DNA of 64,000 bases from an uncultured Coprobacillus sp. (lineage in GTDB: Bacteria; Bacillota_I; Bacilli_A; ML615J-28; CAG-698): contig CAYMGD010000002.1 in the NCBI GenBank assembly GCA_964389905.1, positions 2,843 to 66,842 of the forward strand. The letters run 5' to 3'. The notes beneath the pieces are model-generated. The model was not told where the DNA came from and made no database searches. It saw nothing but the letters and a program-made list of their open reading frames with translations. Positions 1-64,000 of this stretch are shown here, one piece after another. The translations under genes were made by a program, and so were the position numbers. How positions within the stretch are numbered: the stretch's first letter is position 1; every line of letters starts with the position of its first letter.

Positions 1-2818
1 CAGCTGATGTTTTGCCTGTTAAAATAAAGTGTTTATATTTTTTTTCGTTAAACTTTGGAGTTAACAAATCAAAAGCTGATGTAAACTGACTAAATATTAT
101 TACTTTGTGATCATTTGCGAGATATTCTTCTAATAAATCCATCAACAAATCAAACTTCGCTGAAGAGCCCTTATAATTCTCTACAAATAATTCTGGATGA
201 ACACAAATTTGTCTTAATCTTGTTAAACAAGACAAAATCTCAATTTTTGATGAATTAGGATTAACAAGTATTTCTCTAGTTTCTCTTAGTTTAGCTTCAT
301 ATATCAATCTTTGATCACTTTCCATTGAAGCAATTTGAATTGTTTCAATCTTATCAGGCAAATCTTTTAAAACTTCTTTTTTTGTTCTTCGCAAAACGAA
401 AGGTGATATTTTTCTTATTAATTGTTCTACTACTTCTTCAGCATTACCACTAACTACTGCTTCTTCATATTTTGATCTGAATGAACTATAATCACCCAAA
501 TATTCTGGCATTAAGAAGTCAAATATACTCCATAAGTCTACTACACTATTTTCAATTGGAGTACCCGTTAAAACAAATCTGTGAGATGATTTAATCTTCT
601 TCACTGATTTTGCTTTTAAAGTATTATGATTCTTTATACTTTGAGCTTCATCTAAAACTAAGAAATTAAATTTCTTACTCTTATATAGATCTATATCATT
701 TCTTAAACTATCATATGACGAAACATAAATGGTCTTTTCTTTGTTTTTAATTCCTTCAATAATTTGCTTACGCTCATTTACGCCGCCTATTACATTAATG
801 ACTTGTATATCTTTAGCCCATAACGAAAACTCATTTTTCCAATTATAACATAAACTCTTAGGACAAACAATTAAACTTGGCGAATTTGTTTTGTCAGACA
901 TAATAACAGATATTACCTCAAGAGTTTTTCCCAGCCCCATATCATCAGCTAATACTCCGCAGAAATTATGTTTTATCAGTGTTTTCATCCACTTATAGGC
1001 ATCCACCTGATATCCTCTCATTATTTCTTTTAGGCTTTCAGGGACAGCAACCTTTAATTCTTTAAAGTTTACAATTTCTTGAATTAGATTTTTTAAACTT
1101 TCATCTAATGTGTAATCTACAATGTCAATATCGTCTACCATTTTTAGGGATTGATATAATGGAACACTTTGACTTTCGTTCAATTTCTTTGCATCAAGTT
1201 TAAAAGTTTCTATTGTATTAAGAAGTTTATTAGCATCTTTTTCGTCTACTTCAATTATTGTATCTTTGCTTAGTTTAATAAATCGCATCTTTTTCTTTAA
1301 ATTAGTAATAATGCGATATAATTCTTCATCAGTAAAACCACTTTCCTCAAAACAAATATCTAACATCCCTGTTTTGTATGACATATGCGCTGAAACAGGT
1401 TTCATTTTACTTGTTTTTACTTCTGTTAGATTTTCTGACAAATAAATATCTGATAATTTTTTTAGTTCGCTTAAATCAGTTCGCAAGAAATTATATACTA
1501 AATTAGGTTCTTCGATACAATTATTTTTAAATCCTAAATTAGCGATATAAGATAAATACCTATTTATCTTGTATGGATATTTGTTTAACTTTTCCAAAGA
1601 GATTTCCTTGCTTCCCTTCTTATATTTACTATCCAATAAAAGTATTCCATCTTTATAGTCAAAATATGAAGATATTTGATATTCTTCAGTTTTTATATCA
1701 TTTTTTATACTTTCGTCTATTTCAATTTCTTCAGCAAAACGTGGATAAATTGATTTTTCAAATACATCTTTGATATATGCAAAAGAAATACCTTTTTGTT
1801 CAGTTATTGTATTAATTAGTTTACGATATGCAGGGTCTTTATTCTCCAGTTCAAATATTTCTTTCCCACAGATAACAAAATCTTTGGAATAACCTTCAAT
1901 TAATCCTTTTACACCTTTCAAGTTTAAAATATGATTTTTATCTAAATATAGCTTAGGAGATAACATTTTATCAGAAACAAAATATTTACAATCGTCTGAA
2001 AAGTTTTCAACATATATAAAACGATTCTTGAATAGTTCCAAAAGCCTTTCTGCTTTAATAGGTGCTAAATCAACTTCTTTTTTGGAATTGTATTCTGAAA
2101 AACTAAAAGCTGCTAAAAATGTAACTATTTCACGTGAAAAATCATCAAAAGCTTCTAATGAATGAACAAAAGAAAACTTCTTGCCATAAGAAACTAAACT
2201 ATTCTCACGAACTGCAGAAACAAAATCACGTACATTTTGTACTACATATTTCTTTTCATCACCGACTCTAATTGAAAGATTAACTGAATCTTCTTGATAT
2301 TTTCGATGTTCAAAATTTATTCGACAATCAATTGACATTTTTTTGTTTTGTACAAGTGTGTCATATTTATCGATATCACCAAGAAAAGATTTCAATTTTT
2401 CCATGCTTTCTTTTCGCTTAACTTTATATTCCTCAATGCGAATCTCTTCTTCAATTTTTTCAAATTTTTTATTTAATTCTTCAACATTTTGTTCTATTTC
2501 TAAACTCTCATAATAGCGAACAAGAGCAAAGAAATGCTTGCATGTCTTAGAATAACGATCAGCTAAACATTTATGATCTAATATATTATCATTTTCATCA
2601 ACGATTATTGTCATAAATGGATTTTCATTTATTGAATATTTCAAAATGAAACTATATCTTAATACTCGTTGTAACTCATCTCCTCTTTTATAGATAAGGC
2701 AATCGTACTCGATACGAAATAACTCACCAAATCCTTCTTCAAAAAGAGTTCGACCATTTTCTTCACAATTACTTACATGATAATTTATAGGAATCTTATT
2801 ATATTCTAATTGGTACAT
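1..2818 (-). CDS. SNF2-family (Swi2/Snf2; YwqA/RapA-like) DNA-dependent ATPase, about 940 N-terminal codons; the 3' end runs off the window
   Basis: Missing from the ORF track only because no stop codon lies inside the window. Hand translation of the minus strand from ATG 2818 is open to base 1 (MYQLEYNKIPINY...). The GGTGGA RBS at 2823-2828 overlaps the stop of the upstream gene. The translation contains a SWIM-like CKHFFAL element near the N-terminus and SNF2 motifs LADDMGLGKT (I, encoded near 930-960), VLDEAQSIKN (II) and LTGTPIEN (III). Confidence 0.85.
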   Translation of the reverse strand, partial: MYQLEYNKIPINYHVSNCEENGRTLFEEGFGELFRIEYDCLIYKRGDELQRVLRYSFILKYSINENPFMTIIVDENDNILDHKCLADRYSKTCKHFFALVRYYESLEIEQNVEELNKKFEKIEEEIRIEEYKVKRKESMEKLKSFLGDIDKYDTLVQNKKMSIDCRINFEHRKYQEDSVNLSIRVGDEKKYVVQNVRDFVSAVRENSLVSYGKKFSFVHSLEAFDDFSREIVTFLAAFSFSEYNSKKEVDLAPIKAERLLELFKNRFIYVENFSDDCKYFVSDKMLSPKLYLDKNHILNLKGVKGLIEGYSKDFVICGKEIFELENKDPAYRKLINTITEQKGISFAYIKDVFEKSIYPRFAEEIEIDESIKNDIKTEEYQISSYFDYKDGILLLDSKYKKGSKEISLEKLNKYPYKINRYLSYIANLGFKNNCIEEPNLVYNFLRTDLSELKKLSDIYLSENLTEVKTSKMKPVSAHMSYKTGMLDICFEESGFTDEELYRIITNLKKKMRFIKLSKDTIIEVDEKDANKLLNTIETFKLDAKKLNESQSVPLYQSLKMVDDIDIVDYTLDESLKNLIQEIVNFKELKVAVPESLKEIMRGYQVDAYKWMKTLIKHNFCGVLADDMGLGKTLEVISVIMSDKTNSPSLIVCPKSLCYNWKNEFSLWAKDIQVINVIGGVNERKQIIEGIKNKEKTIYVSSYDSLRNDIDLYKSKKFNFLVLDEAQSIKNHNTLKAKSVKKIKSSHRFVLTGTPIENSVVDLWSIFDFLMPEYLGDYSSFRSKYEEAVVSGNAEEVVEQLIRKISPFVLRRTKKEVLKDLPDKIETIQIASMESDQRLIYEAKLRETREILVNPNSSKIEILSCLTRLRQICVHPELFVENYKGSSAKFDLLMDLLEEYLANDHKVIIFSQFTSAFDLLTPKFNEKKYKHFILTGKTSA

Positions 2819-2827
2819 TTTTTCCAC

Positions 2828-4261
2828 CTATATATTTAATTCTGATTCAAAACATTCGTATTTATATCTATCATCATAAGGTATATATTCTTCAAAGATA
2901 TACTTCAAAAACATCTCAACATAATATCCACCAAATTTGTAAGAATTTATCATTCGTAAATACTTTATGACATCTTTTACGCTTCTACTTCTTACATAAG
3001 TGTAAATTTTTTTTTCAAAATAAGGAATAAAAGCTTCTTTGTAATTTTCAAACAAAGTACGTGAGTATTTCATAACCTCTGAAAAGCCCATACAAGAAGC
3101 TTCATCCAATAGGTTTTCATAATCAGCTATCGCCTCATATATCTCACATCTTTCGGTTATACTATAATTACTTATTAATGCGTTAAGCATAGATTTATCC
3201 TTAATTAAATTCTTTTTATATAAAATCTTTAATATATTTAAAGATGGTCCTGATTTTATTATTTCATTAGCAGTTTTCTCATTAGGTTTTGCATTAATTA
3301 AAGCTTCATAATACAATTCTCTAATTTCCTCATCTTTATCATTATGATAAATATTTATGATATCATCATACATTTTATTTTTCATTTGAACATTCATATA
3401 TTTCATTTTTATTCTTTTTATATGAATATTACATAAACAAATATCTTTAAACTCTTCATTTTTCTCATGCAAAAGCAAATAATCTAATTTTGCTATTAAT
3501 GCTACTTCGTAGCCTTCTTCAAGTTTTAATTCTTTAACTATATCAATAAGGAAGTTTAAAACGTCAATGTAATCTTCTTCTGCACTATTATTAGCAAGTC
3601 CATTTATTACTTTTATTAATACGTCTTTTGAAGCAATATAAGAAAAACCATTTATATTATAATCCCAAGAAAAATTTCTCATAGAATTTATTAAATCAAA
3701 TATTTTTTTATAATAATTAAGCTTTAATGGTTTATTATTAATTGATGCCAACATTACAATAGCTTTATAATACAAATCAGATTCGGACTTTTGACTAATT
3801 ATTTTACTAAGCATCTTTTCAGCATTACATTCGAAATCATCAGCCAAAGAATCTATTAAAAGATAGCGTGGTCCAATAATTCGTGATAAATAATTATATA
3901 ATTCTTCAGCATTCATATTAACTATATCATAGCTCATATCATCAACGCTACACAATTCATCTAATTTTTCACAATTTTCTTTCAAGTATAGAATTGATGG
4001 AATATAATGCTCACAAACTCCCCTATCTCGGCAGGAACATTCAAATTTTAAAATATTATTTTGTAAAAAGAGTATAGAGTATTCATTTTTATCAAAAACA
4101 ACAATAATTTTTTCTTTTTTAGGTGAGAAAAAATATTTAATATGATTTGCTTTGTAATAATTATGTCCTCTTGCAATATCCCTTATATAGAACTTGTTTT
4201 CAAGATTAAATCTACTAATTTTAGTTGCTAAGTTTGTTTTATATTCCATTTTATCCCTCAC
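2828..4261 (-). CDS. SWIM zinc-finger domain protein, otherwise uncharacterised
   Basis: 477-aa ORF. CSCRDRGVCEH fits the CxCx(n)CxH SWIM signature. The rest is K/N/I/Y-rich helical sequence with no motif I recognise. There is a 9-nt gap to the SNF2 gene, so the two are probably translationally coupled. Confidence 0.7.
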   Translation of the reverse strand: MRDKMEYKTNLATKISRFNLENKFYIRDIARGHNYYKANHIKYFFSPKKEKIIVVFDKNEYSILFLQNNILKFECSCRDRGVCEHYIPSILYLKENCEKLDELCSVDDMSYDIVNMNAEELYNYLSRIIGPRYLLIDSLADDFECNAEKMLSKIISQKSESDLYYKAIVMLASINNKPLKLNYYKKIFDLINSMRNFSWDYNINGFSYIASKDVLIKVINGLANNSAEEDYIDVLNFLIDIVKELKLEEGYEVALIAKLDYLLLHEKNEEFKDICLCNIHIKRIKMKYMNVQMKNKMYDDIINIYHNDKDEEIRELYYEALINAKPNEKTANEIIKSGPSLNILKILYKKNLIKDKSMLNALISNYSITERCEIYEAIADYENLLDEASCMGFSEVMKYSRTLFENYKEAFIPYFEKKIYTYVRSRSVKDVIKYLRMINSYKFGGYYVEMFLKYIFEEYIPYDDRYKYECFESELNI

Positions 4262-4319
4262 ATTGTCTTATAATTATACTATATAAATTAGTAAATAACA
4301 ATGATTTTTTTTGGGGTTT

Positions 4320-5378
4320 TTAATTATATGTTATTTTCTTTACCATTTGAAAAAGGTATTTAGCATTCTTAATTTTGTAATATTTTATAAATTCATTATA
4401 TCTTTCATTTATTTTTTCAAACATCACCTTTTTTGTCATTTTTGAAACAAAAAAGAAATATTTTTTCATTTCATCAGTGATTTTAAGACAATCACTTTTG
4501 ATATATGTATGATTTTTAATTTGGTAATAAAACAATGAATGTTTTAAAATTGCTTTTATTTTCCTTTCACAAACTACCAACTTCAAAGAATTAACAATAT
4601 CTTCTAGCTTAAATGTATTGCGATAACTTTCGCATATCATATGTACGAGATATATTTCTTCTTTATTAGCATATTCTTTTGCATATGTTGAGACAAATCC
4701 AAAATATTTTTCTTGATATTTTGGCTTTAAACAGAACATATCTTCATTTTTGAAAAAGTATACATACATTATATTTTGAGCCTTTAAGTGTTCATTATAA
4801 ATTTGATAATACCTTTTTTCAAATTCATTAATGTTTTGAAATCCTTGTGAGAATTCTTTATTGTAAAGAAAACATATTTTATATTCGACACTTACATATC
4901 CTTTTGCATAAAAGTGTTGATATTTCTCATACTCTTTATTTATTCTATTGATTATTATGTCCTCACTTACTTCCATGTTGGTGCTACTAATATTATCTTT
5001 TAATGTACATATCAACTTTTTATATTGCTCAAGTGTAAGATATTTATTATAACTTTTTACAATATATTCATCTGATGGTATATCTTTCGAAGTATAAATA
5101 TCATACATTTCATTGTATTTTACACCAAAAATATGATTTTTCTTTACAAGATACTCTATAACTAAATAGTATTTAGGAAAAAATTTCTTTAAATCTTCTT
5201 CAGTAAAAAAACCATCTCTAATTGATAGAATATACTTGATGATGTATCTTCCATCATATGAATCAAAAAAGATTTGAAATGCGCTTAATACTTCTTCATA
5301 TCCTTTCTTTATTTTCTTATATGTCGCATCTATAATTTTTGTAATTATATTATTTTTTGTATTCTTTATCTTTAACAT
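4320..5378 (-). CDS. hypothetical protein (352 aa), member of the SNF2/SWIM operon
   Basis: Long uninterrupted ORF, co-directional and closely spaced with its neighbours. No recognisable motif. Confidence 0.6.
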   Translation of the reverse strand: MLKIKNTKNNIITKIIDATYKKIKKGYEEVLSAFQIFFDSYDGRYIIKYILSIRDGFFTEEDLKKFFPKYYLVIEYLVKKNHIFGVKYNEMYDIYTSKDIPSDEYIVKSYNKYLTLEQYKKLICTLKDNISSTNMEVSEDIIINRINKEYEKYQHFYAKGYVSVEYKICFLYNKEFSQGFQNINEFEKRYYQIYNEHLKAQNIMYVYFFKNEDMFCLKPKYQEKYFGFVSTYAKEYANKEEIYLVHMICESYRNTFKLEDIVNSLKLVVCERKIKAILKHSLFYYQIKNHTYIKSDCLKITDEMKKYFFFVSKMTKKVMFEKINERYNEFIKYYKIKNAKYLFQMVKKITYN

Positions 5379-5470
5379 AAAAATAATGTTATTATTCTTC
5401 TCAACATGATCATTTATATATTTTTCAATTATGAAATCTGATACACTATTATTTTCATTTAAAAGTGGTA

Positions 5471-6247
5471 TTAGTCCATATAATTCTGAATATTCTTTAT
5501 TATATTTTTTTCATTGAGATATCTTTTTAATTCTCCGATTCTTTTTATATTATATTTGTTTAAATAATTTTTATAGTTATCATTTAACCAAACATTTAAA
5601 TATAAAGAATTATTATTGTTGTTTATCATTTTAATAAAATCATTATATTCTATAAACATATTAAAATTTATTTTTCCAATAATATCTAAGAATATTAAAT
5701 CCTTATATATATTTTTGTTTAACCTAAATACTTTTATAATATTTTTATATATGTCTTTCGTTACATCTTCATTTTCAGATAACTTCTTTAAATAAGATTT
5801 AAGTATTCTATCATATGTATGTTTACCCTCTTTAATTGTTGTAATGTTCTCCCATATACTTGTAATTCTCTCTTCAAAAAGAGATGTTTCGTTTTCTTCA
5901 TCTCCGAATAAATCGTCAATGCATTTTTCGTGTTTTTCTGTTATTGTGTTTTCCCTTCTAAAAGCAATATATTTTGTTATTAAATAAGATTTTTCTGGAT
6001 TGTTTCTTATTATTCTTATCACATCACTAATTGTAAAATAATTATCGTCTAATATCATATTATCATTAATATAATTTATTACTACTTCTTCATCTTTAAA
6101 TATTTCTTTAACTTTCATTTCTTTGATTCCTTCCTTAATATCTACTATTATAATTTGTTTACCAAAAATAATCAATTTAACATAATCACAAAATGTTACA
6201 TTTTTTATAAATTTTCTGGGCTTTTTCTTTTTATTTCTGGTTATCAA
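5471..6247 (-). CDS. hypothetical protein with a possible RNA-polymerase alpha-CTD-like helix-hairpin-helix at the C-terminus
   Basis: The ORF-track start at 6247 has no RBS. The internal ATG at 6118 (MKVKEIF...) is preceded by AAGGAAGGA, so 5471..6118 is the more likely CDS. The C-terminal LNDNYKNYLNKYNIKRIGELKRYL loosely fits the L..R..N.L...gI.tigdL pattern of RpoA CTD; this is tentative. Confidence 0.55.
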   Translation of the reverse strand: MITRNKKKKPRKFIKNVTFCDYVKLIIFGKQIIIVDIKEGIKEMKVKEIFKDEEVVINYINDNMILDDNYFTISDVIRIIRNNPEKSYLITKYIAFRRENTITEKHEKCIDDLFGDEENETSLFEERITSIWENITTIKEGKHTYDRILKSYLKKLSENEDVTKDIYKNIIKVFRLNKNIYKDLIFLDIIGKINFNMFIEYNDFIKMINNNNNSLYLNVWLNDNYKNYLNKYNIKRIGELKRYLNEKNIIKNIQNYMD

Positions 6248-6307
6248 GTTTTTTTAAGAAAAAAACACCCTTTTTTTGATTTAAAAGAATGTTTTTTGAA
6301 AATGTTT

Positions 6308-8608
6308 TCAATCATTGAATATTATTTTATCATTGTCATATGTTGCATAATTACTTAATAATCCATTAGGTACTGTACTTAACAATTTCTTATCTCTTAT
6401 CAGTTTTTGTACTTCATATTTGTTTGCTTCTTTTTCATGAAAGTTTTCACGAACAACATTATATATTAATTCTTGATATGATTTAAGTTCTTTTGTAATA
6501 GCATATTTAGACGTTAAATAGTTATTAATGCCTAAAGAATTAACAACATAATATATCTTTGAATAATTTTCAATATAAGATGATAAAGAATAACTATTCA
6601 TATAACATTTTTCGCCATTAACATAATAAAATAACCCTTTAGAAAGTTTTTCCAAATCATTTTCTAATGCATAATCATTATTTTGGAAATACTCTCTAAA
6701 TCTTTTCTTGATTTGATATTTATTAATATCATCAATTGATATATTCTCAAGTAATGCCATTCTATCAACAGCCATTCTAAATACATTTATTCTATTATTT
6801 TTCACTTGATAAATCAAAGAAAAATCTTTAGTTGAGGAAATTAAGCCTATTTCTTTTTGAGCTTTTTCAATATCTATTATTCCATCGTTTTTAGCAAAAT
6901 AATCTAATATAATTTTTTTGAAAGTTATAGCATAATTATACTTTTTGTCTTGAATATATGGAACATAGAAATTATATATATCAGAATAATAGTATCGGCA
7001 AATGCCATATAGCATTATAGCATCTTTTATGTTCATACGATTCCACTCATCTTGATATTTATTATATAATGTTTCTCTATGAATATATAGATTAATCATT
7101 TCATATTCTAATTTAAACTTTATACGATTTAAATTATCTTCTGATATTTTTATTTTTGTTGCGATTGTATATTTATTATTGACATTGATTATTGAGATAT
7201 CATCTCGAACTATTGATTGAACAGAAGCTAATGAAATGTCTAATTTCTCCACAAGTTCGTTAATATCACACATGTCGTGTTTGTCAATGTAACTATGTAC
7301 TAGTTCATTTAAAGTATATTCTTTAAGCTCTAATTTTCGAACGCCCATCTTTTTGAAGTAATACTCATCTTGTAAATAATATTTTAATAGTCCATATAGT
7401 TTATATTTATCAGTAATTTCTGTTTCTTTTAGACTTTCAAATAATAACTTATATAAATCATCTAATAACATATAGCTATTATTTTCAAATACACGTTTAA
7501 ATTCACTAATAATATTTTGCAGTTTTACTTCTTTAATGTGAACATTATCAATGTGTATTCGTTTTTGTTTTCCCCAAATAATTAGTTCTGGATTAAGTTC
7601 ATCAATTTTGGCATTTGCGGAAAGGAGTTTAAATTCATAATCATACTTTTCTTGCATTTTTTTAGAAAGTTGTTTTAACCCTTCATCATCAATTATTATT
7701 CCTTTAGGATAATTTTCTTTGATAAAATTTGACATTATTGAATTTGTTGAGAAGGTTCCAGGCTTTAAAGCAAGATTACCCTTGAAAATGTATTTTTGGT
7801 TGTTGAGAAAGTTTTTGTATATTGTAAATGTAAAATCAAGAACATTATGTTTATATATTAAAGTATCATTAATTTTACTATATCTCTCAAAGTAATTAAA
7901 GTAGTCATTTAAATCTATTAAATTGATGATTGTATTTAGTGTTCCTTTTTTTTCAATATTTATAAAAGATGAGAATTCTTCTGAATAAATTGCAAATAAA
8001 TATTTATTTTTTTTGAGAAGAATTAGATTAATAACTTCAATGACTTGTTTGTCATTTATGAAATTAAATATATCTTCAATATTATAAAATAATATATTTT
8101 TATACACCCCATTCTTGAATCCTATATTTAGATATGTTTCAAGAAATATTAGTATTTCGTTAGATGAATTATTCTCTATTTGTCTAATTCGTTCACGACT
8201 GAGGTTTTTCGATGAACCTATTTTTTCGAGTTTCTCACCTCTTGCACGTCGTATTAAGACATCATATCCAGGATTTTCTTTTATGATTCTTTCAAGGTTA
8301 TTTTTTAAATATTCATATCCTTTACAGATAACAAGAATATATTTTTCAAATAAAGTTTGGTAATTCTTTTTAATTTTATTTGATAACTCATCAATTTGAT
8401 AATATTTTAAATCTTTTAAATATTTCAACTTCTTTTCTATTGGCAGAAATATAGTTGGAATAGGTTCTTTTTCAAATATTTCATCAACAAAACTTATATT
8501 TCTACTATTAATGTTTTTTGTAACATCTTCTTCTTTTTCGATAAGCAAATCAAATAAATTGGAAATATTTTTATCATTCATAAAACTATTTTTGTCTCCT
8601 ATTATCAT
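6308..8608 (-). CDS. large (about 760 aa) uncharacterised protein with a sigma-70 region-4.2-like HTH
   Basis: DVLIRRARGEKLEKIGSSKNLSRERIRQIENN closely matches the sigma-70 region 4 consensus (..TLeEIG...gvSRERVRQIE..). No region 2 is seen. ATG 8608 overlaps the predicted -10 box. ATG 8581 (MNDKNISN...), downstream of AGGAGA at 8595-8600, is the more likely start. Confidence 0.7.
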   Translation of the reverse strand: MIIGDKNSFMNDKNISNLFDLLIEKEEDVTKNINSRNISFVDEIFEKEPIPTIFLPIEKKLKYLKDLKYYQIDELSNKIKKNYQTLFEKYILVICKGYEYLKNNLERIIKENPGYDVLIRRARGEKLEKIGSSKNLSRERIRQIENNSSNEILIFLETYLNIGFKNGVYKNILFYNIEDIFNFINDKQVIEVINLILLKKNKYLFAIYSEEFSSFINIEKKGTLNTIINLIDLNDYFNYFERYSKINDTLIYKHNVLDFTFTIYKNFLNNQKYIFKGNLALKPGTFSTNSIMSNFIKENYPKGIIIDDEGLKQLSKKMQEKYDYEFKLLSANAKIDELNPELIIWGKQKRIHIDNVHIKEVKLQNIISEFKRVFENNSYMLLDDLYKLLFESLKETEITDKYKLYGLLKYYLQDEYYFKKMGVRKLELKEYTLNELVHSYIDKHDMCDINELVEKLDISLASVQSIVRDDISIINVNNKYTIATKIKISEDNLNRIKFKLEYEMINLYIHRETLYNKYQDEWNRMNIKDAIMLYGICRYYYSDIYNFYVPYIQDKKYNYAITFKKIILDYFAKNDGIIDIEKAQKEIGLISSTKDFSLIYQVKNNRINVFRMAVDRMALLENISIDDINKYQIKKRFREYFQNNDYALENDLEKLSKGLFYYVNGEKCYMNSYSLSSYIENYSKIYYVVNSLGINNYLTSKYAITKELKSYQELIYNVVRENFHEKEANKYEVQKLIRDKKLLSTVPNGLLSNYATYDNDKIIFND

Positions 8609-8635
8609 TATATCACTTTTTTTGTTTTAATGCAA
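8607..8635 (-). promoter_or_regulatory. sigma-A-type promoter for the five-gene SNF2/SWIM operon
   Basis: On the minus strand: TTGCAT (8630-8635), a 17-nt spacer, then TATAAT (8607-8612). It lies directly after the frr terminator. Confidence 0.5.
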
Positions 8636-8644
8636 ATTTCGAGT

Positions 8645-8677
8645 ATTTAAAAACTGTAAACATATCGTCTACAGTTT
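8645..8677 (-). terminator. rho-independent terminator after frr
   Basis: The 8-bp stem AAACTGTA / TACAGTTT (8651-8658 and 8670-8677) runs into TTTTTAAAT on the minus strand. Confidence 0.55.
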
Positions 8678-8686
8678 AATAAAATA

Positions 8687-9244
8687 TTATATTTCCATAA
8701 CTTGTTTTTCTTTGGCTTTAACTAATTCTTCAGCTTTAGCAATATATTTATCAGTTGTTTTTTGAACTTCATCATTGTAATTAGATAGTTCATCTTCTGA
8801 TATTTCATGGTTCTTTTCTAATTTCTTTAAAGCTTCATTGCAATCTCTACGAATGTTTCTACAAGCAACTTTTGCATCTTCGCCTAATTTCTTGACATCT
8901 TTGCATAATTCTTTACGTCTTGCTTCTGTTAAAGCAGGGAAATTAATTCTTATAACAACACCATCGCTTTGAGGTACCAAGTTTAAATCTGCTAATTGAA
9001 TTGCTTTTTCGACTTCTCGTAATTGTGATTTATCGAATGGTTTAATTACGATTTGTTGTGCTTCAGGAACACTTATTGTTGACATTTGGTTAATTGGAGT
9101 TGGAACACCATAATAATTAACTCTAACATCATTAAGTACTGCAGGGTTAGCTCTACCTGTACGAATTAGACCTAATTCTTTTTTCAAAGACTCAATAGTC
9201 TTTTCCATTTTTTCTTCGCCTGTTAAAATAATTGTTTCTGGCAT
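8687..9244 (-). CDS. frr: ribosome recycling factor
   Basis: 185 aa with RRF-like sequence along its full length (LIRTGRANPAVLNDV...). Sits in the conserved rpsB-tsf-pyrH-frr order. Confidence 0.95.
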   Translation of the reverse strand: MPETIILTGEEKMEKTIESLKKELGLIRTGRANPAVLNDVRVNYYGVPTPINQMSTISVPEAQQIVIKPFDKSQLREVEKAIQLADLNLVPQSDGVVIRINFPALTEARRKELCKDVKKLGEDAKVACRNIRRDCNEALKKLEKNHEISEDELSNYNDEVQKTTDKYIAKAEELVKAKEKQVMEI

Positions 9245-9271
9245 AAATAATTTTCCTTTCTAATTTTTTAT

Positions 9272-9991
9272 TTATTTGTTTTTATTACTAATTAATGTAC
9301 CAAAAGAAAAATCTTTGGCAGCTTTAGCAATATTACCTTTTTTGTTCATATCAAAGACATAAACATCAATGTTATTTTCAGCACATAAGGCAGCTGCTGT
9401 CATATCCATTACTTGCAACTTTTCTTGGACAACATCTTGATGAGAAAGTTTAGTATATTTTTTAGCATCCTTATGTTTTCTTGGATCTTTATCGTAAACA
9501 CCATCAACACCATTTTTAGCCATTAGAATTAGACTAGCATTTAGTTCGGCGGCTCTCAATACAGCTGTTGTATCGGTTGAGAAGAATGGAATACCATTTC
9601 CTCCTCCGAAGATAATTACTCTATCTTTTTCTAAATGTGAAAGAGCTTTACGATAATTATATGCTTCAGCAACTTGAGGAATGTTAAGTGAAGTCATCAC
9701 CCTTGTATCAACACCTACTGATTCAAGAGCGTTTTGAAGAGCAAGGGCATTCAAAATTGTAGCAAGCATTCCCATATAATCGGCACTTGAACGATTCATT
9801 CCATAATCAATTGCATCACGACCACGGAAGATATTTCCTGCCCCAACAACAACAGAAAGGAAAATACCTCCTTCTTCGTATAAATCTTTAATTTCTTTGG
9901 CTATTTCTAATACTTTGGCATAGTTGATTCCTATTCCATTATCACCAGCTAATGCTTCGCCACTAATTTTTAATATTATTCCTTTTTTCAT
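9272..9991 (-). CDS. pyrH: UMP kinase
   Basis: 239 aa. LKISGEAL and GAGNIFRG motifs, plus synteny. Confidence 0.95.
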   Translation of the reverse strand: MKKGIILKISGEALAGDNGIGINYAKVLEIAKEIKDLYEEGGIFLSVVVGAGNIFRGRDAIDYGMNRSSADYMGMLATILNALALQNALESVGVDTRVMTSLNIPQVAEAYNYRKALSHLEKDRVIIFGGGNGIPFFSTDTTAVLRAAELNASLILMAKNGVDGVYDKDPRKHKDAKKYTKLSHQDVVQEKLQVMDMTAAALCAENNIDVYVFDMNKKGNIAKAAKDFSFGTLISNKNK

Positions 9992-10013
9992 TTGTGCTCC
10001 TTAAGTATAAATA

Positions 10014-10036
10014 AAGGCACGTGATATTCGTGCCTT
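10014..10036 (-). terminator. hairpin between tsf and pyrH (terminator or attenuator)
   Basis: Perfect 8-bp stem AAGGCACG / CGTGCCTT with a 7-nt loop, followed by a T-rich stretch on the minus strand. Confidence 0.6.
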
Positions 10037-10042
10037 GTGGTT

Positions 10043-10918
10043 TTATTTTTTGTTAACTGCAGCCATAACTTCAGCAGCAAAATCATCTTTTCTCTTTTCG
10101 ATTCCTTCACCAACTGCAAGGCGAATATATTGTTTAATTTCAGCTTTTTTACTCTTTACGTATTCACCAACTGTAACATCTTCATTCTTTACAAATGGTT
10201 GATCAACTAAGCAAATGCTCTTAAGCATTTTCTTAACTTTTCCTTCAACGATTTTATCAACGATATTAGCAGGTTTGCCTTCGTTAATTGTTTCTTGTTT
10301 TAATATTTCTTTTTCATTTGCTAAGAAATCAGCATCAACATATGATTCATTAACATATTTAGGATTCATTGCGGCAACATGCATACATACATCTTTGGCA
10401 GTTTCTTCATCTCCACCTTCAAGAACAGTTAATACAACGATTTTACCATTCATATGAGTGTAAGCACCAAATACTTCTGAATCTTTCTTTTCAACTAAAG
10501 AAACTCTTCTTAAAGTGATTTTTTCACCGATTGTAGCAACAGCACCAATGATTATATCTTTAACTGTTTGTCCTTCATAAACACTTGCAAGTGCTTCTTC
10601 ATCATTTTTAGCTTTGTTGGCAAGAATTGCTTTAGCGATTGTATCTACTAAATCAATGAATTTTTGGTTTTTAGCAACAAAGTCAGTTTCACTATTTACT
10701 TCAAATACAGTTGCTAAGTTGCCTTGAACTTCAACTCTACATACACCTTCAGCAGCAATACGACTTTCTTTTTTAGCAGCTTTCATGATTCCTTTTTCTC
10801 TTAACCATTTAACTGCTTCATCCATATCACCATTTGTAGCTTCTAATGCTTTTTTGCAATCCATCATTCCAGCACTAGTCATTTCACGTAATTCTTTTAT
10901 TTTTTGTGCACTTACCAT
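10043..10918 (-). CDS. tsf: elongation factor Ts
   Basis: 291 aa. N-terminal IKELREMTSAGMMDCKKAL is a typical EF-Ts UBA-like start. Synteny supports the call. Confidence 0.95.
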   Translation of the reverse strand: MVSAQKIKELREMTSAGMMDCKKALEATNGDMDEAVKWLREKGIMKAAKKESRIAAEGVCRVEVQGNLATVFEVNSETDFVAKNQKFIDLVDTIAKAILANKAKNDEEALASVYEGQTVKDIIIGAVATIGEKITLRRVSLVEKKDSEVFGAYTHMNGKIVVLTVLEGGDEETAKDVCMHVAAMNPKYVNESYVDADFLANEKEILKQETINEGKPANIVDKIVEGKVKKMLKSICLVDQPFVKNEDVTVGEYVKSKKAEIKQYIRLAVGEGIEKRKDDFAAEVMAAVNKK

Positions 10919-10950
10919 AATTTATATCTCCTTATTATTATTCTTTATAA

Positions 10951-11850
10951 TTATTCCTCAACCTTTTTTTCTTCAGCTGGTACTTCTTGAGCTACAGGAG
11001 CTTCTTTTGGTGCTTCAGCTTTTTGAGGTTTTGGAGCTTTTTCTTCTTTGTTGTTTCTTGGTCTTGGCTCACGTCTTGAGTTATAACCTTTTTGGTTGCG
11101 ATTATAATTGTGGCGTTGTGGTCTTTCTTCTGGTGCAGGTTCATCAGTGAATTCAACAACGATTGGAGTACCACCTTTTGCTTCAACAACAGCATTTGCC
11201 ATTGTAGCAACGATTAATTTTACAGAACGAATTGCATCATCATTTGCTGGGATAACATAATCAACATCATCAGGATCACAGTTTGTATCTACTAAACCAA
11301 ATACAGGTATGTGTAAACGATGTGCTTCTGCTACTGCATTGTGTTCAGTCTTAGGGTCAACAACTACCATTGCATCTGGTAATTTAACCATTTCTCTAAT
11401 TCCACTGAAATATTTAACTAATCTTTCTTTTTCTTTTAATAATCCAGCAACTTCTTTCTTTGGTAAAACTTCGAAAGTGCCGTCTTCTTCCATCTTTTCG
11501 ATTTCAGCTAATCTATTAATACTTCTTCTAATAGTTTTATTATTTGTTAATGTTCCTCCAAGCCATCTTTGGTCAACATAATATGATTCAGCACGTGTTG
11601 CTTCTTCTTTGATAACTTCTTGAGTTTGTTTTCTTGTTCCAACAAAGATAACAGAACCATTGTTTTGAACGATGTTGAATAATGCTTTATAAGCTTCTTC
11701 AATTTTATCAACTGTTTTATCTAAGTCGATAATGTAAATACCATTACGTTCTCCAAAAATATACTCTTTCATTTTAGGATTCCAGCGGCGAGTATTATGA
11801 CCGAAATGAACTCCTGCTTCTAGTAATTGATTTTTTGTAATTACTGCCAT
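10951..11850 (-). CDS. rpsB: 30S ribosomal protein S2 with a Lys/Glu/Pro-rich C-terminal extension
   Basis: [18 protein letters not shown] is a canonical S2 N-terminus. ATG 11850 is preceded by AGGAG. The ORF-track start at 11910 adds 20 non-S2 residues and is probably not used. Confidence 0.93.
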
Positions 11851-11884
11851 TTTAATTTTTCTCCTTTTTCTTTTGTTTTGGCCT

Positions 11885-11968
11885 CCACAGTCTTCAGCGA
11901 ATACACGCAATGCATTAACAAATATTCTTAATAATGCACACTAAACGATATCCTCAAACTGTGTGTGT
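11885..11968 (-). promoter_or_regulatory. structured 5' leader of rpsB (nested hairpins)
   Basis: The inner stem TGCATTA (11911-11917) / TAATGCA (11932-11938) is nested inside an outer pairing, CACAGT within 11885-11892 against ACTGTG within 11957-11968. It lies between the predicted promoter and the rpsB RBS. Confidence 0.4.
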
Positions 11969-11992
11969 ATTTTTTCCTTTTTGCCACTATAT

Positions 11993-12021
11993 ATTTTACT
12001 ACAAATCACTTGTTTTTGCAA
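11993..12021 (-). promoter_or_regulatory. sigma-A-type promoter of the rpsB-tsf operon
   Basis: On the minus strand: TTGCAA (12016-12021), a 17-nt spacer, then TAAAAT (11993-11998). Confidence 0.55.
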
Positions 12022-12137
12022 TAAAAATTTTCTTTATTTTTTTAATGTAATAATATCATACTTTATTAAACTAAAACTTTCTTAAGTTTTTTGTTTTTAT
12101 GTTTTCAATAAAGTTTAATATTTTATTCGATTTTTTC

Positions 12138-12608
12138 CTATTTACCAGTGCTACCGAATCCACCTTTTCTTTCTTCAGATATTACCTTATCATCACTTGT
12201 AATGAAAAATTTTTGAATAATTCCTTGAGCAATTCTATCACCTTTTTTTATTATTCTTTCTTCACCACTAACATTACGAATAGCTATTATTATATGTCCA
12301 TCATTGTCGCTATTATTGTAATAATCAGCATCAATTATACCTATTTGATTTGCCAATACTAGTCCTTCTTTACGGCCTTTAGAACTTCTAATAACAACCA
12401 TTAAGAACTCATCATCTTCGAGTAATACTTTAATTCCTGTATATATATTAACTACTTCATTAGGTTTTATTGTAACATCATAAGGACACGTGAAATCATA
12501 TCCTGATGATTTTGCTGTTTGTCTTGCTGGTATAACAATGTCATTATAAGCAAATAAATCTTTATATTTATTATATTCATTTAAAGATATTTTGTAAAAG
12601 TTTCGCAT
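12138..12608 (-). CDS. dut: dUTP diphosphatase (trimeric dUTPase)
   Basis: 156 aa. Motifs IGIIDADYY and C-terminal GGFGSTG. Confidence 0.9.
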   Translation of the reverse strand: MRNFYKISLNEYNKYKDLFAYNDIVIPARQTAKSSGYDFTCPYDVTIKPNEVVNIYTGIKVLLEDDEFLMVVIRSSKGRKEGLVLANQIGIIDADYYNNSDNDGHIIIAIRNVSGEERIIKKGDRIAQGIIQKFFITSDDKVISEERKGGFGSTGK

Positions 12609-12620
12609 ATTTTCTTTCCT

Positions 12621-13541
12621 TTATTCATCGCTTGCATGAGGATGAAATTTTTGATATTCATTAATTAATTGTTCTTTAGAAATATGAGTATAAATTTGAG
12701 TTGTAGAAAGGTTAACATGTCCTAAAAGACTTTGAACACTTCTTAGATCTGCTCCTCCGTTTAAAAGATGGGTTGCAAAGCTATGCCTAATCATATGGGG
12801 ATGCACCTTGAGCTTTTCTGATGTATCATTTGTGATTTCATCTAATACAACTCTTACACCTCTTGTTGTGAGAGGACCTCCACGATGATTTAAGAATAGT
12901 TTCGTAGTTCTTTCCTTCTTTTCTTTCATTAAAAGTTCACTACGAGAAAATGATATATAGTCTTGAAGAGCACTTTTAAGAGAATCAATCATTGGTACTA
13001 TTCTTTCCTTTTTTCCTTTTCCGTATACTTTTATATAATTTAGTGAATAATCAATATCTGTAATATCTAAATTACAAAGTTCACTAACACGCATCCCAGT
13101 ATCATAAAGCATTTCAAGAATACAATAATTCCTTCTCCCAATTACTGTCTTACAATTGATAGAATCAAACATTGCTTCTATCTCATCAGCATACAACTGT
13201 TTAGGAAGTAATTTACTTTTTTTAGGACTATTTACTTCATTGAAAATATTATATGTAACATATCCTTCTCTAACCATAAAACGATATAGACCTCGTAAAC
13301 TCGATAGTTTACGGGAAATACTAGTTGATTTCATACCTTTTTTCGATAAATCTAATATGAAGAATCTTGCAATATTAGTTGTACAATTAACCATTCCATT
13401 GTATTTTTTTTGTTTCAAAAACTCAATAAACTCATCTATATCATTCATATAATTAAGAACTGTATATTGTGAGTATCCTCTTTCAACTTCTAAATAATCT
13501 TTATATGCACATACTATTTCATAATCAGTCATTAAACTCAC
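12621..13541 (-). CDS. xerC: tyrosine recombinase XerC/CodV-like
   Basis: 306 aa. Motifs GMRVSELCNL, HMIRHSFATHLL and LGHVNLSTTQIYTH give the R-H-R-Y catalytic set. It sits directly after trmFO, as in the Firmicute trmFO-codV arrangement. Confidence 0.85.
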   Translation of the reverse strand: MSLMTDYEIVCAYKDYLEVERGYSQYTVLNYMNDIDEFIEFLKQKKYNGMVNCTTNIARFFILDLSKKGMKSTSISRKLSSLRGLYRFMVREGYVTYNIFNEVNSPKKSKLLPKQLYADEIEAMFDSINCKTVIGRRNYCILEMLYDTGMRVSELCNLDITDIDYSLNYIKVYGKGKKERIVPMIDSLKSALQDYISFSRSELLMKEKKERTTKLFLNHRGGPLTTRGVRVVLDEITNDTSEKLKVHPHMIRHSFATHLLNGGADLRSVQSLLGHVNLSTTQIYTHISKEQLINEYQKFHPHASDE

Positions 13542-14826
13542 CCATTATTTCTTTTAATTTGACAAGAGCTCTATCAGAATACATTTTCTTTCTATCAATT
13601 TTCTTTAACTTTCTTTCTAAAGTCAAAGGAGCAAATATGCTATAATTAACGTTCATTGGAACAAAATCATCATGATAGCTGCTTATATAGTTAGGAAGTG
13701 AGCCGCTTGCTGTTTGCATTGTAAAATCAATCATTGGTTTGTTTTCTAGAAACCTTTTCATATTTATCCCACAAACTAAACCAGATGAGGCACTTTCAAC
13801 ATATCCTTCAACCCCAGTTATTTGCCCTGCAAAAAATAAATCTTCACGTTTTACTGTTTGATAATATTTATTAATTACTCCAGGAGAATTAATATATGTA
13901 TTTCTATGCATAACACCATAACGGACAAATTCAGCATTCTCTAGTCCTGGTATCATTCTAAATACTCGATCCTGTTCACCCCATTTTAAATGTGTTTGAA
14001 AGCCCACAATATTATACATTGTTTTGCTAGTATTATCTTGTCTTAACTGAACAACAGCATATGGAGTTTTTAAAGAATTAGGATAACGTAATCCTACTGG
14101 CTTCATCGGGCCAAAAAGTAAAGTTCTTTTGCCTCTATCTGCCATATCCTCAACTGCCATACAACCCTCGAATACTTTCATTTCAAAATCTTTTGATTGA
14201 ACTCTTTCAGCCGTAATCAAAGCTTCATAAAACTTATCAAATTCTTCTTCCGTCATAGGACAGTTATAATAAGATGGTTCACCTTTATCATATCTTGATT
14301 TAAGGTAAGCTATACTTTTATCAATTGATTCACCTGAAACGATAGGTGCAACTGCATCAAAAAAATACAAATAATCTTTTCCAACAAATGACTTTATCGA
14401 TTCGCTTAAAGCATCGCTTGTTAATGGGCCACTAGCTATTATAGTAGGCCCGTCAGGAATTTCAAGAACTTCTTTCTCAATAATTTCTATCAAAGGATGT
14501 TCTTTGATTTTTTTAGTTATATATTCAGAAAATAATACTCTATCAACTGCTAAAGCTCCTCCTGCTTCAACTTTTGTTTTCTCTGCTGCTTCCATAATAA
14601 TCGAACCAAGCATTCGCATTTCTTCTTTCAAAAGTCCTACAGCATTTTCTACCGCTGCAGCTCTTAACGAATTACTACAAACAAGTTCAGCAAACAAATC
14701 GCTTTTGTGAGCAGGACTTTTCTTCTTTGTCTTCATTTCATATAATCTCACATTTATGCCATTTTGTGCAAGATAATAGCTAGCTTCACAACCTGCTAAT
14801 CCTGCTCCTATTACATTTACAATCAT
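13525..14826 (-). CDS. trmFO: methylenetetrahydrofolate--tRNA-(uracil-5-)-methyltransferase TrmFO (Gid)
   Basis: 433 aa. N-terminal FAD fingerprint VIGAGLAGCEA. Full-length TrmFO-like sequence. Confidence 0.92.
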   Translation of the reverse strand: MIVNVIGAGLAGCEASYYLAQNGINVRLYEMKTKKKSPAHKSDLFAELVCSNSLRAAAVENAVGLLKEEMRMLGSIIMEAAEKTKVEAGGALAVDRVLFSEYITKKIKEHPLIEIIEKEVLEIPDGPTIIASGPLTSDALSESIKSFVGKDYLYFFDAVAPIVSGESIDKSIAYLKSRYDKGEPSYYNCPMTEEEFDKFYEALITAERVQSKDFEMKVFEGCMAVEDMADRGKRTLLFGPMKPVGLRYPNSLKTPYAVVQLRQDNTSKTMYNIVGFQTHLKWGEQDRVFRMIPGLENAEFVRYGVMHRNTYINSPGVINKYYQTVKREDLFFAGQITGVEGYVESASSGLVCGINMKRFLENKPMIDFTMQTASGSLPNYISSYHDDFVPMNVNYSIFAPLTLERKLKKIDRKKMYSDRALVKLKEIMGEFND

Positions 14827-14890
14827 TTTATCTACCTCATATATCTAATTATATATTAATTTTATTTAAAATTCAAGATATTGAGTTTTA

Positions 14891-14940
14891 AGAAATAGTA
14901 TATTTCTTAGAATAGTATATTTCTAGAATATTATATTTCT
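14891..14940. repeat. three tandem ~17-bp dyad-symmetric units AGAA(A)TAGTATATTTCT
   Basis: The units read agaaatagtatatttct / tagaatagtatatttct / agaatattatatttct. Each contains AGAAATA..TATTTCT half-sites. The array lies between the stop of the AlbA_2-type gene and the trmFO start. Confidence 0.8.
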
Positions 14941-14983
14941 TAAAATAAAAAGTATAGCTATTTTCATAACTACACTTTTATTA

Positions 14984-16423
14984 TTATAAAGCAGTATAAA
15001 TCCTTTGGTTTTTACTTTTAGGTCTATTAGGAATAGTATATGCAAGTATGCCTTCTTCAATCAAAGGATTCACATATGACTTTATGAAATATGTTGGATG
15101 TTTTTCATCATATCCAAAATATTTTGCTATAGATTCTTTTGTTCGTGGCACTTTACAATACGTCTTAATTTTAGAAATAAAACTATCATTGATAGCTTCA
15201 ATTTTTTTCGAATTGTATAATGTGACTTTAAATACTCCTCGTTCGCTTTCAAATTTTGGTTCTAGCAGTCCTGCTTTCTCCATCTCCGCATAAATTGTAG
15301 GAATTCCTGAATATCTATTTTCCGTTATTTCTAATATTTCCAGATTAGAAGCAATAAAAGGATTTCTAATATCAGAATGTACTTTTCCTAGTTCGTCTAT
15401 TTTGAGTCTCCCATACAATCCTCCAGGATTAGTAATTTCAATTCTATCATTATAAATCATTAGTCTAATAGGATCATTTTCAGTATGAATACTGTAATCG
15501 CGATGAATTAATGCATTAAGAATTATTTCTCTTATCGCTTTGATGGGATATTCAAACTCATCATTTCTTTCGCCTTTTTCATTAATTATTGTTGATTTTT
15601 TGATATTATTAATTACAAAAGAAATGGCAAGTTTTAGCATATCATTTATTGTGCCATCTAATCTTTTATTATCTAAGAATCTAATACCATTACTGTCCTC
15701 TACACCATACTCATTTGTTGGACATCTTACAGCAACAATATCCAAGTTGGGTGAAAATATTTGAGGATATTTTCCAAATAACATTAAACCACAAATTGTA
15801 GGATAATTATTTTTATCAATAATCCCATTTATTTTTAAAAGAGTATCTTTATCTAAATTAAGTAAATTAGGCTTTTTTTCTACAATTTTATCTAAATAAG
15901 CATTTATAGCAATTTCATTTAAGGTATCTTTATCTACTCTTTCCTTAATACGTAACTCATCTTCTGTTTTATATTTAAATGCATCAAAACTATGGATTTC
16001 ATAATCAGTCATTGGTAAATCCGCATCACCCACTCTAACATATGAACCTTTCATTTTACCTTTCCCCAAATAATAACATGGTTTATTGAAGACATCTATT
16101 TCGGGAATTTCAGCTGAAGCAATTGTTTTCCCTTTATACTCACATATTGTTATTATTGGTCTGATTTTAGGTTCCATCATTAATGACATCTCAGTTACAT
16201 TTTTTTGCAATATATCTGGTTTACCAATGCCACACACTTCATAATTATTTTTCTCATCAATTCCAAAAATTATTATTCCCCCTGATGTATTTGAAAAACT
16301 TGAAAGTGTATCATATAAATTTTCAGGAATACCGTCTTTAGATTTTTTAAATTCCACATTTTTAGCTTCACTTTTCAAGGAAATAATGTTCTCAATTAAA
16401 TCAATCAATTCTTTTTCTTGCAT
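14984..16423 (-). CDS. AlbA_2 (Schlafen-like) / HATPase_c_4 / C-terminal wHTH protein, usually annotated as a putative transcriptional regulator or RecG-like protein
   Basis: 479 aa. The N-terminal ESKNVEFKKS-type AlbA_2 start, central ALIHRDYS, and RNPFIA...E..YSGIP segments are typical of this family as I remember it. Confidence 0.65.
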   Translation of the reverse strand: MQEKELIDLIENIISLKSEAKNVEFKKSKDGIPENLYDTLSSFSNTSGGIIIFGIDEKNNYEVCGIGKPDILQKNVTEMSLMMEPKIRPIITICEYKGKTIASAEIPEIDVFNKPCYYLGKGKMKGSYVRVGDADLPMTDYEIHSFDAFKYKTEDELRIKERVDKDTLNEIAINAYLDKIVEKKPNLLNLDKDTLLKINGIIDKNNYPTICGLMLFGKYPQIFSPNLDIVAVRCPTNEYGVEDSNGIRFLDNKRLDGTINDMLKLAISFVINNIKKSTIINEKGERNDEFEYPIKAIREIILNALIHRDYSIHTENDPIRLMIYNDRIEITNPGGLYGRLKIDELGKVHSDIRNPFIASNLEILEITENRYSGIPTIYAEMEKAGLLEPKFESERGVFKVTLYNSKKIEAINDSFISKIKTYCKVPRTKESIAKYFGYDEKHPTYFIKSYVNPLIEEGILAYTIPNRPKSKNQRIYTAL

Positions 16424-16460
16424 ATTAATTTAATCCTTTCCAATGATACTATTATACATC

Positions 16461-16560
16461 ATTTACGAAAATAAATTGTAAATTACGAAAATAAATCAAT
16501 AATTTACGAAAATAAATTGCAAATTACGAAAATAAGTCAATAATTTACAAAAATAATTTA
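16461..16560. repeat. tandem array: five ~20/21-bp units forming about 2.5 copies of a 41-bp higher-order repeat
   Basis: atttacgaaaataaattgta / aattacgaaaataaatcaata / atttacgaaaataaattgca / aattacgaaaataagtcaata / atttacaaaaataatttaaa. Units 1+2 versus 3+4 differ at 2 of 41 positions by hand count. Confidence 0.85.
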
Positions 16561-16580
16561 AAATAGTTGTGCATCCACAA

Positions 16581-17069
16581 CTATTTGACATTAATCTTTG
16601 TTCCTTCTTTTAACCATTTGTCCTTGTTGGCTAGAACAAGTTCTTCAAGCGTCATATTTGTTCTTGACAGTATGCTTTCAAGGGTATCTGTTGCCACAAT
16701 TTCATATGTTTTGTATTCCTTAGGAATTTTTAAAACTTGATTCTCGTCTAGTACCAGTCTCGATATGTCATTGTATCTACTTATCATTTCTGGATCAACA
16801 TTGAGTTTTTCCGATATGATTTCAATTGTATCATTAGGTTTGATGACATATTCTTCAAAATAAAGGCCACCACTATTTATTTTTACAGGAATAACAATTA
16901 CTTGATTAGGATAAATAGCAGTACTATCTAAATTATTTGCTTCAATCAAAGCATTAACTGAAACATTATACTTTTTGGCAATGGTATATAAGGTATCACC
17001 TGTTTGTACCTTATATGTATCATTTCTTGTTTCGCCATAATATGGAGTATAAAAACCAAATCTATTCAT
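16581..17069 (-). CDS. LysM-repeat protein (three LysM-like modules)
   Basis: YKVQTGDTLYTIAKKYNVSVNALIEANNL, YVIKPNDTIEIISEKLNV... and YEIVATDTLESILSRTNMTLEELVLAN each match the LysM pattern. Confidence 0.8.
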   Translation of the reverse strand: MNRFGFYTPYYGETRNDTYKVQTGDTLYTIAKKYNVSVNALIEANNLDSTAIYPNQVIVIPVKINSGGLYFEEYVIKPNDTIEIISEKLNVDPEMISRYNDISRLVLDENQVLKIPKEYKTYEIVATDTLESILSRTNMTLEELVLANKDKWLKEGTKINVK

Positions 17070-17118
17070 TTTCTCACCTCAACATATTATATGTTAAGTG
17101 ATTTCTTTTTGACACAAA

Positions 17119-17553
17119 TTAAGATGCAAGAAATTGAATAGTTGCTATTATCATTACTGCTAATGCCAAAAATCCTATTATTATGCCTACTTCTCTAAAT
17201 GGCTTAAGTTTCATCTTTGTTTGTCTTGTTGAGAAGAAAAAACAAGTTCCAAAGATAAAAGCAAAAGTTATCATCAAAAATATTGAACCCATAACTGAAT
17301 ACATTATAGCATTCATCATTGCCAATATTCCAAAAAGAAAAGTTAAAACTGGATAATCAACCAAAGTAACTTTCTTTTTACTTTCAAGAACAGGATCTAC
17401 TTCTTTATAAACTATTTTGTATTCTTTTTGTGACTGAACATCGAATCCACAGTTCTCACAATATTTAGTGTTTTCTGGTACTTCTTTTCCGCATCTCAAA
17501 CATTTCATTGTATCACCAGTTCTTTCTACTTTTTTCGATTTCGCGTTTTGCAC
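17119..17553 (-). CDS. zinc-ribbon membrane protein
   Basis: CLRCGKEV...CENCG zinc ribbon followed by predicted TM helices. The more likely start is ATG 17508 (MKCLRCG), which removes the overlap with smpB. Confidence 0.6.
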   Translation of the reverse strand: MQNAKSKKVERTGDTMKCLRCGKEVPENTKYCENCGFDVQSQKEYKIVYKEVDPVLESKKKVTLVDYPVLTFLFGILAMMNAIMYSVMGSIFLMITFAFIFGTCFFFSTRQTKMKLKPFREVGIIIGFLALAVMIIATIQFLAS

Positions 17554-17965
17554 TTTCTCTTTTCATATCTTCACGTTTATCATATTTCTTTTTACCACGA
17601 CATAAGGCAACACTTACTTTAACTAAACCTTCTTTAAAGTAAACCATTAAAGGGATTATTGTTAATCCATCAAGTTTTACTTTTTGTTCGAACTTTCTAA
17701 TTTCACTTTTGTGAGCTAGTAACTTACGTTCTCTTTTTTCTTCATGATTGAATATATTTCCAAAAGTATATGATGATATGTGCATCCCACATATTCTTAA
17801 CTCACCATTTTTCACTTCACAATAAGAATCTTGTAAGGAAATATGATTTTGTCTAATAGACTTTATCTCTGTGCCTACTAAAACTATTCCGCATTCTAAT
17901 TCTTCTAAAACGAAATAATCGTGATAAGCACTTTTATTTTTAGAAATTATTTTTATTTTTTCCAT
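17513..17965 (-). CDS. smpB: SsrA-binding protein SmpB
   Basis: 150 aa with SmpB-like sequence along its full length (KNKSAYHDYF..., basic C-terminal tail). Sits in the secG-rnr-smpB order. Confidence 0.93.
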   Translation of the reverse strand: MEKIKIISKNKSAYHDYFVLEELECGIVLVGTEIKSIRQNHISLQDSYCEVKNGELRICGMHISSYTFGNIFNHEEKRERKLLAHKSEIRKFEQKVKLDGLTIIPLMVYFKEGLVKVSVALCRGKKKYDKREDMKRESAKREIEKSRKNW

Positions 17966-20082
17966 CCTATACTCCTTTTCTTCTTATTATACACTAATTC
18001 GAAATCTATTTCACCTGTTTTTTTATTAACTGACATTAATTTTACTTCTATTTTGTCACCTAATGAAATATTTGCCATTGTTTTCTTGTTTGTATATCTG
18101 TTTCTTTCGTTGCTATAATAGAAATCATAACTTTGTAGGTTTTTAGCTTTTATTAAGCCATCAACAGTATTTTCTAAAGTCACAAAAATTCCAAACTTTA
18201 AAACAGTTGTTACTATACCTGTAAAAGTATTGCCCAAATACTTAGTCATATATTCTGCTTTTTTCATATCAAGCACTTTAAATTCACATTCAATTGCCAC
18301 TTTTTCTCTTTCACTGCATTTCTCGGAAAGGATATGCATTTTATGTAATATGCGGTTGTTTTCTTCTTGAGTTAACACATTATCACTTTCAAGAATATAT
18401 TTTCTAAGCATTCGATGCACAATCAAATCTGGATACCTTCTTATTGGTGAAGTAAAGTGGGTGTAGCACCTACTTGCTAAACCAAAGTGACCAATATTTT
18501 CTTCGCTGTATATGGCTTTATTCATCAAGCATAAGATTGCTGTTTTTAGATAGTTATCTTTTTCATCTATTTCATTTAGTAGTTTTTGAAATTCTTTAGG
18601 ATGTAATCCTTTTATCGAATAACCAAGCTTGGCTATTATTTCTTTTAATAAATGAAATTTAATCAAATCAGGTGATTCGTGGATTCGATAAATAAATGGT
18701 AAATCAAAACGATATATCATTTCTGAAACAGTTTCATTAGCAAGTATCATTAATTCTTCAATTATTTTTTCGCTTATTCCTCTTTCTTCTATCAATATAT
18801 CTATTGCTTTTCCTTTATCATCAACTATTATTTTTGGCTCGTCAATATCAAAATCAATTGCTCCTCTTTTGTTTCTTTTATTGAATAGAATTTCTGATAG
18901 TTCTTGCATTATGTGCAGAGTATCTTCACATACTTCATAATCAGGATTGTTTAAAAGTCCATTTTCTAAAACATCATTACATTTAGCATATGATAATCTT
19001 TTAGTTACTTTAATAATTCCTTCTTTTAAATATCTATCAATTACATCACCATTTTTATCAACTTCCATATATAAAGCCATTACTAACTTTTCTTCTTGAG
19101 GGTTTAGAGAACATAAATCGTTTGATAGTCTCACTGGTAGCATTGGTATAACTCTATCTACTAAATATATACTTGTGCCTCTTTCTAAGGCTGATTTATC
19201 TAAAGCTGTTCCTTCTTTGACATAATGACTTACATCAGCTATGTAAACATTAACTAAATAATTGCCATTAGTTTTTTTAGTTACACTGACAGCATCATCT
19301 AAATCTTTGGCATCATCACCATCAATTGTAAAGATAAGTTCTTCTGGGCTTAGTACTTCAAACATTCCTTCTTTGGCATCATCACTTAATGTTTTAACTT
19401 CTTCTAATACGTTATCAGGAAATATATAAGGAATATTCATTTTAGCAACAACTGATGTAATATCAATTCCAATAGTTCTATTATTTCCTAAAACATCAAT
19501 AACATCAACTATTAAGTTATATCCATAGCTTCTAACTTTGGTTCTAACAATGTCACCAACTTTAGCAGTTCCAAGTTTAGAAATAATACATTTTTTCGTA
19601 AAGTTCTTTTCATATACTTCTAAAATAGTTTTGCCATTTTGGTACTTAATTTCACCAACTAAGTATTCGTAGTATCTTTTAACTACTTTAATTACTTTAG
19701 CTTCAACTGAAAACTTTTGTTTATCAATTGTATAAAGAACCTCATCTTTATCCATTGCATCAGCTAAATATACAAAATCGACATATAAGTCATCATAATA
19801 TGGATTAGAAACAAAGCCATAGTTACCATTTTTTATAGCTATTTTGCCTACATACTTATTTGCATTACGATTAGATAGATATTTCCCACCTTTATTTACA
19901 AATAGTTTATATTCATTTACTAATTCTTCAAGAACTTTTTCAACACTTTCTAAATCGTAGTTTTCTAAACTTTCACATATTTCTTGAGAAGATAGTGGCA
20001 TATAATTAATATTACTTGTTATTTCTATAATCTCATTTTTTATCTCTGTCATTTCATTTTTGAAGTTTGAGTAATTTTCCAT
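17953..20082 (-). CDS. rnr: ribonuclease R
   Basis: 709 aa. RNB catalytic region (DGDDAKDLDDAV) and a C-terminal S1 domain. Confidence 0.92.
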   Translation of the reverse strand: MENYSNFKNEMTEIKNEIIEITSNINYMPLSSQEICESLENYDLESVEKVLEELVNEYKLFVNKGGKYLSNRNANKYVGKIAIKNGNYGFVSNPYYDDLYVDFVYLADAMDKDEVLYTIDKQKFSVEAKVIKVVKRYYEYLVGEIKYQNGKTILEVYEKNFTKKCIISKLGTAKVGDIVRTKVRSYGYNLIVDVIDVLGNNRTIGIDITSVVAKMNIPYIFPDNVLEEVKTLSDDAKEGMFEVLSPEELIFTIDGDDAKDLDDAVSVTKKTNGNYLVNVYIADVSHYVKEGTALDKSALERGTSIYLVDRVIPMLPVRLSNDLCSLNPQEEKLVMALYMEVDKNGDVIDRYLKEGIIKVTKRLSYAKCNDVLENGLLNNPDYEVCEDTLHIMQELSEILFNKRNKRGAIDFDIDEPKIIVDDKGKAIDILIEERGISEKIIEELMILANETVSEMIYRFDLPFIYRIHESPDLIKFHLLKEIIAKLGYSIKGLHPKEFQKLLNEIDEKDNYLKTAILCLMNKAIYSEENIGHFGLASRCYTHFTSPIRRYPDLIVHRMLRKYILESDNVLTQEENNRILHKMHILSEKCSEREKVAIECEFKVLDMKKAEYMTKYLGNTFTGIVTTVLKFGIFVTLENTVDGLIKAKNLQSYDFYYSNERNRYTNKKTMANISLGDKIEVKLMSVNKKTGEIDFELVYNKKKRSIGWKK

Positions 20083-20099
20083 AATTCCTCCTAATCTTG

Positions 20100-20121
20100 A
20101 AAAAAGGACCTTGCTAGGCCC
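20100..20121 (-). terminator. rho-independent terminator after secG
   Basis: On the minus strand: GGGCCT-AGCA-AGGTCC hairpin (one G-U pair) followed by TTTTTT. Confidence 0.55.
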
Positions 20122-20181
20122 ATAATTTCTATATTTTAGTATTTTACTATTTTAGTGTTTCTAAAATTAATTCTTAGATTA

Positions 20182-20421
20182 TTAGATACTGAAACGTACA
20201 ACGAAGAATGAAGCAATAATAGCTAACACGAAGAAAGCAATTGATAAACCTGTTGTAATGTATTTAATCCATACTTCTATTCCACGTTCTTTTTTACTTG
20301 AGAATAGTTCTGATTTTTCACCAGTAAAAGCTTTTGCAGCATCTTCATCAGATTTTTGTAGCACAATTATGCCTATTAAAAGAACTGATACAATTAGTAA
20401 TAAAATATCTATAATTTTCAT
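20182..20421 (-). CDS. secG: preprotein translocase subunit SecG
   Basis: 79 aa with two TM segments, at the conserved position upstream of rnr. Confidence 0.8.
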   Translation of the reverse strand: MKIIDILLLIVSVLLIGIIVLQKSDEDAAKAFTGEKSELFSSKKERGIEVWIKYITTGLSIAFFVLAIIASFFVVRFSI

Positions 20422-20464
20422 AAGTCCTCCATCACTTTATAACGATATCAAATATAACATAGTA

Positions 20465-20493
20465 ATTATAGCACTTTTCTAAGCTAAAAGCAA
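20465..20493 (-). promoter_or_regulatory. sigma-A-type promoter (extended -10) for secG-rnr-smpB
   Basis: On the minus strand: TTGCTT (20488-20493), a 17-nt spacer ending in TGC, then TATAAT (20465-20470). Confidence 0.6.
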
Positions 20494-20528
20494 GAAATTT
20501 TTTATCATTTGTTATATTATTTGTTATG

Positions 20529-22850
20529 CTATTGAATTAATGCTTTGTTGACAACGTCTTCCACACACTTGCATGGAATTATTTCTAATTCGCTTCGTAC
20601 ACTTTCTGGTATCTCAACAATATCCTTAATATTTTCTTCAGGAATAAGAATCTTATTTAAACCACTACGATGTGCCGCAATAGCTTTTTCACGTAATCCT
20701 CCGATTGGAAGAACGCGTCCTCTTAGAGTGATTTCTCCCGTCATGCCAACTTTATTATCAACAAGTTTATGAGAGAATGCGGAAATGATTGCAGTTGCCA
20801 TTGTTACACCAGCACTTGGTCCATCTTTAGGAACAGCACCTTCAGGAACATGAATATGAACATCATTTTCGATAAATAAATTAGCATCAATATCATATTT
20901 TGTTGTATTAGCTTTGACATAACTTAAGGCTGCTTGAGCTGATTCTTTCATTACGTCTCCAAGTTTTCCAGTTAATACAAGTCTGCCTTGTCCTTTGTAA
21001 TAGGTTACTTCCACAGGCAAAGTATCTCCGCCATACTGTGTATAAGCTAAACCTGTAACAACTCCCACCTGAGGATCGCTATCAATCTTATTATAAGCAA
21101 ATTTAGGTTTACCAAGCCAATCTTCAAGGTTATCGCTTGTTATAACTACTTTAGTTACTTTATCCATTAAAATTGTTTTAATAGCTTTTCTTACTAGTGT
21201 TCCTATTAATCTTTCCAATTCACGTACACCAGCTTCTTTGGTATATTCTCTAATAATACGCCATAAAGCTCCATCTTCTAAAGTAAAGTCACACTTACTT
21301 AAACCATGAGTAAATAACTGTTTATCAATTAAATGTCTCTTGGCGATTTCGTATTTTTCATATTCAGTATAACTACTTAGTTCGACTATTTCCATTCTAT
21401 CACGTAAGGCAGCTGGAACATTTTCTAAGTAATTTGCTGTAGCAATGAAAAATACTTTTGATAAATCATATGGTTCTTCTAAATAGTGATCACTAAAGTA
21501 CTTATTTTGTTCAGAATCTAATACTTCTAATAATGCACTAGCAGGGTCACCACGAAAATCACTGCTTAGTTTATCTACTTCATCAAGCAAAAATACTGGA
21601 TTAATCACACCACTTTTCTGCATTCCTTGAAGGATACGTCCAGGAAGTGCACCTAAGTACGTACGGCGATGACCTCTAATTTCTGATTCATCTTTTACAC
21701 CACCTAAAGCTTGTTTCACAAACTTCTTATTAAGTGCTAATGCAATGCTCTTAGCAAGTGATGTTTTACCTACTCCTGGGGGGCCTACCAAACAAAGGAT
21801 TGCTTGTGGGGTTTTATTTGTCATTATTTTGACTGCTAAATATTCTAGGATACGATCCTTAACAGTATCTAAGCCATAATGATCGCTATCTAACTGATCT
21901 TTAGCAACTTTTATATCTTTGTTATCGACACTTTCTTTGCTCCAAGGAAGACTAATCATAAAGTCAAGATAGCTTCGAGAAATGGCACTTTCACCACTAC
22001 TTGCACTTAAATAAGCATAACGATTAAGTTCATTTAAAGCTTTCTTTTCAATGTCTTTAGGCATTTTAGCTGCTAAAATCTTTTTTCGTAACTCTTCAAC
22101 ATCAGTTTCTTTACGAGCTTTATCGCCTAATTCGTTTTGAATTGCTTTCATTTTTTCTCGTAAATAATATTCTTTTTGACTTTCGTTAACTGACTTACGA
22201 ACTTCTTCTTCAATTTTAGCATCTATTTCTAGATATATTTTTTCTTTTTTGATATCTTCAATAATAAATTTTAATCTTTGTGTTAAACTAGGATTATTTA
22301 GATATTTCATCTTTTGATTAAATTCTAGTTTTAAATTAAAAGCTAGAATATCAATCAATTTATCTGGAGAAATGCCTTGTTGAGCCATTTTTAGAAATTC
22401 TCTAATTGAAGGAAACACTTTAGCTGCATCGTTTTCGATTTCATTTGCTAGTATTCGCATATATCCAAGTTCAGCCGCTTGATCCTCACTAATAGTTGGA
22501 AGCGATTGAACAATCACTTCCATATAAGGTTCATACTGCTTAATATCGATTATTTTGCATCTCACAGTACCTAATAACTTAGCTGAGAAGACATTTCCTT
22601 CAACAGTACTTGTAACCTTCGCAACAACACCAACTGGATTAATATTATTACTATTAATCTCTTCACTTGTTGGAGCCTTAGGAACGAGCATTGCAATATA
22701 TCTATCTGCTTTCAAAGAAGCATTAATTGCTTGAATAAATCTCATATTCCCAGTATCAATTTTTATTTCATTATTAGGTAATGGTATTATATTTCTAATT
22801 ATAATTCCAGGCAATACTGAGCATACTTCTCTAGATGGGTCTGAAAACAT
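20529..22850 (-). CDS. lon: ATP-dependent protease Lon
   Basis: 773 aa. Walker A GPPGVGKTS and protease active-site region PKDGPSAGV. Confidence 0.95.
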   Translation of the reverse strand: MFSDPSREVCSVLPGIIIRNIIPLPNNEIKIDTGNMRFIQAINASLKADRYIAMLVPKAPTSEEINSNNINPVGVVAKVTSTVEGNVFSAKLLGTVRCKIIDIKQYEPYMEVIVQSLPTISEDQAAELGYMRILANEIENDAAKVFPSIREFLKMAQQGISPDKLIDILAFNLKLEFNQKMKYLNNPSLTQRLKFIIEDIKKEKIYLEIDAKIEEEVRKSVNESQKEYYLREKMKAIQNELGDKARKETDVEELRKKILAAKMPKDIEKKALNELNRYAYLSASSGESAISRSYLDFMISLPWSKESVDNKDIKVAKDQLDSDHYGLDTVKDRILEYLAVKIMTNKTPQAILCLVGPPGVGKTSLAKSIALALNKKFVKQALGGVKDESEIRGHRRTYLGALPGRILQGMQKSGVINPVFLLDEVDKLSSDFRGDPASALLEVLDSEQNKYFSDHYLEEPYDLSKVFFIATANYLENVPAALRDRMEIVELSSYTEYEKYEIAKRHLIDKQLFTHGLSKCDFTLEDGALWRIIREYTKEAGVRELERLIGTLVRKAIKTILMDKVTKVVITSDNLEDWLGKPKFAYNKIDSDPQVGVVTGLAYTQYGGDTLPVEVTYYKGQGRLVLTGKLGDVMKESAQAALSYVKANTTKYDIDANLFIENDVHIHVPEGAVPKDGPSAGVTMATAIISAFSHKLVDNKVGMTGEITLRGRVLPIGGLREKAIAAHRSGLNKILIPEENIKDIVEIPESVRSELEIIPCKCVEDVVNKALIQ

Positions 22851-22874
22851 ATAATCACCACTTTCTTTTATTTT

Positions 22875-23978
22875 TTATAACTTTATTCCTTTAAAGATAT
22901 TGTTATCAATATAATAACTAATTATATTCTTTTTAGTAATGTATTTTGATACATCTTCAAATTCAATTAAAGAAGTTCGATAATAAAACTCTAAATCATT
23001 AAAGATTGCATCAAAGTCTAAAATATCAGTTATTATCTTTAATCTTTCATATGGTGTTAAAGAATTTAAAAGGTCAAAAAACATTTTTTCTTCTAAATCG
23101 CCATTAAAATTATCTCCTAAAAAGAGATTAGGATAATCATCTTTTAAAGCACTCTTATAGAATTCTTTAATTTGCGGAGGAAAAGAAAAATCAGTATTTT
23201 CCCTTGCATATTCTAAAATATAATCAAACAAAATATTAACTTTTGATAGATTTGTATAAGCTTTTTTGAATTCATTATACATTTCATCAAAATCACTATA
23301 GTCTATTTCAGCTATTTTGTCAGCGTTATATTTGCTATTACTATACGGGATTTTATCTCGAATTTTCTTTATTTCAGCGATTACCAAAATATCATCTTCA
23401 TCAACAACAATTTTATCGCCTAAATGGGCACCAAGGAATAACTCTTTATTTATGTCTTCATCTTCATTCATATCAAATACTTGATCTTTAATAGTATTAA
23501 TTACTATATCATCTTTTTGATAATGTAAATCGTAAGTTATTACTGAAAAAGATGAAACAACATCTGCTTTTTTATTGTAATATAAACCACATTCTATTAG
23601 TTTTTTTTGAAAGTTTTTTTGCGTGTTCTGGCTGACATTTAATAGTTTATCGATTACATCTTGTGATACGCTATTGGGAATAGCTATTTTAACATCATTA
23701 GGTATAAGATATGCTGTCATAACTCCCATAAAATAATCAGCTTCGACTGCACTTGTGAAAAACCTAATTTTCTTTAATGATAATGCTTTATTTTGTTTGT
23801 GCATTAAACATTTGCTTGTTAAAGTCGCCTCAATTTCAGCTCGATTGTATTTCTCCAAAAACTTTTCTTTTAATCCAGGATTTCCATTAGGAAAGTCTTT
23901 TTCTGTTAGTTCATCTGAAGAAATACAAAAATATATTCTACATAAATTACTACTATCTACATGTGATTTTATTATCAT
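22875..23978 (-). CDS. hypothetical protein (367 aa) embedded between clpX and lon
   Basis: Long ORF with a 1-nt gap to the clpX stop and a 24-nt gap to the lon start. No motif recognised. Confidence 0.6.
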   Translation of the reverse strand: MIIKSHVDSSNLCRIYFCISSDELTEKDFPNGNPGLKEKFLEKYNRAEIEATLTSKCLMHKQNKALSLKKIRFFTSAVEADYFMGVMTAYLIPNDVKIAIPNSVSQDVIDKLLNVSQNTQKNFQKKLIECGLYYNKKADVVSSFSVITYDLHYQKDDIVINTIKDQVFDMNEDEDINKELFLGAHLGDKIVVDEDDILVIAEIKKIRDKIPYSNSKYNADKIAEIDYSDFDEMYNEFKKAYTNLSKVNILFDYILEYARENTDFSFPPQIKEFYKSALKDDYPNLFLGDNFNGDLEEKMFFDLLNSLTPYERLKIITDILDFDAIFNDLEFYYRTSLIEFEDVSKYITKKNIISYYIDNNIFKGIKL

Positions 23979-23979
23979 C

Positions 23980-25254
23980 TTAAGCTATAACTTTCTTTTT
24001 AATTATTTTGGGTTTACCAGTGCCATCTATCACATTTTTCGTGATAATGCATTTTTCAACGTCTTTATGGTCAGGTATATCATACATAATTTCTAACATT
24101 ATGTTTTCAATAATTGATCTTAAGCCTCGTGCTCCAGTTTTTTGGTCATAAGCTTTTTGGGCAATTTCACGAACTGCTTCATCGTTGAATTCTAATTCTA
24201 CGCCATCCATTTCAAATATACGTTGATATTGCCTTAAAATGGCATTCTTTGGGTCAGTAATTATCTTTGTTAAGTCTTTAATTTCAAGAGTTTGTAAAGG
24301 AGCTATTATTGGAAGACGACCAACAAGTTCTGGAATAATACCAAACTTCTTAACATCTTCATGAGTTATATGTCTGTAAAGCTCATTTTCGCTTCCTTCA
24401 AATTTTTCTTGTGTTGAATTAAATCCTATTGAACTTTTTCCCATTCTCTTGTTTACAACTTCTGTTATTCCCTCAAATGAACCACCACAAATGAATAAAA
24501 CATTTGTTGTATCAAAAGGAATAAACTCTTGATGCGGATGTTTACGTCCTCCTCCAGGTGGCACGTTAGCCACAGTTCCTTCGATTATCTTTAGAAGAGC
24601 TTGTTGAACGCCTTCCCCAGATACATCTCTAGTTATAGAAGGATTGTCAGATTTTCTGCCTAACTTATCAACTTCATCTAAGTAAATAATACCTTTTTGT
24701 GCTACTTCTAGATCATAATCAGCAGCTTGCAAAAGCCTTAATAAGACATTTTCCACGTCTTCTCCAACATACCCTGCTTGAGTCAATGATGTAGCATCAG
24801 CAATAGCAAAAGGAACATTAAGTATTTTTGCTAAAGTCTTAGCAAATAATGTCTTTCCTGAACCTGTTGGACCAATTAAAAGAATGTTACTTTTTTCTAG
24901 ATCAATTGATTTATCTTTTGATAGGTTATTATTGATTTTCTTATAATGATTATAAACAGCAACAGATAATACTTTTTTAGCATAATCTTGTCCAATTACA
25001 TATTCAGATAGTTTTTCATGAATTTCTCTTGGAGTAAGTTTACAATTTTCACTTTCGCTGTTTGCTTGATAATTTGCATTATATATAGGTTCATCTGCGT
25101 AATCAACAACAAAATCCTCATGTTCGCCTAACACATTATAACAAAAATCAATACAGTTATTACATATATAACAATTGTTTCCTGCTAGTAAAATTATATC
25201 TTCTGATTCTTCTGCTCCACAAAACGAGCATACTTTTTTAGTTTTATTAGCCAT
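23980..25254 (-). CDS. clpX: ATP-dependent Clp protease ATP-binding subunit ClpX
   Basis: 424 aa. N-terminal CSFCG...CNNC zinc finger and Walker A GPTGSGKT. Confidence 0.95.
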
Positions 25255-25303
25255 TTTTTCACCTCTCTTTTATTATGGATTAATTTAGGCTATTTTATAA
25301 TAA

Positions 25304-26578
25304 TTATTTAACATTTTGTAATACTAAATCGTGAGCTTTAAGAGTCTTGAAATACGAATCAACACTTTCTTTTGAATATGCTTTCTTAATTTCTTCAATA
25401 TCTTTGCCCTTAGCTAGTACAGCATAGTATTTTTCATAATCTTCTTCATTTAGAGTAATATTTTCTTTCTTGATGATTGAGTCAAGAATAACTTCATATT
25501 GGATATTAGTTTTAATTCCAGGAGTAACAAGTTCTTTGTATTGTTCTACACTTTCAATACCTTGGAACTTTAAGAAGTAATCTAATGGAATTTGATAACT
25601 ATTTGCTGCTTTTTCTAAGTCTTTAACTTTTCTTTCAACTTCAATGTCAACCAATTCTTGAGGAATAACAACAGGATTGTTTTCTAATACTTTAGTAAAT
25701 ACATCATCTTCGAATTTGTTTTCGTTTGCTTCTGTTTGGTCAACAATTAGATTATTCTTTAAGAATTCTTTCCATTCCGCAACTGTTTTAACATTTTCAA
25801 TTTCTAATTCTTCAACAAATTTGTCATTTAGTTCTGGTAAAACACATTTTTTAATTTCATGAACTAATACTTTGAATTCAGCATCTTTTCCTGCTAAATT
25901 TTCATGATATTGTTCAGGAAATGTAACTTTAAGAACCTTTTCTTCACCAGTCTTCATACCAACCATTTGATCTTCAAATCCAGGAATGAATTTACCTGAA
26001 CCAATTTCAAGTTCAGCATTTTCTGCTTTTCCGCCTTCGAACTCAACGCCATCAACTGTTCCAACATAATCAAAAACAACAGTATTGCCATTTTCGATTA
26101 CACCATCTTCAACAACTTCTAAATCAGCTTTTTGTTTTAGAATTCTATTTGCTTCGTTTTCAACGTCTTCTTCTGTAACATTAACTTCTTCTTTTTTAAC
26201 TTCAACGCCATAATAATCTTTAGCATCAACTTCTGGGAAAACAGCAAATACTGCTTTATATCCCCATTCATTTTCTTCTACTTCTTCTAATAAGTCGATT
26301 TGAGGAGTGCCAATTGGACTATAGCCTTGACTTTCTGCTGCTTTATAGAATGAATCATTAACTAATTCTTCTATAGTTTTAGAATGAACTCTTCCTTCAC
26401 CGTATTTTTTAACATACATTTTACGAGGGAATTTTCCAGGTCTAAAGCCAGGTTCTTTTACTTCAGCAAGTTCTAATGCAAATTGTTTTTCAAATTCAGC
26501 ATCATATTCTTCTTTTGTAAATATAACACTCATTTCAACTTTACATAATTCTTCTATTTTTTTTGTTTCGATTTTCAT
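25304..26578 (-). CDS. tig: trigger factor
   Basis: 424 aa. GFRPGKFPR ribosome-binding signature region and a central FKBP-type segment. Sits in the tig-clpX order. Confidence 0.92.
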   Translation of the reverse strand: MKIETKKIEELCKVEMSVIFTKEEYDAEFEKQFALELAEVKEPGFRPGKFPRKMYVKKYGEGRVHSKTIEELVNDSFYKAAESQGYSPIGTPQIDLLEEVEENEWGYKAVFAVFPEVDAKDYYGVEVKKEEVNVTEEDVENEANRILKQKADLEVVEDGVIENGNTVVFDYVGTVDGVEFEGGKAENAELEIGSGKFIPGFEDQMVGMKTGEEKVLKVTFPEQYHENLAGKDAEFKVLVHEIKKCVLPELNDKFVEELEIENVKTVAEWKEFLKNNLIVDQTEANENKFEDDVFTKVLENNPVVIPQELVDIEVERKVKDLEKAANSYQIPLDYFLKFQGIESVEQYKELVTPGIKTNIQYEVILDSIIKKENITLNEEDYEKYYAVLAKGKDIEEIKKAYSKESVDSYFKTLKAHDLVLQNVK

Positions 26579-26591
26579 AATTTTTTTCTCC

Positions 26592-27134
26592 TTAATTAAA
26601 TAATATATACCCTATTTCATCTAACCTCTTAATTATTTCCTTTGAATATCTTAGTTCAAACAAAAAGCTAATTAATTCATAATACTTAACGACGATTTCT
26701 TCTTCAGGACAGCTTAAAAGGTAAACTTCCTTTGCAAAGTTATATATAATCATTGAGAATTGAATATCTTCATTTTCCTTTAATAAATTACTATAATTAG
26801 CTCCGCCTTCTTCAGAATAATTATTTATATTTAGTTTTAAATAATCTGATTTATTAATAATACTTAAACATAAATATTTATCAATAGTAATATTTGAAAG
26901 TATTGCATAAGTGACTAAAATCATACTTTCAATTTTTTGTTTTCTCAATGTTTCATATAATTCGAAACACTTTTCAAAATTTCTTAATTTGAAAAGGATA
27001 ATTATAAAGGCTTCATACTTATCTTTTAAATCTATTTGTATATTTTCCTCAAGTAACATTTGTTTAAAATTAGATAATAAATACTCATAATTGTCATTTT
27101 CTAGTGCTTCTCTAAATGTGTTTTGAACTTTCAT
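26592..27134 (-). CDS. hypothetical helical protein (180 aa)
   Basis: The ORF start overlaps the stop of the upstream 88-aa ORF by 1 nt (TAATG). There is a 13-nt gap to tig. Confidence 0.5.
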   Translation of the reverse strand: MKVQNTFREALENDNYEYLLSNFKQMLLEENIQIDLKDKYEAFIIILFKLRNFEKCFELYETLRKQKIESMILVTYAILSNITIDKYLCLSIINKSDYLKLNINNYSEEGGANYSNLLKENEDIQFSMIIYNFAKEVYLLSCPEEEIVVKYYELISFLFELRYSKEIIKRLDEIGYILFN

Positions 27135-27400
27135 TAGTTTATACCTATCATATGTGTATCACTTTTGTCAGTATTTTCGAAAGTATTGTTATGGAAATTA
27201 AGCATATCTAATAATAATTTATCTTTTTTAAATATGTTTATTAAATATGTCCTTACTTTAGAGTAATCTTCATAAGCTCTAAAGATTTTTTTTGTTTCTT
27301 TTTCTTCTTTGGTTTTTTTAATTATCTTTAAAAGTTTTATTTTTTTCTTTTGATAATCAGTTTTAATACCAGTAAGTTTAGCACAAATAATATTATCCAT
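27134..27400 (-). CDS. hypothetical small basic protein (88 aa)
   Basis: ORF translationally coupled to the 180-aa ORF. No motif recognised. Confidence 0.4.
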   Translation of the reverse strand: MDNIICAKLTGIKTDYQKKKIKLLKIIKKTKEEKETKKIFRAYEDYSKVRTYLINIFKKDKLLLDMLNFHNNTFENTDKSDTHMIGIN

Positions 27401-27554
27401 AACATCCTCTTATACACATTTAGATTTTTTAAATCATTAAAATATTATACCATACTATAGTTTTTTTTCAAACACTTTTATGTACTATTTTTATTTCTTA
27501 AAATAAAAAAATGTCATTATCATTATTTAGTTAAGAAAAAGCCTTTTACGGCTT

Positions 27555-28790
27555 TTACTTTAACATTTGTACTAAAAATTTATAGAAGGCATCTCCCATT
27601 TGTTTGTATCCATCTATTGATGGGTGAATACCATTTATTCCTATTCTTTCGGTTTTTTCGCTTCGAGAGTTTACTGGTACGTCTTTTGTCCAGTAATTGT
27701 TTTCGGCGTCGAATTGAGCTTTTAGATCGAAATATGTAAGATAGTCTTGATGAAGTTTGCATTTTTCTTCTAAAAATTTATTATAGTTAAAAGCAGTTAC
27801 TGTTTCTCCATACCAATCATGATAATATCCACTTGCTCCATAGCACGCTGTTATTCCCCCATTTGGACAAGGAAGTTGTATTCCCATTATTCCAATTTTT
27901 GCTTGGGGAATGTTTTGATGAATATTGTCGATTAAAATACTCATATATTTGTCATGGATTGTGAAATCATTATTATAAGGTTTATATTGTCCATTCCATG
28001 TTAGAAGAAAGAAAACATAATCTATTGTTTCATAGTTATTTTCCTCAAGATAATTTTTAAAGTCAACTTGATTTGTCTTTTTATTCCAGAAAGGATTTCC
28101 TTCACTATATTCGTATTCTTCGATAGTTAATTTTTTATCATCTGTTGTGTTAATAAATTCTTTTTCTAGTTCAGGATTAACTTTATTGTTTTCTTTTCCT
28201 CTTTTAAATTTCAATTTATTTTCTTCTATAGTTTCCAAAACCCATTCTAGATTATTATTTTTCCAAATACTATGTTGATCTAAATCTGTTAAAGTGTGTT
28301 TGCATTTAACCCAAACGCTTGATGTTTGACTTTTTTGGTTGTCTTCGCAAAAGGTTTTCCATTGCCAGCCACCATATCCTTCGTATCCTACTTCTCCTTT
28401 TTTCATTTTTCCTAAGAAATGTAATCTATTAGGGTATTGTTCTGAGTATTTTTGATATCCTATTTCTGGCCAAACGCCATTTACTGTCAAACTATCACCA
28501 ATACATAAAATATTTTTAGAAGTTACTTCAGGACATTTATTAACAACAAGAATTGTTTGAGCTTCTTCAATAACTGCTCCTTCGTCGTCATATACTCCGA
28601 TAGTTAAAGGATATTCTCCTTCTTCACCTTCTTTAGGCGTATATGTAAAATACCTATTGTAAGTATAGCCCTTCTCACAAGTCGCTTTGACATAATGAGT
28701 ATATGGATTATGAGATTTTATTACCCCTCGATAAAATAATTCAAATCTATCATTAATTACTAAATAATACTTTTCACTTAAACAAATCAT
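27555..28790 (-). CDS. SGNH/GDSL-family hydrolase
   Basis: 411 aa. Block I ILCIGDSLT and block V-like NGIHPSIDGY. Confidence 0.7.
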   Translation of the reverse strand: MICLSEKYYLVINDRFELFYRGVIKSHNPYTHYVKATCEKGYTYNRYFTYTPKEGEEGEYPLTIGVYDDEGAVIEEAQTILVVNKCPEVTSKNILCIGDSLTVNGVWPEIGYQKYSEQYPNRLHFLGKMKKGEVGYEGYGGWQWKTFCEDNQKSQTSSVWVKCKHTLTDLDQHSIWKNNNLEWVLETIEENKLKFKRGKENNKVNPELEKEFINTTDDKKLTIEEYEYSEGNPFWNKKTNQVDFKNYLEENNYETIDYVFFLLTWNGQYKPYNNDFTIHDKYMSILIDNIHQNIPQAKIGIMGIQLPCPNGGITACYGASGYYHDWYGETVTAFNYNKFLEEKCKLHQDYLTYFDLKAQFDAENNYWTKDVPVNSRSEKTERIGINGIHPSIDGYKQMGDAFYKFLVQMLK

Positions 28791-29989
28791 TATATATTCT
28801 CCTCTTTTTTTACTTTTGCTAAGCCACCCATGGATGTTTCCTTATATTCCTTATCAATATCTTTACCTGTTTCATTCATTACTCTAATTACCTCTTCTAA
28901 CGTTACATAGTGCTTACCATTTGTTAAGAGAGCATACCTGGAAGCAGCATAAGCAAAATCCGCTGCCATTGCATTTCTTTCAATACAAGGGATTTGCACT
29001 AATCCATCAACAGGATCACAAGTCATTCCCAAATGATGTTCTAAAGCTATTTCACTAGCATATTCTATTTGTTCAGTTGTTCCGCCATTTAAAAAAGCTA
29101 ACATTGCACTTGCGGAAGAACACGCAACACCTACTTCCCCTTGACAACCAACTTCAGCTCCCGAAATCGAAGCATTTGTCTTAACAATGTTACTTATTAA
29201 TCCCGCTATAGCTAATGCGTCATATATCTTTTCTTTAGAAAGCTTATTGTGATAATACTCGCTAAGCAAAATACCTGGAATTATTCCTGCACTTCCACAA
29301 GTAGGAGCAGTGACGATTAGTCCACCGTTTGCATTCTCTTCAGCTATAGCCAATGTTAATGCAAATAATAAACTATTATAGTTATTTGTTTTTTTATAAT
29401 CATCATAAAATTCAAATGCTCTTCTTTGAAGTTTAAGAGAACCTGGTAAAACTAAATGATTGTTTAAACCTCGCAAAGCTGCATTTTCCATTGTTACAAA
29501 TACTTTATCTAAATAATCATCTAAATCATTTTCCTCAAAAGTTCTAATATATTGGATTAAAGACATATTATTATTCTTAATATACGCAAGTATTTCTGAC
29601 ATTTTATTATGTGGATATATGTCTTTACCAAAACTACTTCGTCTTTCTCCTAAATTTTTTAGATTACCTCCACCGATAGAAAAAACAAGCCACTCGTCAA
29701 TTTGTTTATTATCTTTGTAAGAAATAAATTTCATACCATTTGAATGATATTCATAACATATCTCAGGTTTAAAAACTACTTCTGTTCGGTATTCTCCTAA
29801 AACATCTAAAATTGTTCTATCAGTTAAGTGCCCTTTGCCTGTTAATGCTAATGAACCATATAACTCCACAACGAACTTATCGGCATCTTTATTTCTTTTC
29901 AAAAATGCCTCAGCCGCATAATTAGGTCCCATAGTATGGGAACTTGATGGGCCATGACCTATTTTATATACACTTTTAATACTTTCCAT
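28790..29989 (-). CDS. sdaA: L-serine ammonia-lyase (iron-sulfur dependent, single-chain)
   Basis: 399 aa. The N-terminal YKIGHGPSSSHTMGP signature is typical of L-serine dehydratases. Confidence 0.8.
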   Translation of the reverse strand: MESIKSVYKIGHGPSSSHTMGPNYAAEAFLKRNKDADKFVVELYGSLALTGKGHLTDRTILDVLGEYRTEVVFKPEICYEYHSNGMKFISYKDNKQIDEWLVFSIGGGNLKNLGERRSSFGKDIYPHNKMSEILAYIKNNNMSLIQYIRTFEENDLDDYLDKVFVTMENAALRGLNNHLVLPGSLKLQRRAFEFYDDYKKTNNYNSLLFALTLAIAEENANGGLIVTAPTCGSAGIIPGILLSEYYHNKLSKEKIYDALAIAGLISNIVKTNASISGAEVGCQGEVGVACSSASAMLAFLNGGTTEQIEYASEIALEHHLGMTCDPVDGLVQIPCIERNAMAADFAYAASRYALLTNGKHYVTLEEVIRVMNETGKDIDKEYKETSMGGLAKVKKEENI

Positions 29990-30085
29990 AAATTATTATC
30001 CTTTCAGATTGTGTATTTACTTTTATTATTTCATTTAATTATTATTCTAAAACTTTTGCTTAAAAGTTTTTTTATAAAAGTTTTT

Positions 30086-30916
30086 TTAACTAGAAATATC
30101 AAATTTAAATGGCACAAAAAACTTTTCCTGAACAAACCCATAAATAACTAGTAAAGGAATCATTATAATAAACGAGGTTGATGTTCCTCCCATTTTTCTA
30201 GCGAATATAGCAGTAGATATTTGAGAGAAGTTATCATATGATAAATTGAAAAAGTTTGGTAATTCAGTATCATTATATACCCATATAAAAGTTAAAAGAA
30301 ATGTTGGAATTATAGCTGACATACTATTAGGAAGAATAATCTTAAAGAAAGTTTTGACTGTTGAAGAGCCGTCAATTAGACTTTGTTCAATTATTTCATT
30401 ATCCATATTTCTATATAAACTTCGAAAAAGATAAACAAAAATAGCTGATTTAATGCCTCCTCCAAACATATAATATATAATTATGCTAAATTTATTGCCG
30501 AATAGTTTTATGCCAAAAAAAGGTATACTAACAAAAAGATGTTGATAAGCTACCCGCAAGGTATTTACTGGCAAAAGAAGAGTTGTTAGATAAATATAAA
30601 ATAATATATTCCCTGCTTTGCCTAATAATTTTGCAAATGCAAACCCAGCAAGTGATGAGAAAATAACTTCCACTATCCCACAAGATGTTGCTAGTACTAA
30701 TGAGTTAAAAAGAAGGTGTTCAGTTTTTATTTTACTTATAACTTGTTCGTAGCTTCTAAAACTTATATTTTCTGGTACTAAAAATGCTCTACTTGAACCA
30801 GATATTGACGACACAAACATTTGATATAATGGAAGTAATATTATAAAACACATTCCAATTAATATTATTGTTCGAAAGATTTCTGCACATTTAATTATTT
30901 TTTTATTCTTTTTCAT
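30086..30916 (-). CDS. ABC transporter permease (carbohydrate/MalG-like), orphan
   Basis: 276 aa, multi-TM. EAA-loop-like EQSLIDGSSTVKTFFKIILPN. No cognate ATPase or binding protein is adjacent. Confidence 0.7.
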   Translation of the reverse strand: MKKNKKIIKCAEIFRTIILIGMCFIILLPLYQMFVSSISGSSRAFLVPENISFRSYEQVISKIKTEHLLFNSLVLATSCGIVEVIFSSLAGFAFAKLLGKAGNILFYIYLTTLLLPVNTLRVAYQHLFVSIPFFGIKLFGNKFSIIIYYMFGGGIKSAIFVYLFRSLYRNMDNEIIEQSLIDGSSTVKTFFKIILPNSMSAIIPTFLLTFIWVYNDTELPNFFNLSYDNFSQISTAIFARKMGGTSTSFIIMIPLLVIYGFVQEKFFVPFKFDISS

Positions 30917-31093
30917 TGGTTTTTAGTTACTCTTTTTTTAAAATTATATCATTTTCATATGAAAAAGTAAAATATATATCCAATTTTTCTTTAATTTGTA
31001 TGTTCTTTTGTTACTTGAAATACTTTTATCAAATATATATTAAATTTGAAACATAAAAAATGTAACCTCGAATTGAGATTACAAATTCTATAT

Positions 31094-33676
31094 TTATTTT
31101 TTACGATATCCAAATAGTTTAAAGATTTCCATTATAATAACTATACCAAATGCTAATCCTAAAGAAATTAGAACTTGTGTTAATGATAATGACTCTAGTT
31201 TAAATACTGTATCATGTAAACCAGGAATATACATTACACCAAATTGCAAAGCAAAGCCAATAATAAAAGCTAAATTCAACATTTTATTATTGAAAGTTTT
31301 CTTACTAAAAACTGTTCCTTCTTGTTTTACATTATATGCGTGGAATAGTTGACAACCTGAAAGAGTTAGAAAGGCCATTGTTTGACCAGCGATTTCTGTT
31401 TTGCCAACAACATAAAATCCAAGTGCATATGATGCTAATGTTAATGCTCCAATAACAATTCCTTCTAATACAATATGTAAAGCTAATTTATTAGCAAAGA
31501 ATCCTTCCTTTTTATCCCTTGGAGGATACTTCATTATTTTATCATCTGGCTTTTCCATTCCTAAACCAAAAGCAGGAAGTGAATCGGTAATTAAATTTAT
31601 CCATAATAAATGAATTGGAAGTAGTGGCACACCAAAACCATTTGAGAAAACAATAGCTATGATTGAGGCTAAAAGTATAGTTAGCACTTCACCAATATTA
31701 CTTGAAAGAAGGTACTTAACACACTTTTTAACATTTTCATATATTCCTCTTCCCTGTTTTACGGCAGAGATAATTGTTGAGAAATTATCATCTACTAAAA
31801 TCATATCTGCTGCTTCTTTGGCAACATCAGTTCCTGTTATACCCATTGCACAGCCTATATCAGCTTTTTTAAGAGCTGGTGAATCGTTGACACCATCTCC
31901 TGTCATTGCTACAACTTTACCTTTTTTCTGCCAGCTCTCCACAATTCTTACTTTATCTTCTGGGGCAACACGAGCATAAACAGCATATTCTTCGATATGT
32001 TCTTCTAAGTACTCATTTGATAACTTGCTTAATTCTTGTGACGAAATAGCTTTATATCCATCTAATATTCCTAAATCATTAGCAATTGCTGAAGCAGTAG
32101 TTTTGTGATCGCCAGTAATCATTATAGTTCTAATACCCGCTTCTTTAGCTATTCTTATGGAATCTTTTACCTCTGGCCTTGATGGATCTATCATTCCCAC
32201 TAAACCTACAAAAGTTAATTCATTTTCTAAGTTTTCATCTATTGTCTTTGGTAATTCCTTTAATTCTTTTATACCTAACCCTAATACTCTTAATGCTCTC
32301 ATTGCCATATTATTATTAACCTCAAGAGCATTACTAAATGATTCTTTGTTTACTGAACGATTAATTATTTGGTCAAAAGCACCTTTAGTAATAAGAAGTA
32401 ATTTGCCATTAACTTCACAGATTACACTCATCATTTTTCTTTCTGAATCAAAAGGAATATCAGCTAAACGTTTTATATCATTTATATCTTTACCGTATTT
32501 ATTATTTAAATCAATTAAAGCTGTTTCAGTTGGATCACCTATTCTTTTTTCTATACCATCAACTGTTTCAACTTTCGCATCACAACACAATGCAAAATAA
32601 GATATTATTTCTTTATCATCATCATTAAGCTCATCAAGTTTACGTATTTTTTCACGATAAACTTCTTGTACTGTCATACGGTTTTGCGTAAGTGTTCCCG
32701 TTTTGTCCGAGCACACAATTGATGTTGACCCTAATGTTTCTACTGCTGGTAACTTCTTTACAATGGCATTTTGCTTGGCCATAGTATTTACACCAATAGC
32801 TAAAACAATAGTTACAACTGTTGCTAAGCCTTCGGGGATTGCGGCAACAGCTAAAGCAATAGCTGTTTTAATTGAACCAAAGAAGTCTTTTGTATTAACA
32901 TATTCTAATAATAAGACAACCACGCATATTGCTAAACAAATATATCCTATTGCTTTACCAACTTGGGTTAGTTTATCTTGTAAAGGCGTTTTGGTGTTTT
33001 TACTATCTGATAGCATACCTGCTATTCGGCCAATTTGCGTATTCATACCAGTTGATGTTACAATGGCTTTGCCTTTTCCTTTTGTCACAAATGTTGAAGA
33101 AAACAGCATATTTTTCATATCACCTAAAGCAATATTTTCGCTTGTTATAATCTCGCTTTGTTTTGTAACAGGCAAAGATTCTCCAGTTAAAGCAGATTCA
33201 TCAACTTGTAAGAAAGAGCACTCTACAATGCGAGCATCAGCTGGAATGTAATCTCCTGCTTCAACTTCTATAATATCACCAGGAACAAGTTCCTTAGTTG
33301 GAATTTGCTCTATTTGTCCTTTTCTTATTACTTTACATAGAGGTGATGACATTTTTTCCAAAGCTTCTAGGCTCTGTTCAGCTTTATTTTCTTGAATAAC
33401 TCCTAATATAGCATTAGCTGTTATAACAATAAAAATTATTAAGCTTTCAATCCAATCTTCTGGTTCAATCACAATTTGAATTATTCCAGCAATTATTAAT
33501 ATAATTATTAAAACATCCTTAAATTGCAACAAAAACTTCACAAATAGGCTTTGCTTCTTCTTTCCTTGAAGTTCATTATAACCATATTTATCTCTAAGGC
33601 TATTTACATCATCTAATCCTGTAATAATATTAGTGTTAAATTCCTGTTCAAGGTCCTTTATCTCTTTTCTATACAT
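31094..33676 (-). CDS. P-type cation-transporting ATPase (Ca2+-type, P2A-like)
   Basis: 860 aa. Phosphorylation site DKTGTLT, hinge motif TGDGVNDSPALKKADIG, and TGES. Confidence 0.9.
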   Translation of the reverse strand: MYRKEIKDLEQEFNTNIITGLDDVNSLRDKYGYNELQGKKKQSLFVKFLLQFKDVLIIILIIAGIIQIVIEPEDWIESLIIFIVITANAILGVIQENKAEQSLEALEKMSSPLCKVIRKGQIEQIPTKELVPGDIIEVEAGDYIPADARIVECSFLQVDESALTGESLPVTKQSEIITSENIALGDMKNMLFSSTFVTKGKGKAIVTSTGMNTQIGRIAGMLSDSKNTKTPLQDKLTQVGKAIGYICLAICVVVLLLEYVNTKDFFGSIKTAIALAVAAIPEGLATVVTIVLAIGVNTMAKQNAIVKKLPAVETLGSTSIVCSDKTGTLTQNRMTVQEVYREKIRKLDELNDDDKEIISYFALCCDAKVETVDGIEKRIGDPTETALIDLNNKYGKDINDIKRLADIPFDSERKMMSVICEVNGKLLLITKGAFDQIINRSVNKESFSNALEVNNNMAMRALRVLGLGIKELKELPKTIDENLENELTFVGLVGMIDPSRPEVKDSIRIAKEAGIRTIMITGDHKTTASAIANDLGILDGYKAISSQELSKLSNEYLEEHIEEYAVYARVAPEDKVRIVESWQKKGKVVAMTGDGVNDSPALKKADIGCAMGITGTDVAKEAADMILVDDNFSTIISAVKQGRGIYENVKKCVKYLLSSNIGEVLTILLASIIAIVFSNGFGVPLLPIHLLWINLITDSLPAFGLGMEKPDDKIMKYPPRDKKEGFFANKLALHIVLEGIVIGALTLASYALGFYVVGKTEIAGQTMAFLTLSGCQLFHAYNVKQEGTVFSKKTFNNKMLNLAFIIGFALQFGVMYIPGLHDTVFKLESLSLTQVLISLGLAFGIVIIMEIFKLFGYRKK

Positions 33677-33677
33677 C

Positions 33678-34247
33678 TTATTTATTCTCCTTTATAAACG
33701 CATCTATTTCATTCATCCCTTTAGAATATAATTTAGTAAAATCTGAACTATCTAAATATAAAACTTTACCTTTAAACTGACGATTTTGATTTTTTTCTCT
33801 ATCGCTTAATATTTGTTTTTCAAAGTCATAATAATTTGTAAAATCAACTGCTTTATGAACTATATGTCTATTTTCATTGAGAATTCTATTCATAAACCTT
33901 TGATGTAATAATTTAATATCACAATTTAAGAATATTGTATAAATACTATAATTATTTTCCAAACATAATTTTTCTAAATAAGCAAATTCGTGGTCACGAA
34001 AGTTGCTTTCTAAAATTAAATCCTTCTTTGCAATTATCATTTTGCTAGTTATATACTTGAAAATATCAAAAGTACAAATACTAAGCTTTAAGTTTTCTTC
34101 ACGATTGGCAAATCCAAAATTATCGCCTAATATTTCTTTTATATTATCTTTATTAAAACATGCTATCGAATACTTCTTTGAAAGTTTTCCAGCAAGCGTT
34201 GATTTACCTGCTGCTAAATCACCTGATATAAGTATTATTTTATTCAT
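33678..34247 (-). CDS. P-loop kinase-like protein (AAA_33-type)
   Basis: 189 aa. N-terminal Walker A GDLAAGKST. Confidence 0.55.
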   Translation of the reverse strand: MNKIILISGDLAAGKSTLAGKLSKKYSIACFNKDNIKEILGDNFGFANREENLKLSICTFDIFKYITSKMIIAKKDLILESNFRDHEFAYLEKLCLENNYSIYTIFLNCDIKLLHQRFMNRILNENRHIVHKAVDFTNYYDFEKQILSDREKNQNRQFKGKVLYLDSSDFTKLYSKGMNEIDAFIKENK

Positions 34248-34389
34248 TTTTTCACCAAATATTTTCTTAAAAGATAGTAATAATTATACACTACATAACC
34301 TTAAAAGTAAAATAATTATTGGTATTATTTCCTTAAAATTTGTACAAAAAAACATAGATTTATTTTCTAAACCTATGCTATAAAATATT

Positions 34390-36069
34390 CTATCCAAAAC
34401 ATACGACAATGTTCTCAGCTGATGAACTTGCCTTTGTTCCTATTTGATATACCTTCAAAGTAAATTTATTTCCTATTGGCATACTATTAATATGAATATA
34501 TGCGTAATTACTTGTAGTACTAGAACCACCTGCTATCAAACTTCCTGTCAAATCATAAAGTTCAAAGCGATAATCCGTACGAGTTGTATTATCTTTATCT
34601 CCATCACTATTAGCATACCAAAAGATTCCAATTTTGGCTTCTGCGCCATAACTGTAATTTCTAATGAATGTGGTAATTGGTGATAAATATGTTCCATAAC
34701 TGGTACTAGAATTACTATATGTATATATCTTAGTGTAGTTGCTTTGAGCCTTTTCGTGTTGGTATAATCCAGTACCCCACATATCGTTATAACCATTATC
34801 CTTTGTTGCTCCTTGAGGGTTTACAACAACATCATTACAACTTGCGGTAACTAAAGCAATTACTTTATCGGCATTACCAACTAATCCACTATATTGACTC
34901 ATTAATGAAGCTACTAAGCCAGTCATTATTGCACATGAGAAACTAGTTCCACTATTAAATCCGCTAAAGCCTGGAACAATCACATTAACTCCAGGTACAA
35001 TTAAATTAGGTTTTTCGGGACCACTTGTCTCAACATAACTTGAATTTTCATCTATAGTACTATCAGAAGTGTAATAATTTCCAACAGTTAATACATTATA
35101 TCCCATACCTGGATTAGCGACTTTATAATCAGCATTATCATTATTACCGCTTGCTGCTACAATGACAATACCATATTGCTGCACAGCAAAATCGCATAAT
35201 GCACTATTAGTATAATAAATGCCTAGTTTATTATTATCACCCCAACTCATATTGATAACATCAATATTTTTAGAAATAAACCAATCTAATTCATTACTTA
35301 CATTACCAGAGACACCTCTACTAAATAAATTTGCATCTGGAACAATGCCACTGCTTTGATTAACAAGTATAGATGCTATTTTAGTAGAATGCTGCGTCTC
35401 AACATTAAAAATACTACTATAAACTGTGATATCAGCACCTGCTAAACTATCATGACTTTTTTTAACCACACCTGATTCAAGTATACCTACATTTATACCT
35501 TCACCTCTATAAGATGATGTTCTTACTTCACTTGCCCCAGAATAACTTAATGAGGACATTAACGAATCAGTTACCTCAATATTTCCAACCACACTTATCG
35601 ACTTAACATCTTCATTTAAAGAAAGGGAACTAAGTATTTCTGATTTATTATTTTGAAATACTTCTACATCATATGTATACTCAATACAAGGTAAATATGA
35701 TGATATATATCTTTCTTTATAGTTTTTACCATCTAGTTTCTGAGCCATTTCATTGTTTTTAGCTGTGTAATACTCTTTACCTATCTCAATTCTTTGCCAT
35801 TTTAAAGCATGTGCTTCTTCACTAGTTGCGTTCTCACCTGGAATTAGATAGCTTGTATCGATTAAATCATAATTAAGATTAACTGATAAATTAATATCAT
35901 CGCTTTTTAATAATTCAGCTTCTATTTCATCGGTTAAAGTCGCAGAAACATAATCTCCAGCTATATATGTTATTTTATCCTTATCGATATAATATTTTGT
36001 TATAGAACTTGTTGCTGTATATATAGAAACTACTAATAAACATAATATTATTCTTTTTACTATTTTCAT
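34390..36069 (-). CDS. secreted subtilisin-like (S8) peptidase with Glu at the catalytic Asp position
   Basis: 559 aa with a signal peptide. Hand alignment to subtilisin gives VGILESG (vs VAVIDSG), QHSTKIAS (vs HGTHVAG), DVINMSWG, VAASGNN and GTSFSCAIMTG (vs GTSMASPHVAG). Confidence 0.8.
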   Translation of the reverse strand: MKIVKRIILCLLVVSIYTATSSITKYYIDKDKITYIAGDYVSATLTDEIEAELLKSDDINLSVNLNYDLIDTSYLIPGENATSEEAHALKWQRIEIGKEYYTAKNNEMAQKLDGKNYKERYISSYLPCIEYTYDVEVFQNNKSEILSSLSLNEDVKSISVVGNIEVTDSLMSSLSYSGASEVRTSSYRGEGINVGILESGVVKKSHDSLAGADITVYSSIFNVETQHSTKIASILVNQSSGIVPDANLFSRGVSGNVSNELDWFISKNIDVINMSWGDNNKLGIYYTNSALCDFAVQQYGIVIVAASGNNDNADYKVANPGMGYNVLTVGNYYTSDSTIDENSSYVETSGPEKPNLIVPGVNVIVPGFSGFNSGTSFSCAIMTGLVASLMSQYSGLVGNADKVIALVTASCNDVVVNPQGATKDNGYNDMWGTGLYQHEKAQSNYTKIYTYSNSSTSYGTYLSPITTFIRNYSYGAEAKIGIFWYANSDGDKDNTTRTDYRFELYDLTGSLIAGGSSTTSNYAYIHINSMPIGNKFTLKVYQIGTKASSSAENIVVCFG

Positions 36070-36082
36070 AATAATCCTTTCT

Positions 36083-36553
36083 TTAATCTATAATATAATG
36101 TTTTACTTCCCCTTGATATATAATATCAAATTCTAATGCTTGATTTTTGGCATTAAATCCTATAAATGTCTTTTCTCTAGAAACTGAATGTGTACAATTA
36201 TTATATACTATTTCAACTTCATATTCCTTATTTCCTTCATAAGAAATTAAAGCATAATATTTGGTAGATTTTTGATTGTTTCTGCTAAGTATTTTTATAT
36301 CTGTTTCACAATCTAATGCTATTGTAACTTCTGTTTTATAAAAACATCCTATATGAAAAATAGATTTATTTGTCTCATAACCTATCGTAATAAAAATTGC
36401 TATAAAGAGAATTAAACAGTATATTAATTTCTTAACAAACCTTTTCTTCTTTTCTATTTTTATTACATTTCGTACCATTCTAGTTCCTTCGTTATAATCT
36501 CTCTTTTCGTAAATAAATTCTTCCGAATTTAGTTCTTTTCTATTTTCATTCAT
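36083..36553 (-). CDS. single-pass membrane protein, possible anti-sigma factor
   Basis: 156 aa with one central TM helix. It overlaps the sigma-factor gene stop by 8 nt. The function is inferred from position only. Confidence 0.4.
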   Translation of the reverse strand: MNENRKELNSEEFIYEKRDYNEGTRMVRNVIKIEKKKRFVKKLIYCLILFIAIFITIGYETNKSIFHIGCFYKTEVTIALDCETDIKILSRNNQKSTKYYALISYEGNKEYEVEIVYNNCTHSVSREKTFIGFNAKNQALEFDIIYQGEVKHYIID

Positions 36554-37142
36554 TTTTAGTCCTCTTCTTTGTTTTCTTCTTAATAGGACGATAATAATTT
36601 ACAATCTTATATTGTCCTTTATCATATATTTCTTGAATTTCTGATTCATCTACACTTATCATTACTGCTATTTCATCATCTGGCATTTTGAACTCATCAC
36701 GACACTTAATGACATCAAATTCATCATTTGTTAAGTTTTTAGAAGAATCGATAAAATACACTGTATCTTTATCATCAACTAATCCACAATCTCCCCATCT
36801 AACACCAATTCGATATCTAGTATTACTCTTTAGAAATTTTATTATTTCTTCCATCATCCAAATGATAAATTTCTTATCATGCGTATATTCTTCTCTTTGC
36901 TTCCATAGCCGATGTATTATATGTCTTACAACTGAGATTTCGCATTCTCTTTTTACACTATACCTACGAAGCAAAATATAAACTATTTCAGCATTATCCG
37001 TCATAAATGTTTCGTATGCATCTCTATCACCATTAAGAATGCTCTCTACAAGTATTGCTTCTTCTTCATCACTTCTTCTTATCATTTTCAGATTCCTTTC
37101 CTCTAAAGTTTGTTTACACATTTTATAGTTATCCAAATTCAT
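36546..37142 (-). CDS. divergent sigma-70 family (ECF-like) sigma factor
   Basis: Region-2-like ILNGDRDAYETF...VRHIIHRLWKQ...FIIWMMEEI and region-4-like LTNDEFDVIKCRDEFKMPDDEIAVMISVDESEIQEIY. The more likely start is ATG 37085, preceded by GAGGAAAGG. Confidence 0.55.
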   Translation of the reverse strand: MNLDNYKMCKQTLEERNLKMIRRSDEEEAILVESILNGDRDAYETFMTDNAEIVYILLRRYSVKRECEISVVRHIIHRLWKQREEYTHDKKFIIWMMEEIIKFLKSNTRYRIGVRWGDCGLVDDKDTVYFIDSSKNLTNDEFDVIKCRDEFKMPDDEIAVMISVDESEIQEIYDKGQYKIVNYYRPIKKKTKKRTKNE

Positions 37143-37311
37143 ATTTTGAAATTTCCATGTTTAAAACTCCTTTCTCCCACATATGATATACAAAAAAACT
37201 TGTCTGAAAATGTTTTTATCAAAAAATATGTACAAAATGCAAATTTTACTTTAAAAAAAGACCTCGTTTTTACAAGATCTTCTATAACATTTTATTATGA
37301 TACTTATTATC

Positions 37312-37632
37312 TTAATAGATTGCTAAGCCAACTAGACCAATAATAACACCTAATAAAAAGCCTGCACAAGTTTCAATTATAAATGTAATCCATGCAGTTT
37401 TCTTTGCTTTTTCATCTCCTAGGAATTGACATAATAATGCTCCAATTAATCCTAAAAAGAATCCCAAAACAAATCCTAACTCTGTCCCTTTAATTGGTTT
37501 GTCTTCACTAGTTTCAACTTTTCCTTGTACATTTGCAACACATCTAACACCACATTTAGGACAAATTTCAGCTAAATCATTAATTTCAGCTCCACAAGTT
37601 TGACAATACTTCATATACTTTTCTCCTTTCAA
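37312..37632 (-). CDS. zinc-ribbon membrane protein
   Basis: 106 aa. CQTCG...CPKCG zinc ribbon plus two TM helices. Confidence 0.6.
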   Translation of the reverse strand: MKGEKYMKYCQTCGAEINDLAEICPKCGVRCVANVQGKVETSEDKPIKGTELGFVLGFFLGLIGALLCQFLGDEKAKKTAWITFIIETCAGFLLGVIIGLVGLAIY

Positions 37633-37885
37633 AAGGTATGGGTTTTTATACTATAAATTTTTTTTGGAAAAAAAGAAAAAATTGTAATAATTATAGACTT
37701 TTCAATATAAATGTAGTAAAATTATAGTGGGTATAAAAAAGTATACCTTTTTATACTTTTGCGTGTTAGAAACATATAAATCAAAAAATAAAGTCATAAA
37801 AAGTATAAAATCTTTAAACAAATTAAAAATAATTAATGAAAATATAAGTAGATATAATACAAAGGAAACTGTAATTAAAAATTAA

Positions 37886-37911
37886 GAGCCGCAGTCAAAC
37901 GGCTCTTTTAT
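37886..37911. terminator. GC-rich hairpin flanked by T-runs on both strands (possible bidirectional terminator)
   Basis: AGAGCCG-cagtcaaa-CGGCTCT followed by TTTTATTT on the plus strand and AATTTTT on the minus strand. It lies about 110 nt downstream of the AAA ATPase gene. Confidence 0.55.
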
Positions 37912-38016
37912 TTGTGTATAGTTTTGATGCGGAATTTAGGTATGAAACAACATTTTTTATGAAAACATAAAATAGTCCTGTATAATTTTTATGCCTAAAA
38001 TATCATTAATAACATT

Positions 38017-39354
38017 TTATAAAAACATTGCCATATAAAAAGGGATATATGTTATATTTCCTTCCCGTTTTAAATCTTTACTATAAATAACATACGAGTT
38101 TTTCACTTTATCTAAATGTTTTTCTTGAAACTTATCTAATGATTTATGTGTATTGTATAAAGATGATTTTACTTCAATAGGTATGAGCTTTTTTCCCGAT
38201 GTAAGCAAGAAGTCAACTTCATATCTGTCAAAACGATGAAAAAATAATTCATATCCCGAACAAACAAGTATCTGTGATATGACATTTTCCATAACCATTC
38301 CCATATTTACACCTAATTTGTCGAAAATTATCTGTTTATATATCGACTGTTCTATCGGCAATTTAGAATCTGCAAACATTGCAGTTACTAAAAGCCCCGT
38401 ATCTCCCATAAAGATTTTTTGTTTAGAATACTCTTTTGTACGATTTAAACCAACACATGGATCAGTACAATTATTAGCTATATTAACAATCATTGAGTCT
38501 TTAATTGCCTCATAAGAACTATATGTTTTTGATGCTCTAATGTTTTTTCCTAAAGCAATTGAACGAAATAATCTGCTTTGCGTAGATAGTTCAGATGGTA
38601 GTGAATCTAAAATAAGAGCTGTTGAAAACCGATACTTTGCATCAAGTTTTTTCAAATCATCTCTATATAATTTCAAAATATCACGCTTCACTTCATCCAC
38701 GCGTGAAAAATCATTTGACTCTATAAGTTCTATAACAGCTTGTGGCATACCTCCAACAGCAACATAGAGCATAAAATCATTCAAAACTTTTCTATGTGCA
38801 GCTTGACCTAATGGTTTCAAGTTCAAAAAGCAGTCTTTTAAAATATTCACTGTAACTGTATCCCCTCTTGCCCATAAAAACTCTTCAAAATCTAATGGAT
38901 ACATATTAATAGATTTTTCTTCGCTTGGAATCACAATTTGTTCAACATTTTGTTTTAGAGTTATAAGAGAACCTGTTTCAATATAATCATATCTTCCATC
39001 AGCAACAAATTGCTTTATGGACTGACGAGCAAATGGAAAAAGTTGAACTTCATCAAAAATAATTAATGTTTTTCTTTCAATCAATCTTACCCCATATAAC
39101 AATGATAAATTTCTAAAAAAAGTATCAAGATCTGAAATATTATTTTGGAAAAGCGACTCAACTTTCTTTAGGTCTTTTAGAAAATCAATAAGAATGTATG
39201 ATTCATACTCATTCTTTGCAAACTCTTCTACTATCGTTGATTTACCAATTCGTCTTGCACCTTGAATAAGCAATGCCCTTTTGCCTGCCCAATTTTCTTT
39301 CCATTCTAATAAACGTTCGTAAATCTTACGTTTTAGTATCATAATAACCTCCAC
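38017..39354 (-). CDS. AAA-domain ATPase of the DUF4143-containing family
   Basis: 445 aa. Walker A GARRIGKST and Walker B LIIFDEVQ. The overall layout is typical of the AAA_14/DUF4143 ATPases as I remember them. Confidence 0.65.
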   Translation of the reverse strand: MEVIMILKRKIYERLLEWKENWAGKRALLIQGARRIGKSTIVEEFAKNEYESYILIDFLKDLKKVESLFQNNISDLDTFFRNLSLLYGVRLIERKTLIIFDEVQLFPFARQSIKQFVADGRYDYIETGSLITLKQNVEQIVIPSEEKSINMYPLDFEEFLWARGDTVTVNILKDCFLNLKPLGQAAHRKVLNDFMLYVAVGGMPQAVIELIESNDFSRVDEVKRDILKLYRDDLKKLDAKYRFSTALILDSLPSELSTQSRLFRSIALGKNIRASKTYSSYEAIKDSMIVNIANNCTDPCVGLNRTKEYSKQKIFMGDTGLLVTAMFADSKLPIEQSIYKQIIFDKLGVNMGMVMENVISQILVCSGYELFFHRFDRYEVDFLLTSGKKLIPIEVKSSLYNTHKSLDKFQEKHLDKVKNSYVIYSKDLKREGNITYIPFYMAMFL

Positions 39355-39430
39355 ATCTATTTTTGATTATTTATATTTTATTAGATTATAACATATTTTA
39401 TTTCAAAAAACAATATTTTTACGCCATCGT

Positions 39431-39478
39431 TTCCACATAAATACAGAATCTTTTGTGCTTCAATTCCACATAAATACA
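39431..39478. repeat. two perfect 15-bp direct repeats TTCCACATAAATACA
   Basis: Copies at 39431-39445 and 39464-39478, 33 bp apart start to start, in the intergenic region upstream of the AAA ATPase gene. Confidence 0.8.
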
Positions 39479-39543
39479 AAATTCACTAATACATTTATGA
39501 AAAAAAGAGCCATAGCGGCTCTAATTATCTTGGATAATTTATT

Positions 39544-39996
39544 TTATTTAATTGATTTTACAATTCCTTTGATTTCACTTGCATGTAATACTGTTAATGG
39601 AATAATTAAACAGTTTCCTTTTGCATATCCATTTTCTTCTAAGGCTTCGTATACTTCATTGATATCTTCACTATTTTTTACATCGCTTACAATACCTTTG
39701 ATTGTATCACTACTTTCATATGCTTCTACCATTTTTTCTGTTGATTTGAATTCAATTATTAAAGCATTGTTAGTAAGTTCTCCGTTTTTGCAAAGTAAAT
39801 GTAATTCAACTGCAAAATCATCTTTCTCTAATTCTTCTTTAATTTTCTTTGTAACTGAATCTAAATCTTTATTTTCAGTATAATCTTCTTTTTCAAATGC
39901 TTTCTTTACAGTATTGTAACTTGAGCATCCTACTAAGAATAATGCACATACAGCAACAAGGACTAAGCCTAACATTTTAAACATCATTTTTTTCAT
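39544..39996 (-). CDS. lipoprotein, function unknown
   Basis: 150 aa. Signal peptide with lipobox LVGC. Confidence 0.65.
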   Translation of the reverse strand: MKKMMFKMLGLVLVAVCALFLVGCSSYNTVKKAFEKEDYTENKDLDSVTKKIKEELEKDDFAVELHLLCKNGELTNNALIIEFKSTEKMVEAYESSDTIKGIVSDVKNSEDINEVYEALEENGYAKGNCLIIPLTVLHASEIKGIVKSIK

Positions 39997-40205
39997 ATTG
40001 CAATTCTCCTTTACCTTTTTATAAGTTTAATATTCCAAGATAATTTTGTAATCTAATTATACATTATTTTAATTACCTTTTTCAATATATTTTTTTTATT
40101 TTTCTACTAATCTTAAAAAGTGTAAATAATTTCATTTATTTCTTTAATTACTTTTTTAGTAAAAGTAAAACCTATCATTTTTCAACGATAGGTTTATATC
40201 ATAAT

Positions 40206-40526
40206 TTATTTGTTTTTTAGATTTATTTTCTTTCCTTCAGGATATTTTTTTAAATTCTTTATTAGTTTACTTTCAATGATTTCATCGATATCAAAGTCAT
40301 AATAATCAGCAAACATTACTGCATACATTAATATATCCGCGAGTTCTTCTTGCATATGTTCTTTTCTGTCGACTCTATCAACATCTTCTTTGCTCCACTG
40401 ATATATTTCTAATAACTCAGAGGCTTCAAGAGAAATAGAAATTGCTAGGTCTTTGCCAGAATGATATTGTTTCCAGTCCCTTGAATCTCTAAACTCTAAT
40501 ATTTTGTCTATTGTTTCTTTTTTCAT
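40206..40526 (-). CDS. MazG-like nucleotide pyrophosphohydrolase
   Basis: 106 aa. DWKQYHSGKDLAISISLEASELLE...EELADILMY matches the small MazG/YpjD-type family. Confidence 0.7.
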   Translation of the reverse strand: MKKETIDKILEFRDSRDWKQYHSGKDLAISISLEASELLEIYQWSKEDVDRVDRKEHMQEELADILMYAVMFADYYDFDIDEIIESKLIKNLKKYPEGKKINLKNK

Positions 40527-42241
40527 TAGTCTTCCTTTTCAGATATGTAAACATCTATTCTTCCGCTTCCAGCAGTTGTTCCATAATTAACTGTAAAACC
40601 AGCATACTTTTTGGCAAGTGGTGAATTTGAAGCATCTATGATATGGTTTTCAAAACCATTGATATAATTTGCTAATACCATATAGTCTTCCATAACATAA
40701 TCTAATAGATTTACAGCATCATCAAACATTGCAAAACCATCACCAAGATCTCTTAATGTGTAGTTATATCCTGCAAGATTATAATAAGCATTAACATCTA
40801 AGTCGTTCCATTCGTTAGTTTCTTTGTTATATATTTTCACATCACAAACGCGATATTCTCCTGTTGGTCCACCAATCCATACGCCTTTTTCATCTTTTTG
40901 TGTTGTGTCTGGTATTGCTGGATTTATTTTATATGTTAAACCTGAGACTTGAAGGAAGCCACCATTTTCGTTTACACCAACATCTTTAGCGCCCCATTCC
41001 AATGCATCAAGAAGTTGTTGTCCTGTTACTCGTTGTAAACATGCCACATTTCCAAAGGTATGGATTTCTTTGCATGTACGATATGTGACATCTCCAGTAA
41101 TAGCTTTATTACGAGTTCCTCCACCATTCATTATGGCAACATCTACATCCATTCCCATATTATCAAATAGATAATAAAGAGCATCTGCAGCAAAATCGCC
41201 TGAGTTTGTTTCTTGACTACGTACTAATCTATTGCCTTCAGAATCATAATTATCAAGTGTTACACTGGCAGAGCCAATTACTGTGCCTAATTTTTCTTCA
41301 ATTTCATTAATCCAGTTTTCCTCAATTGTTTTTACGCTTTCACTTGGTGTTTGTTCTGATAAATCTTCTTTTGAAAGAAGTTCAGTTTTGATTGTATCAT
41401 CAGCTATTGTCATTTTGCCAATAGCACCAAAGTATTCTCCTGTTTGCGTTAAAACTACTTTGTTTCCTGCTTTATCTGTTACTTCTTTCATTTCAACTGT
41501 TGAATGAGAATGGCCATCAATAAAAGCATCTAGTCCAGTTGTATTACGAATAACATCCTCTGAGCGCCATGGTGCTGAAGATTTATCAATACCTAAATGT
41601 CCCAAAGCAATAACAACATCAGCTTCTTTTGTTGCTGAATTGATTGTTTTTTGAACTGTATTATACAAAGCACTTCCATCAGTTCCCCCAGCTATACCAT
41701 AAATATAATTTCCATTTTCATCTTGGAAATATGCTGGAGTTGATGAAGTAAATGTTTCAGGAGTAGTAATACCTATTATTGCAATTTTTACATCCCCAAC
41801 TTCAAATACTTTATAAGGATCAACAACAGTATCTTTGATTACTCCGTTTTCCTCATGATAGAAATTACATGAAACATATGGAAAGCTTGCCCATTCAACT
41901 GCTTGTAAACATCCTTCCATACCATAATCAAACTCATGATTACCAAATGTTGCTAAATCATATCCTGCAGCATTCATTAATTTTATAATGCTTTCTCCTT
42001 TATCCATTGAACCATATGCAGTTCCTTGAATATGATCACCTGCATCTACTAATAAAACATTTTCATATGTAGCTTTCAATGAAGCTATATCAGAATATTG
42101 AATGTCACCATCAATATAAGTATGCACGTCATTTGTATAAAGAATAACTACTTCTTCTGTTTCTTCTATTGGTTTTTCTTTACATCCAATGAAGCAAAGA
42201 CATAATAATAATATCATTATGCTGATAAATCTTTTTTTCAT
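40526..42241 (-). CDS. bifunctional metallophosphatase/5'-nucleotidase lipoprotein
   Basis: 571 aa. Lipobox FIGC and metallophosphoesterase motifs NDVHTY, GDHIQG, GNHEFD. Confidence 0.85.
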   Translation of the reverse strand: MKKRFISIMILLLCLCFIGCKEKPIEETEEVVILYTNDVHTYIDGDIQYSDIASLKATYENVLLVDAGDHIQGTAYGSMDKGESIIKLMNAAGYDLATFGNHEFDYGMEGCLQAVEWASFPYVSCNFYHEENGVIKDTVVDPYKVFEVGDVKIAIIGITTPETFTSSTPAYFQDENGNYIYGIAGGTDGSALYNTVQKTINSATKEADVVIALGHLGIDKSSAPWRSEDVIRNTTGLDAFIDGHSHSTVEMKEVTDKAGNKVVLTQTGEYFGAIGKMTIADDTIKTELLSKEDLSEQTPSESVKTIEENWINEIEEKLGTVIGSASVTLDNYDSEGNRLVRSQETNSGDFAADALYYLFDNMGMDVDVAIMNGGGTRNKAITGDVTYRTCKEIHTFGNVACLQRVTGQQLLDALEWGAKDVGVNENGGFLQVSGLTYKINPAIPDTTQKDEKGVWIGGPTGEYRVCDVKIYNKETNEWNDLDVNAYYNLAGYNYTLRDLGDGFAMFDDAVNLLDYVMEDYMVLANYINGFENHIIDASNSPLAKKYAGFTVNYGTTAGSGRIDVYISEKED

Positions 42242-42531
42242 TTTTACTTTCTCCTCATTTACTAAATTAGATAATTTTTATAGATGTTATCTATTAAAAA
42301 TTATATCACAAAAAATAAAAGATGACTACTTTTGTAAACGTTTTGATATTAAAATGTTTAAATTGAATATTTTTAAGTAATTTTAAAATATGAAATAATA
42401 AAAAATAGTAATGGAGTTTCTAACAAATAAATGCATAACATTATTCAAAAAAAGTATAGATTTATCTAAAAAAGAGCATTTACTTATAAATTTTAAAGTG
42501 CTATAATGTAATTAAAGAAAGGACTGATAAT

Positions 42532-43329
42532 ATGAATTTTAAAGATAAAGTAATTATTATAACTGGCGCTGGTAGAAGCGTTTTAAGCGATGGAAAATGT
42601 GGATCAATTGGTTATGGTATTGCAACTGCCTTTGCTAAAGAAGGAGCAAACCTTGTTATAACTGGAAGAAATGTTACAAAACTTGAAGAAGCAAAAAAAG
42701 AATTAGAAGAAAAATATAACATAAAGGTTCTTGCTCTTCAAGCTGATGTTAGTGCAAACAATGATAATGAGAAAGTTGTACAACATGTAATTGATGAAAC
42801 TATTAAAACATTTAATCGTATCGATGTTTTAATTAATAATGCTCAAGCAAGTGCTAGTGGTGTAGAACTTGCCAACCATACAACAGACCAATTCAATTTA
42901 GCAATGTACTCAGGATTATATGCCACATTCTATTATATGAAGTATGCTTTCCCTTATTTAAAAGAAACAAAAGGAAGCGTAATCAACTTTGCAAGTGGTG
43001 CTGGTTTATTTGGAAACTTTGGTCAAGCATCATATGCAGCTAGTAAAGAAGGCATCAGAGGCTTAAGTAGAGTTGCCGCAAATGAATGGATTAGATATGG
43101 TGTAAACGTAAATGTGGTTTGTCCTTTAGCATGGACTAGTCAACTAGAAAAATTCAAAGAAGCTTATCCAGAAGCGTATAAAGCGAATGTTCACATTCCT
43201 CCAATTGGTCATATCGGCGACGCTGAAACAGAAATTGGAAGAGTTTGTGTTCAACTAGCTTCACCTGATTTCAAATATATGACAGGTGAAACAATCACAT
43301 TAGAAGGTGGTTTAGGTTTAAGACCATAA
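42532..43329 (+). CDS. short-chain dehydrogenase/reductase (SDR) family oxidoreductase
   Basis: 265 aa. TGAGRS...GIG cofactor motif and catalytic YAASK. Confidence 0.85.
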   Translation: MNFKDKVIIITGAGRSVLSDGKCGSIGYGIATAFAKEGANLVITGRNVTKLEEAKKELEEKYNIKVLALQADVSANNDNEKVVQHVIDETIKTFNRIDVLINNAQASASGVELANHTTDQFNLAMYSGLYATFYYMKYAFPYLKETKGSVINFASGAGLFGNFGQASYAASKEGIRGLSRVAANEWIRYGVNVNVVCPLAWTSQLEKFKEAYPEAYKANVHIPPIGHIGDAETEIGRVCVQLASPDFKYMTGETITLEGGLGLRP

Positions 43330-43343
43330 ATTTGTATTTAAAC

Positions 43344-43379
43344 GCTTTTATATCTATTAGATATAAAGGTGTTTTTTTA
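43344..43379 (+). terminator. rho-independent terminator after the SDR gene
   Basis: CTTTTATATCTA / TAGATATAAAGG hairpin followed by a T-run. Confidence 0.7.
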
Positions 43380-43423
43380 TTTTACATAGTTCAAACATTC
43401 TTTAACGTAATATTTTGAACTTC

Positions 43424-43473
43424 AAAAAAAATCCTAATACTTTTAAACTTAATTTACAGTTTATATTAGGATT
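43424..43473 (-). terminator. terminator after the fragmented restriction-enzyme gene
   Basis: On the minus strand: AATCCTAATA ... TATTAGGATT stem followed by TTTTTTTT. Confidence 0.5.
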
Positions 43474-43510
43474 AACTTTTAAATATGTTTTATCTTTACT
43501 ATAATATATT

Positions 43511-44555
43511 TTATTTTTTATATCTCAACTGTATATTTAATGTAAAATATATTTTATTATCCTGTGGCGTCTTATATAATTTAATCATCCCATATCTTGA
43601 AGTACTCGGTGAATCAAATTTAGTTTCCTTTACTATATATTTCAAAACTTCGTTTCTGAAATACACTAAATCAAGTATAACTACTGTACCATCGTCTTTA
43701 ACAATAACTAGACCCCCATTTACAGAATTATAACCATTCCATTTAGTTCCTGGAACAAATCCAAAGCTTATACCTTCCATAAAATCTGTTAATTTCTTTA
43801 AAGCAAGTGCCTTATCATAAAAATTGTTACCTTTTATAAAACAATTTGATAAATCTTTTCCCCTTTATATGACTCTAAAAGTGCATTTCCTAAATATAAT
43901 GGCAGATTGGAGTCAATCATTCTTAAATTATAATCAAAAGTCTCAGAACAAACTTTTTTGAATCTGATAATTCCTCCTCTTTTTTGTATTTCTTCTAACC
44001 TATCTAAAAGTTTTGTTCGTGTATTTATTGAATTTATTTCGTCAATACATTCATCACTCAATCCAATTATTTCATACAAAAAATTCGTGTTTTGACTTGA
44101 GTTAAGCATAGTTGCTGGACTTCCTAAAGATGACTTAATGCTATATTTAAGTACTTTTCTGACCCTAATCTTGCATCTAAAACAGTAGCTTCCATATCTT
44201 GTTTGTTCATAGATTTCGATTTTATTGGGAAACCCTTTGACATTTTAATAAGTAAGTCGTTAATATTACTGAGTTCAAACGATCCACTACCTTTAGGTGC
44301 ATTTTTTATTGCTTCATATATCTTATTTTTGCTTTCTATCGATTCTATTTGTGTAATCAAATTATCAAAATCATTATTTAAATATACCTCTACATCACCA
44401 TTATCGTTTAATTCATATTCAGTTATACCTATATTTGGATAAACTCTTATCTTTTTAAGTTTATATAATTCATGTGTAATCTCTTCTAATTCAGAGTTAC
44501 CAATAGATAATTCAGACAAAAAAGCATTGATAGTATTGCATATATTTCTGACCAC
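43511..44555 (-). pseudogene. fragmented type II restriction endonuclease gene (HpaII-like family assignment is tentative)
   Basis: Three consecutive co-linear ORFs (44124-44555, 43834-44109, 43511-43780) sit in different frames and together make about 350 codons, directly downstream of the C5-methyltransferase. The family call is from memory of the C-terminal sequence only. Confidence 0.5.
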
Positions 44556-44564
44556 TCGCCTCTA

Positions 44565-45469
44565 TTAAACAAACTCATTCATTTTCCCTCCTTGTAACAC
44601 TTTTATCATTTCAGCTCCAACTGCTTGAACAGCTGGGATAGCAACTGAATTTCCTAGTTGTTTCATTGCTGCAGATTTAGAAACAGGAAATACAAAATCA
44701 TCTGGAAATCCTTGCATTCTTTTTCCTTCTTTGGGGCCTATTCGTCTTTCTTTTCCATCAACTATATATCCATCCCAATTTCTCCTATCATTAATTGGTG
44801 AATTTTTTCCACCAACTCTTAATGTAAAACCAATTTCTTTATTAACAACCGCACCATCAAATACCCAGTTCATATTTTTAGTCAAAGGTATGGGATTTGG
44901 AAAAACAAAAGACGAATCGTCAATATCATTTCTAAAACAAACCATATACAGTCTAGGCCTATTTTGAGGACAATTAAAATCAGAAGCTTTAACAATTTGA
45001 TGATGAAAATTATATCCTAGTTCCAAAATAGTATTTTTAATCACCTCAAAAGTTTTTCCACCATTATGAGTGAAAAGTCCTCTCACATTTTCCAAAAATA
45101 CTACTTTAGGCTTTTTTCCTTCATTATACTAGCAACATTAAAAAACAAAGTTCCCCTAGTATCTTCAAATCCTTTTTTCTGCCCTGCTTGAGAAAATGGT
45201 TGACATGGAAATCCTGCACACAATACATCATGGTCTGGTATATCACTTGGAGTAACCTTGGTTATATCGCCAACATAATACTTATCATTTTCAAAAATTT
45301 TAGGACATATTTTAATAAAATTTGTTTTGTAAGTTTTTCGACAATCCGAATCCAATTCCGACGCAAAAACACATTTTCCACCGAGATTATCCATAGCTAT
45401 ATGAAATCCACCAATTCCAGCAAACAAATCTATAAATGCAAATGTCTTCACTTTTATCACCTTCTTCAA
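44565..45469 (-). pseudogene. DNA (cytosine-5)-methyltransferase, disrupted by a -1 frameshift in an A-run
   Basis: Motif I FIDLFAGIGGF and motif IV GFPCQPFS are in ORF 45101-45469. Motif VI ENVRGL and downstream blocks are in ORF 44565-45095. The A6 run at 45112-45117 reads ...MKEKSLK*. One extra A would give the canonical ...MKEKKPKVVFLENVRGL. Confidence 0.85.
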
Positions 45470-45549
45470 ACTTAATATTCTTATGTTTATTTTCTAATAT
45501 CTATATTTTATAAAACTAACTCTTGGAAAGTACTTTTCAAAAGTATTAT

Positions 45550-46110
45550 TTATTCCTTTATTTCCCAGTGCCCACTTTTTCTAGAGCCGATTCTAATTAT
45601 TAAATCTTGTTCAATTAAATTTTTTAATGCTCTTTTTATAGTTTTCCTAGATAAATTAAGTTGTGACATCATATCATCAATAGTATAATTAGCATTTTCT
45701 TTTATCAATTCTAGTACTTTTAATGTAGATTTCGATAATTTTAAAGGCTCATTTACACTCTTATTTTGAGTTTCATTTATAGTTAATGCATTTTTATTAT
45801 ATGGTAAATTTACTTGTAAATAATTATCTGTGAAATTAAAAACTTCTTCACCATAATGATTTACTATAGTATTTATTCCTTTACCACTTTGTTCAATTAT
45901 TCCTAGTTTCATTAATATATTAGCAGTTCTGGGTTTACAGGATTTGATATTCCCATTAAAAAATCTTCTTTAGTTTGATTTTTCAAAGGATTGCCATATG
46001 AAAAAAATTCAATATGGTCATTATAAACAAAAACTGCAGGTCCTAAATGCTTAGAATAATCATTATTTTGTCTGTTATAACATCAGATATTTCTTTTAAT
46101 AGTTTATCTA
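45550..46110 (-). pseudogene. truncated and degraded copy of an AlbA_2/HATPase_c_4-type gene (C-terminal part only)
   Basis: ORF 45550-45912 (..LGIIEQSGKGI.. plus a C-terminal wHTH) corresponds to the C-terminal third of the 479-aa gene at 14984-16423. Upstream sequence to about 46110 carries out-of-frame fragments. Confidence 0.55.
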
Positions 46111-46118
46111 CATTATTT

Positions 46119-47039
46119 CTACTTTATTAAACTAATAATCGCAAAAACTATAGCAACACAAACTAAAAAGATGTATAGTCCGATAAAAATTTTGGGTACT
46201 CTTTTTTCAATCTTTGTGAATGAAACATAATTTTTTGTTCCTAGTTTTTCACTCATTATCTTCCACTCGGTGTCATAAATATTTGCATACAAGTTTTTTT
46301 CCATTTGTGATATAACTTTAATCTTAGCACCATTTAAATTGCCATATGAATCTAATAATTTATTCCAATTCAAACACAATAGAATTCCAATTAAACTAAT
46401 TATTATTGCTATCCCACAACCTACTAAATAATTATTTTTTATTGAATCAATCCCAAATATAACACCAGTGCTTGTCACAGCAATCGTTAATAATGATGTA
46501 TTTAGGGTTGTATAAAAATTTGAAACAGTTTGTCTGCGATTTAATACCTCTTCACTAGTTTCCAGATACGCTTTATATTGTTCTATTAAGCCACTGTCTT
46601 TTTTAAAAGCTATAGCTTCCTCTAAAGTCTCTTTAATATCAAAGTCATATCCGTATTTTAATATTTTAGTTAAATTATCCAAAGTAATTTTTTTAAATAA
46701 TGGTCTATCATTACTGGTAAACGAATCTACAGAAAATAATGTTTTGTTAATAATATAATTACCAGTTGGATTCAATTCATATAATAATATTTGTTTATGT
46801 TTTTTTATTGCGTAATTTATTTCATAGTCTACGTTTTTACTTTTATGCGTATTTTCTCCTAAAATATATAAAACCAAATCACAAGCTTTAATTTTGTATT
46901 TTGCTTCTTTTTTCCAAGATCTAAATGTACTATCAGATTCCAATATTAGAATATCAGCATTGATTCTTTTTGTTATTTCTTTTCTTAGTTTTACAACTTC
47001 TTCAAAATTTTCACCTTTATGTATAACAAAGATTCGCAT
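46119..47039 (-). CDS. TIR-like (DUF1863/ThsB-like) domain fused to a multi-TM, SLATT-like C-terminal domain
   Basis: 306 aa with an AAGAGGA RBS. The N-terminal RIFVIH...W..EAKYKIKACDLVLYILGENTHKSKNVDYEINYAIKKHKQILLYEL fits the TIR-like pattern (W...i..sd.vivl.g..t..S.wv.wEi..A). The C-terminal half has three predicted TM helices and an NWNKLLDSYGNLNGAKIKVISQMEKNL segment. Confidence 0.65.
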   Translation of the reverse strand: MRIFVIHKGENFEEVVKLRKEITKRINADILILESDSTFRSWKKEAKYKIKACDLVLYILGENTHKSKNVDYEINYAIKKHKQILLYELNPTGNYIINKTLFSVDSFTSNDRPLFKKITLDNLTKILKYGYDFDIKETLEEAIAFKKDSGLIEQYKAYLETSEEVLNRRQTVSNFYTTLNTSLLTIAVTSTGVIFGIDSIKNNYLVGCGIAIIISLIGILLCLNWNKLLDSYGNLNGAKIKVISQMEKNLYANIYDTEWKIMSEKLGTKNYVSFTKIEKRVPKIFIGLYIFLVCVAIVFAIISLIK

Positions 47040-47189
47040 CCATTTGTCCTCTTTTCATTTTTAAAATTTTTTGTAATTATCATTGGCTTTTTTTAATTAA
47101 TTGTATCATAAATTTGTTTTTTAAGCAAATTATAAAAGCAAAAACACCGATATTTCTACCGATGTTAATTATCTTATTTTGTTAATTTT

Positions 47190-47795
47190 TTACAACTCTT
47201 CTAGTTCTCCCATAGTTATTTCATCAAATTCATCCATTTGTTTTAAAACAGCAATTAATGCTTTAATTCTTTTAGTTTGTGTATCAGTTAAATCATATTC
47301 TTCTAATATATCATTCAATATTTTTATTAAATCTTTTATGGTAATTTTGTTAGTGTCTAATGTTTTAAATTCATTTTGAAATTAGTTAATTCTTCTATTT
47401 GCATTTCACAAGGAAATTCAACATATCCATCATCATAAGAACTACCAGTTCCTTTATTAGTTACTTCTATATCAACTTGATATGATGGTTTATCAAGATT
47501 TCCCAATGATGATTTATCTATTTTAACAACATAATATCGAATTAAAAAAAATCATCAATTACAGGAAATTTATTAACATCAAATATGATAATAAATTTTT
47601 TTCCATCAAATTTTATACCATCAATTCCTATTATTTTTTTGACGTACATATATCAAATGTAACTATCATTAACGCATAATCCTCAAAAAATTCCTCATTA
47701 TAACGTTTATGAACACTAGCAAGAATTGAACTAGTTTCCTCATCATCCGTAGTAACAATATGAATATATAATGATTTAGTAACATCAGTTATCAT
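47190..47795 (-). pseudogene. gene of unknown function broken by several frameshifts
   Basis: Hand translation gives four co-linear fragments in different frames: MITDVTKSLYIHIV...; IIGIDGIKFDGKKF...; ...YQVDIEVTNKGTGSSYDDGYVEF...; ...KRIKALIAVLKQMDEFDEITMGELEEL*. Two of the breaks coincide with A7 and T8 homopolymer runs. Confidence 0.5.
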
Positions 47796-47815
47796 TTGTT
47801 ATAATAAACATAAAT

Positions 47816-47844
47816 AAAAGCACCTACCATTTTTGATAGATGCT
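47816..47844 (-). terminator. terminator hairpin after the Fic-like gene (copy 1 of a duplicated element)
   Basis: On the minus strand: GCATCTA-TCAAAAATGG-TAGGTGC followed by TTTTATTT. It is nearly identical to 59020-59047. Confidence 0.6.
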
Positions 47845-47888
47845 CTCATAGATCTAGATAAAATTAGTGTTTGTCAATATCAAATAAT

Positions 47889-48833
47889 TTATGAATTAAT
47901 TGTCTTCCAACAATTCTTTTTCATAAATTCTGCAATTATTGATATATCTCCACCATCATAATATTTCACAAGCAGTTTTTTAAATTCAGTAACTTCTCTT
48001 TCTGGAATGACTAAAAATCCACCACCATGAGCTATTAAATAGTGATTAGCAAAAATAACGGATGCCCTCTTGTTTCCATCAAGAAATATTTGTGTCTTCA
48101 TACAATAAAGACATAACTCAATAGCTATATCAATTGCATCCTTTTCTTTAAGTTCTATTTCTTGAATTTTTTCTTTCACATCAAATTCGTTAGGAAGTGG
48201 AGGAATATATGAAGAACCACCAATTGTGACAGGCACTCCACGAATACGACCACCCTCAGCAAAGAAGCCTTCATTAACAAGTTTTGCTATATGGCACAGC
48301 ATGTAATAACCGCTTTTACTTGCTATAACATCTCTATCAAGTATGAATTCCCAAGCGTGTTTTAAGTTTAATATTTTTTGAACATCAGTAGCTGTCATGC
48401 CATTTACTTTTCCATTTTCTATGATTTCTTCTGTTTGAGGAAAAGATGTTGCAACACCTTCTAAAACTGCTTGATCATAAATATTCATCTTCATATTGGC
48501 TCTAGCAAATGCAATGTTATTTACCACATCAGCAGAAAGTTCATCCTCTGAATATCCCAATGAAGCAAGTTTTTTTTCAATTTCACGTAAACCTTTTCTA
48601 ATTTCACGAGCCTCTTTTGCATTTTTTAAAAGAAGATTATAAAGTTCATCCGTGTATAATCCAACATAGGTCGATGTTAATCTTCCTGCAACTCTTTTTC
48701 TAATATATAGATATTTTCCATCACCTTTTTGTTTAACTTCGGGTGTACCATCATAAGCCATTAGACTAAGTCTAGCATTCAAATCAGCTTTTTTTCTTAA
48801 CAATTCTTGTATATCATTAAATTTTTCAGACAT
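47889..48833 (-). CDS. Fic/Doc-family protein with Gln replacing the catalytic His (QIFLDGNKR)
   Basis: 314 aa. The motif QIFLDGNKRAS aligns to HxFx(D/E)GN(G/K)R. The codon is CAA, one substitution away from CAT or CAC. Confidence 0.7.
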   Translation of the reverse strand: MSEKFNDIQELLRKKADLNARLSLMAYDGTPEVKQKGDGKYLYIRKRVAGRLTSTYVGLYTDELYNLLLKNAKEAREIRKGLREIEKKLASLGYSEDELSADVVNNIAFARANMKMNIYDQAVLEGVATSFPQTEEIIENGKVNGMTATDVQKILNLKHAWEFILDRDVIASKSGYYMLCHIAKLVNEGFFAEGGRIRGVPVTIGGSSYIPPLPNEFDVKEKIQEIELKEKDAIDIAIELCLYCMKTQIFLDGNKRASVIFANHYLIAHGGGFLVIPEREVTEFKKLLVKYYDGGDISIIAEFMKKNCWKTINS

Positions 48834-48867
48834 CTTATTACCTCCTATAGGGAATTTTTATAGAGAC

Positions 48868-48896
48868 ATTTTATCATAATGTTCCCCAATTGTCAA
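48868..48896 (-). promoter_or_regulatory. sigma-A-type promoter of the Fic-like gene
   Basis: On the minus strand: TTGACA (48891-48896), a 17-nt spacer, then TAAAAT (48868-48873). Confidence 0.6.
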
Positions 48897-48982
48897 GAAA
48901 TATAGGGAATTATTATTAAAAATAAATATTAAAAAGTTCCCTAATTATTATTTCAAAATATAATAAACTTATTCTATTAGAC

Positions 48983-49058
48983 CATAAAATCTGATGGGAA
49001 ATTCTCTTGAAATGTGCCTATTTTGACATCAAAACACCTAAAAATGCGTGAAAAAAGC
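48983..49058. repeat. R1: ~76-bp element homologous to R2 (60532-60608)
   Basis: cataaaatctgatgggaaattctcttgaaatgtgccta... aligns with cataaaatctgatggaaattcacttgaaatatgccta... in the same orientation. By hand, roughly four-fifths of positions are identical. Confidence 0.75.
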
Positions 49059-49236
49059 GACACCCCTAAGTATTTGTAAATAGTATTAAATTATTCTCAA
49101 TTTTTGCTAAAAAATTAGTAATTCGTGAGAAAGCTTAGATACCTATATTTTTAAGTTCAAATCGGGATAATAGCCTCATCGCTTGGTTCATAGCAAAAGA
49201 CGGATGAGCCAACTGATGAAATTATTATCCATCAGC

Positions 49237-50157
49237 TTATGATAAAGTTATTATTTGTGCTCCTTGTAATAATCTTTTTTGAAGTGTTTCTATTAAGTGT
49301 GAATCAACCTTCATTTCCTTCCATGATGATAACTGTCTATTCGTTACAATAAATATACTTCTAGTTTCCTGTAAAAACATTATTAGTTTATAAAAGAGCG
49401 TTAATTCTTCTAATATTGGTGTTACATAGAATACATCATCAATTATTACCACATCAGAATTTAAGATATTATTCCAACATTTCTTCTTTATCTTAGATTC
49501 TAGTAGTAAATCATCTAATGTAACATATATTACTTTTGTTCCTTTTTCAGTAGAACAATAACCAACAATAAAGATATTTTGTCTATTTGATGAAAAATCA
49601 AATTCTTTTATTTTAGATAATTGCCATTTTAGTCCATCTGTAATTCTTGTTTCATCAAATACTAATTATTTTAATCTTGATATCTTTTTAATATCTTTTA
49701 GTTTATTATCACTTCTGATATTAACTTCTTCTAAAAGAATATTATATAGATAATCTTTATTTGAAATAGTTTCATTATTTAAATCAATAATACCATTTGC
49801 GATATTCTGTAAATTTTCTTGGTAGTTTTATAAGTCCTGTTTGTTCTCGTACCATTTTAACATATCTAAAGAATGTTGATGTAGGTATTTCAAAATCAGG
49901 AAAGTCTTTTTTATTCTATTAAATAAAACAGTATTATTTATTTGTGTGCAAATTTTTATAAGTTCTATAATATACTATCTATAATTATCTAAAATAAATT
50001 CATGTTCTTTTTGAAATTTATCAAAAAATTCTATATCTTTATCCCACCAATTACAAACTGTTTTATATGATAGATTTAGTTTTTCTGATACTTTAAGTTT
50101 TGATACTCCTAGTTCTTTTAGTTCTTGTAATTTCTTAAATTGTTCAATTCCTAGCAT
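49237..50157 (-). mobile_element. IS21-family remnant (IstA N-terminal HTH fragment plus a degraded IstB)
   Basis: ORF 49975-50157 is an IstA-type HTH start. Frames between 49237 and 49800 give IstB-like pieces (..YLYNILLEEVNIRSDNKL.., ..VVIIDDVFYV.., ..IVTNRQLSSW..) with stops, frameshifts and a missing Walker A. The total length is far too short for an intact IS21. Confidence 0.6.
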
Positions 50158-50272
50158 TTTGTCCTCCTTAGTTTTTAGAATTGTTTATTACATAAGAAAC
50201 TATATACCCTCATATGGCATAACCTTAAATAAAAAATAGCGGTTGGATTTTACTCCTTCCGCCAGTTGTATT

Positions 50273-51049
50273 TTAATATTTATAACTTATTTCATCATAA
50301 GGTAAATCTTTACTATATACTACATTATCTCCATAAATAGCTTTTAATTTATCAATGTTTATATCATCTTTTGCACTACCATTTTCTATAATATTTCCAT
50401 TTTTTAATAAGTAAACTTTACCATCTAAATAAAATGCATGATTCGGATTATGAGATGATAATATAATAGTTTTATTCTCAGTCTTAACTAATTCTTTTAA
50501 TATCGATAATACTTTATACTGATTTTTAATGTCTAAAGCTGATGTTGGTTCATCCAATATAATTATCTTTGTATTTTGAATTAATGCACAACAAATTGAT
50601 ACGATTTGTCTTTCACCACCAGAAATCTCAGACATTTTCTTATCTAATAAATAAGTTATTTCTAGTTTTCTTGCAAAACCTTCAACCACCACTTCATCTT
50701 CTTTAGTTGGAGATTGATAAAATTTCATTTTATTTATTTTACCAAATAATAAATATTCCCTTACTAAAAAATCATCAATTTGATTGTTCTTTTGTGATAC
50801 GTAAGATATTAATCTAGAACGTTCTTTGATTGTTAATTCTTTTATATTATCATTATTAATATAAATATCCCCACTATATCTCTCTAAAAGTCCAGCTAAG
50901 ACTTTTATTAAAGTGGTTTTTCCAGAGCCATTCAAACCTAATAAAACGTTAATAGTTCCTTCTTCAAATGACGTTGATAGATTTTCTAGTACTAATTTAG
51001 TGTTTTTATTATATCTAAAATTCAAATTATTTAATTCAATCATTCTCAC
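50273..51049 (-). CDS. ABC transporter ATP-binding protein (iron-siderophore/cobalamin type)
   Basis: 258 aa. Walker A GLNGSGKTT, signature SGGERQ, Walker B IILDEPTS. Confidence 0.88.
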   Translation of the reverse strand: MRMIELNNLNFRYNKNTKLVLENLSTSFEEGTINVLLGLNGSGKTTLIKVLAGLLERYSGDIYINNDNIKELTIKERSRLISYVSQKNNQIDDFLVREYLLFGKINKMKFYQSPTKEDEVVVEGFARKLEITYLLDKKMSEISGGERQIVSICCALIQNTKIIILDEPTSALDIKNQYKVLSILKELVKTENKTIILSSHNPNHAFYLDGKVYLLKNGNIIENGSAKDDINIDKLKAIYGDNVVYSKDLPYDEISYKY

Positions 51050-52061
51050 GTAAAGTATCCCTCCTTATAAAGAGTAATATGACAAAAATAATTGTACCAA
51101 ATAATCCAGTTACTGCTGATATAGGAATCTCAGCAGCAGTAAATGTTCTTGAAATAATATCTACAATTATCATAAATGTAGCACCAAAAATCATCGAAAG
51201 TGGTATTGTCTTTTTAGTATTTCTTCCAACCATTAGCCTAACAATGTGAGGCACCACAAGTCCAATCCAACTAATCGTTCCACATATAGCAACAGAACTT
51301 GCTGTTAAAAGCGTAGCTAATATAATAACTAACATTCTATAGAATCTATAATTTATACCTTTAGTTTGGGCTTCTTCCTTACCTAAAGCAACTACATTTA
51401 TTCTATAACTAATTAAAATAATTATAATAGAACATACAACAACAATAGGTAATAAAACGTATACATCTTTCATTGTAGAATTTTCAAATGATCCCATTAA
51501 CCAAAATGTAATAGTTGAAAGTGTAGTTTCTGCATCAGCTAAATATTTTATAAAAGATAGTACAGAGCTCATGAAGCCACCAACAATTATTCCAGATAAT
51601 GTTAATATAGTAGATGATTTATTTCTCATTATTTTAGCAATAAATAAAGTTAAAAATACAGTAAGTATTCCGACTATAAATGCAAATACACTTACAAAAA
51701 CTGTAGACAAACCAATCAATATTGCAAAGGCGGCTCCAACACCAGCACCTGATGATACGCCAAGTAAATCTGGTGAAACTAATTTATTTTGAAATACCTC
51801 TTGATATAATAATCCAGAAACACTTAAAGCTAATCCAGTTAATGCGGTTATAATAGTTCTGGGGATTCTTAAATTTATAATAATACTTCTTTCAATATCA
51901 TATCCTTCATTTGTAAATAATAATTTAAAAAACATAGAAATAGAAATCTTATATCTTCCTAATATTAATGCTAATATAAAAACTAAAATAAATGAAGTTA
52001 TTCCTATTATATAATATACATAAGAAGGAATTTTCTTCGATGGTTTATTCAAGTGAACCAC
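51036..52061 (-). CDS. FecCD-family ABC transporter permease
   Basis: 341 aa, polytopic, with a typical FecCD/BtuC-like sequence. Confidence 0.85.
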   Translation of the reverse strand: MVHLNKPSKKIPSYVYYIIGITSFILVFILALILGRYKISISMFFKLLFTNEGYDIERSIIINLRIPRTIITALTGLALSVSGLLYQEVFQNKLVSPDLLGVSSGAGVGAAFAILIGLSTVFVSVFAFIVGILTVFLTLFIAKIMRNKSSTILTLSGIIVGGFMSSVLSFIKYLADAETTLSTITFWLMGSFENSTMKDVYVLLPIVVVCSIIIILISYRINVVALGKEEAQTKGINYRFYRMLVIILATLLTASSVAICGTISWIGLVVPHIVRLMVGRNTKKTIPLSMIFGATFMIIVDIISRTFTAAEIPISAVTGLFGTIIFVILLFIRRDTLREND

Positions 52062-53115
52062 CTTCTCTGCTTAAACCATTTAACATATTATTAGCTTCTA
52101 TATCTGTAATATTAATATTAAAGAATTCTTTACTTATTTCTTGTATTTGAGTTTTTACATCATAATCAAATAAATCAGGATATAATTTATTAGCTTGATC
52201 ACATAAGAATACTGATGAAAAAACTGATAATTGTTCAAACATTGTTAGTCCAATTGGAATGTTATAAATTTGATTTTTCTTTACAGCATCTAAGTTACAA
52301 TATGGTTCTTCTTGAAGTAACTCAATTAAAGTTTTTTGGTATTTCCCTCCAATCACAAAAACATCTGGATTTAGTGAACAAATTTCTTCTGCAGAAGGTT
52401 TATTTGTTTCGAACTTATCATGTAATGGAATCATGCCTAAAACTTGATAGGCATATTGAGTAAAAGAACCAACAGTTTCTGTATATCCAATACCTTTATT
52501 CTTATCTCCTCGAACATAATAAATAGTTCTTTTTTCTCCAGAGTAACTTTGCAATTTACTTTCTATTTCATTGATTGTATTTGATAAATTAGCTTTCCAT
52601 TTATCAACTCTTTGGTGAACTTCTTCATAGTTCCATAATTCTTTAATTAAATCAGCAAAGAAATAAACATAACTACTATAGTCAGGATTGCCATATAGAC
52701 TTACACAAAGTGCTGTTACTCCATGTTCGTTTAGATTATCAGCTATATATCCTTCTGGGGCAAAAACTAAATCTACTCCTCTTGATATAAAAGTTTCATA
52801 ACTTTCCTCATATGCTAAACTATAACGTGTACTAGATTTAGAATCAAAGACTTCTGCCCATTCATTTTCTATTAATGTAGAATAAACTCCATCAATATAA
52901 TCCGAAAGACCAAAAGCTATCAACAAATCATATGTTGTTCTAGATACACACGCTACCTTCTTAGGATTTTTCTCTACTTCAATTTCATTTCCCAACATAT
53001 CTTTTACTATTACTTTATCTTCATAAGATTTTGTGTCACAAGATATCATTGGAATTGATAGCATTATAATTATAATAGTAATTATAAAACATTTTAAAAT
53101 TCTTTTAATATTCAT
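52045..53115 (-). CDS. ABC transporter substrate-binding lipoprotein (Fe3+-siderophore/B12 class)
   Basis: 356 aa. Lipobox MISC. Position and size fit a class III binding protein. Confidence 0.75.
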   Translation of the reverse strand: MNIKRILKCFIITIIIIMLSIPMISCDTKSYEDKVIVKDMLGNEIEVEKNPKKVACVSRTTYDLLIAFGLSDYIDGVYSTLIENEWAEVFDSKSSTRYSLAYEESYETFISRGVDLVFAPEGYIADNLNEHGVTALCVSLYGNPDYSSYVYFFADLIKELWNYEEVHQRVDKWKANLSNTINEIESKLQSYSGEKRTIYYVRGDKNKGIGYTETVGSFTQYAYQVLGMIPLHDKFETNKPSAEEICSLNPDVFVIGGKYQKTLIELLQEEPYCNLDAVKKNQIYNIPIGLTMFEQLSVFSSVFLCDQANKLYPDLFDYDVKTQIQEISKEFFNINITDIEANNMLNGLSREGGSLE

Positions 53116-53237
53116 TTTTATCCTCCAAAGAGAAATACTTTAAACAAGCTGCTGAAGACTTAAGATATATTTTCAAGTCTTTTTCACAATTATTTTTCTC
53201 TTTATATTTTGATTTTTTTAGTTTTAAATGTTATTAA

Positions 53238-55901
53238 TTATTCTTCTAAAAATCTTGCATTTAAGTTGTTAAAACTTGATGCAGCAGATACTTCGTCATG
53301 CGGTATAAATAAATATTTAAATGCTTTGTGTCCGTTAGCCAAATTGTATTCAGATGCCACTTTACAATACTTAATGGCTCTATCCTTTTTAGCTAATACC
53401 TCAGGATCATTCATCTTATTTTTTGCTTTAACCTCAACTAAATAGTACATATCTTCAGTTTCAACAACAAAATCAGGTTCATAACGATGTCCTCGATTAT
53501 ATGTAATATTAAACTGATTTGCCGCAGGTCTTAACCAACGTATAACTTCAGGTGAATTATCGCAAGCAAGGGCAAATAAGCGTTCAGGATTACTATCGAA
53601 TTTATATGGAGTAGTAACAGATTTTTGAGCACCATCATATACAATAGATTTTATATTTCTATCGTTAGGCTCTTCATTGATGTTTGTTAATCCTTCACTT
53701 ATGTCAATTAAATAGTAATTGATTACAGTTTCAATTCCTTGTACGATTTCAACTATACCTTCGTACGAAACTGCAAGATGTTGTAATAATTGCTCTTTGA
53801 ATTTACTGATTATATCTTTTCTATACATCAAGCAAATATTTCTAACTTTATCTTCTTCATATTTTGCTCTGTAATGAGTTAAAAATTGCATTACGATTTT
53901 TTGTATAAGTTCAGGGCATTTTTCATAATCAATTTCATTCACTTCACGAATACCGTCTACAAGTAGTTTTTCAGGTTTTACCGTATCAAAATCAATAACA
54001 CTGCCTTTTATTACTTGTACATTTTCTCTAGAATCAAGAAGATTTCTAATCAAAATATCATTCTCAATTGGAACATAAACCATAGATGATAAATCGAGGT
54101 CAAAGTCTTGAATTATGTATTTTTCTTCTCCTAAATTTTCTTTTTTGATTTTGGGAATATACATTGTGTTTTCTTCGACTTTTTGTATTTCTTTATCAAC
54201 AGCTCCCCACATAACTTCTAACATACGTTGAATATCGGTATTATCATTGTATCTTTCGCCTATATCTTTTTTAACAGCATCTTTAACTTGCTCTACATTA
54301 ACTTTTACTGTAGGCTGTTTTTTTATAGCGTCGTTAGTCGCATTGATAATACTTACATTAACTGCATTATAGGCATCAATATGTTCTTGATTATTAATAT
54401 CTAGTCCTGCTGCAGTAAAAATCACATCTTTTCTTTCATTATCACTTATAAAAGACATTTGTACATGAGTAACTTGTTTAGATTTTTCATATTCGGCATA
54501 AATAACGCCTTCAGCATTAAAGATAGAATCGCCTTTTTGTGCCTCTGCAATAATCTCATCGAATTTATCATGAGCAGTAATAGTAATGGAATCAATCATT
54601 TTTTCGCCTGTACGCTTACCAAAAGGAAGTCTAAGTCCACGCCCTACTGTTTGTTCACGTAAGGTTTTACTAGTTGCGGTTCTTAAAGGAACAATAGTAT
54701 AAAGGTTATTTACATCCCAACCTTCTTTTAAGATATTGACGTGAATAACAATTTCAATAGGATTATCCGCTTTTTCAACTTCAAGCAATAATTGTATATT
54801 TTCTTCCTTTTCAGAGCCACTTTGATTAGAGTGTACCAAAATGACCTTGTCTTTGTATGTGCCATTTCTAAATGCATCAGATTTTACATACTCAAGTACT
54901 TTTTCTGCGTGTTTAGTATCCTTACAAACAATAAGCATAAACGGCTTTACTAATTTTTGATTATTATTAACCGCATATTGCTTAAGTTCAACTTTCATAT
55001 TTTCGTGATGACGAATACCATCATTAATCATAGTTTTGTCTAGCTCGTCCTCAGTAAGATTATATGCTTTAATATCTTTTCTTGTAAGAGCATAAGGAGT
55101 TCTAGTATATCCGTCTTTAATTGCTTGAGATAAAGGATATTCATATACTACGTTCTTGAATAGTACAGTTTTAGAACCACTTTGCACTTGTGGAGTAGCA
55201 GTAAGTTCAAGACCTAAGACTGGTTTAAGCGTATTAATAGCCAACGCACTTGATTTTGCTCTATAATGGTGTGATTCATCCATAATCAATACTAAATCGT
55301 CAAGACTACTCAAATATTCGAAAAAGCTTTGACCTAAGTATTCGTTTATAGATTTCATTTTGTTTTCTTCCGAGTTAAACTTGGAAATATTGAAAATATA
55401 GATATTGATAGAATCACTATCACCGATAGCGTGAGCAGGACGATTTCTATAGTCATCGTCTTTCCATATATTAGGTTGTTTAGATGCAAAGCAACCAACA
55501 CCTCTAAAAACGTATTTTTCGTTATCAGGCGAAGGATTGCCTAAATCATTTTTAAGTTTTGAATAAATAGTTAAATTCGGTGCAACGACAAAAAAGTTCT
55601 TGATACCTTTATTAGTATAAAGATATGTCATAAACGCACCCATAAGTTTTGTTTTACCGACGCCTGTTGCAAGTGCAAAAGTAAGAGACATAAAATCATG
55701 TTCAAAATCCTTGAAAATAGGATAGACATCATGAATAGTTGAAGTAGCCTCAATTAAATCAAGACTTTTAGATAATTCTATTTCATCAAGAATATCATCA
55801 AGGATTCTGATACTACGTTTTTGTGGCTTTCTAAGAGCCATTATATTGCCTATTGAATCAACAGTGTATTCAGGATATAAAACTTTATTGATATTACTCA
55901 T
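53238..55901 (-). CDS. res: Type III restriction enzyme, Res subunit
   Basis: 887 aa. Helicase motifs ATGVGKT, MDESHH and LTATP. C-terminal PD-(D/E)XK-like YEPDF...LVEVKAK. Overlaps mod by 8 nt. Confidence 0.9.
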   Translation of the reverse strand: MSNINKVLYPEYTVDSIGNIMALRKPQKRSIRILDDILDEIELSKSLDLIEATSTIHDVYPIFKDFEHDFMSLTFALATGVGKTKLMGAFMTYLYTNKGIKNFFVVAPNLTIYSKLKNDLGNPSPDNEKYVFRGVGCFASKQPNIWKDDDYRNRPAHAIGDSDSINIYIFNISKFNSEENKMKSINEYLGQSFFEYLSSLDDLVLIMDESHHYRAKSSALAINTLKPVLGLELTATPQVQSGSKTVLFKNVVYEYPLSQAIKDGYTRTPYALTRKDIKAYNLTEDELDKTMINDGIRHHENMKVELKQYAVNNNQKLVKPFMLIVCKDTKHAEKVLEYVKSDAFRNGTYKDKVILVHSNQSGSEKEENIQLLLEVEKADNPIEIVIHVNILKEGWDVNNLYTIVPLRTATSKTLREQTVGRGLRLPFGKRTGEKMIDSITITAHDKFDEIIAEAQKGDSIFNAEGVIYAEYEKSKQVTHVQMSFISDNERKDVIFTAAGLDINNQEHIDAYNAVNVSIINATNDAIKKQPTVKVNVEQVKDAVKKDIGERYNDNTDIQRMLEVMWGAVDKEIQKVEENTMYIPKIKKENLGEEKYIIQDFDLDLSSMVYVPIENDILIRNLLDSRENVQVIKGSVIDFDTVKPEKLLVDGIREVNEIDYEKCPELIQKIVMQFLTHYRAKYEEDKVRNICLMYRKDIISKFKEQLLQHLAVSYEGIVEIVQGIETVINYYLIDISEGLTNINEEPNDRNIKSIVYDGAQKSVTTPYKFDSNPERLFALACDNSPEVIRWLRPAANQFNITYNRGHRYEPDFVVETEDMYYLVEVKAKNKMNDPEVLAKKDRAIKYCKVASEYNLANGHKAFKYLFIPHDEVSAASSFNNLNARFLEE

Positions 55902-57612
55902 CGTCTTCTTCCTCCTCGTATACAGGTGGAGTTACAATATTTAGGCTATAATTATCCACGCCAAATTCACAATTTGAAAGTAATGATTGTGGTATTTTCT
56001 TAATGGAAATATTCTTAATCCCTGATATCGCATTAGAATCAAATGATTTGCAAGAGATAAGCAAGAACTCATCGTCTTTAAGTTCTGTTTTGATACTATC
56101 AATAATTTCTCTACTTATATGGTTTGTAGTAACGAAAAGATAAGAATTATTTTCACTATGAGATTGTTTCCAATAGCAAGAACTATCAGGTTCGTACTTA
56201 TATCCTTCGTGTAGGGCTATAGCCGCTGCAAGCATATCCGAATTATAATCCGTACTGATTACTTTTTGTCCGAATGCATCTTCATTGATAAGAGTAGGTG
56301 CAAGTTCATAGAAACGATAACCACCGCCACCTTGCCAATTAACTTCTCTAGAGATACCTGTCAAATCTTTACCTTCAATTACGTTATCTAATCTTATTTT
56401 AGAATGAGTATAAGCATGTTCTCCCATTTCGATACCTATCCAACGTCTACTCATTTTATTTGCAACAGCAGCAGTAGTCCCTGAACCTAAGAAAGAATCT
56501 AAAATCAAATCTCCTTCATTAGTTACAACATTTAATAAAGTTTTTATCAATTTTTCAGGCTTTTGACCATTTTTAAATGTTACTCCGCCTTCACCAGTTA
56601 AACCTTGCCACCAATCATTATTAAAAATATTTGTTATTATATCTTGTTTATAAACAACTTTTTTTTCATTATCAATACGTACAAAATCTTTCAAGAATAA
56701 AATATTACCACCTTTGTATATGTAATTAGTTATATTCTTTCCCTTGTTTTTTCCTTGAGAAGCAACATAAGTGTAAGAATATACTTTATCTTTACTATAA
56801 TCGGGAAGAGATTGTACATGAGCCAATATTTTTTTATCTCTTCCACCACTTATGGCAGCAATCCTAAATATTTTAGAATAGTTTTCATAATACATTTGCT
56901 CTGTTCTATTTTCTTTTTTAATAGTAGATACAGTAAATTTATCTGCAGTTATTTCAGCAATCTCAACATCATTTTCGAAGTTTGATACAATTTCAAAATC
57001 ATTTGACCATTTTTCAATTACTTGATTGTATACATTAGTAACGGTAGGAGCTGATGGTCCTATAATAAATGTATCTGTTTTAGTAGGATTAAAACTAAAT
57101 ATTTTTTTATTTTTCGTATAGGCTAGAATATATTCGCTACAATCAAAAAATGCATTTGCTCCTGATGCAATACCACTAGGAGCTTTTACTTTACAAGTTA
57201 TCAAAGTTAAATAATTATTTCTTCCATATATCTCATCCATAATAACTTTTAAGTAAGCTTGTTCGTTATAATCAATTTGAATAAAAATAGAGCCATCATC
57301 AGATAATAAATTTTTTAATATTATTAACCTTTCTCTCATTAATGAAAGCCAAATTGAATGTTCCAAATTATCGTCATAATGTTCAAATGCAGAACCTGTA
57401 TTATAAGGTGGATCGATGTAGATGCATTTGATTTTACCTGCATAGTCTTTTTCAAGAGCTTTAAGAGCAAGAAGATTATCACCATGAATAAGCATATTTT
57501 CGGTATTACCATTTACCACATTACTTAAGCTTTTATCTTCAATAAGAATACGAGGTTCTACATTAACCTGATTTTCTTTTCCGTACCAAGTAAGTTCTAA
57601 TTTATTAGCCAT
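55894..57612 (-). CDS. mod: Type III DNA methyltransferase, Mod subunit (beta-class N6A/N4C)
   Basis: 572 aa. DPPYNT (motif IV) precedes FLGSGTT (motif I). Confidence 0.9.
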   Translation of the reverse strand: MANKLELTWYGKENQVNVEPRILIEDKSLSNVVNGNTENMLIHGDNLLALKALEKDYAGKIKCIYIDPPYNTGSAFEHYDDNLEHSIWLSLMRERLIILKNLLSDDGSIFIQIDYNEQAYLKVIMDEIYGRNNYLTLITCKVKAPSGIASGANAFFDCSEYILAYTKNKKIFSFNPTKTDTFIIGPSAPTVTNVYNQVIEKWSNDFEIVSNFENDVEIAEITADKFTVSTIKKENRTEQMYYENYSKIFRIAAISGGRDKKILAHVQSLPDYSKDKVYSYTYVASQGKNKGKNITNYIYKGGNILFLKDFVRIDNEKKVVYKQDIITNIFNNDWWQGLTGEGGVTFKNGQKPEKLIKTLLNVVTNEGDLILDSFLGSGTTAAVANKMSRRWIGIEMGEHAYTHSKIRLDNVIEGKDLTGISREVNWQGGGGYRFYELAPTLINEDAFGQKVISTDYNSDMLAAAIALHEGYKYEPDSSCYWKQSHSENNSYLFVTTNHISREIIDSIKTELKDDEFLLISCKSFDSNAISGIKNISIKKIPQSLLSNCEFGVDNYSLNIVTPPVYEEEEDDE

Positions 57613-57627
57613 ATAAACCTTCTCCCT

Positions 57628-57847
57628 GCACCGAATATCACATTCGACTCAGTAAACTCGTAAAAAAGCAATAATAATAGGCATAAGCCCAAGAAAACTT
57701 GAGTCTATGCCTTTGCTCATAAAAATATTTTGAGAAAATTCTTGCGAATACTTACAAATAAAGCGTGAATTATTGAAAAATTTGAGAAAATATGCTACAA
57801 TACCTTATAAAATATAATTTTTATGCGTCGAATGTGATAATCAACGC
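57628..57847. promoter_or_regulatory. candidate invertible promoter element (inverted repeats bracketing 178 bp)
   Basis: Perfect 13-bp inverted repeat: TATCACATTCGAC (57636-57648) and GTCGAATGTGATA (57827-57839). By hand it extends to 19 of 25 positions. It fills the gap between the tyrosine recombinase stop and the mod RBS. Confidence 0.55.
57773..57801 (+). promoter_or_regulatory. strong sigma-A-type promoter inside the bracketed segment, currently pointing away from mod-res
   Basis: TTGAAA (57773-57778), a 17-nt spacer ending in TGC (extended -10), then TACAAT (57796-57801), all on the plus strand. Confidence 0.55.
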
Positions 57848-57856
57848 AGTAATTGG

Positions 57857-58789
57857 CTAAAAAATAAATTGCAGTTTATTCATCATCGCAATCTTAGTAT
57901 CAAGCATACTATGAGCATATCTGTTAAGAGTAATGGATGCATTTTTATGTCCCATAATCTCAGATAATGTTTTAATATCCATACCACACTCAATAGCACG
58001 TGTAGCAAATGAATGCCTGATAGCATGAAAGTTTAATTTTCTAACACCTACTTTCTCAGTTAATTTTTCAAAGATATATTGGTACGAGCGTATAGACATA
58101 CGTTCGCCTTTTTTATTTTCTACTACATAATCACTTTTAGAGTCTAAGCTGTATTCTTTCATCATACCTATAATACAAGCAGGTAATGGTATAACACGCT
58201 CTGACGATTTTGTTTTTGGCTTATCTATGCAAACTTCCCATTCGCCCGTTTTACTTTTATCTCGATATGCAGTTTTATTGACGTGAATAATGCCTTTATC
58301 AAAATCTACATCACTCCATTCAAGTGCAATTAGCTCACCAATTCTCATACCCGAATAAAAACCTAATAAAATACCAAATAATCGTCTATCATCGGAATCT
58401 TGAATATAGGTTTCGATTTTCTTTTGTTCATCACGAGTAAATGCCTCAATCTTTTTACAATCATCAGGTATTCGTTTTAATCTCAAACACGGATTATCTT
58501 CACATAATTCCATATCAATTGCATATTCAAATGCCATACTAAGTACAGTAAGCATAAGATTAATACTTGCAGATGACATTGTATCACCACTACGTAAATT
58601 GCCATCTTTTTTCTTTTTAGAAAGGAACTCTTGTATCGTTTTCCTTTTTAAATCTTCAATAGCTATATCGCCAAGTTCGGGTATTAAATGTAATTCAATA
58701 ATGCTTTGATACCTACTATATGTACGAGGTTTTACTCGATCCTTTTCGTAAGTTTCAAGCCACATAAATAATAATTCTTTAATAGTCAT
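57857..58789 (-). CDS. tyrosine-type site-specific recombinase/integrase (short form, no arm-binding domain evident)
   Basis: 310 aa. Motifs GMRIGELIALEW, HAIRHSFAT and GHKNASITLNRYAH give the R-H-R-Y set. Confidence 0.88.
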   Translation of the reverse strand: MTIKELLFMWLETYEKDRVKPRTYSRYQSIIELHLIPELGDIAIEDLKRKTIQEFLSKKKKDGNLRSGDTMSSASINLMLTVLSMAFEYAIDMELCEDNPCLRLKRIPDDCKKIEAFTRDEQKKIETYIQDSDDRRLFGILLGFYSGMRIGELIALEWSDVDFDKGIIHVNKTAYRDKSKTGEWEVCIDKPKTKSSERVIPLPACIIGMMKEYSLDSKSDYVVENKKGERMSIRSYQYIFEKLTEKVGVRKLNFHAIRHSFATRAIECGMDIKTLSEIMGHKNASITLNRYAHSMLDTKIAMMNKLQFIF

Positions 58790-59019
58790 AGTAAAACATC
58801 CTTTTTTTATATAATTTTACCAAAAAACTCTTAATCTTGGGTTATCACGTACATTACCATAAAAAAGATGTTATATCCAATTAATAGTTGATAACTTTTT
58901 TAATAAAATAATATTTATTAGTACATTAATCATATCAGCATTTATCTTCTAGAGGTGTCAGGATATCTACAAATAAGAAATTATCACTACACTTTTGAAA
59001 TCGAATTTTCGGGTATAAG

Positions 59020-59047
59020 AAAAGCACCTACCATTTTGATAGATGCT
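59020..59047 (-). terminator. terminator hairpin after fic (copy 2 of the duplicated element)
   Basis: aaaagcacctaccattttgatagatgct is identical to 47816-47844 except for one T in the loop. Confidence 0.6.
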
Positions 59048-59124
59048 TACAATTATTTGACCTTATTTTTGATTAAGTTTTAAGGTATTAGTTCCCTTTG
59101 TAAGGGAAAATTAAAATTGTTTTT

Positions 59125-60171
59125 TTACTTTAATCTATAATAGCAAATAGATTTACCGCTACCTTCACGTTTTAATTCGCCAAGTTCAATTAGTTTTCTT
59201 AATGCTCCTTCAATACTGCTTATGCTAAGCGAAGGACATTGTTCACGAATATCTTGTTTATTAAATCTCCCTATTTTATTCATCGATGCACGTCTTACAA
59301 TTTCTAATGCAGAAAGTTTTGTTTCCACTAATGCAAAACGATCTTCAAAATCTTTATAAGCAGCTAAAATAGTTCCTAAAAGATATTTGATAAATGGAAC
59401 AACATCTTCTGTTTCTTCATGCCAACCTATTTGAGATTTTGCAAGTGTATTATAATACAAATCTTTATTCTTTGCTATTTTTGCCTCTAGCGATATATAT
59501 TTACCCACATAAAAACCACTACGATATAAAAGCAATGTAGTAAGTAATCTGCTCATTCTTCCATTTCCGTCATTGAAAGGATGAATACACAAAAAGTCAT
59601 GAATGAATATTGGAATAGCAATCAACGGTTCAGCCTCTAAATTTCCTATAACTCGATTGTATTCATTACAAATGTTCTCAAGAGCTACAGGCGTTTCAAA
59701 AGGATCAAGCGGAGTAAATAACGTTTCCACTCTTCCATCAGGATAAGTTGCACTAATATAGTTTTGAACACTTTTGGTTCTACCCGCAACAGGGTTATTC
59801 ATATGGCTATATAAGATTTTATGAAGTTGAAAAATATAGTTTGTTGTAATAGGAATTGCATCAAAACTTTCATGAATAATTCCAAGAACATCCCTATAGC
59901 CTGCAATCTCTTGTTCGTCTCTATTTTTAGGTGTTGTCTTTTCTGCAACTAATTGTTTGATACGTGTATTTGTAGTTACAATTCCCTCAATAGCATTAGA
60001 TGCCTCTGTACTTTGAATCTTCGCAATCTCTACAAGCTTTTCCAATTCTTCAGGGCGTTGTTTTAAGTATAATTCCTGTTTTCCAGCTTCTTTATATATT
60101 GCCGCTATTAATCCAAGAACATCACTATCCCATTTGAGCTCTTTTATTTGAGAATAGTTAAAAGTACGCAT
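59125..60171 (-). CDS. fic: Fic-family protein (class II, with N-terminal inhibitory helix) and a C-terminal wHTH
   Basis: 348 aa. Canonical HPFNDGNGRMSR and inhibitory (S/T)xxxE(G/N) motif SNAIEG. Confidence 0.88.
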   Translation of the reverse strand: MRTFNYSQIKELKWDSDVLGLIAAIYKEAGKQELYLKQRPEELEKLVEIAKIQSTEASNAIEGIVTTNTRIKQLVAEKTTPKNRDEQEIAGYRDVLGIIHESFDAIPITTNYIFQLHKILYSHMNNPVAGRTKSVQNYISATYPDGRVETLFTPLDPFETPVALENICNEYNRVIGNLEAEPLIAIPIFIHDFLCIHPFNDGNGRMSRLLTTLLLYRSGFYVGKYISLEAKIAKNKDLYYNTLAKSQIGWHEETEDVVPFIKYLLGTILAAYKDFEDRFALVETKLSALEIVRRASMNKIGRFNKQDIREQCPSLSISSIEGALRKLIELGELKREGSGKSICYYRLK

Positions 60172-60196
60172 ATGTTACCTCCTTATTTGCCCTTTA

Positions 60197-60225
60197 ATTA
60201 TATCATTTTTTAAGGGGAAAGTCAA
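60197..60225 (-). promoter_or_regulatory. sigma-A-type promoter of fic
   Basis: On the minus strand: TTGACT (60220-60225), a 17-nt spacer, then TATAAT (60197-60202). Confidence 0.6.
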
Positions 60226-60400
60226 CAGTTTTTACTTATTTTCCCTTAATATTATTATCGAAATAAGGGGAAAATATTTATATAAATAGCACCCTCTTGA
60301 ATCGTAAACATAATTATCAGTCTCACATTTATTATTACTCAATCAAGTATTTCAGCAATTGTTACGTTAACTATATTTTTTTCTTCTAGGGGTATTGAAA

Positions 60401-60465
60401 TAATCGTTCTAACACCGTTTTTGACCTAATAATCGTTCTGCTACCTAGGGTAATCGTTCTAACAC
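60401..60465. repeat. three direct iteron-like repeats TAATCGTTCT(A/G)(A/C)(C/T)AC
   Basis: taatcgttctaacac (60401-60415), taatcgttctgctac (60429-60443) and taatcgttctaacac (60451-60465). Confidence 0.8.
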
Positions 60466-60531
60466 TTACTGCTAAAAAGCACTACGAAGGCCACAATTTT
60501 AATACAAAAACAAATAAAAAAGCCACCAGGT

Positions 60532-60608
60532 CATAAAATCTGATGGAAATTCACTTGAAATATGCCTAATTTAGTCTTAAAAACACTAAAAAGCATAAAA
60601 AAATAATC
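60532..60608. repeat. R2: ~76-bp element homologous to R1, located 43 nt downstream of tRNA-Ser
   Basis: See R1. Same orientation. Confidence 0.75.
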
Positions 60609-60651
60609 TTGACATCAATTATTCATTGTATCAAGACTAGTCATTTTCAAA

Positions 60652-60742
60652 TGGCGGAGTAGAAGGGATTTGAACCCTTGCACCAGTTTCCCAGTCTATA
60701 CCCTTAGCAGGGGCACCTCTTAAGCCTCTTGAGTACTACTCC
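60652..60742 (-). tRNA. tRNA-Ser (anticodon GCU), class II with a long variable arm, CCA encoded
   Basis: The reverse complement GGAGTAG-TA-CTC..GAG-G-TGCCC-CTGCTAA-GGGTA-(19-nt variable arm)-AAGGG-TTCAAAT-CCCTT-CTACTCC-G-CCA folds by hand into a cloverleaf. The anticodon loop CU-GCU-AA gives anticodon GCU. Confidence 0.9.
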
Positions 60743-60813
60743 AAATATCCATAATATAATACTAAAAAAATCACTTTTTGTCAAGGACTTTTTTAGTATT
60801 AATTATAGTTTTT

Positions 60814-61362
60814 TTATTTATTATTCATTATTCCACGCAAATATGATAATATTTCACTTTCACCTGATTTGTGTTCTGAAACTTCTCCATCTTCCACAAC
60901 CAATAACAATGGTAATGAAGATTCTTTAATTTTTAGAACTGTACTACTATCATTATTTAAGTAGTTAGGGAATTGATTTGCTCCATCAATTTTCTCAGTA
61001 TCTTTTACAAAACACTTAGCATTTTCTGTAGCATTGCTGTCCATACCATATAATTTTGTTGCTTTAAGGTTATCTCTATGATATGTTAAATATTTATACA
61101 TTCCATTATTAAATGATTCATTTTCTTTTGTATCTTCAAAATCAAAGAATAAAACATAATATGTATCTTCTTTTTGGGCAAACATTTCTTGTCCAGAAAT
61201 CATTTCAACATTATTATAACTGCTTACTTCTCTTGTTTGTGCAATTCTCACTACAAGTAATGTTACAAGCACAAGTAACAAAATTCCCATTGCTGTCCAA
61301 AATACAACTGCTTTCGTGGAAACATTTTTTTTCTTTCTCAATTTATCATTCATTTTAATCAC
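60814..61362 (-). CDS. membrane-anchored protein, function unknown
   Basis: 182 aa with a single N-terminal TM helix. Confidence 0.55.
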   Translation of the reverse strand: MIKMNDKLRKKKNVSTKAVVFWTAMGILLLVLVTLLVVRIAQTREVSSYNNVEMISGQEMFAQKEDTYYVLFFDFEDTKENESFNNGMYKYLTYHRDNLKATKLYGMDSNATENAKCFVKDTEKIDGANQFPNYLNNDSSTVLKIKESSLPLLLVVEDGEVSEHKSGESEILSYLRGIMNNK

Positions 61363-61453
61363 CTTTTTTATTTAATACATTAATAGTATTATACCAAAAA
61401 ATGATTTTTTAATCAAGACTTTTTAAGTCATTTGTTAAATTTTTGTTGTGTTT

Positions 61454-62452
61454 CTATTTTTCGTCGTTTTTTATCATATAACTTGATAGGATTTTAACCA
61501 TTTCTTCTAAAGATAATTCGTTAGAAGCAATAGTATATTCTACTCCTTCGTATAATGTTACAATAGCATTTTCTTTTAGAATTGTTGGTTGACCTAATAC
61601 GTGAATAATGTATCCTGTTTCATATGAAAGTGCCATCGTTTCTTTATCATTTATGTATTCTTGAACAATAGTAAAATCATTATCTCCTGTATATGTCATT
61701 ATACTTACAACATTCTTGCCATCAGTACTAGATTCTGTATGTTCTTTAGATAGTTTGCTTCCTTCAGGGCAATATGATGGATATTTGATCTTTCTTTCGT
61801 CGTATACGTCATCAGAAGTTATTTGACTACGCATTGTTGTCATTGAATCATTAACAATAAATTCTTTGCTATCAATTGTTTTATCTAAATCAATATTTGT
61901 AAAAATGACTTTAATATAAAGATTACCTTGTTTATCAAATACTTGAACTTCTTGAGGCAAATTAGTTTTCTTACTAAGAATTATCTTTTGTTTGTTAGCA
62001 ACCGCATCTTTATATAGCAATGTATCTGTTTCAATTGTTTTTGTGTCATCATCTTCTGTTATTATAGGATTTTCAGTATTAGCTATATCTTTTGTTAAAG
62101 AACTTAAAAGGTAAGGATAACTTCCATTTGTTGGCCAATCACTTTTTATCTTAAAGTTTTTATTTATGGCTGGCACTAACACATAAACTCCTTCACTATT
62201 CTTTATTATTACCTGTGAGTCTTTACCATTAACTGGGGTTAAAGTTATTTTTATTTCATCAGGTGATTTGTATAAAACCTCAAAACTGCTTTGTTTAGTA
62301 TTTTCCAAGTAATAAGTTTCCATAACACCTTCTGCTTTATAAGATGTTGTTTCCGTAACGATTTCTAAAAATTCTTTTTCAGTTTCTTTCTCACCACATC
62401 CAATAAGTAAGAAAGATGAAAATATTAACATTAACATTAGTATTTTTTTCAT
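61454..62452 (-). CDS. lipoprotein, YdcC/LolA-like (tentative)
   Basis: 332 aa with lipobox LIGC. Its position near acpS mirrors the B. subtilis acpS-ydcC arrangement. The family call is tentative. Confidence 0.55.
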   Translation of the reverse strand: MKKILMLMLIFSSFLLIGCGEKETEKEFLEIVTETTSYKAEGVMETYYLENTKQSSFEVLYKSPDEIKITLTPVNGKDSQVIIKNSEGVYVLVPAINKNFKIKSDWPTNGSYPYLLSSLTKDIANTENPIITEDDDTKTIETDTLLYKDAVANKQKIILSKKTNLPQEVQVFDKQGNLYIKVIFTNIDLDKTIDSKEFIVNDSMTTMRSQITSDDVYDERKIKYPSYCPEGSKLSKEHTESSTDGKNVVSIMTYTGDNDFTIVQEYINDKETMALSYETGYIIHVLGQPTILKENAIVTLYEGVEYTIASNELSLEEMVKILSSYMIKNDEK

Positions 62453-62577
62453 ATTCTTTTCTCCATTTCTCTACTAAATGTTATGTTAGTTTATAATTAT
62501 TTATTACTTTTTTTATTGCAATGTCTTTAGTATAATTTTGTTGTTTTAGGAAAAAATAATACAAAGGAGGATTTTTT

Positions 62578-62790
62578 ATGAACGTTTTACAAAAAATTGC
62601 TTTAGTTATTGTCATTATTGGAGCTGTTAATTGGCTTTTGATAGGTATCTTTGATTTCAATTTAGTTGCCTTTATATTTGATGACTTATCAACTGTTATT
62701 TCAAGAATTATATATTCACTTGTTGGAATAGCTGGATTAATAACTATTTCTGCTCTATTTACATATAAAGAACATCAGAATTATGATTAA
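62578..62790 (+). CDS. DUF378-family small membrane protein
   Basis: 70 aa. IGAVNWLLIGIFDFNLV is a typical DUF378 sequence. AGGAGG RBS upstream. Confidence 0.7.
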   Translation: MNVLQKIALVIVIIGAVNWLLIGIFDFNLVAFIFDDLSTVISRIIYSLVGIAGLITISALFTYKEHQNYD

Positions 62791-62837
62791 CTTAAAAAAG
62801 TTGCCTAGCAACTTTTTTGTTTATCCATTTTATTTAA

Positions 62838-63179
62838 TTATTTTGCAATGACAAAAGCTATTGTATATTCTTTTTCATGGGAAATAGATATCAATATTTC
62901 AGTATCTGATATCTTATTAAATAAACTACTTTTTATATAAGGTTTACCACTTTCATCATTTAATATTGAAACATCAGTCATTTCAAATCTTACATTAGTT
63001 GCTTTAAATAAAGCTTCTTTTGAGGAAAACCTACTAGCAAGATACTCTAATTTTCGGCTGTGCGAAGTAAAGTTTTCGTATACTTTTAATTCTTCAGTCG
63101 ACAAAATACGTTTTTCTTGGTTATCGAATATAATTTTTTCGAATCTTTCGTTTTTTGTTATATCTACACCTATTCCCAT
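62838..63179 (-). CDS. acpS: holo-[acyl-carrier-protein] synthase
   Basis: 113 aa. MGIGVDIT start and a SISH..EY region typical of AcpS. Confidence 0.85.
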   Translation of the reverse strand: MGIGVDITKNERFEKIIFDNQEKRILSTEELKVYENFTSHSRKLEYLASRFSSKEALFKATNVRFEMTDVSILNDESGKPYIKSSLFNKISDTEILISISHEKEYTIAFVIAK

Positions 63180-63181
63180 AT

Positions 63182-64000
63182 TTATTCTCCCTTTAGTTTA
63201 AGATATATTTCGTGGATATCACGAAAACAATGGCTTAAACCTGATTTTGTTATACTCTTTCCTAGTTCTTCTTGAGCTATTTCACTTAATTCGCTTAAGG
63301 AGCTTTCAGGATATTTTGTTCGTAGCATAATAGCATCAACTAGTCGGGGAGTTAAATCAACAATACCTCTTTTTTCAGTTATGTATTTTATTTCTTCAAT
63401 TTGTCTCATCGCACTTTCCAATGCTTTTTGCTCGTTATGGATGTCACAATTTATTATTCTATTAAAATTGTTAGTATAATCTTTCTCGATACGAATATCT
63501 TCAAACTTAAATAATGAGGTAACTGCCCCTACAAATTTTAGAAAATCTCCTATTTGTTCGGCTTTCTTTAAGTATAGCACATATCCTTTTTTTCTAACTA
63601 TTGTCTTCGGCATTATACCAACTTCATTTAGATATTTATAAAGGTATGGAATATCATTTTCTTTGTCAACAGTTATTTCTAAATGATAATTACTACTTTT
63701 AGGATCGTTTATTGATCCTTGGCATATAAATAGTCCTCTTAATAAGCTTCCTTTACAGTTTTCACATTTAATAATACTATTATTAAATTCATCATTTATT
63801 GTATTATCAGCATTTAAGATACCTAAATCTTTTAAGAACTCTTGTTCTTCTTCATTAAAAGTTAGAACATATTTGATTTTAAAGTCAAGATTTTGTCTTT
63901 GATATGCTTCAATATTACTTTTTACGTTGTATATTTTTTTGAATAAGAAGATTATTCTTCTAGCAACAAAGTTTAAGGTTGTGGAGATTTGAACCCCAAA
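63182..64000 (-). CDS. whiA: DNA-binding protein WhiA (5' end beyond the window)
   Basis: The ORF-track fragment 63182-63613 is the C-terminal HTH part. The frame stays open upstream to base 64000 (..LLRGLFICQGSINDPKSSNYHLEITV..), which matches the WhiA LAGLIDADG-like region. Confidence 0.85.
   Translation of the reverse strand, partial: FGVQISTTLNFVARRIIFLFKKIYNVKSNIEAYQRQNLDFKIKYVLTFNEEEQEFLKDLGILNADNTINDEFNNSIIKCENCKGSLLRGLFICQGSINDPKSSNYHLEITVDKENDIPYLYKYLNEVGIMPKTIVRKKGYVLYLKKAEQIGDFLKFVGAVTSLFKFEDIRIEKDYTNNFNRIINCDIHNEQKALESAMRQIEEIKYITEKRGIVDLTPRLVDAIMLRTKYPESSLSELSEIAQEELGKSITKSGLSHCFRDIHEIYLKLKGE

Follow-up and report, generated by a model that had tools for sequence, protein, structure and literature searches.

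Gene organization and transcription signals

The window analysed here, a 64,000-nucleotide stretch of DNA from a gut Bacilli genome (uncultured Coprobacillus sp.), carries a group of co-directional minus-strand genes downstream of frr, referred to below as the cassette. Its ORFs were first called at 6308-8608, 5471-6247, 4320-5378 and 2828-4261, together with an ORF at 1-2818 that runs off the window end. In order of transcription, the features recognized are as follows.

8649..8677, minus strand: intrinsic terminator of frr, read directly from the sequence (RNA hairpin of -11.6 kcal/mol, z -5.4, then U5)
8607..8635, minus strand: promoter-like site P1, TTGCAT-17-TGnTATAAT, upstream of gene 1 (consensus match only, with an extended -10 TG)
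6308..8581, minus strand: gene 1, 757 aa, predicted sigma-70 region-4.2-like HTH plus about nine tandem winged-helix domains (family alignment, profile against PDB, AF2, Foldseek)
6259..6297, minus strand: terminator-like hairpin followed by U7, directly 3' of gene 1 (-11.6 kcal/mol, z -4.8)
6147..6175, minus strand: promoter-like site P2, TTGATT-17-TATAAT, upstream of gene 2/3 (consensus scan)
4320..6118, minus strand: gene 2/3, one gene of about 599 aa with a frameshift (colinear single ORFs of orthologues; hhalign)
5505..5511, minus strand: A7 homopolymer one base short, at which gene 2/3 breaks into the ORFs first called "gene 2" and "gene 3" (ORF restoration)
2828..4249, minus strand: gene 4, 473 aa, N-terminal SWIM finger plus TPR-like alpha-solenoid (motif, Pfam, AF2, Foldseek)
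1..2818, minus strand: gene 5, 939 aa within the window, YwqA-like ATPase with degenerate SWIM, SNF2_assoc, SNF2 and Helicase_C (Pfam)

The original prediction described a self-contained operon of five genes, preceded by a hairpin terminator closing frr and a TTGCAT-17-TATAAT promoter. Both flanking signals are present. The frr terminator was missed by the consensus scan because its hairpin has only two G-C pairs. The promoter match lies at 8635-8607, although this AT-rich DNA shows no enrichment of such matches (84, against an expected 79). Gene 1 is taken to start at ATG 8581, the alternative ATG 8608 overlapping the -10 box of P1. Gene 2/3 starts at ATG 6118, and therefore the gap after gene 1 is 189 nt and not 60; the spacings first proposed were about 60, 92, 58 and 9 nt. 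The 189-nt gap contains the terminator-like hairpin and P2. Hairpins of differing sequence occupy the same position in five relatives, with two-sided changes at four pairs, and partial conservation of the P2 blocks TTAAATTGA...TATAAT is seen when the relatives are aligned. A terminator hairpin and a promoter-like site follow gene 1, so the cassette does not form a single simple operon. From gene 2/3 through gene 4 to gene 5 the gaps are 58-70 nt and 9 nt, and in the window the consensus scan found no terminator in them. The G+C content of the cassette is 20-25%, versus 28-35% in its flanks.

Gene 1 encodes a sigma region-4-like HTH and a winged-helix array

The gene 1 product, identical to NCBI protein P0001, carries the motif LSRERIRQIE, invariant in the gene-1 family alignment, within a sigma-70 region-4.2-like HTH at about residues 105-150 (766-aa numbering, from ATG 8608). 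Taken alone, the protein scores 15.9 bits against Pfam Sigma70_r4, under the 24.1 cut-off, but the only PDB matches of the family profile are to sigma region 4 of solved sigma-A (E 4e-4, residues ~94-143). Sigma70_r4 is also matched at E <= 1e-3 by 46 of 49 distant homologues, and all nine of those scanned individually exceed the gathering cut-off; the proposed region-4 similarity holds. The AF2 model (pLDDT 87.7) shows a winged-helix array, for which Foldseek retrieved the tandem winged-helix arrays of UFL1/DDRGK1, SelB and Dcc1. Pfam detected neither Sigma70_r2 nor Sigma70_r3 in gene 1 or in the 49 distant homologues, in line with the predicted lack of region 2, and no RNA_pol_A_CTD in gene 1. 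Gene 1 thus encodes a protein that has a sigma-4-like HTH and is not a sigma factor, a class combining region 4 with region 2, which binds core polymerase and recognizes the -10 element.

Gene 2/3 is a single frameshifted gene

With an eighth A supplied at 5505-5511, where the A7 run lies, the frame stays open for 599 aa and the product is colinear with the single ORFs of 596-656 aa found in five related loci (L012, L010, L008, L001 and L009). All relatives examined have one ORF here, or one broken only by an assembly gap, so that the number of genes in the cassette falls from the predicted five to four. The missing base could be a real mutation or a homopolymer assembly error. Two ORFs are likewise seen on the CAG:698 scaffold, which raised the possibility of recurrent frameshifting; this was rejected, since that split is an N-run assembly gap and another candidate, P0041, is cut by a contig end.

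The restored product contains a putative HhH module, a degenerate sigma-4-like HTH and a winged-helix array. By hhalign it matches the distant gene-1 family (probability 98%, E 1.5e-13, 482 columns); the comparison with the narrow gene-1 family, at 17%, was uninformative. Gene 2/3 is a degenerate paralogue within the gene-1 superfamily. An alpha-CTD-like HhH had been proposed at the end of "gene 2". The Pfam RNA_pol_A_CTD profile matched no gene-2/3 orthologue, but the motif NIKRIGELKRYL aligns by hhalign to the HhH module of the distant family, in which RNA_pol_A_CTD is recognized in 17 of 49 members (best 1.5e-25), so the support for the alpha-CTD proposal is indirect. Word-based homologue searches recovered only 17 close clusters for gene 1, two proteins for gene 2/3 and three for gene 4.

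Genes 4 and 5 encode a SWIM/TPR protein and an SNF2 ATPase

Gene 4 encodes a SWIM zinc-finger protein of the CxCxnCxH type, as had been predicted. Its motif, CSCRDRGVCEH, is kept as CxCx5CxH by every full-length orthologue and also by the split L009 copy, in its N-terminal fragment, and Pfam SWIM matches two orthologues (E 2e-4). In the AF2 model (pLDDT 70.5) the N-terminus forms beta strands and then a helix, at low confidence, and residues 130-470 are helical; Foldseek ranks TPR proteins highest, with no E value under 1e-3.

Gene 5 likewise bears out the prediction of an SNF2 ATPase with a SWIM remnant. It matches PF00176 SNF2-rel_dom (1.2e-66) and, over the full profile (1-373), PF08455 SNF2_assoc (5.2e-31). 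Helicase_C is cut by the window end and complete in relatives, where the protein measures 1050-1056 aa. SNF2_assoc thus lies N-terminal to SNF2-rel_dom and Helicase_C, the YwqA-like architecture, and the SWIM motif has lost its first Cys in this lineage. The gap between genes 4 and 5 is 4-15 nt wherever the pair exists. Gene 1 and gene 2/3 are hereafter called pair A, genes 4 and 5 pair B.

Comparison with known systems

Genes 1-4 gave nothing significant in PADLOC, NCBIfam, PHROGs or Pfam, and no SWIM+SNF2+sigma-like system was found in the literature searched, in agreement with the earlier statement that no system of this composition is described. In PADLOC gene 5 yields generic helicase-core matches only.

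YwqA-like SNF2 ATPases share with gene 5 the N-terminal SWIM-type finger, SNF2_assoc, SNF2 and Helicase_C. The proteins of Listeria and Lactobacillus are 27-29% identical to it over about 80% of the length, but their genes stand alone among housekeeping genes, whereas gene 5 lies 9 nt from a SWIM/TPR gene, lacks the first SWIM Cys and evolves faster than its flanks. RapA/HepA has N-terminal Tudor-like domains where gene 5 has SWIM/SNF2_assoc, and the score of gene 5 against the RapA model PRK04914 (21 bits, cut-off 576) does not identify it as a RapA/HepA equivalog. The best NCBIfam match, pilus_reg_Snf2, reaches 367 bits against a cut-off of 1100.

DISARM (DrmD), Zorya (ZorD), Dpd (DpdE), BREX type 3 (BrxHII) and BREX-related systems resemble the cassette in joining a Swi2/Snf2 motor to DNA-binding or sensor partners in a multi-gene unit. 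However, the PADLOC DpdE, ZorD and DrmD profiles match only the helicase core of gene 5 (residues ~490-939), its NCBIfam scores fall far below the cut-offs (ZorD 185 bits versus 1500, DrmD 34 versus 610, DpdE 35 versus 500), and the signature partners DrmA/B/C, ZorA/B/C, DpdA-K and PglX/PglZ are missing, so that the cassette does not qualify as DISARM, Zorya or Dpd. Neither does it belong to BREX type 4, defined by brxP, brxC/pglY, pglZ and brxL: PADLOC and Pfam detected no BrxP, BrxC, PglZ or BrxL among genes 1-5 of the window, and the relatives' loci show none; a BREX-4 link is seen only for distant homologues of gene 1.

MzaA, the sigma-70-family protein of the MZA anti-phage system, is like gene 1 large and has a sigma region-4.2 motif, and it is defence-associated. 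The matches are weak (gene 1, NCBIfam E 0.069; P0058, PADLOC E 9e-4) and cover only about 20 HTH residues; the MzaA motif is C-terminal, and no other Mza genes occur here.

Distribution and evolution of the cassette

The cassette is confined to a small Coprobacillus CAG:698-like clade. Every relative having gene 1 carries the cassette at the same frr-downstream site, so within the clade it is of long standing and has passed down vertically. With the site so fixed, the proposal that the cassette was inserted after frr in place of uppS-cdsA is not borne out. Sequence change in the cassette far outpaces that in its flanks: compared with relatives, amino-acid identity is 29-37% for gene 2/3, 29-41% for gene 4, 49-65% for gene 1 and 49-66% for gene 5, against 75-96% for six of seven flanking genes (frr, 85-96%) and 58-67% for dut.

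At both module borders variable genes are inserted (MatE, GH3, MgtC and others). In L001, L009 and L020 gene 4 is set apart from gene 2/3 by unrelated genes, on the opposite strand in L020, and gene 4 is split in L009. In the L005/L021 lineage genes 4-5 are absent, gene 1 is intact and gene 2/3 is shortened to about 300 aa; a hit of the A3 profile in L021 is an artefact of an unrelated L005 membrane ORF that the profile contained. The expected linkage of the upstream genes to the SWIM/SNF2 pair is therefore seen inside one syntenic clade, and is broken there in L005/L021; co-occurrence of the two pairs reflects shared ancestry in one syntenic block and does not count as independent evidence.

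A wider superfamily linked to BREX type 4

A gene-1 profile search recovered about 880 representatives at E <= 1e-3 (412 at E <= 1e-10), the profile covering positions ~50-750 of superfamily proteins with E down to 1e-45. Most distant relatives are 800-1250 aa long, with the winged-helix array of gene 1 preceded by Sigma70_r4 and, ahead of this, by HhH repeats of the RNA_pol_A_CTD type. Gene 1, alignable over its full length and with the Sigma70_r4 HTH and ~600-aa array that characterize these proteins, belongs to this unnamed superfamily.

In one large branch, homologues lie directly upstream of brxP-brxC-pglZ. At 15 of 17 distinct loci, ORFs of about 775, 1400 and 755 aa come next, identified by PADLOC as BrxP (5e-247), BrxC (1e-107) and PglZ (4e-55), and BrxP is found in 39 of 40 metagenome loci, counting only those with at least 2 kb of downstream flank. 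The distant-homologue locus L015 contains PAPS_reduct, PglZ and BrxL. P0046 lies in an island, adjoining an integrase fragment, in which BrxL (E 0) is encoded together with a helicase resembling DpdF and a protein resembling GmrSD.

Compared with WP_160719364.1 of Isachenkonia alkalipeptolytica and its kind, gene 1 shares the Sigma70_r4 HTH and winged-helix array, and the putative HhH of gene 2/3 may correspond to their alpha-CTD-type HhH module. Identity is low. Each of those relatives is one polypeptide of 800-1250 aa bearing one to four HhH repeats at its N-terminus, whereas the window has two shorter paralogues; in the sampled branch brxP-brxC-pglZ follow, whereas the cassette has the SWIM/SNF2 pair and no brx genes.

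Interpretation

Drawing on the domain content, paralogy, synteny, evolutionary rates and distant-homologue contexts observed, we tentatively favour, while granting it rather less than an even chance, the view that the cassette is a vertically inherited, fast-evolving accessory DNA-surveillance or defence-like module of two gene pairs, rather than core housekeeping. Pair A would consist of paralogous nucleic-acid-binding scaffolds, with alpha-CTD-type HhH, sigma region-4 HTH and long winged-helix array, that may be trimmed offshoots of the large uncharacterized family whose members elsewhere open BREX type 4 (brxPCZL) operons or belong to defence islands. Pair B would provide a SWIM/TPR adaptor and a YwqA-like SWIM-SNF2_assoc-SNF2 dsDNA translocase. 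The winged-helix-array proteins would bind DNA or, alternatively, their sigma-4 and alpha-CTD look-alike modules would engage RNA polymerase or polymerase-targeting factors. Binding by pair A would mark a site, and the SNF2 motor, docked via the SWIM/TPR protein, would then translocate on DNA and strip or remodel protein-DNA complexes. A defence or surveillance role is plausible, and an anti-phage one conceivable, given where distant homologues occur, in BREX-4 operons and defence islands; this support is indirect, and PADLOC finds nothing for genes 1-4. Against the module reading, no nuclease or other effector domain and no modification enzyme was found in the cassette genes, the chromosomal site is fixed clade-wide and not patchy, none of 94 neighbours of the BREX-4-linked homologues is an SNF2 protein, tblastn with P0046 and P0095 found no relatives on plasmids, and a scan of viral contigs with the closest outgroup, the P0043/P0046 branch, found nothing.

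The same SNF2-free neighbourhoods also fit two unrelated neighbouring modules, a possible though doubtful account in which pairs A and B share only an address inherited from the clade ancestor, pair B doing a general YwqA-type job and pair A serving in nucleoid- or transcription-related DNA binding, or being the decaying remnant of a lost BREX-4-like system. The terminator and promoter-like site after gene 1, the unrelated genes ahead of gene 4 in three relatives, the intact gene 1 of L005/L021 and the solitary YwqA-like SNF2 genes of Listeria and Lactobacillus would all be expected of such neighbours. Independence is harder to reconcile with the co-directional run from gene 2/3 to gene 5, where no terminator was detected, with the divergence of both pairs beyond that of the flanks, and with the truncation of gene 2/3 in the very lineage without genes 4-5, which would fit co-dependence of gene 2/3 with that pair.

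Modules of the sigma region-4 and alpha-CTD kinds contact polymerase and promoters, and the look-alikes seen here, with the YwqA-like SNF2_assoc + SNF2 architecture of gene 5 and the fixed position beside translation genes, are compatible with a housekeeping transcription-coupled remodeller. Gene 5 would then be this clade's SNF2 ATPase of the YwqA/RapA type, associated with RNA polymerase and removing or recycling it when it stalls, with genes 1 and 2/3 supplying lineage-specific accessory factors docking on polymerase or promoter DNA; B. subtilis YwqA has been reported among RNA-polymerase-interacting translocases (PMC7385302). Very fast evolution relative to core neighbours, loss of genes 4-5 in one lineage, frameshifted or split genes, low G+C, the RapA score and the ties of the wider gene-1 family to BREX-4 and defence islands instead of transcription genes make this unlikely. 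The gene 2/3 frameshift, the low G+C and the rapid divergence could mark a pseudogenising, non-functional cassette in this genome, as could the split gene 4 of L009 and the missing genes 4-5 of L005/L021, but decay seems improbable: all other copies are long intact ORFs whose motifs are invariant across 41-92% identity, the A7 indel could be an assembly error, and the CAG:698 split is an assembly gap. If the two pairs are unrelated, the cassette is a fast-evolving lineage-specific locus of modest interest.

Returning to the reading as an accessory surveillance or defence-like module, the window may show the BREX-4-linked module joined to a different motor, a YwqA-like SNF2 ATPase partnered by a SWIM/TPR protein; if true, this would give a handle on the long-unexplained function of widespread Firmicutes SWIM-SNF2_assoc-SNF2 proteins. 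Phages most often hijack two RNA-polymerase surfaces, sigma region 4 and the C-terminal domain of alpha. A more speculative and, on balance, unlikely extension is that proteins mimicking both serve in immune systems, as sensing decoys or as subunits that direct them to DNA, arming BREX type 4 in most bacteria, and that a duplicated, trimmed pair has here been re-wired to a SWIM/TPR adaptor and SNF2 motor as an undescribed SNF2-based defence system.

For the superfamily itself, an unstudied family of about 880 representative clusters combining alpha-CTD-type HhH, sigma-4 HTH and winged-helix array gains structure and context, and in the sampled branch its link to BREX type 4 operons is near-invariant. 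No sigma-like BREX-4 gene is described in the literature searched, and the searchable text of two recent BREX-4 surveys (PMC12914056, PMC12839542) does not mention the superfamily. It may be a missing BREX-4 component which, if a functional part of phosphorothioate-based BREX, would represent an unrecognized recognition or regulatory subunit. Long members of the superfamily also occur fused to DUF4145 and LRR_5, partners that are not decisive.

Organization of the cassette downstream of frr

The minus strand carries every gene of the region, with rpsB, tsf, pyrH and frr upstream of the cassette, and G+C content is 20-25% in the cassette versus 28-35% in its flanks. The genes and signals are as follows:

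8687-9244, minus strand: frr
8677-8649, minus strand: frr terminator hairpin (-11.6 kcal/mol, z -5.4), then U5
8635-8607, minus strand: promoter TTGCAT-17-TATAAT, with an extended -10 TG
6308-8608, minus strand: gene 1 ORF, read from ATG 8608
6297-6259, minus strand: terminator-like hairpin directly after gene 1 (-11.6 kcal/mol, z -4.8), then U7
6175-6147, minus strand: promoter-like site TTGATT-17-TATAAT, between this hairpin and gene 2/3
5471-6247, minus strand: first ORF of gene 2/3 (originally "gene 2")
5505-5511: A7 run, site of the frame shift in gene 2/3
4320-5378, minus strand: second ORF of gene 2/3 (originally "gene 3")
2828-4261, minus strand: gene 4 ORF
1-2818, minus strand: gene 5 ORF, exiting the window

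The hairpin proposed to close frr folds stably and has U5 behind it; it was overlooked by a consensus scan because its stem contains only two G-C pairs. The promoter proposed ahead of gene 1 was also recovered at its expected place, within AT-rich DNA where promoter-like matches show no excess over shuffled sequences (84 observed versus 79 expected). ATG 8608 of gene 1 overlaps the -10 box; NCBI and all orthologues begin instead at ATG 8581, which makes the protein 757 aa long. With gene 2/3 starting at ATG 6118, the spacer that separates it from gene 1 measures 189 nt instead of about 60 nt.

The original prediction of a single, self-contained operon does not hold, as the internal terminator-like hairpin and the promoter-like site separate gene 1 from the rest. 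Hairpins of differing sequence occupy the same position after gene 1 in five relatives, with two-sided changes in four pairs, and the promoter-like site is followed by a AAGGAAGGA ribosome-binding site ahead of gene 2/3. Because of the hairpin and promoter-like site that follow it, gene 1 looks like a separate transcription unit, possibly with read-through. The remaining gaps measure 58-70 nt (gene 2/3 to gene 4) and 9 nt (gene 4 to gene 5).

The count of five genes is likewise to be revised to four, given that "gene 2" and "gene 3" are one gene whose frame is broken at the A7 run. Relatives encode a single protein of 596-656 aa in their place, three-frame translation shows that the reading frame resumes after a shift within this run, and addition of one A yields a 599-aa ORF that is colinear with its 596-aa orthologue in L012, the closest relative (64% identity). 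The shift reflects either a genuine mutation or a miscounted homopolymer in the assembly. Two further apparent splits of gene 2/3 were discarded: in homologue P0041 the contig end cuts the protein, and in the Coprobacillus sp. CAG:698 reference scaffold (L017, about 12900-13000) an N-run marks an assembly gap.

Gene 1 and gene 2/3 belong to a wider protein family

The safest statement on gene 1 and gene 2/3 (pair A) is that they form a trimmed and duplicated branch of a family found elsewhere at the head of BREX type 4 operons. A word-based search with gene 1 recovered only 17 close clusters, each of at least 43% identity, while an exhaustive profile search extended this to 880 representatives (E <= 1e-3), of which 412 reach E <= 1e-10. 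These proteins, named only generically, are mostly 800-1250 aa long, and in most of them the gene-1-like region is C-terminal, with an extra 250-500 aa ahead of it. Sigma70_r4 is found at E <= 1e-3 in 46 of 49 members and exceeds its gathering cut-off in all nine scanned one by one; RNA_pol_A_CTD occurs in 17 of the 49 (best E 1.5e-25) and HHH_5 in eight. In the branch closest to gene 1, three to four tandem HhH repeats precede the sigma-4 HTH. Some long members bear additional N-terminal domains, such as DUF4145 (P0149) and a BspA-type LRR_5 (P0176), additions that could hint at sensor functions.

Taken by itself, gene 1 scores below the Pfam cut-off for Sigma70_r4 (15.9 versus 24.1 bits). 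The profile of its 17-member family, in which the G-x-KLE-x-IG...LSRERIRQIE motif is invariant, matches only sigma-A/RpoD region 4 among solved structures (E 4e-4), bearing out the proposed region-4.2 similarity. As had also been noticed, gene 1 has no sigma region 2, and hence it is not a sigma factor. In its AF2 model (pLDDT 87.7, pTM 0.49) the HTH gives way to about nine modules of helix-helix-helix-strand-strand type, and Foldseek relates it to tandem winged-helix arrays, with UFL1/DDRGK1 at 3e-4 and further matches to SelB WH1-4, Dcc1, ESCRT-II and Pol III C82.

Gene 2/3 aligns with the wider family over 482 columns (hhalign probability 98%, E 1.5e-13); the aligned stretch takes in the HhH module, then a degenerate sigma-4 position and, beyond it, the winged-helix array. 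The alpha-CTD-like motif originally suspected in it, NIKRIGELKRYL, maps onto the HhH module; the suggestion gains indirect support at the family level, while gene 2/3 itself has no direct Pfam match to RNA_pol_A_CTD. Since gene 2/3 aligns and its motif falls on this module, the combination of sigma-4 with alpha-CTD is real for the family, and in the window it is apparently split between two paralogues.

Linkage of the wider family to BREX type 4

Downstream of the wider-family homologue P0058 are genes for PAPS_reduct, a 1400-aa protein, PglZ and BrxL. A metagenome scan of its branch yielded 52 loci, grouped into 24 clusters; of 17 distinct flanked loci, 15 have same-strand ORFs of ~775, ~1400 and ~755 aa directly downstream of the family gene, with an optional ORF of ~240 aa ahead of the ~775-aa one. 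PADLOC recognized BrxP (5e-247), BrxC/PglY (1e-107) and PglZ (4e-55) among the downstream ORFs. Where the downstream sequence reaches 2 kb or more, BrxP is encoded in 39 of 40 loci; where it extends to about 10 kb, BrxP, BrxC and PglZ are all present, the sole exception being L058 with BrxP alone. A large branch of the family, sampled in L015 and L023-L071 (e.g. L027 8255-20607), is thus encoded immediately upstream of brxP-brxC-pglZ on the same strand. None of 94 neighbours of these BREX type 4-linked homologues is an SNF2 protein.

The branch closest to gene 1 includes P0046 of Isachenkonia alkalipeptolytica (L022 442-9654), which is found at one end of a defence island, next to an integrase fragment. 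BrxL (E 0), a DpdF-like helicase and a GmrSD-like protein belong to this island, and P0046 is not directly upstream of brxP. In their accessible portions, two recent surveys of BREX type 4 give brxPCZL, DUF4007, an iSTAND fusion and cysteine desulfurase, and make no mention of a sigma-like or alpha-CTD gene (PMC12914056, PMC12839542); to that extent the linkage appears to be unreported.

Genes 4 and 5

The other pair (pair B) is most safely described as a YwqA-like SNF2 protein with a separate SWIM/TPR partner. The SWIM finger proposed for gene 4 was confirmed by a conserved CSC...CEH motif and by Pfam SWIM matches in two orthologues (E 2e-4). The gene 4 model combines a low-confidence beta-plus-helix N-terminus with a confident alpha-solenoid; TPR proteins rank highest among its structural matches, without any reaching significance. 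In L009 (15426-16923) gene 4 is broken into two ORFs (315 and 149 aa), by real disruption or assembly error.

Gene 5 is an SNF2 ATPase, as predicted, with SNF2_assoc (5e-31), SNF2 (1e-66) and a Helicase_C domain cut at the window end, an architecture that by sequence is YwqA-like. Its SWIM motif is indeed a remnant, the first Cys being lost in this lineage; that of Listeria is canonical (CSC...CKH). Matches to DpdE, ZorD and DrmD in PADLOC are confined to the helicase core, and NCBIfam equivalog scores are far under their cut-offs. The YwqA-like genes of Listeria and Lactobacillus are solitary among housekeeping genes, whereas gene 5 adjoins the SWIM/TPR gene.

Distribution, evolution and possible role of the cassette

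Members of the narrow gene-1 family were recovered from five GTDB species, labelled Coprobacillus sp. CAG:698, "uncultured Coprobacillus sp." or "Bacilli bacterium" MAGs, and from gut metagenome contigs; in every occurrence frr lies directly or almost directly upstream. The conserved order is rpsB-tsf-pyrH-frr, gene 1, gene 2/3, gene 4, gene 5, HTH_3 gene(s) and VTT/DedA; in some lineages MgtC lies between gene 2/3 and gene 4, as does an opposite-strand gene in L020. The most divergent lineage (L005/L006/L021) keeps an intact gene 1 and a gene 2/3 remnant of about 300 aa, and has no genes 4 and 5.

Amino-acid identity of window proteins to those of four relatives

trmFO, xerC, rpsB, tsf, pyrH, frr: 75-96% (frr alone 85-96%)
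dut: 58-67%
gene 1: 49-65%
gene 5: 49-66%
gene 4: 29-41%
gene 2/3: 29-37%

From this distribution, the loss of genes 4 and 5 and the identities, it follows that the cassette has a long history in the clade, occupies a fixed position, is at least in part non-essential, and diverges several-fold faster than the genes around it. An insertion after frr, as originally proposed, is no more than a possibility.

The locus is thus most safely viewed as two tight pairs, A and B. Their coupling, which would rest solely on synteny common to one clade, is not established, nor is the single-operon picture, and the chief weight of the finding lies in the family-level result. We tentatively favour a DNA-surveillance or defence-like cassette, in which the winged-helix-array proteins would recognize DNA or, through their sigma-4 and alpha-CTD look-alike modules, polymerase-targeting factors, and the SNF2 motor, docked via the SWIM/TPR adaptor, would remodel protein-DNA complexes. 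The retention of gene 1 without genes 4 and 5 in L005/L021 and the internal terminator speak in part against coupling and agree with the somewhat less probable alternative that the pairs are two unrelated neighbours. A housekeeping polymerase remodeller, consistent with the inclusion of B. subtilis YwqA among RNA-polymerase-interacting translocases (PMC7385302), is less probable still. Each domain is already known and the SNF2 gene belongs to a known family. The combination, which may be termed an SNF2-helicase cassette with putative DNA-binding partners, is absent from PADLOC 2.0, NCBIfam 20, PHROGs and Pfam, in line with the original view that no such system had been described.

In L005 (3326-7184) and L021 (12016-15861) genes 4 and 5 are replaced by a HAD hydrolase, a short-chain dehydrogenase, MgtC and a small membrane protein. 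In all relatives, the SNF2-less lineage included, the cassette region is succeeded by an Xre-type HTH_3 gene, single in L008, L010 and L011 and a divergent pair in some lineages, and by a gene for a VTT/DedA membrane protein (L001 19915-21206; equivalents in L002, L003, L005/L006 and L009). The slot between frr and gene 1, empty in the window, holds in some lineages a MatE transporter, a GH3 glycosidase or an 879-aa ORF, differing among species (L001 8516-9910; L008 8419-9954; L018 6787-9423), and appears to be a minor hotspot for gene turnover.

Follow-up and report, generated by a model that had tools for sequence, protein, structure and literature searches.

The locus raises a simple question. 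In an island of broken genes one open reading frame has stayed intact, and its product joins a TIR-like domain to a membrane domain. Is this a functional defence module and, if so, can it act on its own? The window, that is, the whole stretch of 64,000 nucleotides from an uncultured Coprobacillus sp. that was analysed, carries the gene on its minus strand.

46119..47039, minus strand: TIR-8xMP gene, 306 aa plus TAG stop (ORF listing, homologues, dN/dS)
47047..47052, minus strand: ribosome-binding site (AGAGGA); the ATG at 47039-47037 follows after 7 nt (read from the sequence)

The ORF listing gives an intact frame with an ATG start, as the earlier note had described it together with a good ribosome-binding site. 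Start codon and ribosome-binding site are conserved and the frame is full length. The same architecture is found in 61 homologue clusters, and the fused layout is kept in homologues from 92% down to 34% identity. Among 44 homologues reaching down to 34% identity 32 residues are invariant, seven in the TIR half and 25 in the 8xMP half, and the window protein has retained all of them. Mean pairwise identity amounts to 41% in the TIR part, 28% in the linker and 52% in the 8xMP part. The gene is under strong purifying selection: dN/dS is 0.036 against the closest relative (L002, 92% amino acid identity) and 0.093 against L005, a range which covers both domains and which reflects mostly past, not present, selection.

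The N-terminal half can be divided as follows.

46680..47039, minus strand: minimal TIR domain of the ThsB type, aa 1-120, predicted to be cytoplasmic (PF08937 match, Foldseek)
46821..46823, minus strand: GAA codon of Glu73, predicted catalytic Glu of the TIR domain
46590..46679, minus strand: poorly conserved linker, aa 121-150, pLDDT 60-75 (AF2)

The window protein scores 27.0 bits with PF08937 (ThsB_TIR), above the cutoff of 21.2, and 25.3 bits with PF13676 (TIR_2), just below the cutoff of 28; most homologues carry both domains in their precomputed annotation. The TIR score of the window protein itself is marginal, with 27 bits in Pfam and E~5e-4 at best with the ThsB profiles of PADLOC, and this counts against the explanation which we favour below. 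The AF2 model of the TIR part has a pLDDT of 82.5. With Foldseek it matches 7xoz, 8fz9 (TMt 0.64), the ThsB structures 6lhy and 9b7d and SpbK (9phb) with a probability of 1.0, and further TIR-STING (9lmq, 9lmr), SPARTA and SARM1. The predicted structure confirms a flavodoxin-like TIR fold for the N-terminal domain. Trp42 and Glu73, the latter being the Glu of VDYEINYA, are invariant in the 44 homologues, and Glu73 falls on the Glu of the 'wEI' motif when aligned with 8fz9 and verified ThsB TIRs. The TIR-like N-terminus which the earlier note had recognised by its Trp and Glu is thus borne out.

The closest kin of this domain are found with a profile of the family TIRs. Its best sequence match in the PDB is 8fz9, a B. 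cereus TIR protein (E=1.2e-5). When 30 TIRs were compared, a TIR of the verified Thoeris type VII scored highest (36.4 bits), and type IV reached 34 bits. Pairwise BLASTP of the window TIR domain against a type VII ThsB gave no match, and the kinship to type VII ThsB is visible to profile searches only.

The C-terminal half is a membrane domain with these parts.

46122..46589, minus strand: 8xMP membrane domain (PF24838), aa 151-306; long helical hairpin, short helix and third transmembrane helix
46446..46508, minus strand: TM1, aa 178-198 (hydropathy scan, charge counts)
46365..46430, minus strand: TM2, aa 204-225 (hydropathy scan); the loop between TM1 and TM2 has just 5 aa
46191..46364, minus strand: conserved cytoplasmic segment between TM2 and TM3, aa 226-283 (58 aa), 11 K/R
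46125..46190, minus strand: TM3, aa 284-305 (hydropathy scan)

PF24838, in full the 'Octameric membrane protein family', is matched with 106.7 bits (cutoff 30, E=1.1e-30) over model positions 1-135 of 136 and aa 152-297. AF2 models the domain alone with a pLDDT of 87.4 and in the helix layout listed above. The three hydrophobic helices and the conserved segment that had been noted before therefore stand; the segment is rich in Lys and Arg and strongly conserved. The suggested kinship to the 2-TM SLATT domains does not. We found no SLATT profile at E<=10 with the window protein or at E<=5 with 34 stand-alone relatives, and the domain has three transmembrane helices, not two. The sole remote match in this check was CyanoTRADDas_TM (E=3.1), obtained with two of the 34 relatives.

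Conservation is concentrated in two polar stretches. Before TM1 the residues Y155, K156, T161, S162, E163, R168, R169 and Q170 are invariant, and within aa 226-283 Y232, G233, L235, N236, K239, E247, L250, E258, W259, Y271, F274, E278 and P282. The 11 K/R of the latter segment point to the cytoplasm, and the predicted topology has both of the best-conserved 8xMP stretches on the cytoplasmic face, along with the TIR domain. In stand-alone 8xMP proteins, too, most of the residues that are invariant in the 8xMP part of the fused homologues show no change or a conservation of at least 90%; in domain numbering R21, Q23, N33, W78, N89, K92, E100, E111, W112, Y124 and E131 are invariant in 34 sequences. 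Given that conservation is higher in the 8xMP half than in the TIR half and that most of the invariant polar residues of 8xMP are kept in the stand-alone proteins, a role as effector or receptor fits better than that of a passive anchor. We regard aa 226-283 together with the invariant residues before TM1 as a candidate platform for ligand binding or gating.

The 8xMP family is large, with 3,942 clusters at 50% identity (E<=1e-3), and has no relative with a solved structure: fold comparison found no structural relative in the PDB or in BFVD, and sequence searches found no solved one. A literature search on 8xMP and PF24838 returned no relevant publication. With no solved structural homologue at hand, a pore or channel function of the domain is an analogy, not an observation.

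How is the membrane domain linked to TIR domains elsewhere? A metagenome scan gave 71 non-redundant 8xMP loci, ten of which are cut by contig ends. The 61 loci that could be judged comprise 39 TIR-8xMP fusions and 18 loci with a ThsB_TIR gene directly upstream; two have a TIR elsewhere in the flank and two lack a TIR. Pfam confirms that the genes upstream of stand-alone 8xMP encode ThsB_TIR. In the 18 split pairs TIR and 8xMP overlap by up to 13 bp or are separated by up to 7 bp, mostly with a 4-bp overlap of the ATGA type or a gap of 4-7 bp. The two genes are translationally coupled in the order TIR, then 8xMP. The TIR genes of the split forms are short (122-155 aa), ThsB-type and often two in number beside the separate 8xMP gene; further examples are the loci L022, L020 and L104 (Anaerobium). 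At one of the loci a caspase-like gene is present as well, with a MobA/MobL relaxase gene adjoining the locus, which is a mobile-element setting. The top 150 representatives of the 50%-identity clusters divide into 67 TIR fusions, 77 proteins with 8xMP alone and six with another N-terminal extension. 8xMP hardly ever occurs without a link to a ThsB-type TIR, be it by fusion or as a coupled gene pair.

The fused genes themselves lack any common company. In ten distinct contexts they have no neighbour gene in common. Nucleotide similarity stops within ~30 bp of the gene, and at ~85% nucleotide identity it ends at the gene borders. The distribution is patchy and the location variable, and there is no conserved metabolic operon; a search of genome contigs with the single protein returned one locus only, in an Oscillospiraceae MAG (84% identity). 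The idea of a stand-alone single-gene module, which the earlier note had put forward, emerges as the most plausible one, given homologues that are fused from 92% to 34% identity, neighbourhoods that are unrelated and a second gene that is nowhere conserved.

The split pair leads to a known prediction. Yirmiya et al. (bioRxiv 2025, doi 10.64898/2025.12.03.692087) list '3TM' as a putative Thoeris effector class (Fig. 1C, Table S1); the class is predicted and stands outside their list of tested systems. A TIR with this label (IMG 2676542066, Anaerobium acetethylicum) is 100% identical to P0178 of our set and directly adjoins a 149-aa PF24838 gene, and at a further locus (L063) a TIR lies beside an 8xMP gene with 67% identity to IMG 2676542066. 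We identify the split TIR and 8xMP genes with this putative class. It shares with the window protein the same two modules, a ThsB-type TIR and a PF24838 8xMP domain. The differences are that the '3TM' modules reside in separate genes, sometimes with two TIR genes, whereas the window has one polypeptide, and that the '3TM' TIRs are only distantly like the fused ones (18.8 and 16.7 bits for the two that were scored). The pipeline of the preprint removed stand-alone TIR proteins as likely not signalling, so the fused form lies outside its coverage. What is added here is the near-constant tie of 8xMP to a ThsB-type TIR, the match of the pair to the predicted '3TM' class, and the fused form.

Two verified Thoeris types offer further comparisons. 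In the same preprint operons of TIR and SLATT (type VII) and of TIR with other transmembrane effectors are verified as signal-driven defence, and type VII consists of ThsB and the SLATT effector ThsH with canonical cADPR as signal. Type VII resembles our case in combining a short TIR with a small multi-TM effector, ThsH being predicted to be oligomeric with cytoplasmic ligand pockets, and it supplies the TIR with the top score against the window family profile. When the two sequences are compared by eye, without an alignment program, 8fz9 is very similar to one of the type VII ThsBs of Table S1. Type VII is, however, split and has a SLATT effector with two transmembrane helices, whereas the window protein is fused, has three and is not SLATT by Pfam. 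In type II a TIR-made ADPR derivative (His-ADPR) activates a Macro-TM effector which forms a lethal pore (introduction of Yirmiya et al., doi 10.64898/2025.12.03.692087). The proposed likeness is a TIR-generated ADPR derivative acting on a membrane-spanning effector. The type II effector carries a Macro domain; the window protein has none, and its candidate ligand part is the helical juxtamembrane platform.

A third comparison is with TIR-STING, TIR-SAVED/Cap12 and SARM1, in which a TIR and a regulatory or oligomerising domain also share one polypeptide; the TIR-STING structures 9lmq and 9lmr are among the fold matches. They differ in that a soluble nucleotide sensor is joined to a TIR which delivers the output as an NADase. 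An integral-membrane partner domain is not known in any of them.

Thoeris is defined by a TIR gene and a separate effector gene in one operon. The window has one ORF and the relatives have the split operon. Because there is one ORF and no conserved partner gene, the window gene is Thoeris-like at most and not a canonical member. On balance we lean to the view that it encodes a membrane-embedded, single-polypeptide Thoeris-like abortive-infection module which would act alone. Judged by its modules, it is most likely a one-protein version of the predicted Thoeris-type anti-phage system. A Thoeris-like division of labour, with the TIR generating or sensing and 8xMP as the membrane effector, is favoured because the same modules occur elsewhere as separate adjacent genes.

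We suggest that such a module could work in the following steps. The protein would oligomerise in the membrane, possibly as an octamer, a number taken from the Pfam family name. Upon phage infection the TIR domain would turn over NAD+ at Glu73 and, in the manner of ThsB proteins, yield a signal derived from ADP-ribose. This signal could then be read by the cytoplasmic platform of 8xMP (Y155, K156, R168, R169, Q170, Y232, N236, K239, E258, W259, Y271, E278 and residues close by), be it within one oligomer or from one oligomer to the next. Finally the transmembrane bundle would open or disrupt the membrane, and growth would stop or the cell die before phage release. No partner gene would take part.

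In its strongest form the proposal puts a complete signalling pathway into one membrane protein: a TIR-made ADPR-derived messenger gates the attached oligomeric 8xMP pore, so that a Thoeris system is wired in cis or between neighbours. This form is possible, and we put it forward tentatively. If true, it would be the first TIR signal generator with its receptor-effector in one polypeptide, and 8xMP would represent a novel fold of membrane effectors, gated by a ligand and lacking any relative of solved structure. A covalent 1:1 fusion has less evident need of a diffusible messenger, and its architecture would be accounted for equally well by direct conformational coupling or by plain depletion of NAD+. 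The fusion also raises the question how a generator joined to its own effector escapes self-activation. With 306 aa in one gene it is a compact object on which to ask whether 8xMP is a signal-gated effector and which ADPR derivative, if any, it reads.

The rival that survives best reverses the roles. The TIR would then be the killer, which depletes NAD+ as in TIR-STING, TIR-SAVED, SPARTA and SARM1, and 8xMP would be a membrane sensor or oligomerisation scaffold that detects a phage protein or a phage-induced perturbation of membrane or envelope and clusters the TIRs into an active assembly, without any diffusible signal. Known single-polypeptide TIR fusions of bacteria are NADase effectors activated by oligomerisation, three of the named proteins (TIR-STING, SPARTA and SARM1) are among the Foldseek matches, and a 1:1 fusion suits activation by induced proximity. 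The invariant Glu73 and the setting aside of stand-alone TIR proteins by Yirmiya et al. as likely not signalling agree with this as well. Against it speak the split forms, as short ThsB-type TIRs, often two, beside a separate 8xMP gene are the organisation of signal-driven Thoeris; the family TIR profile, which is closest to the verified signal-producing ThsBs of types VII and IV; and 8xMP, which is the more conserved half and has many invariant polar residues on its cytoplasmic side. We consider the reversed roles rather unlikely; if true, they would amount to a sensor-TIR protein resident in the membrane, a design without a known counterpart in bacteria. Either outcome would add to the known repertoire of one-gene defence modules of Firmicutes in gut and rumen.

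An immune function, whichever way the roles are divided, could itself be questioned. The protein might be anchored in the membrane as an N-glycosidase of the TIR/NDT superfamily that acts on nucleotides or nucleosides, with a physiological function such as nucleotide salvage or signalling, and its gene would just happen to lie in a variable region. Nucleoside 2-deoxyribosyltransferase, DNPH1 and the CMP N-glycosidase BcmB match the N-terminal model in Foldseek with scores similar to those of the TIRs, and this counts against the TIR-immune reading, as do the neighbours of the fused genes, which are mostly housekeeping or transport genes. The gene is moreover nearly absent from viral contigs: two scans of 2.9 million of them yielded a single 8xMP, which is distant, stands alone and has no TIR gene in its vicinity, and this also speaks against a phage origin. 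We nevertheless hold a non-immune role to be improbable. Pfam assigns TIR families and not Nuc_deoxyrib_tr to the window protein, no metabolic operon is conserved around a gene of such patchy distribution, variable location and sharp similarity borders, and 8xMP is linked to ThsB-type TIR genes, in one case with the caspase-like gene and the relaxase gene mentioned above. Among 100 neighbour ORFs of the fused genes there are just scattered PADLOC matches (AbiLi, AriA, MzaA, RT_UG29 and PDC families); these are raw hits, several of them probably cross-matches to housekeeping proteins, and they do not establish an enrichment of the fused genes next to defence genes. Restriction-modification genes adjoin the TIR-8xMP gene in the window and in L009.

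There remains the island itself, which spans ~7 kb (43.4-50.2 kb) and consists mostly of pseudogenes, the TIR-8xMP gene and a Fic-like gene being the two intact ones.

43511..46060, minus strand: pseudogene tract in which an HpaII-type endonuclease is fragmented, a C-5 methyltransferase frameshifted and a HATPase_c_4/wHTH regulator truncated
43834-44109 and 43511-43780: HpaII-type restriction endonuclease fragments
45101-45469 and 44565-45128: C-5 cytosine methyltransferase in two halves, frameshifted
45550-46060: HATPase_c_4 and wHTH regulator remnant, 5'-truncated and frameshifted
47073..47892, minus strand: lineage-specific stretch of ~820 bp between the Fic and TIR-8xMP genes, with degraded ORF pieces at 47190-47795
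47889..48833, minus strand: Fic/Doc-like gene, intact, 314 aa (Pfam Fic, E=4.8e-7)

That the ORF is intact by chance or as a recent arrival, and silent or non-functional in a dying island as the next to decay, we hold to be very improbable: the surrounding pseudogenes, the ~820-bp insertion that parts the gene from the Fic gene and promoter-like matches that are not above chance would fit, but the frame is full length with start and ribosome-binding site conserved, all family-invariant residues are retained, and dN/dS is 0.04-0.09 against the nearest relatives, mostly a past signal. Promoter and terminator scans near the gene gave matches at chance level only, and no ncRNA or repeat structure was found around it. 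An alternative code with TGA as Trp is ruled out as the cause of the pseudogenes: with code 11, TGA serves as the stop of long ORFs, and the disruptions that were examined are for the most part frameshifts.

The earlier note had seen disrupted genes on both sides, and this is correct: frameshifts and truncations run through 43511-46060, and 47190-47795 breaks into four coding-looking pieces in frames 0/2/1/0. The next gene upstream, the Fic-like one, is intact. The further proposal that 47190-47795 is the remnant of a former partner gene did not hold up. The stretch 47073-47892 is missing from L002-L004, where the gap between Fic and TIR-8xMP measures 52 bp; it has no similarity to the flanks of any of the homologues, and its degraded pieces match no protein family. 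The Fic gene in turn is ruled out as an obligatory partner, as it adjoins the TIR-8xMP gene in the window lineage and in L002-L004 and not at the other homologue loci. In L002 this neighbour combines DUF6788 with Fic and is 88% identical to the Fic-like protein of the window.

The open reading frame at 46119-47039 (-) of the window appears from sequence comparisons to be a fused variant of the recently predicted Thoeris-like TIR + 3TM (8xMP) system. In the ORF listing it runs from an ATG start to a TAG stop and encodes 306 aa. An AGAGGA motif can be read from the sequence 7 nt 5′ of the ATG, and the window, with a G+C content of 28.5%, reads normally under code 11. The frame singled out by the earlier note is thus real, and so are its three hydrophobic helices, which we place at about residues 178-198, 204-225 and 284-305. 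The loop of 5 aa between TM1 and TM2 contains one K/R, whereas the segment of 58 aa between TM2 and TM3 contains 11. The TIR domain and the TM2-TM3 segment are therefore predicted to be cytoplasmic.

The N-terminal domain scores 27.0 bits with the Pfam family ThsB_TIR (PF08937), above the cutoff of 21.2, and the match to TIR_2 falls slightly under its cutoff. PADLOC gave only weak ThsB matches and the NCBIfam search of the protein no match. In the AF2 model, which was built on 44 homologues (pLDDT 82.5), the domain resembles according to Foldseek the TIR structures RPPT-TIR (7xoz), B. cereus TIR (8fz9), ThsB (6lhy and 9b7d), SpbK (9phb) and TIR-STING, as well as the related N-glycosidases DNPH1 and NDT. 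W42 and E73 are invariant in the 44-sequence alignment. Profile alignments place E73 opposite the 'wEI' glutamate of 8fz9 and of those Thoeris TIRs that have been verified by experiment. The TIR-like N-terminus with its Trp and Glu, recognized before by eye, is therefore confirmed.

The C-terminal half matches PF24838 ('8xMP, octameric membrane protein family') over the whole Pfam model with E = 1e-30. Its previous assignment to SLATT has to be given up, since neither the window protein nor 34 stand-alone 8xMP relatives matched a SLATT profile. Modelled separately (pLDDT 87.4), the domain forms a long helical hairpin, in which TM1 and TM2 make up the distal halves, followed by a short helix and TM3. 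With this model Foldseek found no similar structure in the PDB (best E = 2.6) or in BFVD, and a literature search on the 8xMP family found no paper. Polar residues invariant in the 44-sequence alignment precede TM1 (Y155, K156, T161, S162, E163, R168, R169, Q170) and follow TM2 (Y232, N236, K239, E247, E258, W259, Y271, E278). Stand-alone 8xMP proteins, too, keep most of these positions invariant or at least 90% conserved.

A profile search with the C-terminal domain retrieved fusions and many stand-alone 8xMP proteins of 150-200 aa. At locus L022 an 8xMP gene comes after two ThsB_TIR genes, with an overlap of 4 bp; at L018 no TIR gene was seen near the stand-alone 8xMP gene. The 8xMP profile was then run against metagenome contigs, whose ORFs we called and searched with TIR HMMs. 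Among the 71 non-redundant loci (80 in total), 39 carry a TIR-8xMP fusion and 18 a TIR gene directly upstream on the same strand; 2 have a TIR gene elsewhere in the flank, in 2 none was found, and 10 are cut by the contig end and not judgeable. The TIR genes upstream of split 8xMP genes match ThsB_TIR of Pfam with 35-55 bits. When 1.84 billion cluster representatives were searched exhaustively with the HMM, 3,942 8xMP proteins emerged at E ≤ 1e-3, and the best 150 of these comprise 67 TIR fusions, 77 proteins with 8xMP alone and 6 with another N-terminal extension. The split gene order, TIR before 8xMP, is collinear with the domain order of the fusion. TIR and 8xMP are thus joined by a textbook fusion-type (Rosetta-stone) link.

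Some variants deviate from these forms. At L020 (5655-6576) a TIR ORF of 100 aa lies 44 bp upstream of an 8xMP ORF of 191 aa, whose start looks by eye homologous to the linker seen in the fusions. The arrangement resembles a fusion gene that a mutation has lately divided more than an ancestral operon of two genes. In a split sub-class from environmental metagenomes (L082 3626-4447; L088 568-1398) 8xMP carries an N-terminal DUF7701 (PF24792, E about 1e-31 to 1e-33), and a ThsB_TIR gene of 127-146 aa ends 4-7 bp upstream. The protein P0315 (292 aa) reverses the usual layout, with 8xMP at the N-terminus (aa 19-173) and a C-terminal extension of about 120 aa without Pfam match.

Yirmiya et al. (bioRxiv, 3 Dec 2025) list 29 putative configurations of Thoeris and report the verification of types V-XI, among them type VII (TIR + SLATT, signal cADPR) and other TM effectors. 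Their Table S1 has at least 100 rows for an effector class '3TM', which is absent from the systems they tested. Three observations identify this class with 8xMP. The TIR upstream of the 8xMP gene of locus L063 shares 67% identity with a '3TM'-labelled TIR; this labelled TIR (IMG 2676542066) is 100% identical to protein P0178 of Anaerobium acetethylicum; and the locus of P0178 has the order TIR-8xMP-TIR. Whereas type VII combines a TIR with a SLATT effector, the window protein has its TIR fused to the non-SLATT 8xMP; and unlike the '3TM' class with its separate genes, it holds both in one polypeptide. The pipeline of Yirmiya et al. removed stand-alone TIR proteins outside multigene operons, and the fused form therefore lies outside the scope of the preprint. 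Within a panel of 30 TIRs from Table S1, the TIR profile of the window family scored best with a type VII ThsB (36 bits) and a type IV ThsB (34 bits) and poorly with type I.

The A. acetethylicum locus (L104 1671-4408, GCA_900096945.1) encodes a caspase-like Peptidase_C14, a TIR of 159 aa, 8xMP (149 aa, PF24838) and a second TIR of 135 aa, and is preceded by a MobA/MobL relaxase gene. Possibly this is a compound Thoeris locus, carried on a mobile element, in which two effector types occur together: 8xMP and, as in type IV, a caspase.

The gene is surrounded by the following features.

43511-44109 (-), at least two HpaII endonuclease (RE_HpaII) fragments, profile positions 152-239 and 279-359
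44565-45469 (-), C-5 cytosine DNA methyltransferase, split by a frameshift near 45101-45128
45550-46060 (-), HATPase_c_4/wHTH regulator remnant, frameshifted and 5′-truncated; the Pfam match crosses a stitched junction
47889-48833 (-), Fic/Doc-like gene, intact

The disruption described for the lower-coordinate side is evident between 43511 and 46060. On the upstream side, the gene at 47190-47795 is indeed broken, into four coding-looking pieces in frames 0/2/1/0. The earlier note saw in it a lost partner, which we reject: the stretch 47073-47892 that holds the pieces is absent from L002, the closest relative, resembles no other homologue locus compared and matched no protein family. The broken gene is therefore an unrelated insertion.

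A search over 5.8 billion proteins found homologues in 61 clusters with 34-92% identity, nearly all of about 305 aa and identical architecture; the few named ones are 'TIR domain-containing proteins' of Clostridia MAGs. In L002 (92% identity) a DUF6788-Fic gene precedes TIR-8xMP by 52 bp, and a gene for an acetyltransferase follows downstream. In L005-L008 (86%) TIR-8xMP sits by itself, inserted between rpsU/dnaG/sigA on one side and a HIT/radical-SAM operon on the other. Elsewhere its neighbours are acyltransferases and ABC exporters (a type I R-M system and an integrase lie close by), or ArsC and DegV, or DHH phosphoesterases. No regular second gene emerges: the contexts vary between loci, and Fic adjoins only in the window and in L002-L004. 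Nucleotide similarity to the window ends within about 30 bp of the ORF, with the exception of the Fic gene in L002-L004. The genes next to the fusions are for the most part ordinary and match defence models only here and there, a weakness of both models of action discussed below, and in scans of 2.9 million viral contigs the 8xMP family is almost absent. From the differing contexts, the abrupt end of similarity and the absence of 47073-47892 from L002 we conclude that the TIR-8xMP gene is a small, mobile, self-sufficient cassette. Of the former reading, a TIR plus membrane domain acting as a single gene stands, and SLATT and the partner fall. In pairwise comparisons dN/dS is 0.036 with L002 and 0.093 with L005, and both domains have low values; the gene is under purifying selection.

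Beyond the domain identities, predicted topology, invariant residues, fusion and operon linkage and stand-alone status observed here, we suggest the following steps by analogy with Thoeris. The TIR domain would sense infection and turn NAD+ at E73 into a signal derived from ADPR. This signal would be read by the conserved cytoplasmic platform of 8xMP, with its invariant polar residues flanking the membrane, and the 8xMP oligomer could then breach the membrane. 8xMP is the better conserved half (mean identity 52% vs 41%), and an effector or receptor role fits this better than that of an anchor. In the main rival model the TIR acts as NADase output, with 8xMP as membrane sensor and scaffold. The covalent 1:1 fusion suits NADase output at least as naturally as signalling. 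Sequence alone cannot decide between the two models.

Several neighbouring genes deserve mention. In L015/L016 (8975-11638; 39% identity to the window protein) two genes for DHH/DHHA1 phosphoesterases and one for a SurE nucleotidase come after TIR-8xMP on its strand; they could encode enzymes that degrade a nucleotide signal, or they could simply be housekeeping neighbours. The L002 orthologue of the Fic/Doc-like gene (L002 272-1231) has 88% protein identity and carries the DUF6788 domain. The active-site motif QIFLDGNKR, conserved in L002, has a Doc-like 'NKR' and a Gln at the expected position of the catalytic His. The segment 43511-45469 (-) is a decayed HpaII-type restriction-modification system; the ORF of 143 aa at 44124-44555 matched no family and may be the N-terminal part of the endonuclease. 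On one side of the variable island (about 7 kb) is an SDR gene (42532-43329), on the other an ABC transporter operon (from 50273). At the upper edge of the island two short ORFs (49237-49452 and 49975-50157, -) resemble by eye the C-terminus of an IstB-type ATPase and the N-terminal HTH found in IstA-type transposases (IS21 family); if this likeness holds, they are insertion-sequence remnants.

Follow-up and report, generated by a model that had tools for sequence, protein, structure and literature searches.

A probable promoter inverton between a tyrosine recombinase gene and a Type III restriction-modification operon

Genes at the locus

The window, which is the whole 64-kb stretch of DNA analysed here, carries a gene for a tyrosine recombinase, presumed to be an invertase, followed by a short non-coding segment and an operon for Type III restriction and modification (R-M) (Table 1). 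The assignment of the operon rests on an N6_N4-type Mod and, overlapping its gene by 8 nt on the downstream side, a Res that contains an SF2 helicase (ResIII) domain; the match of res to PRK15483 (type III endonuclease) is weak and both genes are intact open reading frames. The central region of mod is variable among relatives, such that matches of 80-89% identity span only 39% of the protein. In mod (55894-57612), Tandem Repeats Finder detects no array, which agrees with the first-pass annotation of this DNA, where the gene was said to be devoid of simple-sequence repeats; the system is thus not a repeat-driven phasevarion, though it would work like one.

Table 1. Features of the recombinase-mod-res locus, with positions in the window
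Feature	Position	Strand	Remarks
Type III res, 887 aa	53238..55901	-	PF04851 (ResIII) at 1e-24 and Helicase_C
Type III mod, 572 aa	55894..57612	-	N6_N4 methyltransferase, PF01555 at 2e-42; first cargo gene
mod ribosome-binding site (RBS), GGGAGAAGG	57618-57626	-	read from the sequence
Predicted cargo-proximal core site	57626..57652		from the comparison of sites in the family
Outer arm, CTGCACCGAA	57626-57635
7-bp spacer, TATCACA	57636-57642		exact reverse complement of TGTGATA
Inner arm, TTCGACTCAG	57643-57652
Candidate invertible segment	57643..57832		OFF here; two inner arms and 170 bp with terminator hairpin and promoter
Predicted directional intrinsic terminator	57660..57712	-	hairpin 57679-57712, then a U-rich tract
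Two copies of (A)ATTTGAGAAAAT	57724..57791	+	second copy within the promoter spacer
Predicted sigma-70-type promoter, TTGAAA-17-TGcTACAAT	57773..57801	+	points into the recombinase gene from its 3' end
Predicted recombinase-proximal core site	57823..57849		10-7-10 architecture conserved in all loci of the family
Inner arm, ATGCGTCGAA	57823-57832
7-bp spacer, TGTGATA	57833-57839
Outer arm, ATCAACGCAG	57840-57849
Tyrosine recombinase, presumed invertase, 310 aa	57857..58789	-	transcribed towards the switch and mod-res; PF00589 at 8e-32 and PF14659
Predicted intrinsic terminator antisense to the recombinase gene	58085-58116	+	CGAGCGTAT-AGAC-ATACGTTCG, then CCTTTTTTAT

Residues R149, K192, H255, R258, H281 and Y291, which we take to be the catalytic set from general knowledge of the family, are invariant in an alignment of 33 recombinases, so that the segment adjoins a tyrosine recombinase whose proposed catalytic residues are intact, as in invertons. 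More than 120 protein clusters share at least 61% identity with the recombinase, and no contig on record was found to encode exactly the protein of the window. Comparison with named invertase and other recombinase families gave no score that reached a family's cut-off. FimB and FimE (NCBIfam NF007371 and NF007370) scored 36.0 and 30.6 bits against cut-offs of 222 and 221, XerA 113.9 against 220, XerC 83.9 against 335 and XerD 76.6 against 330; the recombinase does not belong to the integron-integrase families either.

Core sites and the enclosed segment

A perfect 13-bp inverted repeat bracketing 178 bp, TATCACATTCGAC (57636-57648) and GTCGAATGTGATA (57827-57839), had been reported in the first-pass annotation and was recovered exactly. 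The repeat is real, but 13 bp did not hold as its functional unit: the computed complementarity extends over 31 nt at 77% (57626-57656 and 57819-57849), and each copy appears to form the core of a 27-bp tyrosine-recombinase site consisting of a 10-bp arm, a 7-bp spacer and a 10-bp arm, with the two spacers mutually inverted. Two inverted 27-bp sites around a short non-coding segment constitute the arrangement expected of an inverton. The 10-7-10 layout resembles dif-like sites in general form only.

Taken alone, the rarity of the 13-bp repeat is modest evidence, since 3 of 1000 dinucleotide-shuffled versions of the 244-bp spacer contained a perfect inverted repeat of at least 13 bp. The pattern CTGCRYYGAW-N7-WTCRRYGCAG, with one mismatch allowed per site, has two matches in the 64-kb window against 0.08 expected; the test is circular in part, since these same two sites contributed to the pattern. 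A search of the whole window for further copies, which might have indicated trans-acting control of other loci, found none. Decisive support for the repeat as a predicted recombinase site comes from the comparative data described in the next section.

The flipped segment contains no open reading frames or hsd genes, so that the locus is not a Type I hsdS shufflon. Its predicted promoter, singled out in the first-pass annotation, is the top promoter match in 57300-59300, with agreement at 10/12 positions in addition to the TG. Recalculation about the centre of the repeat reproduced the position of the -10 box after inversion (57674-57679, minus strand), from where the predicted promoter would face mod across a leader of about 55 nt. 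In the 19 representative loci compared, the same place of the cassette holds an equivalent promoter with a TGn-extended -10 box; the presence of a promoter inside the segment is a sequence prediction with positional conservation in the relatives. Minus-strand promoter matches at 57840-57811 were rejected, as they agree at 9/12 positions, which is the background level, and also lie upstream of the terminator. The mod-side end of the repeat lies 23 nt from the mod ATG (57612, minus strand), as reported, and the mod RBS abuts the outer arm, leaving no room for a fixed mod promoter. In the loci where the first cargo gene was examined, its ATG is likewise found about 11-17 nt past the outer arm.

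The hairpin at 57679-57712, suggested earlier as a possible stop to read-through, is well supported by folding of the minus-strand RNA (-21.6 kcal/mol, z = -4.3). In the present, OFF orientation the predicted terminator faces transcription leaving the recombinase gene. The U-run after the hairpin is interrupted (AUUAUUAUUGCUUUUUU) and weaker than those of the relatives. A hairpin occupies the corresponding position in most loci compared, and in L026 and L022 hairpins of other sequence with clear U-runs stand at the same position. As predicted elements, the terminator and the promoter are thus conserved by position, not by sequence. A scan of 57300-58100 for Rfam families returned only chance-level matches (U4, E = 0.13; lncRNA, E = 0.96). 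The two copies of the direct repeat TTTGAGAAAAT were confirmed at 57724-57739 and 57776-57791, and the (A)ATTTGAGAAAAT copies are retained in the close relatives L014, L018 and L102 and partly in L003.

Orientation and junctions in related loci

About 60 related loci, with recombinases 57-95% identical, show the same order of site, terminator hairpin, strong TGn-extended promoter, site, RBS and cargo ATG, and the cassette directly follows the recombinase stop codon in all loci of at least 57% identity with enough downstream sequence. Comparison of the sites in about 45 loci of the same identity range revealed at least 13 different spacers across the lineages. The two spacers covary within loci and are exact reverse complements of each other in every locus except L014 and L020. 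The same sites were not found near more distant recombinases of 43-52% identity (L050-L068). Four of these loci (L051-L054) have a different 10-bp inverted repeat.

The homologous loci occur in both orientations, the closest opposite pair sharing 92% DNA identity. The predicted promoter faces the cargo (ON) in L003, L006, L007, L020, L045, L066, L102 and L118-L127, and faces the recombinase gene (OFF) in the window, L001, L004, L005, L008, L012, L014, L018, L022/23/47, L025, the human-gut group L026-L046, L098/99, L104-106 and L108. The recombinase gene of L102 has 92.4% DNA identity to that of the window, and the inner segment of L102 aligns to the inner segment of the window with a score of 69 when inverted and 14 when direct; the corresponding scores for L003 are 68 inverted and 19 in the same orientation. 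In both these loci the flanks keep their orientation while the homologous inner segment is inverted. Two types of inner arm were recognised, CTGCRTCGAA on the hairpin side and ATGYRCCGAA on the promoter side, and these swap sides together with the segment between the ON and OFF loci, as inversion predicts. The ON-type junction of L024 was rejected as within-lineage evidence: identity between its recombinase gene and those of the OFF loci L022, L023 and L047 is no more than 70-72%, and what they have in common is limited to the 3' end and the site.

The conserved inverted sites and the opposite orientation of the relatives bear out the earlier proposal of an ON/OFF switch, and the promoter-bearing segment between the recombinase gene and the Type III R-M operon is very probably a promoter inverton captured in the OFF orientation. 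Alternatively, the recombinase could serve as integrase to a mobile island or prophage, the repeats being remnants of attachment sites, with no switch of expression involved. The Pfam name of the catalytic domain is 'Phage integrase' and the closest solved structure is Tn1549 Int (6en0), at 1.5e-18 only. The module is found in differing genomic neighbourhoods and in metagenome-assembled genomes (MAGs) with very different taxonomic labels, and in L102 and L108 it is adjoined by D5_N primase, serine recombinase and PriCT genes. Attachment sites, however, are direct repeats that flank an element and lie kilobases apart, whereas the sites described here are in inverted orientation at a distance of 160-190 bp, with nothing but a promoter and a terminator in the segment between them, which is seen in both orientations; the neighbours in the window are chromosomal genes (WhiA, ACPS and an ABC transporter). 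An integrase of this kind is thus very unlikely to explain the locus, and mobility of the module as a whole is compatible with a switch function without replacing it.

In L103, the gene of a 92%-identical recombinase is followed by a like Type III mod-res operon, and the segment is precisely excised, leaving the order outer arm, spacer, outer arm, RBS and mod ATG. This natural read-through arrangement could be taken in favour of a third reading, in which the repeat is a chance or structural feature, such as an operator or a long-range RNA structure, with read-through from the recombinase promoter accounting for mod-res expression; the shuffles described above, where the perfect 13-bp repeat was by itself only moderately unlikely, agree with it as well. 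Conservation of the 27-bp architecture and covariation of the spacers over dozens of loci, the polymorphic orientation of the segment, a predicted terminator that faces the recombinase gene in the OFF state and the lack of an Rfam family match in the scanned region together make this reading extremely improbable.

Evidence that bears on present-day switching, and on the inverton interpretation as well, is provided by contig ends. Contigs L028, L100, L101 and L109 end at the last base common to the ON and OFF junctions, and L113-L115 and L117 begin at the cargo-proximal site, before Type III mod genes; the samples concerned are ERR1995242, ERZ1106952, SRR10423935, SRR25404688, SRR25404690 and SRR35641746. 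Ends at the exact base of ON/OFF divergence point to mixed populations in related strains, though such breaks can also arise from mixtures of strains with different cargo. The assembled orientation is uniform in the two best-sampled lineages, all 17 loci of the human-gut group being OFF (17/17) and all 10 of the P0104 group ON (10/10); switching may be slow, strongly biased, or lost in some lineages. A fossil switch, which inverted occasionally in the past and is now effectively locked OFF, with mod-res silent or otherwise expressed, would accord with this uniformity, and also with the lone site and fixed ON promoter of L116, the mismatched spacers of L014 and the truncated cargo-side site of L118-L120, L123, L124, L126 and L127. 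In the window, by contrast, both sites are complete with identical spacers, the recombinase gene and its proposed catalytic residues are intact, as are mod and res, and the contigs from several samples break at the very base where the two orientations diverge; a locked switch is accordingly considered unlikely here, though less so than the two readings discussed above.

Proposed switching, known systems and cargo

In the proposed mechanism, the recombinase would bind the two inverted 27-bp core sites, and crossover within the identical 7-bp spacers would flip the segment of about 190 bp, giving the expected inverted junction TATCACATTCGACGCAT (57636-57642 joined to the reverse complement of 57823-57832). 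In the OFF state, the predicted terminator would stop read-through from the recombinase gene ahead of mod, and mod-res would have no promoter of its own, since the mod RBS abuts the outer arm. In the ON state, the promoter would face mod with its leader traversing the core site and the RBS; the hairpin would then be without a downstream U-run, so that read-through from the recombinase gene may add to mod-res expression. From the sequence data we infer catalysis by the recombinase, the promoter and terminator activities, the role of the antisense RNA considered below and the occurrence of switching in this strain. Within a clonal population, cells are predicted to differ in Type III restriction and in Mod methylation across the genome.

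In the OFF state, the promoter appears to produce a defined RNA antisense to the recombinase gene. It would fire into the last ~83 codons and stop at the predicted antisense terminator, which likely forms the 3' end of an RNA of about 300 nt starting near 57808. In the window, L026, L005 and L006 this conserved terminator occupies the same codons. Over 26 distinct sequences its hairpin is paired in 96.6% of cells when read as antisense RNA and in 87.2% when read as sense, and the antisense value was reached by none of 500 shuffles (0/500). Covariation is confined to the antisense strand, where alone the variable pairs include G-U; there are three such pairs, in sequences that are related and within a protein motif that is strongly conserved. 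Such an RNA would probably damp expression of the recombinase and stabilise the OFF state, amounting to orientational control as with fimE.

The closest parallel in layout is the fim switch of E. coli, where a short invertible segment bearing the promoter of the downstream operon likewise has a tyrosine recombinase gene immediately upstream, transcribed in its direction, where OFF is also the favoured state and where fimE is subject to orientational control, as recombinase expression probably is here. The two differ in their sites (27-bp 10-7-10 cores here; 9-bp repeats with IHF and Lrp sites in fim), in the feedback, proposed here to act through a promoter-driven antisense RNA ended by a terminator inside the recombinase gene, and in the cargo, which is R-M and other defence genes here and fimbriae in fim.

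Type III mod genes are textbook phasevarions that switch by repeat slippage. The locus shares with the Type III phasevarions of Haemophilus, Neisseria and Helicobacter a predicted stochastic ON/OFF control of the Mod methyltransferase, with effects on methylome and restriction; unlike those systems, which depend on slippage of simple-sequence repeats, it would control mod and res together, at the level of transcription and by DNA inversion.

Gut invertons are described as intergenic promoters flanked by inverted repeats, with an adjacent tyrosine recombinase, in host-associated bacteria (PMC11868660, PMC11602134, PMC11761130). The promoters detected by PhaseFinder, DeepInverton and PhaVa and the Tsr-type switches of Bacteroides fragilis have the same layout of inverted repeats, promoter and recombinase; in the published work consulted, inverton cargo consists mainly of capsule, fimbriae and other surface structures, in contrast to the defence genes found here. 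R-M systems enter those invertons through hsdS or intragenic inversions (PMC7672463, PMC9881135, PMC11892184, PMC11741434). The hsdS shufflons, such as pneumococcal ivr/SpnD39III with CreX/PsrA and the hsd loci of B. fragilis and Mycoplasma pulmonis, are similar in that a tyrosine recombinase adjoins the R-M locus and the R-M phenotype becomes diverse within a clone through inversion. They recombine the coding sequence of the hsdS target-recognition domains and alter specificity, whereas here a non-coding promoter/terminator cassette would be turned ON or OFF with specificity unchanged. The RecV switches of Clostridioides difficile (cwpV, flgB, cmrRST, pdcB) are also promoter or leader inversions by a tyrosine recombinase in a Firmicute, and the cwpV switch gates a phage-resistance factor with orientation-dependent termination in its mechanism (PMC7446863, PMC6837544). 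RecV acts in trans on many unlinked switches, whereas the present recombinase always adjoins a single switch, and the site sequences are unrelated. The locus is thus a promoter inverton of a known kind; its recombinase family, sites, module and cargo class were not found described in the literature searched, although the catalogues of inverton surveys, PhaseFinder's included, may list them.

If the switch operates as proposed, DNA inversion controls an entire Type III mod-res operon, as against the known repeat slippage, and the same conserved module controls many further defence systems of gut Clostridia-like bacteria. Single strains would then be mixtures of restricting and non-restricting, methylated and unmethylated cells, with consequences for how susceptible they are to phage and how they take up foreign DNA, and possibly for gene regulation. 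Methylomes and defence repertoires derived from consensus MAGs could mislead, because genes can be present yet OFF, and the fragmentation of metagenome assemblies at module loci would be explained. The defined 27-bp sites, compact recombinase and built-in promoter and terminator offer a possible toolkit for engineered Firmicute switches, and the proposed antisense feedback, whose terminator lies within the coding sequence of the recombinase, is a way of biasing a genetic switch that can be put to a direct test.

The cargo of the related loci includes, besides Type III mod-res, a split Eco57I/MmeI-type methylase with a T5orf172-ResIII enzyme, single-chain ResIII-Eco57I enzymes and other R-M types, GmrSD/Abi genes, in the form of an EcoRI-like methylase accompanied by GmrSD-HNH and AbiTii, a TIR protein, Dcm-Vsr and Band_7. 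As judged from these predicted genes, the switch is a portable module placed before many types of cargo and is not specific to Type III systems. A more tentative suggestion is that a self-contained module, made up of the recombinase, both core sites, the promoter/terminator cassette and the RBS, has repeatedly been coupled to defence cargo in gut Firmicutes, the cargo being captured by recombinase crossover at the cargo-proximal site, and that the antisense RNA of the OFF state is an evolved feedback setting the switching bias; this is possible, though rather doubtful. Capture by crossover is pointed to by the excision scar of L103, by the hybrid nature of L014 with its mismatched spacers, and by loci with identical recombinases and different cargo (L121/L122/L125 as against L118-L120), in which the breakpoint falls inside the 7-bp spacer.

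Gene neighbourhood and recombination sites

All genes in the switch region lie on the minus strand, and the gap of 244 bp between the tyrosine recombinase gene and mod contains every feature listed in the first-pass annotation, which had proposed an invertible promoter gating the Type III mod-res operon and caught in the OFF orientation (segment promoter facing the recombinase gene; in ON it faces the gene or genes behind the switch, the cargo). The perfect 13-bp inverted repeat on which that proposal was built is present and extends to 31 nt at 77% complementarity; by itself it is only moderately improbable, being reached in 3 of 1000 shuffles of the spacer. The promoter named there is the region's best promoter match and is directed away from mod, the hairpin is present and stable, the TTTGAGAAAAT motif is duplicated in the gap, and mod carries neither tandem nor simple-sequence repeats.

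Features of the switch region in window coordinates
Feature	Position	Strand	Details
Tyrosine recombinase gene	57857-58789	minus	310 aa; PF00589 at 8e-32; N-terminal SAM-like domain
mod (Type III)	55894-57612	minus	PF01555
res	53238-55901	minus	ResIII + Helicase_C; overlaps mod
RBS of mod	57618-57626		final base common to outer arm
Cargo-proximal site (mod side)	57626-57652	plus-strand reading	CTGCACCGAA / TATCACA / TTCGACTCAG
Recombinase-proximal site	57823-57849	plus-strand reading	ATGCGTCGAA / TGTGATA / ATCAACGCAG
13-bp inverted repeat	57636-57648 / 57827-57839		perfect
Hairpin	57679-57712		
Promoter	57773-57801	plus	TTGAAA-17-TGcTACAAT
-10 box after inversion	57674-57679	minus	predicted
Antisense terminator	58085-58116	antisense to recombinase ORF	predicted; hairpin + T-run

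The adjoining genes are chromosomal (WhiA, ACPS, iron-type ABC transporter). A TIR/ThsB-like-8xMP membrane-domain fusion and two Fic-domain proteins are encoded near the switch amid housekeeping genes (46119-47039, 47889-48833, 59125-60171), and the surroundings look like a small defence island.

About 45 homologous loci (handles L001-L127 denote the contigs and loci compared) from species-representative genomes, metagenomes and exact-protein look-ups were compared in detail, with ten more added later. In this comparison of about 45 loci, each repeat proved to be the centre of a 27-bp site laid out as arm(10)-spacer(7)-arm(10), with the family consensus CTGCRYCGAW-TNNNNNA-WTCGRYGCAG. In the classical core site of tyrosine recombinases, an asymmetric crossover spacer is flanked by a pair of binding arms in inverted orientation, and the 10-7-10 layout is, as judged from sequence, of this design; since the two spacers in the window are inverted relative to each other, the geometry is one that yields inversion. 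The family pattern has two matches in the 64-kb window, with no third anywhere in it, against 0.08 expected, a comparison that is partly circular as the pattern was partly derived from these sites. At least 13 different spacers occur among the lineages (for example TATCACA, TATAACA, TGATTAC, TATGTAC, TGAACCA, TATGAGA, TGGATTA and TGCGATA), and within a locus the two are exactly reverse-complementary, with L014 and L020 as the only exceptions.

Some variants of the sites were also observed. L098 and L099 encode an identical recombinase protein and are otherwise identical for about 330 bp after its stop; three positions differ in the recombinase-side outer arm (7-17 nt after the stop; CTGCATTGAT vs CTGCGTCGAA). 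The L099 arm equals the outer arm of the other site in reverse complement, a pattern resembling a patch of gene conversion between the sites. In L020 (990-1306) the inverted repeat reaches 34 nt, and beyond the second site lies the reverse complement of another recombinase gene's 3' end (...GHKNASITLNRYAHSMMDTKIKMMQKLPKIF), reflecting either two convergent recombinase genes around one switch or a fold-back assembly artefact of this 1.3-kb contig. The more distant recombinases of L051-L054 (46-47% identical) lack the family sites; 14-204 nt after their stop, a perfect 10-bp inverted repeat (TTATCAGTAA / TTACTGATAA, 171 bp apart) encloses a terminator-like hairpin and may represent a related switch with other sites.

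Orientation of the segment among related loci

Wherever the recombinase is 57% identical or more and the sequence continues far enough downstream, the recombinase stop is directly followed by a cassette in the order site, A-rich tract, hairpin, -35/TGn-10 promoter, site, RBS and cargo ATG. The promoter points back toward the recombinase (OFF) in the window, L001, L004, L005, L008, L012, L014, L018, L022/23/47, L025, L098/99, L104-106, L108 and a human-gut group of 17 contigs (L026-L046), and toward the cargo with the hairpin first (ON) in L003, L006, L007, L020, L045, L066, L102 and L118-L127. The closest pair of opposite orientation, the window (OFF) and L102 (ON), has recombinase genes with 92.4% nucleotide identity, and aligning their inner segments gives a score of 69 with one of them inverted and 14 in the direct comparison; the corresponding scores against L003 are 68 and 19. 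The inner arms can be distinguished (hairpin side CTGCRTCGAA, promoter side ATGYRCCGAA), and between ON and OFF loci they trade places while the outer arms stay unmoved, matching the prediction for inversion. The conserved cassette, the covarying spacers and the presence of both orientations among relatives thus support the proposed inverton in its OFF orientation, and it is likely that the window carries a working promoter switch for the Type III R-M operon, driven by the recombinase and at present OFF.

Contig ends provide a further line of evidence. Four contigs (L028, L100, L101 and L109), including the 26.5-kb, 98x SPAdes contig L100, stop on the last base common to the ON and OFF junction sequences, three others (L002, L107, L110) within a few bases of the divergence point, and the Type III mod contigs L113-L115 and L117 start at the cargo-proximal site. 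Ends at the junctions are the signature expected of a graph bubble from mixed orientations; strain mixtures with different cargo could contribute to the breaks on the cargo side. In L103 (3934-3990), with a 92% identical recombinase and a mod-res operon of the window's Type III kind, the segment is precisely absent, with outer arm, spacer TATCGCA and a second outer arm left in front of the RBS and ATG of mod. This is either an excision scar made by the recombinase or the empty ancestral state, and mod would there be co-transcribed with the recombinase.

In L116 (1480-1600), an ON-oriented promoter (TTTTGAGAAAATATGCTATAAT) and a single cargo-proximal site (ATGTACCGAA-GTTGATA-TTCGGTGCAG) precede a Type III mod whose conserved part is 80% identical; the second site is absent, as is a recombinase gene within 1.6 kb, and the locus looks like a locked-ON relic.

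Predicted transcripts in the two orientations

The mod ATG follows the outer arm after just 13 nt, leaving no room for a fixed mod promoter, as had been noted at first pass; this gap, together with the RBS sharing a base with the arm, implies that mod-res has no promoter of its own. The hairpin had been regarded as a possible block to read-through, and the minus-strand reading agrees, placing a U-rich tract after it in OFF; the two would terminate transcripts from the recombinase gene ahead of mod. Hairpins of unrelated sequence occupy the equivalent position in L026 and L022, with clean U-runs and z-scores of -7.8 and -5.9. After inversion the -10 box would take the position anticipated earlier, giving a leader of about 55 nt that runs across the core site. 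With an A-run upstream of it and no U-run downstream, the hairpin would let transcripts from the recombinase gene read through and contribute to expression.

Absent from the first-pass annotation is that the OFF-state promoter aims at a conserved, predicted intrinsic terminator lying antisense within the recombinase ORF, at identical codons in L026, L005 and L006. It overlaps the invariant motif ENKKGERMSIRSYQ, its T-run being the antisense of AAT/AAC-AAA-AAA. Among 26 distinct sequences, pairing of the 9-bp stem is 96.6% as antisense RNA, with none of 500 shuffles reaching the observed value, and 87.2% as sense RNA; three pairs vary on both sides, and the variable pairs include 24 G-U wobbles valid on the antisense strand only, vs one in the sense direction. 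This suggests selection for antisense RNA structure acting at synonymous positions. OFF cells would produce a defined antisense RNA of about 300 nt (~57808 to ~58115), which may lower recombinase expression. Orientational control is known for fimE, and such damping would be analogous to it; it would also fit the predominance of OFF among assembled loci.

Cargo range and relation to known systems

The gene behind the cargo-proximal site varies among loci with recombinases 57-95% identical, and its ATG lies about 11-17 nt past the outer arm in the loci where the first cargo gene was examined.

Cargo found behind the switch
Cargo	Loci
Type III mod-res	window, L012, L103
Split MmeI/Eco57I-type methylase + T5orf172-ResIII protein	L005, L014, L022/23/47, human-gut group, L027, L044
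Unknown protein + 1262-1340-aa ResIII-Eco57I enzyme	L006, L098/99, probably L104
EcoRI-like methylase, GmrSD-HNH, AbiTii	L018, L108
1128-aa TIR protein	L045
Band_7/zinc-ribbon protein	L121/122/125
Dcm-Vsr, truncated site in front	L118-L120
Lipoprotein	L039

The recombinase protein, P0104, is the same in ten contigs (L118-L127), as is their ON-oriented cassette apart from one base in L123. Three of them have an intact site (ATGCGCAGAA-TAAGCCA-TTCGGCGCAA) followed by the Band_7/zinc-ribbon gene, while the other seven diverge after ATGCGCAGAATA inside the spacer and continue with a DUF4368 fragment, Dcm and Vsr. The two sets thus part about 170-190 nt beyond the recombinase stop, at a breakpoint inside the cargo-proximal 7-bp spacer, the crossover region. 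In L014 (189-415), the left site (spacer TATCACA) and inner segment are nearly identical to the window/L001 lineage, and the right site has the non-complementary spacer GTGGATA, a site that also heads the Type III contigs L113-L115, which suggests a hybrid formed by cargo exchange whose switch is probably no longer invertible. Speculatively, the P0104 breakpoint and the mixed sites of L014 would make the site itself the place of exchange. The switch module is, on these comparisons of sequence, portable.

The leading cargo methylase gene of L033 (3400-4900; human-gut group) is truncated to 119 aa, with an integrase-like ORF behind it, suggesting that a mobile element has inserted into the cargo. 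Recombinases 81-95% identical occur in MAGs labelled Bacteroidales, Ruminococcus, Erysipelotrichaceae, Coprobacillus, Staphylococcaceae, Anaeroplasmataceae and Christensenellaceae (L001-L015), reflecting either horizontal movement of the module or mis-binned or mislabelled contigs; decayed or truncated copies are found in L010, L011 and L015.

Functionally, the switch belongs to the fimS-type promoter invertons with a dedicated tyrosine recombinase adjacent. The nearest solved relative of the recombinase is the Tn1549 integrase; membership of the FimB/FimE, Xer or integron-integrase families was ruled out by NCBIfam cut-offs. The population-level outcome expected is that of Type III phasevarions, which depend on repeat slippage whereas promoter DNA is inverted here, and, unlike this switch, Type I hsdS shufflons recombine coding sequence. 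In the literature covered, invertible promoters are well established, the R-M phase variation via inversion that is described concerns rearrangements of hsdS or within genes, and invertons at most 2 kb from R-M genes of types I-III are scored in one preprint (PMC7672463, PMC9881135, PMC11892184, PMC11741434, PMC11868660, PMC11602134). The same literature gave no description of the recombinase/site family, of defence operons (Type III or other) gated by it, or of the antisense terminator; catalogues of inverton surveys may already list the locus. The principle is known; the family, the range of its cargo and the antisense feedback proposed here are, as far as could be established, undescribed.

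A Type III mod-res 74% identical to that of the window lies behind a divergent serine recombinase (Resolvase, 196 aa) in L111 (734-1600) and also in L112. An imperfect 26-nt inverted repeat in L111 (1421-1446 / 1556-1581, 77%) encloses a TTGAAT-17-TGgTAAAAT promoter aimed away from mod, and these loci may carry an independent promoter switch, based on a serine invertase, on like cargo.
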